Shown here: one piece after another, positions 1-13,339 of the stretch
How the letters are laid out: each line of letters starts with the position of its first letter
Numbering within the stretch: position 1 is the first letter of the stretch
From: a virus
Lineage: Duplodnaviria; Heunggongvirae; Uroviricota; Caudoviricetes
DNA: 13,339 bases
Reading direction: 5' to 3' (one strand)
IMG/VR virus record: IMGVR_UViG_2711768040_000006
The notes under the pieces: generated by a model
Seen by the model: the letters and a program-made list of their open reading frames with translations, nothing else
Database searches by the model: none
What the model was told of the DNA's origin: nothing
Position numbers and translations under genes: made by a program

Positions 1-258
1 ACACAAAATAAAGAACACAAATACAGAAAACAACAACACAATAAAAACAAGAGAACACAAGCTATAAATATTACACCAATAGAGAACACTAATCAAGAAC
101 ATATCAGCACATAATTTCCCATTATACGCGCGTATAATGGGAAATTATGTGCTGATATGTTCTTGATTAGTGTTCTCTATTGGTGTAATATTTATAGCTT
201 GTGTTCTCTTGTTTTTATTGTGTTGTTGTTTTCTGTATTTGTGTTCTTTATTTTGTGT
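1..258. repeat. Perfect palindrome (at least 258 bp, centre between 129 and 130); telRL-like protelomerase resolution site or hairpin-telomere fold-back
   Basis: Bases 1-129 are the exact reverse complement of 130-258, checked base by base. The window starts exactly at the mirror position, so the palindrome may extend further upstream. Confidence 0.85.
102..157. other. telO-like 56-bp core palindrome (TATCAGCAC...CCCATTATACGCGCGTATAATGGG...GTGCTGATA)
   Basis: Same length, same CGCGCG-centred core and same TATCAGCAC/GTGCTGATA outer arms as the N15 telO site as I recall it; inner arms differ slightly. Recollection only, not an alignment. Confidence 0.6.
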
Positions 259-487
259 GAATTATTATTGTTGTTTTACGATCTTTGATTGTGTTCTTTT
301 GTTGGTGAGGATTAGGAGAATAAATAGAGGAAACGTATCTCATTGATGATTTTCATCATGTTTCACTAGTTTTATACGATTTCCTTTCTTTTAAAAAATC
401 CTTTATTATCAATTTGTTATGATCTTGCCGTTGTTTTTTTTTGCATTTAAGGGATAAAACAAAAGATGATTTTGTTCAAATCTTCGT

Positions 488-586
488 CTTTGCCTTTTTT
501 GTTTTACTTTGCTTTTTCTATGTCAATTTGCTAGAAATATGCAAAGCAATAATTATTAAGCAAAGTTATAAGCTGGAGATGACAGT
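488..586 (+). promoter_or_regulatory. sopAB promoter/operator with four CTTTGC boxes (about 488-493 and 507-512 direct; 541-546 and 560-565 inverted) and a GGAG ribosome-binding site at about 574-577
   Basis: CTTTGC hexamers are the SopA autoregulatory motif in the F sopAB promoter. Here there are two direct and two inverted copies, each pair 19 bp apart, immediately upstream of the sopA ATG at 587. Exact -35/-10 not assigned. Confidence 0.5.
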
Positions 587-1756
587 ATGTCTTTGAAAAA
601 GTTATTACAAGATTGTGTTACGCGCGGTCAAGAAATGACCCAAGCAATTGCTATAGCTCAATTCGGTGATGATAGTCCTGAAGCTCGGCGTATCACGCGT
701 AGATGGGGGATAACTGAAGTAGCAGATTTAATTGGTGTAACTCCTCAAGCAATAAGAGATGCTGAGAAGAACGGGCGTTTACCTGCACCTGACTTTGAAA
801 TGAGAGGAAGAGTTGAACGTCGTGCCGGTTATACCATAGATCAAATCAATAGTATGCGAGCTGTTTTTGGCAACCCAAACCAACGGCCACAAGATAAAAA
901 CCCAGTTGTGCTTGCTGTTATGTCACACAAAGGCGGAGTTTATAAAACATCGTCTGCAGTACATCAGGCACAATGGCTAGCATTACAAGGTCATCGTGTT
1001 CTTTTAGTTGAAGGTAACGATCCTCAGGGAACAGCCTCCATGTATCACGGTTATGTACCTGATTTACATATACATGCCGAGGATACTTTACTGCCATTTT
1101 ACTTGGGCGAACGCGATAACGCTGAATATGCTATAAAACCAACATGCTGGCCTGGACTGGACATTATTCCTAGCTGCCTAGCTTTACACCGTATAGAAAC
1201 AGATCTCATGCAATATCATGCTCAGGGTAAATTGCCTCACCCTCCTCACCTGATGCTACGCGCAGCTATAGAATCAGTTTGGGATAACTACGATGTTATC
1301 GTTATAGATAGTGCTCCAAACCTCGGTACAGGAACCATTAACGTTGTTTGCGCAGCTGACGTTATCGTTGTTGCTACCCCTGCAGAATTATTTGATTACG
1401 CCTCTGTTCTACAGTTTTTCACAATGCTTCTCGATCTCCTAGAAAGCGTTGACCTAGGCGGATTTGAGCCGACCGTTCGCTTGCTTCTGACTAAATATAG
1501 TCTCACTACAGGAAATCAATCACGATGGATGGAAGAGCAAATAAGAAATACATGGGGATCAATGGTATTACGTCAGGTTGTACGCGTTACCGATGAAGTA
1601 GGTAAAGGTCAGATAAAAATGCGAACAGTATTTGAACAAGCGGCAAACCAGCGTTCAACACTTAATGCATGGAGAAATGCCGTCTCTATATGGGACCCTG
1701 TTTGTCGAGAAATTTTTGATGATCTAATAAAACCTCGCTGGGAGAACGAAGAATGA
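587..1756 (+). CDS. sopA: Partition ATPase SopA (ParA, type Ia, with N-terminal HTH extension)
   Basis: 389-aa ORF with deviant Walker A KGGVYKTS; extensive similarity to F-plasmid SopA as I recall it (AIAIAQF..DDSPEAR..ITRRW, VLLVEGNDPQGTASMYHG, KPTCWPGLDIIPSCLALHRIE). ATG at 587 with upstream GGAG. Confidence 0.93.
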   Translation: MSLKKLLQDCVTRGQEMTQAIAIAQFGDDSPEARRITRRWGITEVADLIGVTPQAIRDAEKNGRLPAPDFEMRGRVERRAGYTIDQINSMRAVFGNPNQRPQDKNPVVLAVMSHKGGVYKTSSAVHQAQWLALQGHRVLLVEGNDPQGTASMYHGYVPDLHIHAEDTLLPFYLGERDNAEYAIKPTCWPGLDIIPSCLALHRIETDLMQYHAQGKLPHPPHLMLRAAIESVWDNYDVIVIDSAPNLGTGTINVVCAADVIVVATPAELFDYASVLQFFTMLLDLLESVDLGGFEPTVRLLLTKYSLTTGNQSRWMEEQIRNTWGSMVLRQVVRVTDEVGKGQIKMRTVFEQAANQRSTLNAWRNAVSIWDPVCREIFDDLIKPRWENEE

Positions 1757-2742
1757 AACAACGCTCTCTTCTAAAAAATGCTCCGGATATTAATCGCATT
1801 ATGAGTAATAATCATCATGCACCTGAACATCAGCCGGTATCACCTATGGTTGGTGATTTAAAACGTCAACTGAGTTCATTAACCGGTAATAGCATAACTT
1901 TGCCAGTATGCGGACGTAATGTTAACTTTAAGTTAGAGACGATCCCCGCAGATAAAGTAGAAATGGCAACAATGGTATGGCTAGGTAATGAGCGTGATCA
2001 AGATTTATTAAATGAATCTTCTCTAGCTGATTTAATTCCATCTTTTCTAACTTCTGGGCAACAAAATCCGGCTTTCGCAAGAAAAGTGTCAGGTATTGTT
2101 GAAGTAGCTGATGGTTCTCGAAGACGTAAAGCAGCCATTATAACTGGATGCGATTATCGTGTTCTTATTGGCGATTTAGATGATGAACAAATGCAATGGT
2201 TATCGCAGATAGGCAACGACTATAGACCTATCAGCGCCTATGAAAGGGGGAAAAGATACCTGCGAAGGCTCCATGAATTTGACGGTAACGTAAAATCTTT
2301 AGCTGAAGCCGAAGGCGTGGATAGAAATATTATCAGCCGATGTATTAATACAGCCGGTTTACCTAAAGATATATTGGCAATATTTAACCATCCTGGTGAG
2401 TTATCAGCCAGAGCAGGAGACGCTCTTTTTAAAGCATATCAGGGACAGGAAGCAGCCATGAAAAATGCTGCATCTCAGTTGCTGAGGATGAAAAAATCAG
2501 GTGAAAGTTTAGATGCGCAAAGAATAATACAGGCTCTTCATGATTTCATTATTGTTGAGAAAAACAATTCACATGGAGAGAAAAGGGAAAAGAAATATGG
2601 AGACGGTGTTGTGGCGAAATATGGGAAAAATTTCACAACATTAAAATTAGATAACAGAAAAATACCATCGCACCTAATGAGTAAAATTGAATCTATTCTT
2701 GAGGAGGCGTTTGGAAATTCTTCCGATGTAAAAAATAACTAA
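1753..2742 (+). CDS. sopB: Partition centromere-binding protein SopB (ParB family)
   Basis: 329-aa ORF whose ATG overlaps the sopA stop (ATGA, translational coupling). SopB/ParB-like motifs: ITLPVCGR, WLGNERDQ, LIPSFLTSGQQNPAF, ADGSRRRKAA, HPGELSARAGDAL. Confidence 0.9.
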   Translation: MKQRSLLKNAPDINRIMSNNHHAPEHQPVSPMVGDLKRQLSSLTGNSITLPVCGRNVNFKLETIPADKVEMATMVWLGNERDQDLLNESSLADLIPSFLTSGQQNPAFARKVSGIVEVADGSRRRKAAIITGCDYRVLIGDLDDEQMQWLSQIGNDYRPISAYERGKRYLRRLHEFDGNVKSLAEAEGVDRNIISRCINTAGLPKDILAIFNHPGELSARAGDALFKAYQGQEAAMKNAASQLLRMKKSGESLDAQRIIQALHDFIIVEKNNSHGEKREKKYGDGVVAKYGKNFTTLKLDNRKIPSHLMSKIESILEEAFGNSSDVKNN

Positions 2743-2758
2743 TAGCAGAAAATAGAAT

Positions 2759-2796
2759 AGACCCCATCAGTTATAGATGGGGTCTTAATTTTATTC
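2759..2796. terminator. Bidirectional rho-independent terminator between the convergent sopB and small membrane-protein genes
   Basis: 10-bp stem AGACCCCATC / GATGGGGTCT with a 7-nt loop, T-rich on the + side (TAATTTTATTC) and A/T-rich on the other. Could alternatively be a protein-binding inverted repeat. Confidence 0.5.
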
Positions 2797-3093
2797 AAAA
2801 AATATAAATACAAGTAAACACGCCACCACCGGCACAGCAAAATCCATCAGGCTTGCTACATCCCACGCACGCGGATCAAAACCGCCCCACCACGGCATAT
2901 TCATTCGCTTGCCATGCCCGAACATTTCAATCCAGCGATATTCTGCCTGGGTATGTTCACGCGCAATGAAGAACGTACAACCGGCTATCGCCCCGTAAGC
3001 CCAGTTTCCGGTAAAAAGACCAACCAGTACCTGCGCAGCCACAGCACAAAGTGCATGAAGGAAAGGTGTTATATCCATTTTCATCCTACCCAA
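2791..3093 (-). CDS. Hypothetical small membrane protein (two predicted hydrophobic helices)
   Basis: 100-aa ORF with two long hydrophobic stretches (FLHALCAVAAQVLVGLFTGNWAYGAIAGCTFFIA and ASLMDFAVPVVACLLVFIFFE). The track start is TTG; an internal ATG (about 3075) preceded by AGGA is the more likely start. No family recognised. Confidence 0.45.
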   Translation of the reverse strand: MGRMKMDITPFLHALCAVAAQVLVGLFTGNWAYGAIAGCTFFIAREHTQAEYRWIEMFGHGKRMNMPWWGGFDPRAWDVASLMDFAVPVVACLLVFIFFE

Positions 3094-3120
3094 TAAAACG
3101 GGGCGCTCGGCCCCTTAATA
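3094..3120 (-). terminator. Putative rho-independent terminator downstream of the S74 fibre gene
   Basis: On the - strand, GGGGCCGAGCGCCCC hairpin followed by GTTTTATT, immediately after the stop at 3121. Confidence 0.4.
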
Positions 3121-4160
3121 TTATTTAGACGCAAGCGTCGCCTCAATTGCAGATAATCTTTGTTTTAATTCTGCATTTTCTTCTTCCAGTGCTGTTATTC
3201 TGTCGTCTGACTCTCTGGCTACCTGAACAAGCAAGCCAGTAACACCAGAATAATCTACTGTGTAATAACGTTCACCTTCTTCACCTTCCGATCCGCTTGC
3301 ACCGTCCTGATATTTCATTGCGGAACCTACAGCTTCTGGGATTGCTTCCAGAGCTTCCTGTGCAATGACACCAGCATAGGGCATACCGTTTTCTTTAAGC
3401 GTGTATGTATAGCCGTTCATTTTACGGATGCGGTCGGTTGCATTATCGATCACCTGAATGTTGTCTTTCAGATCCCGGTCGGAATGCTGGTTAAATGCGG
3501 TGGCATGACATGCACCATTAACGCTTAACATATAGGTGTTATCGGTATTTTTCTGCGCATAGAACATATAAGCGCCACCATCAACACCGACTTCATAAAC
3601 AACAGGACGGCTGGAGTGCCCCACAATTGAGCAGTAACACCAGCATAAGCGGTTCCCTGTGTGTTTAATGTCATGGTTGACCCATGATTGGCATATTTGA
3701 TCTGTAATGTGTCGGTGTAATCAAATTTAATAAGCGCGTTACTTCCACGCTTGCTGTATGACATAAGGCAGTTACCCATTTTGAGGTATCCGCTGTCACC
3801 GGGAAAAATCATCGTACCGCCATAAAGGTTGGTAAAGTCCCAGCAAATGTTTGTCCCGTTATCGTTCAGGTTAAGGCGCGCCATTGCGTTACCTGGACTG
3901 TCTATCCATTTTTTGAGGTATAGTTCGCAATACGCATCCTCAACACCTGCCGTCCTGTGAGTTGAGCGGAGTTTTCTCCCAAATATAGCTCCGCTAGTTG
4001 GCAATACCTGCTGATACCATGAAGCAGACCAGTCACCAACGATTTCATCTTTGCTGTCTACATATAATTTTGTTGCGTAGCTTCCTTGATCGTTTTTTAA
4101 TTTGCTAACGTCGGATTTTAGCGTTTTGATGTCATCAGGAATTACTGTCGATGTAGCCAT
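3121..4160 (-). pseudogene. Tail-fibre protein with C-terminal intramolecular chaperone (peptidase S74) domain, interrupted by a 1-nt frameshift
   Basis: Two overlapping - strand ORFs in different frames (3525..4160 and 3121..3624). The downstream one carries the S74 auto-chaperone signature HSDRDLKDNIQ..NGYTYTLKENGMPYAGVIAQEALEAIPEAV and a coiled C-terminus. Adding one G to the short G run near 3619-3622 would fuse them as ...TAQLWG-HSSRPVVYEV... (about 346 aa). Confidence 0.65.
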
Positions 4161-4169
4161 TTTTCTTCC

Positions 4170-4451
4170 TCACATCCAGCCACGAAGTTGATGCTCAACA
4201 GCAACCACGTATTCATCGAATAATGACGATATTTGCGAATCATTAATGATGCGCACGTTTACAAAATATCCGTCTTCCTTAACACATACCGGTTCGCCAT
4301 CTTCAGTCAGTTCTCCGGTTTCTTTGTACACGTTACCTATCACGTCAATAAGAATATCATCCTGCATCGACTCATCATCATAATAGCCGATACTCTCCAT
4401 AAAGGCCGAAAAGTCGGCCCTGTCGGCAAATTTGAGTGTTAAATCTTTCAT
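4170..4451 (-). CDS. Hypothetical small acidic protein (93 aa) between stf and the S74 fibre gene
   Basis: ORF with ATG at 4451. By my reconstruction its ATG overlaps the native (pre-IS2) stf stop as TAATG, suggesting translational coupling to stf. No family recognised; not lambda Tfa-like. Confidence 0.5.
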   Translation of the reverse strand: MKDLTLKFADRADFSAFMESIGYYDDESMQDDILIDVIGNVYKETGELTEDGEPVCVKEDGYFVNVRIINDSQISSLFDEYVVAVEHQLRGWM

Positions 4452-4532
4452 TAGATTGACTCCCCCACCTGAGCATCAGTCAATGCCTTGTGCCATATTC
4501 TGAAATTCCTGATATGACCAAATAAATGACGT

Positions 4533-4537
4533 GACCC
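4533..4537. repeat. Target-site duplication GACCC (IS2, right flank copy)
   Basis: 5-bp direct repeat immediately outside the IS2 terminus; a 5-bp duplication is characteristic of IS2. Confidence 0.6.
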
Positions 4538-4548
4538 TGGATTTGCCC

Positions 4549-5454
4549 CTATATTTCCAGACACCTGTTATCACTTAACCCATTACTGGCCTGCTGCCGC
4601 AGATATTCCCGTGGCGAGCGATAACCCAGTGCACTATGCGGATGCCATTCGTTATAATGCTCGAACGCCTCTGCAAGGTTCTTTGCTGCCGTTAACCCGT
4701 CTGGTTTAGGCATGATACTGATGTAGTCACGCTTTATCGTTTTCACGAAGCTCTCTGCTATGCCGTTACTCTCCGGACTCCGCACCGCCGTGTTCTTCGG
4801 TTCAAGCCCCAACATCCGGGCAAACTGCCGTGTTTCATTAGCCCGGTAGCATGAACCATTATCCGTCAGCCACTCTACTGGAGACGCCGGAAGCTCGTTG
4901 CCGAAGCGGCGTTCCACCGCTCCCAGCATGACGTCCTGTACTGTTTCACTGTCGAAGCCGCCCGTAGTGACTGCCCAGTGCAGTGCCTCACGGTCACAGC
5001 AGTCCAGCGCGAACGTGACTCGCAGTTTTTCTCCGTTATCACAGCGGAACTCGAACCCGTCAGAGCACCATCGTTGATTGCTTTCTTTCACGGCCACTTT
5101 GCCAGTATGTGCCCGTTTCGATGGCGGTACAGCGGTTTTTCGCTCAAGCAACAGCGCATTCTGGCGCATGATCCGGTAAACACGTTTGGCATTGATCGCA
5201 GGCATACCATCAAGTTCGGCCTGTCTGCGAAGCAGCGCCCATACCCGACGATAACCATACGTGGGCAGCTCTCCGATAACATGGTGTATACGGAGAAGCA
5301 CATCCGTATCATCTGAGTGACGGCTGCGGCGACCATCTTTCCAGTCATCGGTTCGTCTGAGAATTACGTGCAACTGCGCACGCGACACCCGGAGACAACG
5401 GCTGACTAAGCTTACTCCCCATCCCCGGGCAATAAGGGCGCGTGCGCTATCCAC
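4549..5454 (-). CDS. insD: IS2 transposase OrfB (InsD, DDE integrase-like catalytic domain)
   Basis: 301-aa ORF matching IS2 InsD as I recall it ([28 protein letters not shown]...). Naturally expressed as an OrfAB fusion by -1 frameshifting. Confidence 0.9.
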
Positions 5455-5777
5455 TTTTTTGCACGCCCGTATTCAACGGCTTCTTTAAGGAGTTCATTTT
5501 CCATCGTTTTTTTGCCGAGCAGGCGCTGGAGTTCTTTAATCTGCTTCATGGCAGCAGCAAGTTCAGAGGCAGGAACGACCTGCTCTCCTGCGGCCACAGC
5601 AGTAAGACTTCCCTCCTGGTATTGCTTGCGCCAGAGAAATAACTGGCTGGCTGCCACACCGTGTTGCCGGGCAACAAGGGAGACCGTCATTCCCGGTTCA
5701 AAACTCTGCTGAACAATAGCGATCTTTTCCTGTGTAGTACGCCGTCTGCGTTTCTCCGGTCCTAAGACATCAATCAT
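5412..5777 (-). CDS. insC: IS2 OrfA (InsC, HTH DNA-binding protein)
   Basis: The track ORF 5412..5822 begins at an upstream alternative start. The canonical InsC begins at the internal ATG giving [24 protein letters not shown]... (121 aa). Confidence 0.85.
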
Positions 5778-5852
5778 CTGCTCTCCAATGACTAGTCTAA
5801 AAACTAGTATTAAGACTATCACTTATTTAAGTGATATTGGTTGTCTGGAGAT

Positions 5853-8165
5853 TCAGGGGGCCAGTCTAGACCCTGCTGTAGTCTGGCCTCCAATACGGAT
5901 GGTTGCAGAGTTCTGAATATAGGACCACGTAGTCTTTTTTTCGCTGGATATGCGCCCGTTACTTACTGAGCACGTAGACTGATCTGATTTTACACGCATC
6001 CCCATAACCATTTTTTCAAGCGATGCGTTTTCGTTTACCCGTCTGTTAGCTCCTCCAATATCGCAATAAGGAAATCCGTCTGGCCCATCTGCCGCGGATC
6101 CGAACCCAAGAATAATAGCCGCTCCGGTTTGATGACCGCCGGTATCAAAAACACGCGGCGCTGCATTTGGCGTTTTATACCAGTTCTTATGTACCTCACA
6201 AAGAACCGTAAAAGGAAGATTATAAAGATTATTCTTAATGGGAACTGTAACTATATCGCTTGCGCGGGTCGCCGCCGTCGTTCCTGATATAATAAAAGAT
6301 GATACACAAGGCCCATTTTCTACTTGTGGGGTGGCCAGATAAATATAGTCACCAGATACGGTTGCCCCGCCCTGCTTAGGAGAATACTGTATCTGAGAAC
6401 CTATTTTTAACTCCCCATCAATTGCCTGAATTGTTGCCTCTGCAAAAATCCATCCGGTAGCTTCGTCCTTTCTGACTCTCGCTGTAATCCTTGAGGCAGC
6501 ACCGCCTGTCATATTAATTTCAAGCGTTTGTGTATCAATATACGCATCACCAAGAAAAGTTGTTGCGCTACCGTCATATTTATCAAACCGGATACGCAAC
6601 CTTACCTGCAGTTCTGTTTTAAAACGACATGAGGTTGTCACGTATTTATTATAGCCTGAGACATCAACTGACTTTGTTGCAGCAATTGATGCCATATTAA
6701 TGGCTGAGGTTTGCCCAATCAGAGAATCGTTACAGACGAACTTTCCATAGGTAAAACCAAAACTATCCTTCCCGGTTTCGGGAACATCCATATTTGACGA
6801 TCGCCCCCAACTGGCAGGGTTTTCCGAATTGAGCATGTAGTTTGTTCTTTGCCCCTCAATAAGCAGGCCATCACGTTCAAATCGTGGCTCGTCAATGGCA
6901 GCCTCTGTCAGCACACCAGATTTGTTAATATAGGTTGCTTTCGATGCACGTTTAAACTTAACAATCTTGTCGCCAGGCATCGTTATTTCATCGTCACCAA
7001 TAACAATTTTTTTATATGACGGCGAAAAGCCCGTAATCATATCCAGCGAATCGTTAAATGGTATCCACACATCAGGCAGCGGCTGTAAGACATATTTATA
7101 CGGCTCCGCAGCCTGGCTTGCGTACTCTCTGGCTGCATCTTCGCTTGCTTTAGCTGCCGTCTGGCTTGCTGCCGATGCTTTCGCTGAGTTCGCAGCCGCT
7201 GTTTCGCTCACCTTTGCGTTGGTTTCACTGGTTTTTGCTGCTTTTTGACTGTTAGCTGATGCAGTGGCAGAAGCAGCCGCCGCGCTTGCAGAACTGGCTG
7301 CGGCACTCTCGCTTTGAGCCGCTGCATCCTGACTGCTTTTCGCCGCAGTTTCACTGGCTTTGGCATTCGTTTCGCTGGTCTTCGCTGCCGTCTGGCTGGA
7401 CTTTGCGTTAGTTTCACTCGTCTTCGCAGCTTTCTGGCTGTTAGCCGCAGCAGTTGCTGATCCAGCTGCTGAAGTCGCAGAACCGGCTGCCGCGCTCTCG
7501 CTTTGGGCTGCTGCAACCTGGCTGTTTTTTGCCGCAGTTTCACTGGCTTTAGCATTCGTTTCGCTGGTTTTCGCTGCCGTCTGGCTGGACTTTGCGTTGG
7601 TTTCGCTCGTCTTTGCGGCTGTCTCACTGTTTTTCGCGTTGGTTTCTGATTTTTTGGCTGCTGTCGCGGAGTTTGCCGATGCAGTCTGTGAGGCCGCTGC
7701 TGCCTGTGCGCTGTTAGCTGCATTCGTTTCTGAGGTTTTCGCCGCGTTCTTCGATGATGCCGCTGCGGTTTCGGATTTCTTTGCCGCCGCTGCGCTCTGA
7801 GAGGCGGCTTCGGCGTTGCGTGCCGCTTCTTCCACCATTTCCTCAAAACGACGCAATGCCTCCGGCATGACATCATCTTCCGTCATGGCACCGAGAAAAT
7901 CATTCAGCGTACCTGGTCTGGAACCTTCATAGACGGTAATGGTTCCGGCATGTGAAGGCGGAAAACCTTCAACAAGCAGGATAACGCTGTACTGGCCATA
8001 CTCAACATCCATGCTGTAACGCCCGGCTTCATCCGGATTTTCAGAGGCCACCGTGTTCACCAGTACCGTGGTGCTGTTACGCTTTGCCTTCAGTTGAATA
8101 GTGCAGTTCTGTATTGGTTTTCCCGCACCATCTTTCAGCACACCTGAGATTTTTACTGCTGCCAT
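5853..8165 (-). CDS. stf: Side tail fibre protein Stf (lambda Stf-like N-terminal domain, long Ala/Ser/Thr/Lys repeat shaft, distinct C-terminal domain); 3' end replaced by IS2 sequence
   Basis: N-terminus MAVKISGVLKDG.GKP.QNCTIQLKA.RNSTTV.VNTV.SENPDEAGRYSMDVEYGQYSVIL matches lambda Stf as I recall it. ATG at 8165 with GGAG 5 nt upstream (track ORF starts at GTG 8171). The reading frame runs into IS2 and stops at 5853 inside the element (...TTAGSRLAP*), so the native last ~26 codons are lost. Confidence 0.85.
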   Translation of the reverse strand: MAAVKISGVLKDGAGKPIQNCTIQLKAKRNSTTVLVNTVASENPDEAGRYSMDVEYGQYSVILLVEGFPPSHAGTITVYEGSRPGTLNDFLGAMTEDDVMPEALRRFEEMVEEAARNAEAASQSAAAAKKSETAAASSKNAAKTSETNAANSAQAAAASQTASANSATAAKKSETNAKNSETAAKTSETNAKSSQTAAKTSETNAKASETAAKNSQVAAAQSESAAAGSATSAAGSATAAANSQKAAKTSETNAKSSQTAAKTSETNAKASETAAKSSQDAAAQSESAAASSASAAAASATASANSQKAAKTSETNAKVSETAAANSAKASAASQTAAKASEDAAREYASQAAEPYKYVLQPLPDVWIPFNDSLDMITGFSPSYKKIVIGDDEITMPGDKIVKFKRASKATYINKSGVLTEAAIDEPRFERDGLLIEGQRTNYMLNSENPASWGRSSNMDVPETGKDSFGFTYGKFVCNDSLIGQTSAINMASIAATKSVDVSGYNKYVTTSCRFKTELQVRLRIRFDKYDGSATTFLGDAYIDTQTLEINMTGGAASRITARVRKDEATGWIFAEATIQAIDGELKIGSQIQYSPKQGGATVSGDYIYLATPQVENGPCVSSFIISGTTAATRASDIVTVPIKNNLYNLPFTVLCEVHKNWYKTPNAAPRVFDTGGHQTGAAIILGFGSAADGPDGFPYCDIGGANRRVNENASLEKMVMGMRVKSDQSTCSVSNGRISSEKKTTWSYIQNSATIRIGGQTTAGSRLAP
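5869..5873. repeat. Target-site duplication GACCC (IS2, left flank copy)
   Basis: Second copy of the 5-bp direct repeat flanking IS2; coordinates +/-1. Confidence 0.6.
7140..7800 (-). repeat. Intragenic tandem repeats in the stf shaft region (about 180-bp units; protein repeats of the AAKTSETNAKxSxTAAK type)
   Basis: Near-identical DNA segments recur (e.g. about 7330-7470 vs 7510-7650). The translation shows two ~60-aa near-duplicate blocks plus many shorter SETNAK iterations. Confidence 0.7.
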
Positions 8166-8176
8166 ATCCACTCCAC

Positions 8177-8203
8177 AAAAAAGCCCGCCTGAACCGGCGG
8201 GCT
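8177..8203 (-). terminator. Rho-independent terminator downstream of lom
   Basis: On the - strand, AGCCCGCC-GGTTCA-GGCGGGCT hairpin followed by TTTTTT, between the lom stop (8230) and the stf start. Confidence 0.55.
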
Positions 8204-8229
8204 GTCATAACACTGTGTTACCTGGCTAA

Positions 8230-8829
8230 TCAGAATTTATAACCGACACCCACGATGAAACCGTCAGTGCGCCAGTCACCACTGCCGGAGCCTTCATAAG
8301 CAATATCAATGGCCACGGATTCGGTCGGGTTAAACTGCACGCCAGCTCCCCACGCCAGAGACGTGTTGCTGTGGCGATCATCATCACTTCCGGTCAGCAC
8401 ATCGTGCGTTTTCCCCTTGTTGTCAGTTACGCGGAGATAATCCCCGGAGAACGTCGACACCCGGCTGTAAGCCACACCTGCCATCGCATAAGCACTGAAC
8501 CATTCATTCACGCGTACAGATGGCCCCGCCATCATGCTGAACCAGCGGTTACGCACGGAATCTTCATGCCAGCGGGTATCGCTGTAATGCGTTTTTTGCT
8601 CATCTTTGGCATTGGCATAACTGAATGACGTCACCAGCCCCAGCGTGTCCGTAAATTCATAACGGTATTTCACGTTAATGCCCTTCAGGTCATCACTGCC
8701 TGGCATATCAGTATGGGTCTGAAGATACCCGGCGCTTAGTGTGGACTGATGCTCTGCTGCGCTCGCTGGCGTACCAGCGGCAACCAGCCAGACTACTGCG
8801 GACAGAATAACAGCACATAATTTACGCAT
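8230..8829 (-). CDS. lom: Lom outer-membrane protein (Ail/Lom/PagC beta-barrel family)
   Basis: 199-aa ORF with signal peptide (MRKLCAVILSAVVWLVAAGTPASA) and a C-terminal ...GVGYKF aromatic beta-barrel terminus. Position between J and stf is as in lambda. Confidence 0.9.
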   Translation of the reverse strand: MRKLCAVILSAVVWLVAAGTPASAAEHQSTLSAGYLQTHTDMPGSDDLKGINVKYRYEFTDTLGLVTSFSYANAKDEQKTHYSDTRWHEDSVRNRWFSMMAGPSVRVNEWFSAYAMAGVAYSRVSTFSGDYLRVTDNKGKTHDVLTGSDDDRHSNTSLAWGAGVQFNPTESVAIDIAYEGSGSGDWRTDGFIVGVGYKF

Positions 8830-8850
8830 AATTACCTCTCGCTTTTCTGC

Positions 8851-8877
8851 AATAAAAAAGGCGTCATTTCTGACGCC
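8851..8877 (-). terminator. Rho-independent terminator downstream of J
   Basis: On the - strand, GGCGTCA-GAAA-TGACGCC hairpin followed by TTTTTTATT, between the J stop (8897) and the lom start (8829). Confidence 0.55.
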
Positions 8878-8896
8878 CGTATTGGGGTTATAAAAT

Positions 8897-11800
8897 TCAG
8901 CTGATACTGATGCCTGCGGTGGCTTTCTTCATCACCACAACCAGCAAATCGCTGATACTTGCTGTGGGATACCAGTCATTTACCAGCCATGCTGACACCG
9001 AAAACTCCAGCGTCATGTGACCGTGACCGGCAGGCATATCAATAACGCCACTGTAAATCAGCGTATTATCCAGCGCGGTACGGTTATAAATTTCAGCACC
9101 GTTTTTCCGCACTATCAGACGGCATGAGGAGTAAATATCAGTATGCTCTCTCTCATGTTTAGCGCCGCTGAATGCCACCGCCGGAATAACAATCTGCCGG
9201 TCAAACGGCTGATCGTCATAAACCCTGACGGTAATGGTCCCTGATGGCCACCGTTCCGGTGCACGGGAGTCACGGGGGAAAGCTTTGCCCACTGTTTTAA
9301 CGAGATCGCCTTCAATCTGGTTCGCGGACAGTTTTCCCAGAACCCGGCAGTTCTCGTTAATCGTGACGTTGTTGAGCGTCCCGGAGTTCGCATTCACGTT
9401 ACCGCTGATATCGGCATTTTTTGCCGTCAGCCGCCCGTCCGGTGTCAGGGAAAATGCCGGAGGATTACCGCCGCTGGTAATGGTGGGAGCCGTCAGATAT
9501 TTCAGGAACACTTCATTCATAAATATCTGATCGCCCTGACCAACAAACATCGGCTTTGTGTTGCCATTCGCAGGATTAATCATCGCAATCCTGTCCGCCG
9601 CCAGCAGCACCTGACTCTGCATGCCGTCAGGGGTATTCTCAATACCGGCACCAATACCCGCGATATAAAGGCGTCCGTCCTGCATCTGCTGCAGCTTCAC
9701 AGCCCACATGCTGTTCAGGTTATTATTTGTATCAACCTGAACCTTCTGTATCTGCTGAATTGCCGCACTCTGGTCTTCCAGTTTCTTATTGACGGTCTGC
9801 GTGATTTCATTGCTGACATCCGTAATGGACGTCCTGATTTCAGCCAGGTCAGGCGCAAGCTGACCGTTATCAATCTGCGTCCACAGCTCCTGAGCCAGAT
9901 GGCTTTGCCCTATCTCTCCTTTGAAAAAATCCAGATAGCCGGATGCATCATCACTCGGCTGGCCAACAGCCTCCACAAATGCCGATTTGCCAACGGTGTT
10001 CACACTGCGGATATAAAAGTAATAATCATGGCCCGGTTTGATATTGATACTGGCGGCTATCCAGTACAGCGCCGTGCCAAGATAGCGTGCTGTGGTTTCA
10101 ACCTGCCTGATATCCGCAATCCGCTTTTCCGAGAACCAGAACTCAAACTGTACCGTCGGATCATAAACCGCAAGATACGGCGTGGCAGTTATCTGAAAAT
10201 AGCCCGGCGTCAGCTCAATCCGCGACGGCGCTGCCGGTGCGGCAATCCGGAACGATACCGACGCCGGATCGCCCTGCTGCCCCCACGCATTTACTGCCCG
10301 GACTGTCAGCCTGTAGTTCCCCAGCGCCAGTTGCCTGAAGCGGTATGTGGTTTCCGTCGTCCTGGCCGTGCTGACCAGCCGCTCACTGCCGTCGTCCGCT
10401 GCCACGGTCAGACGGAGCAGGAAGCTCACGCCCTTCACCACCTTCGGCGTGTCCCAGCGCGCCAGCACCTGGTATTCCCCGCTGTCTGCGGTGACTTCGG
10501 CGGTCAGGTGCTGCACCGCTGGCGGCGTGACACCATTCACCGTGCCGCTCTGGTCGCCGTCAAAGTGCGCCCCGTTATCCACGATGGCTTCTTTCTCCGG
10601 CACATGCTGCACGGCAGTGATGGCATACGTGCCGTCATCGTTCTCACGGATACTCACACAGCGGAACAGGCGCTGGCGCAGCGTCGGCAGCTTCAGCCCC
10701 CATACGCTGTATTCGGCAACACCGTCAGGAACACGGCTCACTTTTACCTTCACGCCGTCGGTGACGGACTGAACCTCCACGCTGACCGGATTGCCACTTC
10801 CGTCAACCAGGCTTATCAGCGTGGTACCGGAGGATGGCAGCGTGATTTCACGGTCGAGCGTCAGCGTCCGGGTCTGGCTGTTCACCGCCAGCACGCGACC
10901 ACCGATGCTGATACCGGCATAGTCATCATCACAGATTTCAATGACATCGCCCGGTACATGGCGAAGCCCTTCGGCACCCACGCTGAAGTCCACGGTCTGC
11001 GTTTCCAGCAGTTCCGTTTTAATCAGCCACAGCCCGGCGCGGTGCGCCTGCCCCCGGCTGGTACAGCCAAAGGCATCCATCTTCGTAACATTACGACCGT
11101 AACGGGCAATGGCCTGCGTATCTTCAACAAGCTCTGTCGCCGTCTCCCAGCCGTTGTTCGGGTCAATCCAGTTCACCTCAACGGCATTATGGCGGTCCTT
11201 CAGGGCGCTGAAGCTGTAGCGGAACGGCGCGCCATCATCCGGCATCACCACATTACTGCGGTTATAGGTCCACACCTTATCTGATGGTCGGTCCTGCACG
11301 AACGTCAGCGTCTGCCCGTTCCATACCGGCATACAGCGCATCGCCGAGCAGAAATCACTGAGCACATCCCACGCCTTGCGCTGTGTGGTCAGGTACGCAT
11401 TACAGGTGATGCGCGGCTCCATGCCGCCAAAGCCGTCCGGCACTGACTGGTCGCAGTACTGGCCGATGACATACAGCGCCCATTTATCCACATCCGCCGC
11501 ACCAAGACGTTTCCCCATGCCGTAGCGCGGATGGGTCAGCATATCCCACAGACACCAGGCCATGTTGTTGCTGTATGCCGGTTTAAACGTTCCGTCCCAG
11601 ATACCGCTGTATTGCCGCGTCTGCGGGTTATAATTCGACGGCACCTGCAGAATACGCCCGCGCAGATGATAATTACGGCTCACCTGCTGGCTGCCGAACT
11701 GCTCCGAGTCCACCTGCACGCCGACCAGTGCCGTGTTCGGGTAGCACTGTTTCACATCGATGATTTCGGTGTATGACGACCAGAGCGTTTTGTTCTGCAG

Positions 11801-12376
11801 CTGGTCTGTGGTGCTGTCCGGCGTCATCCTGCGCATCCGGATATTAAACGGGCGCGGCGGCAGGTTATCCACCACCACCGAGGCCAGATACTGCGAGGTG
11901 GTTTTGCCTTTAATGGTGATATCTTTTTCCGTCACCCAGCCACCGTTACGCTGTATCTGAACCAGCAGGCGGACTTCCGACGGATTCCGGTCCCCCTTTG
12001 AGGTGGTTTCCACCAGTGCCTGCACACCGAAGGTAAAGCGCAGACGGTCGATGTTTGCAGACGTGATGGTCCGGGTAATCGGCGTGTCGTATTTCACTTC
12101 CGTACCCAGCACCGTCTCGGAACCGGAGGATTCAAATCCCTCCGGCGGTGTCTGCTCCTGCTCACCTGCCCGGAACACCACCGTGACACCGGAGATGTTG
12201 GTATTCCCCTCACTGTCCAGCACCGGTGTACTGTTCAGCAGCACGCTTTTTAATCCATCCACCGGACCTTCTATCGGCCCTTCGCTGATGGCATCGATCA
12301 CACTCAGTAACTGCGTGGATTTCAGGTTGTCCTTCGCTTCGCGCGGGGTATGCCCCTTACTGCTGCCTTTACCCAT
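8897..12376 (-). CDS. J: Tail tip / host-specificity protein J (central tail fibre)
   Basis: 1159-aa ORF. N-terminal about 800 aa are near-identical to lambda J as I recall it ([45 protein letters not shown]...), with fibronectin-like middle repeats. The C-terminal ~350 aa diverge from lambda. Confidence 0.93.
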
Positions 12377-12436
12377 TCGTCATGCTCCATAAACGACAAA
12401 ACCGCCCGCAGGCGGTTTCACATAAAACATTTTGCA

Positions 12437-13108
12437 TCAGCGACCAATCACCACAACCTGACCACCATCCCCTTCGTCTGCCGTGCTGATCTCCTGAGAG
12501 ATCACCCGCGACCCCACGCGCATTTCACCGTACAGAACGGGCAGAACATTGCCCTGGGCAACCATGTTATCCAGTGAGGAGAAATAGGTGTTCTGTTTGC
12601 CGTTATCTGTACTTGCTGCCGTGGGCGTCCTGGCTTTCGGTGCCAGCATCTGCGCCACACCGCCGAGCACCATACTGGCACCGAGAGAAAACAGAATGCC
12701 GGTCATACCACCGGCCCCAATGGCTGTCCCCCATGCTGCAAGGGTGGCTCCGGCGGTAAAGAATGATCCGGCAATGGCGGCTGCCCCCAGGACAATCTGG
12801 AATACGCCACCTGACTTGGCCCCGGCGACTCTGGGAACGATATGAATCACAGCGCCGTCAGGCAGAGCCTCATGTAACTGCGCCGTTAATCCGGACGTGC
12901 TGACATCCTGCCCGGCAATCCGTACCTGATACCAGCCGTCGCTCAGTTTCTGACGAAACGCCGGGAGCTGTGTGGCCAGCGCCCGAATGGCTTCAGCCCC
13001 CGTTTTCACACGAAGGTCGATGCGGCGGCCAAATCGTTGTAAATCCCCGTAAAGGCAGATGCGCGCCATGCCCGGTGACGCCAGAGGGAGTGTGTGCGTC
13101 GCTGCCAT
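12437..13108 (-). CDS. I: Tail assembly protein I
   Basis: 223-aa ORF matching lambda gpI as I recall it (MAATHTLPLASPGMARICLYGDLQRFGRRIDLRV...); overlaps the 3' end of K. Confidence 0.9.
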   Translation of the reverse strand: MAATHTLPLASPGMARICLYGDLQRFGRRIDLRVKTGAEAIRALATQLPAFRQKLSDGWYQVRIAGQDVSTSGLTAQLHEALPDGAVIHIVPRVAGAKSGGVFQIVLGAAAIAGSFFTAGATLAAWGTAIGAGGMTGILFSLGASMVLGGVAQMLAPKARTPTAASTDNGKQNTYFSSLDNMVAQGNVLPVLYGEMRVGSRVISQEISTADEGDGGQVVVIGR

Positions 13109-13339
13109 TTGTCGGTATACCTCTCTCGTTTGCTCAGTTGTTCAGGAATATGGTGCAGCAGCTCGCCATCACCACAGTAAATGGCGGCATGATTCGGCAC
13201 CGATGAACCAAAACAGCACAGCAGCACATCGCCCGGTTGTGCTGATGACAACGGCACCTGATACAGCCCTGTGGCCTCCAGATTATCCAGATAGAGATTC
13301 TGACCGTGACGCCACCAGTCATCCTCGCGATGAAAATCC
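13006..13339 (-). CDS. K: Tail assembly protein K (NlpC/P60-type), 5' partial: gene continues beyond the window end
   Basis: The frame is open from the window edge to the stop at 13006; the track lists only the part from an internal GTG. Translation contains ...PGDVLLCCFGSSVPNHAAIYCGDGELLHH..., and the position upstream of I is as in lambda. Confidence 0.8.
   Translation of the reverse strand, partial: DFHREDDWWRHGQNLYLDNLEATGLYQVPLSSAQPGDVLLCCFGSSVPNHAAIYCGDGELLHHIPEQLSKRERYTDKWQRRTHSLWRHRAWRASAFTGIYNDLAAASTFV

Follow-up and report, generated by a model that had tools for sequence, protein, structure and literature searches.

N15-like phage-plasmids are a recognised group, and the locus described here adds no new biology to it, N15-type telomeres, protelomerase and replication being already well characterised. 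The mechanism by which the protelomerase TelN acts on its target telRL has been described (PMC10612081, PMC12624138), and a passage of the latter source, citing Deneke 2002, mentions additional repeats in the DNA that flanks the 56-bp core of the N15 site. The gene order of N15 is tail genes, sopB, sopA, telRL and telN, and the N15 record annotates the cut at the dyad of the site. RepA proteins of the N15 type are primase-helicases with an internal ori. In Borrelia, the ends of contigs that wrap around a hairpin show an inverted repeat with the telomere at its centre, a feature that is diagnostic of a hairpin end (PMC10353223).

The DNA analysed here, a stretch of 13,339 bp referred to throughout as the window, is the exact reverse complement of the entire draft contig CXXD01000035.1 (13,339 bp; assembly GCA_001269005.1), to which only an exact-protein lookup of its tail protein J led; collections of phages, plasmids and complete E. 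coli genomes returned no exact match to the window. Since the window is a complete contig, its position 1 is a contig end, with nothing assembled upstream. We consider it very likely that this end of the window is the closed hairpin (telL) of an N15-type linear plasmid-prophage of E. coli, and that the long palindrome found there arose by read-through of the hairpin tip.

The palindrome and its probable protelomerase site

Positions 1–129 and 130–258 of the window are exact reverse complements of each other, with 0 mismatches in a base-level check, and the palindrome that they form reaches the window start. A scan of the whole 13,339-bp sequence returned other perfect palindromes with arms of at most 6 bp. 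When folded as a single strand, positions 1–258 give one unbroken hairpin of −145.2 kcal/mol, compared with −22.2 ± 3.3 kcal/mol for 200 shuffles of the same segment (z = −37.6). A palindrome of 258 bp cannot be chance, and the claim of the initial annotation, that a perfect palindrome of at least this length is present, is borne out in full (129 + 129 bp, 0 mismatches, next-best arm 6 bp).

At the centre of the palindrome lies a 22-bp telO core (CCATTATACGCGCGTATAATGG, positions 119–140, dyad at 129/130), which is the same as the central 22 bp of telRL in both N15 and phiKO2. Alignments to telRL sites place this core within a 56-bp protelomerase target (102–157) in the telLL form, that is, composed of two telL half-sites. 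Over these 56 bp, the window is identical at 50 positions to the telRL of N15 (annotated as a repeat_region), at 48 to that of phiKO2 and at 55 to the uncut telRL of a close relative (L004, described below), and the cut annotated in the N15 record falls at the same position as 129/130 in the window. The initial annotation had seen the architecture of the N15 telO site in the central 56 bp and had proposed an alignment to the N15 and phiKO2 sites. The alignment agrees with it on the match itself, the 22-bp core being identical in all three (22/22) and the longer site at 50/56 and 48/56, and corrects the naming: telRL denotes the 56-bp unit as a whole, telO the 22 bp at its centre. A telRL-type target comprises telO, the 14-bp inverted repeats on either side of it and the outer bases. 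The half-site at 130–157 (plus strand) would form the actual last 28 bp of the linear replicon; it agrees with the sop-side half of N15 telRL at 26 of 28 positions and with the telN-side half at 24 of 28. Judging from the similarity of the sites, we infer that a cognate TelN would cleave and rejoin the DNA at 102–157.

Immediately beyond the half-site, between positions 158 and 297, the arm carries two families of short repeats that are probable accessory TelN-binding sites: five copies of TGTTCT, all in one orientation (plus strand; starts at 158, 171, 202, 242 and 292), and four copies of TTGTGTT (plus strand; starts at 199, 218, 239 and 289). Out of 20,000 shuffles, none reached five copies of TGTTCT, and 12 reached four copies of TTGTGTT. 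Measured from the tip, the TGTTCT copies lie at +29, 42, 73, 113 and 163 in the window, and TGTTCY copies at +29, 61, 103, 116 and 151 in the sop-side arm of N15. The repeats at 158–297 probably correspond to the additional flanking repeats of N15, and by analogy may play a similar part here. In the telN-side arms of N15 and L004 (3327–3527) the first two flanking repeats are inverted, with AGAACA or GGAACA at +32 and +45 from the tip. Every sop-side copy, in contrast to this telN-side inversion, is a forward TGTTCY, an asymmetry that is conserved in N15 and L004.

Gene content of the telomere arm

The first genes inward from the telomere are those of a partition module. sopA (587–1756, plus strand) encodes a ParA-type partition ATPase of 389 aa (Pfam AAA_31/CbiA) with 93.3% identity over 387 aa to N15 gp28, and is followed by sopB (1753–2742, plus strand), which encodes a centromere-binding ParB-type protein of 329 aa (Pfam SoPB_HTH) with 73.7% identity to N15 gp27; the two genes have the same order and orientation as in N15. 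A motif scan located four CTTTGC motifs 5' of sopA, arranged as two inverted pairs within 488–565 (488 and 507 on the plus strand, 541 and 560 on the minus strand), which form a putative sop promoter/operator and which, we assume, resemble the SopA operator repeats of plasmid F. A sigma-70 scan of positions 130–3200 yielded just two weak matches, a number below that of shuffled sequence, and neither lies upstream of sopA. A terminator scan detected a bidirectional terminator-like stem-loop at 2759–2785, between sopB and the convergent tail-fibre genes.

The remainder of the window is occupied by tail genes on the minus strand. The distal tail-fibre gene (3121–4160, minus strand; ORFs and Pfam), which encodes a Peptidase_S74 chaperone domain, is split into two overlapping ORFs by a 1-bp deletion near position 3616, where the sequence is GGAGTGCCCC in the window versus GGAGTTGCCCC in L004; in L004 and in a second close relative (L003) the gene is a single ORF of 1,041 nt. 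The stf-like side tail-fibre gene (5853–8171, minus strand; Pfam phage_tail_N; 792 aa in L003) has its 3' end truncated by an IS3-family element of 1,331 bp (4538–5868, minus strand; Pfam HTH_Tnp_1/rve), which is flanked by a 5-bp target duplication (GACCC at 4533–4537 and 5869–5873) and is not found in the relatives. From its size and ends (TGGATTTGCCCC...) we take this element to be IS2-like. Owing to the IS3-family element, the window has matches in over 5,000 plasmid records. The IS insertion plus the 1-bp deletion, the latter being either a real mutation or an assembly error, suggests that the side fibres are non-functional. An IS3-family element in a tail-fibre gene is also carried by the relative p13TMH22-2.

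Further inward, again on the minus strand, are lom, for an Ail/Lom outer-membrane protein (8230–8829; Pfam), the gene of the tail-tip host-specificity protein J (8897–12376; 1,159 aa), and tail assembly gene I together with the 3' part of K (C40 peptidase), the last being cut by the contig end (12437–13339); J and I/K were assigned from ORFs and homology. The J protein is 100% identical to the J of chromosomal lambdoid prophages (L012 and L013) that adjoin an integrase gene and a gene of the Dus family (tRNA-dihydrouridine synthase, PF01207). A recent exchange of tail modules between integrated prophages and the linear plasmid-prophage is indicated.

Mirrored arms in related records and the origin of the palindrome

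The turn at the telO dyad is shared by the window and a series of public records (L001, L002, L010, L011, L017–L022 and L024–L026), in which the mirror is 129 bp (the window), 7,249, 15,290, 16,310 or at least 15,129 bp long, or spans the whole replicon. The two arms show no differences in L002, 0 mismatches but 26–57 gaps in L010 and L011, and 17 mismatches with 219 gaps in L001; in L010 and L011 one arm is annotated as ridden with frameshifts, and the differences between their arms are sequencing noise rather than divergence. A turning point that is held in common, together with mirrors of arbitrary length located at record ends, is the signature of wraparound at hairpin telomeres.

The clearest of these records is NZ_CP101203.1 (L002; pEC21Z151-14K), a RefSeq complete circular plasmid of 14,498 bp that is its own exact reverse complement (7,249 + 7,249 bp, 0 differences) and that contains two copies of sopAB but lacks any replication gene. 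The record does not represent a plasmid but results from wraparound at the telL arm of pEC21Z151-46K, an element of the same strain; this 46-kb element encodes a protelomerase and a CyRepA1-family RepA, and its record ends 47 bp short of the tip. NZ_CP019258.1 (L011 and L016; 75,007 bp, filed as circular) begins at its position 1 with a mirror of 15,290 bp and has its protelomerase genes mirrored at the other end, which leaves a unit of ~46.4 kb. CP088430.1 (L001; 91.5 kb, filed as circular) is about twice the unit length, and the same turning point is seen in seven further contigs that encode the identical SopA; one of these is a SPAdes-style contig of 90,054 bp (L019; ERZ24774947 NODE_130). 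The 75-, 91.5- and 90-kb records thus represent a linear element of ~46 kb whose sequence wraps around at one telomere or at both.

The chromosome record of YDC107 (NZ_CP025707.1; L010) carries an indel-ridden mirror of 16,310 bp from its first base. Over positions 1–50000 of this record the mirror is followed by phage-plasmid tail and head genes and then, at ~42.9 kb, by Qin-type prophage genes (ynfO, ydfO and gnsB), a transition that probably reflects a chimeric junction formed at lambdoid sequence common to the two. We rejected a true chromosomal integration of the arm in YDC107, given that the record starts with the 16.3-kb indel-ridden mirror and merges into the Qin-type region via shared lambdoid genes. 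telLL junctions also lie inside very large contigs, at ~369–378 kb of a 2.72-Mb contig of GCA_949281555.1 (L020 and L021) and in a 293-kb contig of GCA_949281495.1 (L024 and L025), and in both cases the two arms differ in their genes once past sopB and the first fibre genes. A false junction of two different lambdoid prophage regions, brought about by hairpin wraparound, is suggested for these two contigs.

In the reading that we favour, a hairpin telomere read around its tip, the window from position 130 onward would be the left arm of an N15-type (Ravinvirus-like) linear plasmid-prophage of E. coli, with a covalently closed hairpin telL forming its physical end and the tip located at the dyad 129/130. 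The hairpin would be created by TelN, encoded at the opposite end of the replicon: the enzyme would bind its 56-bp palindromic target and make staggered cuts around the dyad, whereupon the self-complementary overhangs would fold back and each strand would be rejoined to its complement, yielding the telL and telR hairpins; after replication, the same TelN would resolve the telLL and telRR junctions. Templates running round the closed tip would lead the assembler to continue for 129 nt along the complementary strand until the contig end, and the assembly does stop 129 nt beyond the dyad. Positions 1–129, the reverse complement of 130–258 at the contig end, are a wraparound copy of the telL arm in mirror orientation, generated when sequencing passed round the hairpin tip, and not separate replicon DNA. 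The protelomerase gene is absent from the 13.3-kb contig itself. Relatives that are 99–100% identical in the arm (L003, L004 and L023) carry both a protelomerase and an N15-type RepA of the CyRepA1 family, the latter being present in L016 as well; telN and repA are presumably also present in assembly GCA_001269005.1, and the sequence leads us to expect a physical hairpin in this strain. A point against this reading is that the 129-nt length of the mirror follows from no assembler k-mer rule that we could construct: a bidirected de Bruijn graph would be expected to stop ~(k−1)/2 past the dyad (~63 nt for k = 127), and no common k yields 129.

Three configurations of the site have the same core, namely uncut telRL, telLL (whether replicated or read through) and telRR. 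In L004 (p19KM1803_4, NZ_CP151021.1, 45.9 kb), which is 99.4% identical to positions 103–4148 of the window, telN and sopA flank the site on opposite sides, and the uncut telRL is a perfect palindrome over 27 + 27 bp only, its right flank being the window arm and its left flank unrelated. A telRR mirror whose arms extend for at least 368 bp, flanked on either side by protelomerase genes, is seen in phage YDC107_1 (CP025712.1; L008), and the telN end of NZ_CP019258.1 (L016) shows one as well. Because positions 1–102 mirror the sop-side arm, the window has the telLL configuration. One could nevertheless propose that it contains the uncut telRL of a circular or virion phage genome with telN to the left, considering that the central 54–56 bp are telRL sequence and that some relatives (L004 and L023) were assembled in uncut form. 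However, a true telRL of this lineage is palindromic for 27 bp per arm and its left flank (...CTTTGTTCTGAAAA) leads to telN, whereas positions 1–102 are the exact mirror of the sop-side arm and unlike the telN-side flank of L004; the uncut site is excluded on these grounds, and its probability is virtually nil.

A telLL junction could also have existed as real duplex DNA in the DNA preparation and been assembled from it, whether it belonged to a head-to-head intermediate of replication or to an unresolved dimer. The sequence predicted in that case is identical to the one observed, and either origin implies a hairpin telomere. The replication intermediate of N15 is dimeric, with telLL and telRR junctions that are resolved by TelN, but such junctions are transient substrates of the enzyme (PMC12624138). 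Records of the full double length exist (CP088430.1, 91.5 kb; NODE_130, 90,054 bp), yet the topology of a monomer with hairpin ends is that of a single circular strand, which on its own already gives a double-length contig. The mirrors, moreover, have arbitrary lengths across assemblies, begin at record ends and differ between their arms by indel noise, as in read-limited wraparound. Long perfect palindromes are, in addition, attacked by SbcCD in E. coli, and altogether we regard a duplex origin as unlikely. It is very unlikely that unresolved telLL DNA accumulates in this strain, for instance as head-to-head dimers that persist because TelN is limiting or defective, in a former phage that lives purely as a plasmid; if it did, the accumulation would sit in an element with decaying tail-fibre genes (the IS2 insertion and the frameshift). 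A further rival is an artefact that has nothing to do with a telomere, namely a fold-back chimera from the library, or else a circular replicon that stably carries a long palindrome. Some library types do produce fold-back chimeric reads, and several of the related records are filed as circular. The turn, however, coincides to the base with the telO dyad in the window as in no fewer than 12 further independent assemblies, where chance chimeras would turn at random positions, and pEC21Z151-14K is its own exact reverse complement and has sopAB but no replication gene, so that we find such an explanation hardly credible.

Hairpin read-through at telL accordingly remains our preferred account of the window. 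The initial annotation had described a linear-plasmid prophage end, a claim now supported by the telO/telRL core, the sopAB genes in N15 order and relatives at least 99% identical that carry a protelomerase and RepA. It had left the choice between a palindrome extending further upstream and a fold-back read-through with telL at 129/130. The second option stands, on the strength of the whole-contig match, the 27 + 27-bp telRL of the relative and the shared turning point; the first does not, since position 1 is the contig end, as far as the assembly shows.

Use in curation and comparison with known systems

The element is an ordinary and very common N15-type phage-plasmid, combined with a known assembly artefact. 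Exactly this arm recurs in thousands of public contigs, the same SopA being found in 2,565 indexed blocks of the contig collection, and a search for TelN homologues, with a near-identical relative as query, led to a 90%-identity cluster (P0001) of 682 members, whose representative lies on an unrelated 5-kb contig, and to large sister clusters from Enterobacter, Klebsiella, Citrobacter and Salmonella. Curators of draft assemblies can recognise a hairpin-ended linear replicon simply and reliably by a contig that terminates in a perfect inverted repeat with CCATTATACGCGCGTATAATGG at its centre. Wraparound has placed wrong records in reference collections, among them the 14,498-bp 'circular plasmid', the 75-kb and 91-kb 'circular' versions and the chromosome record that starts with a 16-kb mirror, and statistics of plasmids by size or topology that make use of such records would be wrong.

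Among the described systems, N15 (Ravinvirus N15, NC_001901) shares with the window an identical 22-bp telO, 50 of the 56 bp of telRL, the succession of tel, sopA, sopB and convergent tail genes, similar partition proteins (SopA 93%, SopB 74%) and TGTTCY repeats at similar distances from the tip. It differs by six substitutions in the outer part of the 56-bp site. The uncut telRL of the present lineage is also perfect over 54 of 56 bp, whereas that of N15 has internal mismatches and a perfect arm of 11 bp. The tail genes of the window, in turn, are ~96% identical to those of lambda-like coliphages (2G7b and phage 21) and are not those of N15, and the combination of lambda-like tail genes with N15-type sopAB makes the element a mosaic.

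Closer still are four E. coli N15-like phage-plasmids, PhiR46_1 (PV340565.1), YDC107_1 (CP025712.1), pEC21Z151-46K (NZ_CP101200.1) and p19KM1803_4 (NZ_CP151021.1), in which the telomere arm and sopAB are 99–100% identical to the window, and from which the window differs by its IS2-like insertion in stf and the 1-bp deletion in the distal fibre gene. In PhiR46_1 the 22-bp tel site is annotated at the same end (PV340565.1, 46269–46290). That record names the sop-side end 'telR site', which is inconsistent with the N15 convention, where this end is telL.

The Klebsiella phage phiKO2, with its telRL/TelK system, has an identical telO core and 48 of the 56 bp of the site in common with the window, and the TelN of L003 aligns over 85% of its length with the phiKO2 protelomerase entry, at 81% identity; phiKO2 differs in its host genus and in its flanking repeats, which are of the TTGTGTTA type and lack TGTTCY. 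The Borrelia wraparound contigs, finally, resemble the window in that an inverted repeat at the contig end is centred on the telomere, but they have another telomere consensus and another resolvase, ResT, and their description concerns PacBio contigs (PMC10353223).

Follow-up and report, generated by a model that had tools for sequence, protein, structure and literature searches.

Introduction

The closest described counterpart of the locus studied here is the telomere of the linear phage-plasmid N15. The natural target of its protelomerase TelN spans ~310 bp and, in the account given in PMC12624138, surrounds the 56-bp telRL site with L1, L2, R1 and R2, degenerate copies of the L3 and R3 repeats; the region is the telomerase occupancy site (tos) of Deneke et al. 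2000 and 2002, as summarised in the same source. [quoted passage not shown] TelN remains on the hairpin ends and shields them from Mre11-Rad50, and deletion of its C-terminal domains does not abolish this protection (PMC12624138). That the flanking repeats recruit extra TelN by way of CTD1, or support looping, was offered as speculation in this 2025 study (PMC12624138). Cloning primers for the N15 'tos'/telRL bracket -170 to +195 (PMC2847241), and the N15 GenBank records annotate no repeats outside the 56-bp site. In Yersinia PY54/P840, the pal site, too, is a palindrome targeted by a protelomerase and has additional repeats beside it (PMC10612081). There, a flanking 15-bp/10-bp inverted repeat is suspected to aid processing in vivo and is dispensable in P840 (PMC10612081).

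Here we analyse the corresponding region in a stretch of 13,339 nucleotides from a Caudoviricetes virus (IMG/VR record IMGVR_UViG_2711768040_000006), which we call the window. A sequence-only reading of the window had pointed to iterated GTGTTCT(C/T)T motifs on both sides of a telO core and likened them to the N15 tos. The feature appears to be one already described in N15; what is new is its occurrence in an N15 relative, together with a comparative map of telomere arms.

Results

Comparison with public sequences places the start of the window at a known type of telomere. The first 258 bp form a palindrome whose arms, 1-129 and 130-258, are complementary at 129/129 bases with a 0-nt spacer and a centre at 129/130 (Table 1). 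The exact 22-mer telO at this centre was found in 37 viral contigs, and N15 telRL aligns with the window core over 61 bp at 90%. The R3 repeat of N15, ATTGTGTGCTGATA, sits at offset +15 to +28, as does its counterpart in the window. Among public sequences, the closest come from E. coli linear phage-plasmids of the N15 type; one of them is phage PhiR46_1, whose record stops at window position 119 with its last 22 nt annotated as 'telR site'. Beyond sopB, the opposite strand carries lambda-like tail genes. The protelomerase gene lies outside the window; OY754439.1, which is 100% identical to window 103-600, encodes a 631-aa TelN homologue beside telL, across telRL from sopA, and this protein is 77% identical to N15 TelN. 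From the telO identity, the PhiR46_1 end and the N15-like relatives we therefore take the window to start at the hairpin telomere next to sopA (telR) in a linear N15-like phage-plasmid from E. coli. The identical telO and the SopA and protelomerase identities also bear out the earlier description of a tos-like array flanking an N15-type telO beside sopA.

Table 1. Features at the telomere end of the window (positions count from the first base of the window, offsets from the palindrome centre at 129/130)
Feature	Position	Strand	Offset	Remarks
Fold-back copy of 130-258	1-129	.		telR arm as read past the hairpin tip, or telRR replication-junction form
Mirror images 10-18, 50-58, 81-89 plus AGAACA 96-101	10-101	-		Same motifs as on the + strand, met on the hairpin's return strand
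telO, 22-bp palindrome CCATTATACGCGCGTATAATGG	119-140	.		Identical to N15 telO; tip/resolution centre between 129 and 130
R3-type outer repeat of 56-bp site, ATTATGTGCTGATA	144-157	+	+15 to +28	Mirror at 102-115
TGTTCT	158-163	+	+29	Abuts 56-bp site; missed by the sequence-only reading
GTGTTCTCT copy	170-178	+	+42	GTGTTCTYT match; 13 bp from the +29 copy
GTGTTCTCT copy, TTGTGTTCT type	201-209	+	+73	GTGTTCTYT match
ATTGTGTTG	217-225	+		TTGTGTT heptamer without CT extension; missed by the sequence-only reading
GTGTTCTTT copy	241-249	+	+113	GTGTTCTYT match
GTGTTCTTT copy in GATTGTGTTCTTTTG	291-299	+	+163	GTGTTCTYT match
SopA-operator-like hexamers	CTTTGC 488-493, 507-512; GCAAAG 541-546, 560-565			Two direct and two inverted, upstream of the sopA start at 587
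sopA	587-1756			Product 93% identical to N15 SopA
sopB	1753-2742

The left half of the palindrome is the right half read around the hairpin. Taken by itself, the window with its perfect 129-nt arms might suggest a genuine extended resolution site carrying symmetric L and R arrays and one extra R copy, an interpretation to which we give next to no credence given the records that contain this sequence. NZ_CP101203.1 is 100% identical to window 1-700 and was deposited as a 14,498-bp 'circular plasmid', yet it matches its own reverse complement with 0 mismatches over all 14,498 bp, with sopA, sopB and the tail-fibre genes mirrored. The same strain also has a 46,173-bp element that ends 47 nt before the hairpin tip. 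Records that contain window 1-102 are all off-size (11-92 kb), or are the E. coli 'chromosome' NZ_CP025707.1, whereas records of 45-49 kb match from 103 only or begin at 154, 177, 236 or 239. A match from 103 is best read as the circularly permuted telRL junction form, and the starts at 154, 177, 236 and 239 as truncated linear ends. In nine more loci fetched by the telO pattern the left and right arms are identical, and the palindrome of the window ends at 258 because the window starts at 1.

Given the full palindromy of NZ_CP101203.1, the split by record size and the nine loci with identical arms, window 1-129 is 130-258 read around the hairpin or, equivalently, a transient telRR junction, with no independent telL arm. 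For the element before replication, an extended site is refuted; once replicated, it does pass transiently through such a telRR junction. The mirror copies at 10, 50 and 81 are indeed present, as the sequence-only reading had reported, but they fail as left-arm, L-side repeats and are not independent observations, because 1-129 is the same DNA as 130-258. Similarly, the position of the 291-299 copy beyond the palindrome, which had been taken as evidence of an asymmetric array, is an effect of the window edge. More generally, the off-size mirrored records of N15-like elements are hairpin fold-back assemblies deposited as circular plasmids.

The repeats on the sopA side are present in far greater numbers than expected. 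GTGTTCTYT has 8 matches in the window against 0.17 expected, and 0/200 dinucleotide shuffles attained 8. These comprise the four plus-strand copies, found exactly where the sequence-only reading had placed them and with its spacings of 31, 40 and 50 bp, the three mirror copies and one match inside sopA (996-1004). Independent 9-mer copies within the array thus number 4, or 5 counting the hexamer TGTTCT. The array begins at the first base past the 28-bp half-site, and its copies span +29 to +171. Because the stretch 156-330 is T-rich (54% T, just 11 C), we added a local test based on 5000 dinucleotide shuffles of this stretch alone. For TGTTCT the stretch holds 5 copies where the shuffles average 0.63, for GTGTTCT 4 copies where they average 0.15, and 0/5000 shuffles attained either count. 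In the 47.4-kb genome of a 100%-identical relative, GTGTTCTYT occurs 5 times, 4/5 of them within the telomere array, and the repeat array is restricted to the telomere region genome-wide.

Polarity, number and position of the repeats are maintained across related telomeres. Our comparison drew on plasmid, phage and IMG/VR records, which yielded 64 distinct telomere arms. All 22 distinct N15-like sopA-side arms (22/22) carry 4-6 outward TGTTCY copies and 0 inward copies, compared with a genome background of ~0.12 per equal length, and in 20/22 a copy stands at +29, the remaining two having degenerate variants there. TGTTCY offsets are +29, +61, +103, +116 and +151 in the N15 clade; +29, +42, +60, +113, +150 and +163 in a group of E. 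coli and E. albertii relatives that is 79% identical to the window (group B); and +29, +42, +73, +113 and +163 in the window lineage. The sequence-only reading had named a lack of conservation in homologous telomere regions as grounds for refutation, and this refutation fails: N15 and 20 other distinct sopA-side arms do share the outward TGTTCY offsets.

Individual copies nevertheless turn over between these lineages. The +42 copy is kept in most group-B relatives and is missing from the N15 clade proper. The +113 copy is kept at +112 to +114 in group B, with N15-clade copies at +103 and +116, and the +163 copy is kept at +163/+164 in group B, with an N15-clade copy at +151. The +73 copy is specific to the window lineage; group B reads TGCGTACT there and has a copy at +60 instead, a difference that we interpret as motif turnover. 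Overall, the copies at +60 and +150 have been lost from the window lineage and one at +73 has been gained, but the number per arm stays at 4-6. Pairs of TGTTCY spaced by 13 bp recur at -50/-37, +29/+42, +103/+116 and +150/+163.

Motif columns are also better conserved than the spacers between them. Between +29 and +200, group-B sequences agree with the window at an identity of 0.93 for TGTTCT columns vs 0.70 for other columns (P = 2e-20 Fisher's exact test; P = 0.003 per-column Mann-Whitney test); across 8 arms of the N15 clade, the majority base makes up a fraction of 0.98 in motif columns vs 0.75 elsewhere (P = 4e-9). It is conceivable that the copies have no function and arose when a T-rich subtelomeric spacer of low complexity underwent local duplication or slippage, as the base composition of 156-330 and the turnover of copies between lineages might suggest. 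We consider this very unlikely: composition-matched shuffles never attained the observed counts, two independent clades show motif columns much better conserved than spacers, and outward polarity in every sopA-side arm is accompanied by number and offsets that are kept despite spacer divergence. Since motif columns exceed spacers in conservation, and offsets and number are kept despite turnover, the array is genuine and under selection, with the behaviour typical of a binding-site array.

The genuine telN side differs from the mirrored arm of the window. At telRL junctions of OY754439.1 and others, palindromy extends to ~±27 only, after which the telN-side flank differs; this left flank departs from the window at position 103 leftwards and has an arrangement of its own. 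Counted outward, the telL arm has two inward-pointing TGTTCY copies at +32 and +45 and outward copies at +73, +97 and +141. The distal copies mirror the polarity of the R side, whereas the two proximal copies have the opposite polarity, with the result that four TGTTCY copies (the proximal pairs, of equal polarity) flank the palindrome of the telRL junction as direct repeats. The tos region is thus asymmetric for reasons that are invisible in the window. A further, conserved element, GTGTTACGAT / GTGTTATGAT, precedes the protelomerase start codon by ~35 nt in those N15-like and phiKO2-like phages that we examined (in the extracted loci, at 2368-2380 in L001 and at ~2685-2700 in the N15 locus, L002). 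It is possibly an autoregulatory or 5'-UTR element of telN.

The repeats resemble part of R3, and the strength of this resemblance varies with the copy. TTGTGTK is common to the repeat copies and R3. We initially considered a Hamming scan with the 14-nt R3 at >=9/14, which was too unspecific (~300 matches per genome), and heptamer counts were used instead. Outward TTGTGTT occurs 1.6-2.6 times per 172-nt arm in both arms of the N15 and phiKO2 clades and almost never inward; against a genome background of 0.011, outward copies are ~200-fold enriched in all telomere arms. The sopA-side copies of the window match the 14-nt R3 at 8-10/14 positions (Hamming), a level met ~300 times in a 47-kb genome, and the best of them is the 291-299 copy at 10/14 to N15 R3. 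Because this full 14-mer match is not above background, the R3 resemblance of the window copies rests on the TTGTGTK core, and the +29 and +42 copies are without the TTG prefix. Closer matches are found elsewhere: the telL copy ATTGTGTTCTGTTA matches N15 R3 at 12/14, the phiKO2-clade repeat ATTGTGTTATGAT matches R3 at 11/13 positions as read from the sequences, and in the relative pZ1323 the R3 position itself reads TGTTCCGTTG, resembling the accessory motif.

Two observations concern R3 itself. In group-B relatives (L004-L008), R3 at +15 to +28 is degenerate (ATTATGTTTCGTTA) while L3 is canonical; for this reason the group-B telRL is markedly asymmetric, with a telR hairpin that bears the weaker outer repeat. 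Separately, ATTATGTGCTGTTA at 8808-8821 (-) matches R3 at 13/14 and is the sole such extra-telomeric match in the 47-kb genome (~0.015 expected). It is probably a coincidence, because it falls inside the signal-peptide codons of a lom/ail-like ORF (8230-8829, -).

Although the array shares the layout of the N15 tos, it differs from it in detail. Both have an identical telO with R3 at an equal offset, are flanked by sopA to the R and telN to the L, and carry outward TGTTCY / TTGTGTTCT copies within ~170 bp of the core. The position of the +29 copy is identical, N15 copies at +103, +116 and +151 correspond to those at +113 and +163 in the window, and by our mapping the span of the motif array is that of the N15 tos fragment bracketed by primers (-170 to +195, PMC2847241). 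In contrast, the spacers are essentially unalignable, the window lineage has +42 and +73 and is without +61, its proximal sites read TGTTCT rather than the TGTTCC of N15, and its TelN is only 77% identical. The array appears to be the counterpart, in an N15 relative, of the already described tos accessory repeats of R1/R2 type and in that sense is largely ordinary; we infer the equivalence with published R1/R2 coordinates from a secondary description (PMC12624138) and our own mapping.

More distant systems share progressively less. Klebsiella phiKO2 telRL, the target of TelK, has the same core, the same overall architecture and outward R3-like repeats on both arms. Beside L3 it has one inverted copy, and a GTGTTAYGAT element precedes its protelomerase gene. 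However, its accessory repeat at equivalent places is ATTGTGTTATGAT as opposed to TTGTGTTCT in the window lineage, and TGTTCY is not enriched (0.1-0.7 outward copies per arm). Compared by description, the Yersinia PY54/P840 pal differs further: it has a single flanking inverted-repeat pair of other sequence and no multi-copy directional array.

The location of the array also raises the question of a part in plasmid partition. Lying in the 457-bp gap between telomere and sopA, the repeats might be centromere-like sites for SopB or part of the sopAB promoter/operator, which we regard as highly improbable. Motifs of this family occur on the telN side too, which is devoid of sop genes, and the array ends ~290 bp upstream of the sopA ATG. 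The CTTTGC/GCAAAG boxes, which we take to be akin to the SopA operator of the F plasmid, form a separate cluster at 488-565 that is conserved in N15 and phiKO2. The repeats match neither these boxes nor sopC-type palindromes, and a search with an F-type sopC palindrome pattern found none in the window or the genome. Moreover, a known N15 centromere site lies within repA (PMC2847241). The SopA operator/promoter region is crossed, in PhiR46_1 (323-478, window ~441-596), by an annotated 51-aa 'hypothetical protein', probably a spurious ORF call.

Discussion

We judge it somewhat probable that the TTGTGTTCTYT / TGTTCT copies at 158-299 are this lineage's form of the N15 tos accessory repeats of R1/R2 type, degenerate and outward-oriented relatives of R3, with TelN binding and an occupancy or protection function. 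Under this model, extra TelN molecules would bind weak R3-like sites, each resembling the outer repeat of a half-site but without the cleavage core, and TelN would be concentrated on ~170 bp of subtelomeric DNA. The payoff could be efficient capture of replicated telRR/telLL junctions for resolution, a protective nucleoprotein cap that guards the hairpin against SbcCD (Mre11-Rad50), or both.

Several observations sit uneasily with a simple version of the TelN model. The sequence-only reading had held that such repeats help TelN to bind, a claim that goes beyond what is established even for N15: the 56-bp core is sufficient for processing (PMC3540006), the C-terminal domains are dispensable for hairpin protection, and a role for the flanking repeats has only been speculated (PMC12624138). 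The direct-repeat layout of the proximal copies is unlike the two-fold symmetry expected for a TelN dimer. Furthermore, TelN and TelK hardly vary across residues ~340-530, although their accessory motifs end in different 3' halves (CT vs ATGAT). In an alignment of N15 TelN, window-lineage TelN and TelK, the catalytic and CTD1 regions are near-invariant, and a search for protein-DNA covariation found no clear correlate of CT vs ATGAT. The TTG-less 13-bp pairs, the sufficiency of the core and the absent covariation thus keep a second binder or a second recognition mode in play. We also considered phased bending and rejected it, as the spacings (13, 18, 31-32, 35, 37, 40, 42, 50 and 53 bp) are inconsistent multiples of 10.5.

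One alternative is that some other protein, and not TelN, binds the TGTTCY copies, or at least the TTG-less ones at +29, +42 and +61 and the inward telL pair. Such a protein, encoded by the phage-plasmid or a host factor, would recognise 13-bp-spaced direct repeats and might organise or regulate the subtelomere, for example through telN expression or as a barrier to transcription into the hairpin. This would fit the recurrence of exact 13-bp pairs, the ill match between proximal direct repeats in the telRL junction and the two-fold symmetry of a TelN dimer, and the presence of GTGTTACGAT ~35 nt upstream of telN in all clades. It would also fit the restriction of the hexamer to the N15 clade, with GTTAYGAT in Klebsiella phages, though the DNA-binding regions of TelN and TelK are nearly invariant. 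Nonetheless, we think it unlikely, if worth serious attention: our analysis turned up no candidate for such a protein, the copies of TTGTGTT type bear a clear resemblance to R3, the known TelN-bound repeat, and published work regards the flanking repeats as derived from L3/R3 (PMC12624138). In addition, promoter and terminator scans around both arms found nothing above shuffled expectation, except the telomere palindrome itself, which scored as a 'terminator'.

A joint reading, which we hold to be rather doubtful and draw partly by analogy with shelterin/Rap1, is that the outward TGTTCY/TTGTGTT arrays on both arms might be the platform of a dedicated subtelomeric nucleoprotein cap. Here, a separate DNA-binding module of TelN or another phage-plasmid protein would read the class of 13-bp-spaced direct repeats, and the last ~170 bp would be looped or compacted, hiding the hairpin from SbcCD. 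The same-polarity proximal pairs that flank telRL could then distinguish L and R ends.

Tyrosine recombinases offer a more general parallel to TelN accessory sites. In lambda attP, for example, non-cleaved arm-type sites flank the cleaved core and build a higher-order complex. The window would share with attP its auxiliary, non-cleaved repeats around the core site of a tyrosine-recombinase-like enzyme. It differs in that its accessory repeats are similar to a portion of the core itself, and we do not claim membership of the same class.

The comparative map supplies targets for mutagenesis aimed at the role of repeats flanking the 56-bp protelomerase site. These are the copy number, which is kept while positions turn over; the outward polarity; the TTGTGTT heptamer common to the clades; and the 13-bp-spaced TGTTCY of the N15 clade. 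The mirrored, off-size N15-like 'plasmids' in databases also mean that palindromes at the edges of such records are not to be read as biology. A case from the opposite telomere is phage YDC107_1 (CP025712.1), in which protelomerase genes lie on both sides of a telomere core at ~36716-36769, a telLL fold-back, and the mirrored arm carries fragmented 'protelomerase domain protein' annotations.

Follow-up and report, generated by a model that had tools for sequence, protein, structure and literature searches.

The window analysed here, which is the entire 13,339-nt contig CXXD01000035.1 of assembly GCA_001269005.1, is very probably one end of an N15-type linear plasmid prophage with a lambda virion module, read back through its hairpin end. 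The element is ordinary and already known, having been deposited as phage PhiR46_1 and in dozens of plasmid records, and the lambda/N15 mosaic was described in a 2025 preprint (10.1101/2025.09.12.675607). The features identified in the window are listed below, with the basis of each assignment.

1–258, no strand: perfect palindrome, telLL-type fold-back of the left telomere (1–129 is the reverse complement of 130–258)
102–157, no strand: equivalent of the 56-bp N15 telRL protelomerase target (telO core at 119–140 the same as that of N15)
157–586, plus strand: telomere-proximal leader and sop upstream region, AT-rich, ~29% GC (composition, recurrent TGTTC motifs)
587–1756, plus strand: sopA, type Ia ParA partition ATPase, N15 type (NCBIfam model, identity to N15 gp28)
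1753–2742, plus strand: sopB, ParB centromere-binding protein, N15 type (NCBIfam model, identity to N15 gp27)
2759–2785, no strand: bidirectional intrinsic terminator, 10-bp GC-rich stem, T-runs on both strands (terminator prediction)
2791–3078, minus strand: predicted membrane protein of 95 aa with no known function, phrog_1443; terminal gene of the lambdoid fibre module
3121–4160, minus strand: S74 tail-fibre gene, 346 aa, phrog_4563 (C-terminal Peptidase_S74 intramolecular chaperone domain)
4170–4451, minus strand: acidic protein, 93 aa, pI 4.05, phrog_1361, function unknown (profile match)
4451–4537, minus strand: orphaned stf 3' remnant, last 25 codons and stop (includes the left GACCC copy)
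4538–5868, minus strand: IS2 (IS3 family), 1331 bp, imperfect terminal inverted repeats (repeats, domains, target duplication)
5853–8165, minus strand: stf, side tail fibre, truncated by IS2 (767 native and 3 IS-encoded residues, …GSR-LAP and stop)
8230–8829, minus strand: lom, Ail/Lom outer-membrane beta-barrel protein (45% identity to lambda Lom)
8897–12376, minus strand: J, central tail fibre/host-specificity protein, 1159 aa (84% identity to lambda J)
12437–13108, minus strand: I, tail tip assembly protein (96% identity to lambda I)
13006–13339, minus strand: K, NlpC/P60 tail tip protein, partial (97% identity to lambda K)

Telomere palindrome and the contig end

The DNA of N15 has cos ends and is circular after infection. 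The protelomerase TelN binds the imperfectly palindromic telRL site, cuts it in a staggered manner about the axis and rejoins each strand with its own complement, which generates the hairpin ends telL and telR. Bidirectional replication, driven by RepA, a large multi-domain replication protein of about 1,330 aa, then passes through the hairpins and yields perfect telLL and telRR palindromes that are resolved by TelN. The low-copy plasmid is partitioned by SopB, which acts on scattered GTGCGACC-NN-GGTCGCAC centromeres, together with the SopA ATPase.

The window opens with a perfect 258-bp palindrome whose axis lies at 129|130 and whose arms are complementary at 129 of 129 positions with no spacer. 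Folded as DNA, it gave an energy of -145 kcal/mol (z = -37.6 against shuffles), and its left arm runs out at the contig end. The 22-bp telO of N15, CCATTATACGCGCGTATAATGG, was found exactly at 119–140, which supplies the tel site that characterises the N15-type telomere phages, and the region 97–157 showed 90% identity to N15 telRL. The PhiR46_1 record annotates the same 22 bp as tel sites, while the N15 record annotates the telomere cut site at 24802/3.

Recurrent TGTTC motifs were observed at +29, +42, +73, +113 and +163 from the palindrome axis, and the motif is also repeated in the tel flanks of N15 and pAH01-1. We infer that these are candidate tos-like accessory repeats and sop promoter/operator elements. 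A sigma-70 scan yielded fewer sites in the window than in shuffled sequences and did not locate a sop promoter, and Rfam and tRNA scans of the window gave no matches.

The region 1–102 mirrors the telL flank and is unlike the genuine telR flank of L022, pAH01-1 and p19KM1803_4. In these three relatives, the natural telRL is symmetric only to approximately ±27 nt, with the protelomerase beyond, and their match to the window begins only at position 103. The sequence at 1–102 is thus not what naturally lies across the site; in relatives with an intact telRL, that side leads to the protelomerase. The sequence-only reading had expected the protelomerase and replication genes across the palindrome. 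That expectation did not hold: the left arm is the folded-back telL flank, and in PhiR46_1, whose linear record (46,290 bp) bears a tel site at each end and matches the window at its ParA end, the protelomerase gene (77% to N15 TelN) is located ~46 kb away, at the end opposite the sop arm, as is RepA. The protelomerase gene adjoins the tel–sop arm only in circularised or virion-permuted maps.

According to the mechanism that we propose, the physical end of the molecule would lie at 129|130, and the assembler or the reads would have gone round the hairpin and back along the opposite strand, giving a perfect palindrome that halts at the contig end. Such passage of reads from one strand to the other at a hairpin end has been documented as a signature (PMC13293297). 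The window shows the sequence signature predicted for a linear molecule with covalently closed hairpin ends, namely a perfect fold-back terminating at the contig end. For the same assembly, a telR-end contig is predicted that mirrors this fold-back (...TTCTGAAAATCAGCACATAATTTCCCATTATACGCG folded back), and the linear molecule is expected to measure roughly 47.6 kb (46.3 kb and IS2).

Partition genes and the module boundary

The sopAB genes are located 457 nt from the palindrome axis, next to telL. SopA passed the NCBIfam equivalog model NF010259 with 734 bits (cut-off 725) and SopB passed NF010252 with 405 bits (cut-off 274); this exact SopA sequence occurs in 2,565 indexed assembly blocks. 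Both proteins are homologous to those of the F plasmid and pass the NCBIfam SopA and SopB models, but they are nearer to those of N15, whose centromeres are dispersed palindromes: SopA has 93% identity to gp28 of N15 against 75% to its F counterpart, and for SopB the values are 74% (N15 gp27) and 50% (F SopB). In the F plasmid, sopB is followed by the sopC tandem array, whereas here a terminator and then phage genes follow, and a TRF search found no sopC-type array of tandem 43-bp repeats downstream of sopB, after position 2742. The N15 IR centromere motif, which agrees with the tabulated IR1–IR3 sequences of a stated total of four (PMC7205306), occurred four times in N15, five to six times in relatives (elsewhere on the replicon) and not at all in the window. 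The layout is that of N15, with sopAB beside telL and the IR centromeres dispersed rather than gathered in an adjacent array. The sop genes had been labelled F-type in the sequence-only reading, and this label is replaced by N15-type.

The bidirectional terminator is located where the convergent sop operon and fibre module meet, and it marks the module boundary. Similarity to N15 stops at 2691, and similarity to lambdoid phages begins at 2818. The arm consists of N15-type sopAB, the terminator and then a lambda-type tail-tip and fibre module made up of K, I, J, lom, stf, the 93-aa gene, the S74 fibre gene and the 95-aa gene. The GC content shifts along the window from 29–44% (1–4500) to 50–61% (from about 7000).

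Lambda-type tail-tip genes

The genes follow the order of the lambda tail-tip module, K–I–J and then lom and stf, and the Pfam families Lambda_tail_I, the GpJ domains, Ail_Lom and phage_tail_N were all matched in the tail module. Only the C-terminal 110 aa of K are present, its 5' end being lost at the contig end. Residues 1–800 of J are 96–100% identical to lambda J, whereas the C-terminal ~360 aa (nt 8897–9976) diverge from the LamB-binding region of lambda, and Lom is likewise distant from its lambda counterpart. Against N15 gp19–21, K, I and J reached an identity of only ~30%. The gene order proposed in the sequence-only reading, from the tel palindrome through sopA, sopB and the fibre genes to lom, J, I and K, was borne out, as was its proposal of a tail closer to lambda than would be expected for N15.

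The comparison with N15 (NC_001901; Ravinvirus N15) revealed a likeness that is confined to one part of the arm. The telO, telRL region and Sop proteins are shared at the identities given above, as are the convergent sop/tail arrangement beside the telomere and the dispersed centromeres in place of a sopC array. In contrast, the tail tip is different, genes 22–26 of N15 (including cor, a tail fibre and a umuD-like gene) are replaced by lom, stf, the 93-aa gene, the S74 fibre gene and the 95-aa gene, and outside tel and sop DNA similarity is absent. The head genes of N15 are 53–90% identical to those of this lineage, with FI aligning over just a quarter of its length, and the two diverge sharply at M/L/K/I/J. 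The idea that N15 head genes are unlike those of lambda was rejected on the basis of these identities.

In relatives of the element, the whole Nu1-to-J module is 85–100% identical to lambda, with the exception of FI (80%). The stf/S74-fibre module is shared with phages 21, mEp460 and 2G7b at 91–96% DNA identity. The element differs from lambda and the lambdoid phages (21, mEp460, 2G7b, ev243) in being without int/att and in its maintenance by tel, sop and repA. The telomere phages phiKO2 and PY54 and those of Klebsiella (NAR688 and others) have a tel–sop arm with 64–77% DNA identity and the same lifestyle (PMC12042878), but they carry other structural modules; no telocin or cargo was seen on the window arm.

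Disruption of the side-fibre genes

Both side-fibre genes are disrupted: stf by IS2, which cuts off its last 25 codons, and the S74 fibre gene by a frameshift. The IS2 copy makes up about 10% of the window. It encodes the OrfAB transposase (4549–5777, programmed frameshift) with HTH_Tnp_1 and rve domains, is flanked by a 5-bp target duplication, GACCC, at 4533–4537 and 5869–5873, and is 100% identical to the IS2 copy of p13TMH22-2. A precise empty site is present in CP088430.1. The contig crosses this 1.3-kb element, which is atypical of short-read assembly and counts against the hairpin reading.

The intact Stf comprises 792 aa, and the window version, once restored, shows 98% identity to the undisrupted 792-aa protein of YDC107. 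Intact Stf begins with a lambda-like N-terminal domain, continues with 7-aa repeats rich in Ala, Ser and Thr and a domain resembling the GTA spike fibre, and ends in a weakly ConA/LamG-like C-terminus; as Pfam returned only a sub-threshold Laminin_G_3 match on the distal half, a lectin-like C-terminus is only weakly suggested. The S74 fibre gene has lost 1 nt at 3616/3617 (GGAGTGCC in place of the intact GGAGTTGCC) and is thereby divided into two ORFs; after restoration, its product shows 93% identity to the undisrupted counterpart in YDC107. The phage is probably plaque-competent through J alone, like lambda PaPa.

The fibre module had been described from sequence as an Stf with a novel distal domain, a small acidic protein and an S74 fibre. 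All of these genes are present, including the acidic protein and the S74 fibre, although the IS2 in stf and the split of the S74 gene had been missed. The distal domain is not novel, as it matches phrog_1419 end to end (positions 1–768 of 793) and is ~96% identical at the DNA level in phage 2G7b and others.

Relatives and alternative explanations

PhiR46_1 (PV340565.1) is 100% identical to the window over 119–2800 and 96% over 6910–13339. It belongs to the same lineage as the E. coli and E. albertii plasmids pAH01-1 (NZ_CP055252.1), p19KM1803_4 (NZ_CP151021.1), p13TMH22-2 (NZ_CP019258.1) and pF16EC0211-3 (CP088430.1), all of which share the tel-to-K gene order, telO and sopAB with the window; CP088430.1 is 96–98% identical to it outside IS2. 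The window copy differs in its IS2 insertion and 1-nt deletion, and only one arm of the element is found on its contig. Its stf is the 792-aa allele of YDC107 and CP088430.1, whereas PhiR46_1 has a different allele (799 aa). The literature search found no paper describing PhiR46_1, the PhiR panel being mentioned only as lambda-like test phages. The sequence-only reading had presented the element as a hybrid member of the N15 family, and its core stands, as this is very probably the left arm of an N15-family linear plasmid prophage with lambda virion genes, while the implied novelty falls away with the earlier depositions.

Relatives with the same tel–sop arm encode TelN, RepA and CB proteins that are 77%, 75–76% and 78% identical, respectively, to those of N15. 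In L022 (TelK Pfam domains) and p19KM1803_4, a protelomerase gene is located beside an identical telL flank and an identical SopA. None of protelomerase, repA and cB was found on the window contig; judging from relatives that are 97–100% identical, we infer that telN, repA and cB would be located on other contigs of GCA_001269005.1.

The tel–sop arm was detected in at least 24 E. coli and E. albertii plasmid records, which comprised 11 odd-sized fold-backs, eight circularised records (45–49 kb) and five records ending 26–172 nt before the axis. In nine of the ten longest contigs, mirrored sopA genes are 914 nt apart (2 × 457). In sequence data, a hairpin read-through and a true telLL junction would look alike. 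In the foremost alternative, the palindrome would be such a junction, double-stranded and at the centre of a head-to-head dimer: the intermediate that forms in normal replication, or an inverted dimer kept stably as a circle in a strain lacking a functional protelomerase. Replication of N15 is established to yield just such a perfect palindrome before resolution by TelN, several "complete" public records are mirror dimers, such as CP088430.1 (a complete mirror dimer with telLL at ~22,683 and telRR at ~68,113), and the element is already decaying through IS2 and the frameshift. However, the mirror records are inconsistent in size (50–91 kb), being mostly partial fold-backs rather than exact dimers. 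One arm is often riddled with frameshifts, as in the YDC107 mirror record, and the arms of CP088430.1 are only 97% alike, as is typical of unpolished read-through. For EC21Z-151 there are two records of the same end, one linear and of unit length, which stops 47 nt before the axis, and a separate 14.5-kb fold-back, and the arm in the window measures only 129 nt and ends with the contig. We therefore regard a true junction as improbable. Less probable still is its specific form, in which the junction is genuine and stably maintained, the decaying element having no protelomerase function and being kept as a circular head-to-head inverted dimer; if this were true, the mirror-dimer "plasmid" records would partly reflect real molecules.

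It is very unlikely that the contig derives from a lambdoid prophage integrated in the chromosome that had acquired sop genes. The tail module is nearly identical to those of integrated lambdoid prophages and phages, and one match falls in a chromosome-labelled record (H52). Yet no integrase or att site was found on the contig, which ends in the N15 telO fold-back, and all relatives with the tel–sop arm are 45–49 kb extrachromosomal records with protelomerase and RepA, or fold-backs thereof. The sole "chromosomal" match is a mirror fold-back at record positions 1–32,000 with one arm pseudogenised, which indicates a mis-join, so the integrated state named in the sequence-only reading as the outcome that would overturn it was not encountered. 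The YDC107 "chromosomal" match was thus rejected as a sign of integration, because the fold-back had been wrongly attached to the beginning of that record.

A chimeric contig, in which an F-like plasmid fragment was wrongly fused to a lambda prophage, might be suspected from the GC jump and the repeat element within the contig, but it is the least credible explanation, given that the sopB–terminator–fibre junction recurs in many independent records and contigs, including PhiR46_1, and that IS2 has a clean target duplication and a precise empty site.

Significance

Read as the hairpin end of an N15-type prophage, the contig is biologically a minor addition, namely one more representative of a telomere phage lineage that is widespread in E. 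coli/Shigella. Its value is for curation: a perfect palindrome with telO at a contig end denotes the physical hairpin end of a linear replicon, and nothing is to be expected past the hairpin. Of the 24 public plasmid records with this end, 11 were assembled as fold-backs or mirrors, and one record is wrongly fused to a chromosome; the sizes, gene counts and "circular" labels of this group are therefore unreliable. Such elements are typed as "non-mobilizable plasmids", although they are phages.

Palindrome and telomere site

The window opens with a perfect palindrome, in which bases 1–129 are the exact reverse complement of bases 130–258 with zero spacer, and its DNA fold has an energy of −145 kcal/mol (z = −37.6 versus shuffles). 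The palindrome centre at 119–140, CCATTATACGCGCGTATAATGG, is identical to telO, the 22-bp core of the phage N15 telomere site, and the 56-bp telRL of N15 (the protelomerase target, with the cut site annotated at its centre in the N15 record) matches window 97–157 at 90% identity. As the window is the entire contig CXXD01000035.1 of GCA_001269005.1 (13,339 bp), the left palindrome arm stops at the contig end.

In three relatives (pAH01-1, p19KM1803_4 and L022), the intact telRL shows symmetry no further out than about ±27 nt, with the protelomerase lying beyond, and their match to the window begins only at position 103; the genuine telR flank bears no resemblance to window 1–102. The left arm is therefore the telL flank folded back, which points to 129|130 as the physical end of the molecule. 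Long reads that pass round a covalently closed hairpin and continue along the opposite strand are a documented signature (PMC13293297). A true telLL junction formed during replication would give the same sequence as a hairpin read-through and is a less likely alternative.

An AT-rich leader follows the palindrome. TGTTC/GAACA motifs are irregularly spaced in 157–300 and mirrored in 1–102, and in N15 and pAH01-1 the TGTTC pentamer likewise recurs around the tel sites. The motifs may be accessory sites for protelomerase ('tos'-like) or have a regulatory role.

Fold-back records in public databases

The tel end of the window was found in 24 plasmid records, comprising 11 fold-backs of odd size (11–14 kb fragments or 50–91 kb), eight circularised records of 45–49 kb and five that end 26–172 nt before the axis. 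The 91.5-kb record CP088430.1 (pF16EC0211-3) represents an entire mirror dimer, whose second symmetry point lies ∼45.4 kb from the first and is flanked by telomere-resolvase fragments. Of the ten longest contigs that encode the exact window SopA, nine have mirrored sopA copies spaced 914 nt apart; this equals 2 × 457 nt, matching the sopA-axis geometry of the window itself. An apparent chromosomal match in strain YDC107 (NZ_CP025707.1, 1–32,000) proved to be a fold-back mis-joined at the record start, with one arm ridden with frameshifts. Together, the record classes, the dimer, the 914-nt mirrors and the mis-join support a physical end at 129|130.

The 11 fold-back or mirror entries were deposited as 'complete plasmid', many of them labelled circular: CP088430.1, NZ_CP019258.1, NZ_CP014491.1, NZ_LT906558.1, NZ_CP104505.1, NZ_CP126957.1, CP088810.1, CP088738.1, CP088562.1, CP088558.1 and NZ_CP101203.1. 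Two viral contigs, L009 (IMGVR_UViG_2671180431_000016) and L011 (IMGVR_UViG_3300036778_000064), end ∼29–35 nt past the same tel axis and are further contigs terminating at this hairpin.

Gene order and module boundary

The sequence-only reading had given the order as telomere, sopA, sopB, fibre genes, lom, J, I and K, which is correct, and all of these genes were located in the window. From K to the 95-aa protein, the genes are listed in their reading direction, toward the telomere.

Features of the window
587–1756, sopA, after the AT-rich leader
1753–2742, sopB
2759–2785, strong bidirectional terminator (10-bp stem, 6 GC pairs)
13006–13339, strand opposite sopAB, K (partial)
12437–13108, strand opposite sopAB, I
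8897–12376, strand opposite sopAB, J
8230–8829, strand opposite sopAB, lom
5853–8165, strand opposite sopAB, stf
4538–5868, IS2 (1331 bp; inverted repeat I2; HTH_Tnp_1 and rve transposase ORFs)
4170–4451, strand opposite sopAB, 93-aa acidic protein
3121–4160, strand opposite sopAB, S74-chaperone tail fibre
2791–3078, strand opposite sopAB, 95-aa membrane protein, nearest to sopB

DNA similarity to N15 is limited to the tel site and sop operon, while similarity to lambdoid phages starts at 2818 and continues onward, which places the module boundary at the terminator that follows sopB. The terminator lies exactly at this N15-like/lambda-like boundary, and different hairpins occupy the equivalent spot in N15 and pAH01-1. 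A + strand 461-aa ORF (9899–11284), antisense within J, most probably arises from the high local GC content (59–61%).

Across relatives, the interval from sopB to lom accommodates variable cargo. In L023/L024 (GCA_949281495.1; L023 ∼9793–11692) it is occupied by a reverse transcriptase together with a SLATT_5 protein, which are defence-like, in pAH01-1 (6701–7591) by a macro-domain protein, and in the E. albertii plasmids NZ_CP117561.1 and NZ_CP126913.1 by a gene annotated as EspS.

Relationship to N15 and lambda

Protein identity to N15, F and lambda
SopA: N15 93%, F 75%
SopB: N15 74%, F 50%
K: N15 ∼30%, lambda 97%
I: N15 ∼30%, lambda 96%
J: N15 ∼30%, lambda 84%

The tail proteins are nearer to lambda than to N15, as had been proposed, whereas the description of sopAB as F-type does not hold, both proteins being closer to N15. 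The sop layout is likewise N15-type: no tandem sopC-like array was found downstream of sopB in the window. N15 has four IR sites (PMC7205306). The centromere motif GTGCGACC-NN-GGTCGCAC occurs in four copies in N15, which include the IR1–IR3 sequences listed in that study, and in five to six copies in relatives, with no copies in the window.

A gene-by-gene comparison was made on the unit-length relative pAH01-1. Its genes from Nu1 through J are 85–100% identical to those of lambda, except FI (80%), and its TelN, RepA, CB, Cro, Q and methylase are 67–87% identical to those of N15. The head genes of N15 are themselves fairly lambda-like (53–90%), and the sharp break with N15 falls at M, L, K, I, J and the fibres. 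Residues 1–800 of the window J are 96–100% identical to lambda J, while the final ∼360 are divergent (residues ∼800–1159, nt 8897–9976; 21–76% identity in blocks of 100 aa, and an indel of 28 residues), which suggests a receptor specificity other than lambda's LamB.

Disrupted fibre genes

The fibre genes described in the earlier reading are present, although that account left out IS2 and a frameshift in the S74 fibre gene, and both side-fibre genes are disrupted. The intact IS2 is inserted 25 codons before the stf end and flanked by a 5-bp GACCC duplication (4533–4537 and 5869–5873), so that the last 25 Stf residues are lost and three IS-encoded residues stand in their place. When IS2 and one of the two GACCC copies are removed, Stf is again 792 aa long and shares 98% identity with its intact YDC107 counterpart, also of 792 aa, and the precise empty site is present in CP088430.1. 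The relative p13TMH22-2 carries an IS2 100% identical to this one, but its fibre allele is another and the insertion point is not the same; the region therefore takes IS2 insertions repeatedly.

The overlapping ORFs 3121–3624 and 3525–4160 are two halves of one 346-aa S74 fibre protein, matching phrog_4563 at positions 181–346 and 1–182, respectively. Relative to p19KM1803_4, one T is missing at 3616/3617 (TT to T), which splits the gene and could be either a true mutation or a consensus error.

The Stf distal domain had been called novel but is not: phrog_1419 matched over 768 of 793 positions, phages such as 2G7b have the domain with ∼96% DNA identity, and the distal region contains a GTA-spike-fibre-type domain. 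Nested 21-, 42- and 189-nt repeats at 7132–7750 of stf encode an Ala/Ser/Thr-rich, heptad-like shaft (…SETNAK-SSQTAAKT…). Stf is 792, 798 or 799 aa long among relatives, and the repeat copy number probably varies between alleles.

Replication genes and proposed life cycle

The phage PhiR46_1 (PV340565.1) is a 46,290-bp linear record with tel sites annotated at both ends, and at the ParA end it matches window 119–2800 with 100% identity. Its gene order begins with tel, TelN (77% to N15), RepA (76%), cI/CB and lysis, with further genes between TelN and RepA, and continues with lambda Nu1 to J, Lom, Stf, the 93-, 346- and 95-aa proteins, ParB, ParA and tel. From this gene order, the protelomerase is separated from the telomere in the window by ∼46 kb, at the opposite terminus, and does not lie, with repA, just past the palindrome as had been predicted; only maps that are circularised or virion-permuted bring it next to sopA. 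We infer that telN and repA would both be present in the source strain.

The steps proposed here are drawn from established N15 biology. Infection would be followed by cos-mediated circularisation, and cleaving-joining by TelN at telRL would yield the hairpins telL and telR. RepA-driven bidirectional replication would then form telLL and telRR junctions, to be resolved by TelN, and the plasmid would be partitioned by SopB on dispersed IR centromeres with the SopA ATPase. The virion is lambda-type, with a J receptor-binding end unlike that of lambda. Laboratory lambda carries an stf frameshift and, by analogy, the disruption of both side-fibre genes should probably not abolish infectivity.

Significance

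The N15-family hybrid with a lambda tail was correctly recognised, but it is not a new kind of element. The lineage is already deposited as PhiR46_1 and at least 24 plasmid records, and the index of the assembly collection contains the exact window SopA in 2,565 blocks. Escherichia/Shigella N15-like phage-plasmids with a lambda-resembling structural cassette and telomere-phage-like repA, sopAB and telN have been reported (10.1101/2025.09.12.675607), and telomere phages in general are widespread (PMC12042878); the element is therefore a known one. Its remaining value is in curation, namely the spotting of hairpin fold-backs, as many database records of the group are mirror artefacts.

Follow-up and report, generated by a model that had tools for sequence, protein, structure and literature searches.

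A single-nucleotide deletion has probably inactivated an accessory tail-fibre gene with an S74 chaperone in an N15-like plasmid prophage

The S74 domain is an intramolecular chaperone that promotes trimerisation and the folding of the sequence N-terminal to it, and is then released by self-cleavage via a Ser/Lys dyad (PMC3742443). The closest described systems to the protein considered here are the S74 chaperones of endosialidase tailspikes and long fibres, such as endoNF of phage K1F and gp37 of phage S16 (PDB 6f45), with which it shares the PF13884 domain, the Ser-x4-Lys dyad and the C-terminal position of the domain, which is followed by a long helix. It differs from both in that its body is very short (~226 aa) and without a solved homologue, and in that the domain is, in the DNA analysed, uncoupled from the body by a frameshift. 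Frameshifts in accessory fibre genes are themselves familiar from lambda PaPa, in which a frameshift in stf, relative to Ur-lambda, abolished the side fibres and left plaque counts unchanged (Hendrix and Duda 1992, as cited in PMC12617516), and the same account has lambda without side fibres continuing to infect via the central fibre, J (PMC12617516). The lesion described below is also a frameshift, and it too affects an accessory side fibre of a lambdoid phage, but the gene concerned is a 346-aa fibre with an S74 chaperone that lies downstream of stf, the allele comes from a natural isolate and from metagenome data rather than from a laboratory stock, and stf has here been damaged separately, by an insertion sequence (IS). 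The same fibre gene is present in intact form in phage Tritos. This phage is prophage 3 of E. coli LF82 and was isolated as a plaque-forming siphovirus (PMC9928086). Both the gene family and the kind of lesion are already known.

The gene lies in a 13,339-nt virus contig (IMG/VR record IMGVR_UViG_2711768040_000006; Caudoviricetes), which is referred to throughout as the window and the features of which are collected in Table 1. An exact-protein look-up showed it to be contig CXXD01000035.1 of assembly GCA_001269005.1 in its full length. The contig starts with a perfect palindrome of 129+129 nt (positions 1-258) centred on an N15-type telRL core (TATCAGCACATAATTTCCCATTATACGCG/CGCGTATAATGGGAAATTATGTGCTGATA). 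In p19KM1803_4, a complete relative that encodes a protelomerase, the palindrome is limited to ~54 nt and the sequence on the far side is a different one. Positions 1-129 of the window would hence be explained by an assembly that continued around a covalently closed hairpin telomere. The N15 features seen in the window are the palindrome, sopAB and the lambda-like tail genes; the protelomerase was seen only in p19KM1803_4, and the window ends at the telomere. Judged from its sequence, the contig probably corresponds to the hairpin-telomere end of a linear plasmid prophage that is N15-like. As a whole, it has its closest relative in E. coli YDC107, where the gene order is the same, both stf and the 346-aa fibre gene are intact and the IS is absent. 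At the fibre gene the two share only 91.6% identity, and so the module appears to be mosaic. The YDC107 sequence itself (NZ_CP025707.1, 301-12303), an N15-like sopAB/tail-fibre/J segment with a telomere palindrome, lies close to the beginning of a record that is described as a chromosome, and may be an integrated or mis-joined phage-plasmid.

Table 1. Features of the window (nt positions counted from its first base)
Feature	Position	Strand	Remarks
Partition genes sopA (389 aa) and sopB-like (329 aa)	587-2742	+	Adjoin the tail-fibre module, as in N15-type phage-plasmids
Small conserved ORF, phrog_1443	2791-3093	-	~97 aa; downstream of fibre gene
Accessory tail-fibre gene of the 346-aa type, frameshifted (putatively pseudogenised)	3121-4160	-	1040 nt here, 1041 nt when intact
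Downstream frame	3121-3624	-	167 aa; native residues 182-346
Peptidase_S74 (intramolecular chaperone)	3328-3483	-	Pfam PF13884, E = 1.3e-14, 54.6 bits (cut-off 22)
Upstream ORF	3525-4160	-	211 aa, ATG start; native residues 1-181 and 30 out-of-frame residues (TPAVLLFMKSVLMVALICSMRRKIPITPIC)
Deletion site	3616-3618	-	C-A-C here, C-A-A-C when intact; codon 182, AAC (Asn)
G4 run named in the sequence-only reading	3619-3622	-	Same as in intact copies
ORF of 93 aa, phrog_1361	4170-4451	-	Between stf and fibre gene in relatives
IS3-family IS, IS2-like	4538-5868	-	1331 bp; 5-bp target duplication GGGTC; in 3' end of stf
IS orfB	4549-5454	-	Pfam rve
IS orfA	5412-5822	-	Pfam HTH_Tnp_1
stf (side tail fibre), cut by IS	5853-8171	-	Last 25 native residues replaced by SRLAP

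The fibre gene is present in the window as a pair of minus-strand ORFs, and across 3121-4160 the plus strand contains no ORF of at least 50 aa. In comparisons with the PHROGs profiles, the upstream ORF corresponded to positions 1-182 and the downstream ORF to positions 181-346 of one and the same 346-position profile, phrog_4563 'tail fiber protein' (E = 1e-104 and E = 8e-109, respectively), and because these matches are consecutive the two ORFs can be recognised as the two halves of one known gene. Going by these profile matches, the pair is far beyond what a chance juxtaposition would give. The ORFs overlap by 100 nt in different frames, and the GTG at 3624 is the start of the downstream frame in a mechanical sense only, with no Shine-Dalgarno sequence visible by eye just upstream of it. 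The downstream frame gives the Pfam match to the S74 domain and carries the motif HSDRDLK with its Ser-x4-Lys pair (S227, codon 3481-3483; K232, codon 3466-3468), both residues of which are nearly invariant in an alignment of 18 family members, and no Pfam match was obtained with the upstream ORF. A sequence-only reading of the same DNA had proposed that a 1-nt frameshift splits a single fibre gene here, with an S74 intramolecular chaperone at its C-terminus and the HSDRDLK chaperone signature in the downstream ORF, and this is what the phrog_4563 halves, the PF13884 match and the Ser-x4-Lys dyad support; the overlap of about 100 nt between different frames that it had described was borne out. 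The result matters mainly for annotation, in which the two ORFs should be joined and marked as a single frameshifted tail-fibre pseudogene.

Intact homologues are abundant. In megablast searches of complete E. coli genomes and of phage records, near-identical copies numbered in the hundreds, the best matches spanning one base more than the query, and in E. coli TUM14771 (WP_001523194.1, named 'tail fiber domain-containing protein' in RefSeq) and phage Tritos (TRITO_21) the gene is annotated as a single 1041-nt CDS of 346 aa; the fibre gene matches phrog_4563 over its full length. A protein search with the upstream ORF yielded 47 cluster representatives, one cluster alone having 2132 member sequences, and most of the representatives that are not partial are ~346 aa in length (range 342-366), with PF13884 at the C-terminus and 57-96% identity to the query. 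Across the site of the frameshift, the residues L179-W-G-N-S-S-R-P186 are invariant or nearly so in an alignment of 18 representatives. At IMG/VR loci with full-length copies, 31 of 35 are intact and two more have a stop in place of the last codon, which makes 33 of the 35 effectively intact, while the other two are disrupted at other sites, one by a change of A6 to A7 (L004) and one by a cluster of insertions. Shortened versions are also on record, as phrog_19752 is a family of ~207 aa that corresponds to the N-terminal part of the fibre gene only and a further protein of this kind, 177 aa long (P0005), is encoded on a 2-Mb contig. Truncated copies of the fibre therefore appear to have been annotated elsewhere as independent proteins.

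The nature of the lesion was defined by alignment with the TUM14771 and Tritos copies, in which the intact homologues have TGGGGCAACTCC where the window has TGGGGCACTCC. Two bases 3' of the G run the intact copies have an AA dinucleotide, of which the window retains a single A (position 3617), and the loss of the other converts GGGGCAAC to GGGGCAC. The sequence-only reading had placed the lesion at the short G run, but the G4 is unchanged relative to the intact copies and it is the A near 3617 that is missing. Its statement that the addition of one G near 3619-3622 fuses the two ORFs cleanly is correct only as frame arithmetic, as a 1-nt insertion at any point in 3528-3720 will fuse them, and the added G would give N182H at a nearly invariant residue. 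As it stands the window copy is one nucleotide short, and once the A is restored it is the same gene as WP_001523194.1, TRITO_21 and phrog_4563 (100% identical), with 1041 of 1041 nt matching the gene of TUM14771. This complete identity indicates that there has been no further decay and hence that the event was recent. Very probably, an accessory fibre gene has recently been inactivated here by the loss of one A from codon 182 (AAC to AC), and a genuine inactivating mutation, which was among the options offered by the sequence-only reading, is supported by the ancestral AA, by the single-gene relatives and by the recurrence of the allele.

Other explanations of the two-ORF arrangement can be weighed against this one. 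If the ORFs were normally separate genes, the upstream one would specify the fibre body and the downstream one a chaperone acting in trans, and the 207-aa phrog_19752, which covers the N-terminal part only, together with some short database entries, might be taken to point this way. The likelihood of this is close to nil, given that all complete relatives, with 57-96% identity to the query, have one ORF that includes PF13884, that RefSeq and phage annotations show a single 1041-nt CDS, and that the short entries are mostly labelled partial or are located on very short contigs; where the earlier reading had allowed that homologues might turn out to have two separate genes, those compared have a single gene. 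It is also extremely improbable that expression of the full-length fibre is switched or tuned at the G run, be it by slippage or by programmed frameshifting. G4 and A5 runs, and only these, are present inside the 193-nt region where a -1 shift could rescue the frame, yet a shift at either of them would replace conserved residues, and no X_XXY_YYZ heptamer was found in 3528-3720. In addition, G4 is the ancestral length, being that found in functional or intact genes, with no change in the length of the run among 450 E. coli genome records, 35 full-length IMG/VR copies and 18 diverse family members, and the two-frame layout is conserved in no relative examined, the relatives having one frame. 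The expression switch that had been suggested is thus unsupported, and annotations should not present the G run as a candidate for phase variation.

A sequencing or assembly error, by which the real DNA would have AA and an intact gene, is unlikely in our view, even if several observations are in its favour. When 81 nt spanning the site were used as a query, 450 complete-genome records matched, none of them at 99% identity and with a one-base gap in the best matches listed, and by this measure the deletion is present in no complete E. coli genome among the 450 matching records. Exact-pattern scans for the deletion allele found none in GTDB representative genomes, IMG/VR or JGI metagenomes, and the intact pattern had an exact match in 39 viral contigs. 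Outside the gap the gene does not differ from intact copies (100% identity), and evident assembly indels are seen in other database copies, such as the A6 to A7 change in L004 and several in pF16EC0211-3. However, the base was lost from a 2-nt run, which is not a homopolymer, and the exact-protein look-up retrieved the identical 211-aa product, complete with its 30-residue out-of-frame tail, from the ENA metagenome contigs ERZ28617501 (901 nt) and ERZ27242373 (845 nt), where alignment showed the same A to be missing. The same indel is therefore found in three independent assemblies, the window and the two metagenomes, which makes a one-off sequencing error unlikely, and J, lom, sopA, sopB and the 93-aa ORF on the 13.3-kb contig all match the lengths annotated in relatives. 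With the indel lying outside any homopolymer, recurring in two metagenome assemblies and having neighbours of normal length, the homopolymer sequencing error that had been put forward as an option is weakened, and the deletion of an A from codon 182 is the preferred reading. One of the ENA contigs has four differences from the window in the first 18 upstream bases, which suggests that it derives from a different genetic background. Both of these short contigs stop at the identical base inside the chaperone-coding region, and this shared end probably reflects a branching of the assembly graph owing to the highly conserved 3' end of S74 that prophage fibre genes have in common. CP088430.1 was considered as a second case of the same deletion, as its match was equal in length to the query, and was rejected on account of several indels elsewhere.

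What the deletion would mean for the fibre can be predicted from the organisation of the intact protein. In intact homologues a single polypeptide contains the body and, C-terminal to it, the S74 domain, and the two are separated in the window. The intact protein would comprise an N-terminal body of ~226 aa followed by the S74 chaperone (residues 227-346) with its Ser227/Lys232 dyad, and by analogy with the endosialidases the chaperone would drive trimerisation and folding of the body and then cleave itself off. A PDB sequence search gave a sole match, the chaperone-bearing tail-fibre tip 6f45 (E = 9e-4), with SSDRRIKKDI in the position of HSDRDLKDNI. Longer fibres, of 1210 aa and 1567 aa (phrog_6578, phrog_5668), match the protein with their C-terminal ends, over its residues 132-343 and 92-337, respectively, and it can hence be viewed as a stand-alone distal fibre module with an N-terminal region of ~90-130 aa of its own. 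In an AlphaFold2 model of the protein based on an 18-sequence alignment (mean pLDDT 37, pTM 0.24), only the C-terminal helix 305-345 is confident, and the domain boundaries used here are those given by sequence alone. The deletion would uncouple the body from the chaperone. The upstream product, with its 181 native and 30 aberrant residues, would be without the last 45 residues of the body as well as the whole chaperone, and would hence not be expected to fold into a fibre; for the chaperone part, no translation start of its own is evident. As S74 is described as intramolecular, the chaperone is taken not to act in trans, and a literature search provided no usable statement on an S74 chaperone that does so. 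It is predicted that the 346-aa fibre is lost from this allele, and from this we infer loss of function.

A second lesion affects the neighbouring stf gene, which is intact (790-792 aa) in Tritos and YDC107. The element that interrupts it, which we take to be IS2 from its length and ends, has overlapping transposase ORFs, imperfect terminal inverted repeats and an A6G motif in the orfA/orfB overlap, and identical copies are annotated in RefSeq as IS3 family transposase. The plasmid p13TMH22-2 was considered as sharing the same insertion, and this was rejected since the identical IS is elsewhere in stf and the fibre gene is a different one. Given the different position of the insertion, stf appears to have been struck independently by this IS in p13TMH22-2. 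The latter (NZ_CP019258.1, 5285-6513) is a related sopAB-bearing phage-plasmid in which the IS is 100% identical and which also contains a second, frameshifted copy of sopA.

With two independent lesions in the side-fibre module, the particles released by this element would probably be without functional side fibres. From the precedent of lambda, the loss of side fibres should not prevent infection, and loss of the fibre would be tolerated because infection by lambda-like phages depends on J and because the element is maintained as a plasmid. Damage to both accessory fibre genes in a plasmid-capable element would fit relaxed selection on virion genes, and the deletion would then be a further example of how an accessory receptor-binding gene decays once its prophage is resident. 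It is very unlikely that selection maintains the deletion allele in a plasmid-prophage lineage, such that its presence in three datasets reflects spread and not a neutral accident; if this were so, the lysogen or the phage might profit from the loss of both side fibres or from the 211-aa fragment itself, for instance because the phage would adsorb less to debris of its own host.

The 346-aa fibre gene is flanked, in the relatives examined, by the phrog_1443 and phrog_1361 ORFs. No Pfam match was obtained for either of the corresponding ORFs in the window, the products of which could be partners in the assembly or attachment of the fibre.

Follow-up and report, generated by a model that had tools for sequence, protein, structure and literature searches.

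Laboratory phage lambda PaPa reportedly carries a frameshifted side tail fibre gene (stf), a finding credited to Hendrix and Duda in 1992. Phage P1 is said to contain a hot region for IS2, as described by Sengstag and Arber in 1983. IS2 itself is bounded by imperfect inverted repeats of 41 bp (IRR) and 42 bp (IRL), and an A6G frameshift site has been defined in it (PMC3299598). In long-term Escherichia coli cultures, yafD and dcuA are regional hot targets of the element (PMC7858067). Here we analyse a locus at which these themes meet. We are confident that an IS2 insertion has disrupted the stf gene of an N15-like linear plasmid prophage, with the consequences proposed below. A full-text literature search for IS2 in this fibre gene found no paper describing such a case.

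The window, that is, the whole stretch of 13,339 nucleotides analysed, is a complete 13.3-kb contig of the draft assembly GCA_001269005.1. Its sequence marks the host element as a plasmid prophage, linear and N15-like, rather than an integrated one. The contig begins in a hairpin telomere, a perfect, telO-like palindrome of 258 bp (1-258) centred on ...CCATTATACGCGCGTATAATGG..., and the plasmid pG749_3 (NZ_CP014491.1) shares its symmetry axis. This telomere resembles the tel site of N15. The sopA and sopB genes adjoin it at 587-2742. Among the tail genes, J (8897-12376) is followed by lom (8230-8829) and lom by stf.

A preliminary description had placed a complete IS2 in stf, both of its ends present and a 5-bp GACCC duplication around it, and the coordinates given proved exact to the base. 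The element comprises the following features:

4538-5868, minus strand: complete IS2, 1331 bp; transposase genes and stf share one strand
4533-4537, no strand: target-site duplication GACCC, IRR-side copy, single in the empty allele of pF16EC0211-3
5869-5873, no strand: target-site duplication GACCC, IRL-side copy
4538-4578, minus strand: IRR, 41 bp; tip on the plus strand, TGGATTTGCCCC
5827-5868, minus strand: IRL, 42 bp; tip on the minus strand, TAGACTGGCCCCC; contains the TGA that now ends stf
5412-5777, minus strand: insC (orfA), 121 aa, protein identical to K-12 InsC1; NF006928, PF01527
4549-5454, minus strand: insD (orfB), 301 aa, contributing the DDE integrase core to the OrfAB transposase; NF006918 over 1-301/301, PF00665, PF13683
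5454-5460, minus strand: A6G (AAAAAAG) programmed -1 frameshift site joining orfA and orfB, kept

On the plus strand the junctions read ...ATGACGT GACCC / TGGATTTGCCCC...(1331 bp)...GGGGGCCAGTCTA / GACCC TGCTGTA. The inverted-repeat arms detected within the ends span 4546-4578 and 5827-5859. Both proteins exceed the curated NCBIfam cut-offs: IS2 TnpB (NF006918) scores 706.5 bits against 597 and IS2 TnpA (NF006928) 275.8 against 229, while the DDE core of insD matches PF00665 (rve) at 71.4 bits. The locus thus shows what defines IS2: a length of about 1331 bp with inverted repeats, orfA and orfB with A6G, a DDE transposase and a 5-bp target duplication. The copy looks active. It is 100% identical to copies in five other E. 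coli records and represents a non-K-12 type, common on plasmids and chromosomes of E. coli and Salmonella. Chance is excluded as a source of the match: a known element is reproduced without a difference over 1331 bp, and in empty-site alleles the two flanks meet precisely.

The genes on either side of the element are these:

5853-8165, minus strand: truncated stf, 770 aa from ATG, ending ...AGSR+LAP and a stop; PF08400 N-terminal domain and GTA head-spike-fibre-like domain NF048003
4451-4532, minus strand: orphaned stf 3' end, the last base of a Ser codon, then codons RHLFGHIRNFRIWHKALTDAQVGESI and a stop
4170-4451, minus strand: 93-aa gene, function not assigned; phrog_1361 over its full length; its ATG overlaps the native stf stop (TAATG)
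3121-4160, minus strand: distal fibre gene; Peptidase_S74 chaperone domain at the C-terminus (PF13884, phrog_4563)

As had been proposed, IS2 interrupts a side tail fibre gene: PF08400 matches residues 5-134 at 224 bits, and the reconstructed protein spans phrog_1419 1-793/793. When IS2 and one GACCC are removed in silico, the stf frame is restored just as the preliminary description had claimed. The result is an ORF of 794 codons from GTG (792 from ATG) that ends ...AGSRHLFGHIRNFRIWHKALTDAQVGESI, with a TAATG in which its stop and the start of the 93-aa gene overlap. The insertion point lies 82 bases short of that end. The present gene fails to match phrog_1419 over its full length, since it stops 25 residues early, and is thus a truncated allele; the exact 770-aa product is recorded for the source contig only. 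The new C-terminus had been given as RLAP. Replacement of the native end stands, but the Arg after AGS is native in both versions. The current product ends ...AGSRLAP at the stop at 5853; on balance, the protein has lost 25 residues and gained LAP.

Where do related genes end? Had they ended at the present junction, the reconstruction would have been in doubt. Instead, uninterrupted homologues in the plasmids pG749_3 and pF16EC0211-3, in the isolated phage Tritos and in the likewise isolated, virulent Nonagvirus ESCO3 end at the reconstructed TAATG, as does a divergent variant in p13TMH22-2. The overlap with the 93-aa gene recurs in pG749_3, Tritos, ESCO3 and p13TMH22-2. The orphaned 3' end is identical or nearly so to the C-termini of intact homologues. 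The preliminary description had also suggested looking for empty-site alleles, and pF16EC0211-3 holds an exact one, with one GACCC and identical flanks. The whole excised contig is 97.4% identical to pG749_3 over 12,003 nt.

The segment cut off by IS2 is well conserved. Between the two divergent variants of the protein, 21 of the last 26 residues are identical (81%), compared with 35% over the whole 232-aa alignment, making the orphaned segment their best-conserved stretch. Across 24 homologues, 16 of the last 26 positions are invariant. The last 53 residues match Laminin_G_3 (PF13385; profile 98-150/151) weakly, at 23.7 bits, below the Pfam cut-off of 27.6. AlphaFold2, run on a 433-aa homologue with a 24-sequence alignment, gave a mean pLDDT of 38.5, with the last 195 residues all below 50; this low confidence arises because the alignment is too shallow, the listed homologues all being at least 77% identical. 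The lost segment would form the end of a concanavalin-A/LamG-like jelly-roll domain and, within it, the most strongly conserved part. For this reason the truncated fibre is probably misfolded or unable to carry distal parts, and we predict that its function is lost.

What of the genes downstream? With the insertion, 1.33 kb of IS stands between stf and two further genes, the 93-aa gene and that of the S74-chaperone fibre, which bears out the earlier statement that an IS lies between stf and the distal fibre genes. The accompanying claim that translational coupling is broken holds for termination-reinitiation; the 93-aa gene retains a Shine-Dalgarno sequence of its own (GGGGGAG, 8 nt upstream of the ATG). 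A search for intrinsic terminators at 4100-6100 found none. The downstream genes probably still receive late transcripts, without translational coupling, because relatives encode the Q antiterminator. The distal fibre gene carries its own lesion: a 1-bp deletion near 3618 splits it into ORFs of 211 and 167 aa. The intact homologue in pG749_3 encodes 346 aa, and its DNA is 99.1% identical with a single gap (GGGGCAACTCC there, GGGGC-ACTCC here). IS2 is therefore not the sole lesion in the module, which may already have been defective when IS2 arrived. Given the two lesions, the side-fibre apparatus of this strain's plasmid prophage is very probably non-functional.

We propose the following course of events. 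An active-looking IS2 would have inserted by its normal copy-out, paste-in route at codon 769/770 of stf, duplicating the 5-bp target GACCC. Translation of stf now stops at the TGA inside IRL, the product lacks its last 25 residues and ends in LAP, and the stop/start overlap with the 93-aa gene is lost. Virions, if still made, would be without functional side fibres and would rely on J alone. The event would be evolutionarily young and confined to a strain or lineage, one among many independent IS2 hits in an AT-richer fibre module.

How young is the insertion? The stf-IS2 junction is absent from 5,426 complete E. coli genomes and 72,556 plasmids. It was likewise not found in metagenome contigs or in the contigs of species-representative genomes, two negatives of little weight, as a control 36-mer from the empty site had one match in the former and none in the latter. 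Because no other record searched holds the junction, the insertion appears to be specific to a strain or lineage; the 36-mer AAATAAATGACGTGACCCTGGATTTGCCCCTATATT can be used to screen for it. The preliminary description called the insertion recent, which is reasonable given the intact ORFs and duplication and a junction unique among the records searched. The term is relative and gives no date, since neither an intact IS nor a 5-bp repeat need be short-lived. An old insertion, inherited in a long-defective plasmid prophage, would accord with the deletion in the distal fibre gene, a second inactivating lesion suggestive of ongoing decay of the module. We nevertheless consider it unlikely. The ORFs, ends and frameshift site of IS2 are intact, the sequence is 100% identical to copies elsewhere, the junction is missing from every collection searched, and all genes in the contig other than stf and the distal fibre gene are intact.

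An insertion with a functional or regulatory role is less probable still. IS2 might supply a promoter to the distal fibre gene and the 93-aa gene; alternatively, the shortened Stf might be a working host-range variant. IRR bears the outward-facing -35 element of Pjunc (PMC3299598) and here faces the downstream genes, but the flank has GGTCAC where the -10 hexamer must sit at the mandatory 17-bp spacing. A consensus promoter scan of 4100-6100 returned two promoter-like sites, with 2.3 expected, neither of them at the IRR junction on the minus strand; the scan lends no support to a hybrid IS2-driven promoter. Moreover, the downstream fibre gene is frameshifted, and the residues lost from Stf are the most conserved of their domain. 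As for an assembly artefact, in which a multi-copy IS2 was wrongly threaded between contig ends and the real stf is intact, it is very unlikely: the window is one whole contig of a draft assembly, and short-read contigs usually break at multi-copy IS elements, yet both junctions fall at exact IS2 termini, and the 5 bp perfectly duplicated around them occur once in the empty allele of pF16EC0211-3. A mis-join would not produce such a duplication.

This insertion has company. In other E. coli, IS2 occurs at 15 or more distinct sites in the fibre module of about 1.3 kb, and 14 further IS2 insertions there are likewise flanked by 5-bp duplications. The module is interrupted by IS2 in 26 of 460 genomes that bear it, whereas the neighbouring 3' kilobase of J is interrupted in 8 of 2848. 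The G+C content of the module (the last ~1 kb of stf and the 93-aa gene) is 42-44%, against 56% for the 3' kilobase of J. The first eight related insertions were all oriented as stf. This apparent bias is an ascertainment effect, the sequence search having joined only pieces that lie on the same strand; once the IS2 end in the query was reversed, 16 genomes (4 sites) with the opposite orientation were retrieved. Over the 15 mapped sites, 11 lie as stf and 4 opposite, a split that is not significant (binomial p = 0.12).

Near the present site we observed one further feature:

5879-5891, plus strand: IRL-tip-like target sequence TAGTCTGGCCTCC, 11/13 match to TAGACTGGCCCCC, 10 bp outside IRL and inverted relative to it

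The match was noticed post hoc; of 3000 random 80-nt windows drawn from the excised contig, 19 reached a score of 11/13. Such a sequence does not explain the hot region in general: one lies within 40 bp only at the present site and in SMS-3-5 (10/13), the other 13 sites having none. We regard it as evenly balanced whether the distal receptor-binding module is a genuine regional hot target of IS2 in natural E. coli. If it is, the cause could lie in AT-rich or curved target DNA or, at the present site, in the 13-mer 10 bp away; alternatively, selection in lysogens for inactivation of these fibre genes could be responsible.

The case is a real but ordinary gene disruption, a known element behaving in a known way, to which the hot-target pattern adds modestly. 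It offers a clean textbook example of IS-mediated prophage decay for which the empty-site allele is known. If the side fibres are non-functional, released phage would have an altered or narrowed capacity for adsorption. Recurrent IS2 hits, if confirmed with phylogenetic control, would mark insertion as a common way of losing these fibre genes. A hot target confirmed with phylogenetic control would set an example from natural populations beside the laboratory evidence.

Finally, how does the locus compare with known systems? The element resembles IS2A of K-12 MG1655 (NC_000913.3 381260-382590) in its termini, orfA/orfB with A6G, DDE core and 5-bp duplication. The two are of equal length, 1331 bp, with no indels and no differences over element positions 1-87 and 1306-1331; they differ by 56 substitutions (95.8% identity), and InsD and K-12 InsD1 disagree at 11 of 301 residues. 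The host element shares with N15 and N15-like prophages such as pG749_3 the lambda-like tail genes followed by opposed sopAB next to a hairpin telomere with the core CCATTATACGCGCGTATAATGG. Protelomerase, a large RepA and Q are encoded in pG749_3, whereas the 13.3-kb window encodes neither protelomerase nor repA. As in the regional hot targets yafD/dcuA and P1, many independent IS2 insertions fall within about 1 kb, in both orientations and without a target consensus. In contrast to those systems, it is a phage receptor-binding module that is hit here, across natural isolates, so target preference cannot be told apart from selection and common descent. The likeness to lambda PaPa is that a lambdoid stf is inactivated near or within its coding region and the J-dependent tail tip is left intact. 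The present lesion differs in that it is due to an IS and costs the protein no more than its last 25 residues. The distal module differs in having a GTA head-spike-like and a ConA-like domain, after which come the 93-aa gene and, instead of tfa, an S74-chaperone fibre.

IS2 occupies positions 4538-5868 of the window (1331 bp) and is flanked exactly by a 5-bp GACCC repeat. On the plus strand the two junctions read ...AAATAAATGACGT-GACCC-TGGATTTGCCCCTATATTTCC... (4520-4558) and ...GATTCAGGGGGCCAGTCTA-GACCC-TGCTGTAGTC... (5850-5882). The preliminary description had placed the insertion and its GACCC duplication at 4533-5873, which is right to the base, and its claim of a complete IS2 with both ends also holds. 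IS2A of Escherichia coli K-12 (NC_000913.3 381260-382590) is equally long and aligns with the element without indels; the two differ by 56 substitutions, all of which spare the ends (element positions 1-87 and 1306-1331). The InsC protein is unchanged from that of K-12 IS2A, whereas InsD has 11 altered residues; the A6G slippery site is kept, and both proteins fall in IS2-specific NCBIfam subfamilies, above curated cut-offs. Copies of IS2 that match it at 100% identity are present in several other E. coli records. The element lies within the following gene order, from J to the fibre module:

8897-12376, minus strand: J
8230-8829, minus strand: lom
5853-8165, minus strand: 770-aa ORF, the truncated side tail fibre gene (stf)
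4538-5868: IS2, between the 770-aa and 93-aa ORFs
4170-4451, minus strand: 93-aa ORF
3121-4160, minus strand: two overlapping ORFs, 211 and 167 aa
2791-3093, minus strand: ORF of about 100 aa

The 770-aa protein begins with the prophage tail-fibre domain PF08400 (224 bits) and carries a long Ala/Ser/Thr-rich repeat region as well as a domain with a relationship to the head spike fibre of the Rhodobacter gene-transfer agent (NF048003; PDB 6tb9, E = 6e-7). Opposite-strand or other-frame ORFs of 93, 146 and 222 aa within the repeats (6967-7876) look like by-products of repetitive, biased sequence rather than genes. Excising IS2 and one GACCC copy in silico restores, as had been proposed, an stf frame that ends ...AGSRHLFGHIRNFRIWHKALTDAQVGESI* and whose stop overlaps the ATG of the 93-aa gene (TAATG); the restored protein spans the phrog_1419 profile end to end (1-793 of 793).

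Do natural homologues end where the reconstruction ends? The excised contig aligns to plasmid pG749_3 (NZ_CP014491.1) over all 12,003 nt at 97.4% identity, and plasmid pF16EC0211-3 preserves an empty site, ...GACGTGACCCTGCTGTAG..., with one GACCC and flanks identical to those in the window. The annotated stf of pG749_3, of the temperate phage Tritos and of the virulent Nonagvirus vB_EcoS_ESCO3 ends ...RHLFGH(I/V)RNFRIWHKALTDAQVGESI*; all three share the TCAATCTAATGAAAGATT junction, and after it come the 93-aa gene and the gene for a fibre of 346 aa that has a Peptidase_S74 chaperone domain. The divergent stf of p13TMH22-2 has the same terminal motif and TAATG. In none of these four does stf end at the present IS2 junction, the outcome that would have told against the proposed reading; all end at TAATG, which supports it. 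About 94-97% DNA identity over the distal domain of stf, the 93-aa gene and the S74 fibre gene is shared by temperate phages of the lambdoid type (Tritos), plasmid prophages like N15 and a virulent Nonagvirus (vB_EcoS_ESCO3). Identity at this level indicates that the receptor-binding cassette was recently exchanged horizontally among them.

The native C-terminus was said to be replaced by RLAP*. By coincidence, the Ser and Arg codons survive at the junction, so the Arg is native; the net change is the loss of 25 residues and the gain of Leu-Ala-Pro, with a TGA inside the left inverted repeat (IRL) as the stop. Two stf variants with 35% identity over their last ~230 residues agree at 21 of 26 positions in the lost segment, and 16 of the last 26 stf positions are invariant in 24 homologues. 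By these comparisons no part of the terminal domain is better conserved than the lost segment, and the truncated fibre is for that reason very probably non-functional. The segment aligns with the last strands of the ConA-like Laminin_G_3 profile at 23.7 bits, below the Pfam threshold of 27.6; structure prediction for the terminal region gave an unusably low pLDDT of 38.5. Near 3618 the distal fibre gene (3121-4160) has a 1-bp deletion (AA to A; GGGGCAACTCC in pG749_3, GGGGC-ACTCC in the window) in sequence otherwise 99.1% identical, splitting the 346-aa S74-chaperone gene into the 211-aa and 167-aa ORFs. The receptor-binding module carries two independent lesions, IS2 and this deletion, unless the latter is a sequencing error.

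Ribosomes finishing stf no longer terminate on the start codon of the 93-aa gene. The proposed loss of coupling is correct in that the TAATG overlap is gone, but GGGGGAG is still present 8 nt before the ATG of this gene, which is therefore not without an initiation signal. An IS2 inside an operon classically exerts polarity by way of Rho-dependent termination. No intrinsic terminator was predicted within IS2 or near it, and since relatives of the prophage encode a Q antiterminator, late transcripts may read through the insertion. No IS2-flank hybrid promoter is apparent: GGTCAC stands in the flank where the -10 hexamer is needed (Pjunc geometry, PMC3299598).

How recent is the insertion? A search of 5,426 complete E. 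coli genomes gave no single-piece match to the junction, the 5.1-kb query is not covered by any PLSDB plasmid, and metagenome and species-representative contigs hold no exact match, collections in which the empty-site control itself was found once (metagenome) and not at all (genome contigs). The exact truncated stf protein is on record for this contig only. A junction unique among the collections searched, with element and duplication undamaged, fits a young, lineage-specific event; 'recent', as first claimed, stands in this relative sense only.

Partial matches to the junction queries came from further IS2 insertions in this module, located in plasmids as well as in lambdoid prophages of the chromosome. 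At least 15 distinct sites (other E. coli records L003, L004, L007-L012 and L017-L023) map on pG749_3 from the 93-aa gene to about 1 kb into stf (L001 7098-8389), each with its own 5-bp duplication except in strain F8, which has lost one flank. In F8 (L010, NZ_CP182282.1) IS2 has stf on one side, unrelated prophage DNA on the other and no target duplication, which would fit a deletion or rearrangement next to IS2. That all the insertions at first seemed to lie in one orientation was an artefact of the search; a query with the end reversed found four opposite-orientation sites, one inherited by 13 genomes. A 1-kb segment of the module is intact in 434 genomes and interrupted by IS2 in 26 (5.7%); for a 1-kb control at the adjacent 3' end of J the figures are 2840 and 8 (0.28%). 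Counting genomes, which are phylogenetically non-independent, gives an odds ratio of 21 (Fisher p = 2e-16), and counting events (13 vs 5) gives one of 17; both comparisons use a single control segment, of different G+C (module 42-44%, J 3' 56%).

At 5879-5891, 10 bp outside IRL, the target DNA TAGTCTGGCCTCC matches the IS2 IRL tip, inverted, at 11 of 13 positions, a score that chance seldom yields (19 of 3000 random windows) but that was noticed post hoc. It may hint at end-like target recognition, which has been reported for other IS3-family elements; most other module sites lack such a match. The insertion is thus real and was correctly interpreted, a familiar element behaving in a familiar way. 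The sole part with some wider value is that the fibre module is, on these sequence counts, an apparent IS2 hot target. For yafD and dcuA, regional IS2 hot targets that lack a sequence consensus have been documented (PMC7858067), and IS2 sites have been linked to curved DNA (PMC3299598).

The interrupted element can itself be placed. The window is the whole of contig CXXD01000035.1 (assembly GCA_001269005.1), and its positions 1-258 form a perfect palindrome (centre 129/130, core 103-158, centred on TATCAGCACATAATTTCCCATTATACGCGCGTATAATGGGAAATTATGTGCTGATA) with sopA/sopB next to it. The centre, ...CCATTATACGCGCGTATAATGG..., resembles an N15-type telO site. The simplest reading of the palindrome is that the assembly ran through the hairpin telomere that ends a linear plasmid prophage. 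The database entry for pG749_3 is a circular plasmid of 62.6 kb, but it has inverted duplications of the sop and protelomerase regions at its ends. The replicon is probably linear with hairpin ends and was mis-assembled from long reads. The window and pG749_3 share the same symmetry axis, and pG749_3 encodes a protelomerase, a RepA of 1331 aa, Cro/CI/Q and head and tail genes like those of lambda; together with the palindrome and sopA/sopB, this likeness identifies the window element, from its sequence, as an N15-like linear plasmid prophage.

Follow-up and report, generated by a model that had tools for sequence, protein, structure and literature searches.

Which outer-membrane receptor is recognized by a lambdoid phage whose tip protein J follows that of lambda closely for most of its length and then departs from it? 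The question is raised by gene J in a window of 13,339 nucleotides (the whole stretch of DNA analysed, IMG/VR record IMGVR_UViG_2711768040_000006), which belongs to a replicon of the N15 type. The answer depends on which parts of J depart from lambda, and on what is known of the receptors used by the closest relatives of those parts.

Gene J and Its Lambda-Like Body

Gene J, which encodes the tip attachment or central tail fibre protein, occupies positions 8897..12376 on the minus strand and, according to the ORF list and its translation, is an intact open reading frame of 1159 aa. Over the full length, the protein is 84% identical to lambda J (NC_001416) by BLASTP, and the gene shows a nucleotide identity of 96–97.6% to J of PhiR55_1, vB_EcoS-640R1, and PhiR46_1. 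Six Pfam matches were obtained, all far over the cut-offs: FNIII-A_GpJ (aa 86–207), Phage-tail_3 (aa 330–496), Ig_J (aa 610–714), and Ig_J_second (aa 716–818), followed in the distal part by Phage_Tail_Tip (aa 872–1000) and Ig_GpJ_C (aa 1029–1159). The complete domain series of a lambda-type gpJ is present, consisting of the hub, two FNIII/Ig domains, the helical shaft, the straight fibre, and the Ig-like receptor-binding domain (RBD).

The body of the protein, which comprises the hub domains, FNIII-1, and FNIII-2 (aa 1–805; 9962..12376, minus strand), is identical to lambda J at 790 of 805 residues (98.1%), and its aa identity to phage 21 and h434 is 98.3% and 98.4%, respectively. The first 2400 nt of the gene are 96.7% identical to lambda. 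A preliminary description of this DNA had regarded the first about 800 residues as lambda-like, which is borne out by these values. The G+C content is 58.6% in the body, compared with 48–54% in the three distal modules.

Mosaic Structure of the Distal Region

J departs from lambda at about aa 806–810 (window positions ~9946–9961), which is the first mosaic junction. The nucleotide identity to lambda falls there from 91–96% to 28–62%, at gene nt ~2430 (aa ~810, window ~9946). The start of the divergence had previously been placed at position 9950, with a landmark at aa 817–833, and the breakpoint lies only a few codons away. The last about 350 residues had been described as differing from lambda, and the aa identities of 45.6, 72.8, and 43.1% obtained by module confirm this divergence. 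However, the region is not a single block; it consists of three modules that diverge very unequally, and the RBD proper comprises only the last ~145 aa.

The first module, the alpha-helical shaft (aa 806–890; 9707..9961, minus strand), whose name was taken from the structure paper on lambda gpJ (PMC11101478), is the one with 45.6% aa identity to lambda. The alignment contains a 28-aa gap in lambda, that is, the shaft is 28 aa longer than the lambda shaft, and its identity reaches 95.3% to phage 21 and 91.8% to VT1-Sakai. The nucleotide identity to lambda in the shaft region is 28–51%, and the G+C content is 48.2%. The second module, the central straight fibre (aa 891–1015; 9332..9706, minus strand), is of the phage 21/Sakai type and is associated with the Phage_Tail_Tip match. 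It is 72.8% identical to lambda, 96.0% to phage 21, and 99.2% to VT1-Sakai, and its residue F952 is the equivalent of F924 in lambda. A conserved block at aa 961–990 (gene nt 2881–2970; 9407..9496, minus strand) is the sole distal segment where the nucleotide identity to lambda returns to 90%, after which it is 46–68% until the end of the gene. This block is a likely recombination joint just ahead of the RBD.

The second mosaic junction is located at ~aa 1020–1033 (window ~9280–9316). Phage 21-type records cease matching at gene nt 3100; the J protein of phage 21 (OL657228) is 95–98% identical to that of the window up to about aa 1020, and the identity in the RBD is 63–67%. J is an ordinary mosaic lambdoid tip protein, in which a lambda-type body is followed by a phage 21-type shaft and fibre and by an RBD of the VT1-Sakai/1A2 type. 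Mosaic J genes with exchanged C-terminal receptor-binding domains are textbook knowledge. The idea that the distal region is a frameshifted or decayed remnant, comparable to the split J of VT1-Sakai, was rejected, as the reading frame is uninterrupted and shares 99% identity with J of a plaque-forming phage.

Receptor-Binding Domain: Relatives and Fold

The third module, the Ig-like RBD (aa 1016–1159; 8900..9331, minus strand), contains the match to Pfam Ig_GpJ_C (PF12421) with E = 3.3e-37, and the profile is covered over its full length. The RBD is 43.1% identical to that of lambda, 67.1% to phage 21, 44.7% to h434, 97.9% to VT1-Sakai, and 99.3% to PhiR55_1. More generally, it shares 98–99% identity with its counterparts in VT1-Sakai, PhiR55_1, and numerous J proteins from Stx phages, and ~62% of the complete E. 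coli genomes carry the allele. The alignment proposed in the preliminary description has thus been made, and the C-terminus is not essentially identical to that of lambda J.

Among solved structures, those of A8 gpJ713 (9wca and 9wcb, E = 2.9e-128) and lambda gpJ (8xcj and 8xck, with E = 4.2e-108 for 8xcj) are nearest in sequence. The structure prediction of the tip, which had also been suggested, was carried out for aa 985–1159 as an AF2 monomer model. The model is all-beta with a pLDDT of 81.8 and has the gpJ-type RBD fold: Foldseek gave TMq values of 0.75–0.80 against 9wca, 9wcb, 8xck, and 8xcj, and the next matches were at TMq ≤0.43. It superposes on 9wcb at TMq 0.79 with 63% identity, and on 8xcj, the complex of lambda gpJ713 with LamB, at TMq 0.80. 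The entry 9wcb is titled 'Open state of A8 gpJ 713 central tail fiber with OmpC G17 from E. coli EDL933', and 9wca represents the closed state. A8 therefore offers a relative of the same domain family and fold (TMq 0.75–0.79), for which the receptor is likewise OmpC and a closed-to-open transition occurs upon binding to the porin. The A8 RBD is 63–64% identical to that of the window and is nearer to the phage 21/4A7 allele group (about 81%).

Comparison with the 1A2 Graft

The closest relative with receptor data is 1A2, a chimera in which aa 1–964 of lambda gpJ are fused to the C-terminus of a gpJ that occurs naturally in an E. coli prophage (Brödel et al., Nature 2024, PMC11338833). The graft corresponds to the J allele found in E. 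coli O157:H7 Sakai on prophage VT1-Sakai (Sp15); there, a mutation has split J, in contrast to the intact J of the window. The equivalent segment of the window (aa 992–1159; 8900..9403, minus strand) was determined by a frameshift-tolerant alignment of the protein to the published 1A2 DNA, since plain tblastn broke across frames. The published sequence passed through an error-prone text conversion, by which 9 of the 168 positions are unreadable; the counts cover the remaining 159, of which 152 are identical between J and the 1A2 graft and 155 between VT1-Sakai and the 1A2 graft. A search of the supplement of Brödel et al. for exact DNA words of the window RBD found none, because synonymous differences are numerous in the 1A2 DNA and its text contains conversion errors.

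Three of the differences from 1A2 appear to be real, namely R1076K, D1134N, and S1157T (window residue first), and 1A2 carries the VT1-Sakai residues at these positions. All three changes (R/K, D/N, and S/T) are conservative, and both the variant of the window and that of 1A2 are common among natural prophages. The R1076/D1134/S1157 variant is functional, because PhiR55_1, a plaque-forming phage, carries exactly this variant. We infer that the three substitutions leave the receptor unchanged.

Receptor Assignment

In MG1655 cells lacking both lamB and ompC, 1A2 delivered DNA only if a suitable ompC allele was supplied, and of 23 variants from E. coli, 20 were effective; the delivery was 98% with the OmpC of EDL933/G17 and 2% with that of MG1655 (K-12) (PMC11338833). 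OmpC-dependent delivery by 1A2 is backed by a second paper (bioRxiv 10.1101/2025.02.28.640725). A8 accepts the K-12 OmpC, which 1A2 does not, and the accepted OmpC variants differ between the two (PMC11338833). [quoted passage not shown] 1 and 8 of PMC11338833; panel C of Extended Data Fig. 2 in its Source Data was left out, where the 1A2 and A8 columns duplicate panel B. A search of the literature on host specificity protein J and Stx phage receptors yielded nothing useful, and for PhiR55_1, the phage nearest to J over its full length, the SNIPE paper reports ManYZ dependence only.

Because the last 168 aa of J are near-identical to the OmpC-using graft of 1A2, the receptor is expected to be different from that of lambda and is most likely OmpC. 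By this analogy, the trimeric RBD of J would bind the trimeric porin OmpC in most of its natural E. coli variants, probably not in the K-12 variant, and would not bind LamB; we consider this assignment likely. With the last 168 aa essentially shared with 1A2 and VT1-Sakai, the function is expected to be alike, that is, OmpC-dependent, LamB-independent, and refusing the OmpC of K-12. The OmpC use and the LamB independence are carried over from the published experiments with 1A2 and A8.

The RBD might still use LamB, as do lambda and wild-type phage 21, in which case its divergence would reflect allelic drift or arms-race variation. The RBD shares its Pfam family and fold with the LamB-binding RBD of lambda, and phage 21, a native LamB user (PMC11336670), has a shaft and fibre 95–96% identical to those of the window in addition to the 63–67% in the RBD. 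Against this, the near-identical 1A2 graft delivered only 5.2% at an MOI of 50 into LamB+ wild-type MG1655, where wild-type lambda gpJ delivered 97.7%, and 1A2 works in ΔlamB cells given a suitable ompC (PMC11338833). The RBD identities to the LamB binders, 43% for lambda and 63–67% for phage 21, stand against ~98% to an OmpC binder, and identity at the allele level to a LamB-dependent J was found for neither of the two phages. The retention of LamB as the receptor is accordingly very improbable.

Within this RBD family, the choice of receptor is labile. Phage 21 with its related RBD gains OmpC by the single substitution I1025T, located at the CSF/RBD junction (PMC11336670). The RBD of J might bind a trimeric porin other than OmpC (e.g., OmpF or one from outside E. 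coli), or it might have an altered range of OmpC variants or dual specificity through R1076, D1134, and S1157, in which it differs from 1A2. Residue D1134 aligns with D1107 of lambda, which we take to be a host-range site, and given D1134 the range of OmpC variants accepted by J could differ from that of 1A2. Lambda and phage 21 are moved among LamB, OmpC, and OmpF by 1–4 substitutions (PMC11336670), and, as described above, A8 and 1A2 accept different OmpC variants. On the other side, the three changes are conservative with both variants common in nature, and a changed range of OmpC variants would itself remain OmpC use. A different porin or a changed specificity of this kind is improbable.

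Another difference lies outside the RBD: the 1A2 chimera keeps the short shaft and straight fibre of lambda, whereas J of the window has those of the phage 21 type. It is conceivable, but rather unlikely, that the long shaft of the phage 21 type, together with the naturally occurring R1076/D1134/S1157 variant, gives a receptor range unlike that of 1A2 (e.g., K-12 OmpC, OmpF, or a second porin). Separately, a tail module of chromosomal prophages residing on a linear plasmid prophage of the N15 type would document that integrative lambdoid phages and phage-plasmids with telomeres trade entire tail and host-range modules.

With OmpC as the probable receptor, the loops at the bottom of each of the three RBDs would insert into the extracellular face of the porin, by analogy with the lambda–LamB and A8–OmpC complexes, and the porin-bound RBD trimer would open. 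The straight fibre would then twist and the helical shaft would flip, following the mechanism described for lambda (PMC11101478), by which the tail tube would be unplugged for DNA ejection. This opening mechanism presumably transfers to J of the window.

The OmpC-type RBD allele is already known, and the finding is real but ordinary; the allele has already served as a building block in engineering, a relative has been solved in complex with OmpC, and no new question is raised. Its value lies in annotation, where the host-range determinant can be labelled 'OmpC-type (1A2/VT1-Sakai allele)' instead of 'lambda-like, LamB'.

Genome Context

The tail operon is arranged in the order I (12437–13108, Lambda_tail_I), J, lom, and stf, all on the minus strand. 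The gene lom, encoding an Ail/Lom outer-membrane protein (8230..8829, minus strand; Pfam Ail_Lom, E = 1.7e-127), is the next gene downstream of J, an arrangement shared with lambda and PhiR55_1. Lambda J (8iyk, 8xck, and 8xcj) thus agrees with that of the window in domain order and in the context of I, J, lom, and stf, and differs in its LamB receptor, its shorter shaft, its fibre (73% identical), and its RBD.

The replicon is N15-like, with SopA 93% identical to N15 gp28, SopB 74% identical to N15 gp27, and an N15-type telomere palindrome at 1–258. The preliminary description had proposed a receptor different from that of lambda, perhaps FhuA, which N15, phi80, and HK022 use. The first part holds insofar as LamB is very probably unused, given the 152/159 match to 1A2; the second part does not. 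A FhuA-binding tip would suit an N15-type plasmid prophage, with which the element shares sopAB and the telomere; a protelomerase is carried by related plasmids. However, the FhuA-dependent tips of N15 (gp21), phi80, and HK022 have only distant hub/FNIII homology to J (30–35% identity). N15 gp21 aligns to aa 4–959 only, with 30% identity; similarity to the last 200 aa could not be detected, and a comparison of the RBD gave E > 2 for HK022 and phi80 and no reported match for N15 gp21. The RBD is instead the porin-binding Ig_GpJ_C domain, and J is followed by lambda-type lom and stf in place of gp22, gp23, and cor; tblastn with N15 gp22, gp23, and Cor over the whole window gave nothing at E ≤ 0.01. 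FhuA was rejected at the sequence level, with a C-terminus unlike those of the N15, phi80, and HK022 tips and cor absent from the window, and its use by J has a negligible probability. The receptor of a phage-plasmid is hence not predictable from its replicon type, as the N15-like backbone occurs here without a FhuA-type tip.

No defence genes were detected by PADLOC among the small ORFs that separate stf from sopB. The side tail fibre gene stf (5853..8171, minus strand; 772 aa as read, with Pfam phage_tail_N at aa 5–134) is cut at its 3′ end by an IS2-like insertion. The insertion contains an IS3-family orfA/orfB pair (5412–5822 and 4549–5454, from the ORF list and Pfam) and has terminal inverted repeats near 4553 and 5852. 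The homology of stf to PhiR55_1 and p19KM1803_4 covers the 5′ part only; it ends near 7275 for PhiR55_1 and near 6837 for p19KM1803_4, in each case far upstream of the IS.

Modular divergence of J

The divergent stretch lies in the 3′ third of the 3480-nt open reading frame of J, the tip attachment protein gene (8897..12376, minus strand), the translated product of which has 1159 amino acid residues. The Pfam search shows the complete lambda gpJ domain series in this protein, namely FNIII-A_GpJ, Phage-tail_3, Ig_J, Ig_J_second, Phage_Tail_Tip (residues 872–1000), and Ig_GpJ_C, [quoted passage not shown] (residues 1029–1159, E = 3.3e-37). According to the ORF list and Pfam, the flanks of J are lambda-like, with tail assembly gene I upstream and lom, followed by the side-tail-fibre gene, downstream.

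The identity between window J and lambda J (NC_001416) is 84% overall by BLASTP. In the multiple alignment, residues 1–805 are 98.1% identical (790/805) to lambda J, and the identity is 45.6% for residues 806–890, where lambda has a 28-residue gap, 72.8% for residues 891–1015, and 43.1% for residues 1016–1159. The nucleotide identity to lambda falls from 91–96% to 28–62% at about nt 2430 of the gene (about residue 810, window position of about 9946); it returns to 90% distally only at nt 2881–2970 (residues 961–990), and past nt 2970 it is 46–68% as far as the stop codon. Because both the amino acid and the nucleotide identity drop there, the coordinates and the landmark peptide of the preliminary description are correct, and its reading of a lambda-like body of about 800 residues followed by a divergent C-terminal region is borne out. 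The divergence that it assigned to the last 350 residues is also present, but as three modules instead of a single block. The G+C content is 58.6% in the lambda-like body compared to 48–54% in the three distal modules (window 10000–12400 versus 8500–10000), as would fit a separate origin of these modules.

The modules are named following the domains in the cryo-EM study of lambda gpJ (PMC11101478). The alpha-helical shaft (residues 806–890) is 95.3% identical to that of phage 21 and 28 residues longer than the lambda shaft, a length common to window J, phage 21, and VT1-Sakai (Sp15 of E. coli O157:H7 Sakai), and the central straight fibre (residues 891 to about 1015) is 96.0% identical to that of phage 21. 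The Ig-like receptor-binding domain (RBD) forms the last 145 residues or so. Because the matches of J to phage 21, mEp460_4F5, 1H12, and Lambda_ev phages (95–96% nucleotide identity) extend only up to nt 3100, and the identity to phage 21 falls to 47–64% beyond about nt 3060, a second mosaic junction can be put at roughly residues 1020–1033. Swapping of C-terminal modules in J is classical, and window J reads as a lambda-type body, a phage 21-type shaft and fibre, and a Sakai-type RBD.

As a separate observation, residue F952 (window positions of about 9521–9523) is the conserved counterpart of lambda J F924; binding of that residue activates the prophage-encoded HepS abortive-infection anticodon nuclease, and it is Ile in Gifsy phages (PMC13043305). 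Since this residue is conserved, the phage of the window is predicted to trigger HepS.

The RBD allele and its receptor

The RBD is 99.3% identical to that of PhiR55_1, 97.9% identical to that of prophage VT1-Sakai, and 98–99% identical in dozens of Stx1a/Stx2a-converting long-tailed phages, PPompW prophages, P-EibA, JLK-2012, and 2G7b. The VT1-Sakai annotation (AP000400, 2954–6426) splits the J gene with this allele into two truncated CDSs ("truncated protein by a mutation"), whereas window J is intact. The 420-nt RBD segment is present with at least 80% coverage in 3371 of the 5426 complete E. coli genomes, with a median copy number of two, and in 726 records the identity reaches 99% or more; a protein search likewise leads to clusters with thousands of member sequences.

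The same domain has been used as a graft. Brödel et al. (Nature 2024, PMC11338833) exchanged the part of lambda gpJ from residue 964 onward for the C-termini of natural E. coli prophage gpJ variants and thereby obtained the chimeras A8 and 1A2. The 1A2 DNA was taken from the supplement of that paper, the text of which comes from PDF conversion and contains small indels; because of these indels and the many synonymous differences between the graft DNA and the window, window J and 1A2 were aligned using a frameshift-tolerant routine. The last 168 residues of window J agree with 1A2 at 152 of the 159 readable positions, and VT1-Sakai agrees at 155 of 159. The differences that appear real are R1076K, D1134N, and S1157T (window to 1A2), where VT1-Sakai carries exactly the 1A2 residues, and the R1076/D1134/S1157 variant is common to window J and the plaque-forming phage PhiR55_1. 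The remaining mismatches look like conversion errors because the 1A2 text differs there from VT1-Sakai too. The allele is thus already known: it belongs to the most frequent alleles in E. coli, has been characterised functionally and put to use as a part in engineering, and a structural relative has been solved together with its receptor.

Of 23 natural ompC variants, 20 allow 1A2 to deliver DNA efficiently into MG1655 delta-lamB delta-ompC, among them the EDL933 variant G17 (98% delivery), and delivery fails when the OmpC is that of MG1655 itself (2%) or variant G2 or G40 (PMC11338833); its behaviour was confirmed in a follow-up preprint (bioRxiv 10.1101/2025.02.28.640725). A8, solved alone and with EDL933 OmpC (PDB 9wca, 9wcb), is the top PDB sequence match to the C-terminal 361 residues of window J (E = 2.9e-128). 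The AlphaFold model of residues 985–1159 (pLDDT 81.8) superposes on 9wcb and 9wca with TMq of 0.79 and 0.75 and on lambda 8xcj and 8xck with 0.80 and 0.77; the next matches have TMq of 0.43 or less. The range of OmpC variants may be shifted, or a second porin may be used, as D1134 aligns with lambda D1107, which we take to be a host-range site.

The fold alone also leaves room for LamB, which is used natively by phage 21, with an RBD 63–67% identical to that of window J; one substitution, I1025T, where the fibre meets the RBD, is enough for phage 21 to gain OmpC (PMC11336670). However, the 1A2 graft, which is 98% identical, does not use LamB: in LamB+ wild-type MG1655, its delivery is 5% compared to 98% for wild-type gpJ (PMC11338833).

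Proposed opening mechanism

In lambda, each RBD inserts four bottom loops into the LamB trimer from the extracellular side, and the trimer of RBDs then splays open. The straight fibre is compacted and rotated by newly formed hydrogen bonds, after which the helical shaft flips and is partly converted to beta strands, the strings of FNIII domains come apart, and the tube is unplugged (PMC11101478). The two A8 entries in the PDB, titled "closed state" and "open state ... with OmpC", point to the same switch being set off by OmpC. By analogy with lambda and A8, window J would open through a lambda-like switch with OmpC as the trigger, and the 28-residue extension of the shaft should merely lengthen the fibre.

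N15-like backbone and fibre genes

At 587–2742, sopA and sopB, the products of which are 93% identical to N15 gp28 and 74% identical to N15 gp27, adjoin the lambda-type tail operon. The same layout is found in the related plasmids p19KM1803_4 and NZ_CP019258, of which p19KM1803_4 also carries protelomerase and RepA. Window positions 1–258 form a perfect 258-nt palindrome (arms 1–129 and 130–258, 100% complementary, no spacer), which has at its centre the same sequence as the N15 telRL core, CCATTATACGCGCGTATAATGG. From its axis, sopA lies 457 nt downstream; the corresponding distance in N15 is 487 nt. The palindrome has the appearance of a covalently closed hairpin telomere terminating a linear plasmid prophage, bases 1–129 being a read-around copy. 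The gene content points to an N15-like phage-plasmid backbone with a tail that is not that of N15; only the presence of a lambda/21/Sakai-type tail on such a carrier, namely an N15-like linear plasmid prophage, is mildly new.

The N15-type replicon behind the earlier suggestion of FhuA as the receptor is therefore right, as Sop proteins and telomere attest, but J is not of the N15 tail type: N15 gp21 aligns solely to residues 4–959 at 30% identity, and in comparisons with the RBD the tip proteins of HK022 and phi80 score E > 2, with gp21 not among the reported matches. A search of the whole window did not find gp22, gp23, or cor, which lie 3′ of the tip gene in N15 and phi80, and the use of FhuA is thus not borne out.

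An IS3-family IS2-like element (about 4530–5875; orfA 5412–5822, orfB 4549–5454, terminal repeats near 4553 and 5852) sits at the 3′ end of stf (5853–8171). Because the stf reading frame runs into the element and stops just within it, the phage probably has shortened side fibres, in which case J alone would have to mediate adsorption. The tail-fibre-domain gene further downstream, at 3121–4160, encodes a Peptidase_S74 chaperone domain. Relative to the intact 346-residue gene of p19KM1803_4, it has a 1-nt deletion, so that it reads as two ORFs that overlap (3525–4160 and 3121–3624), and it represents either a pseudogene or a sequencing error.
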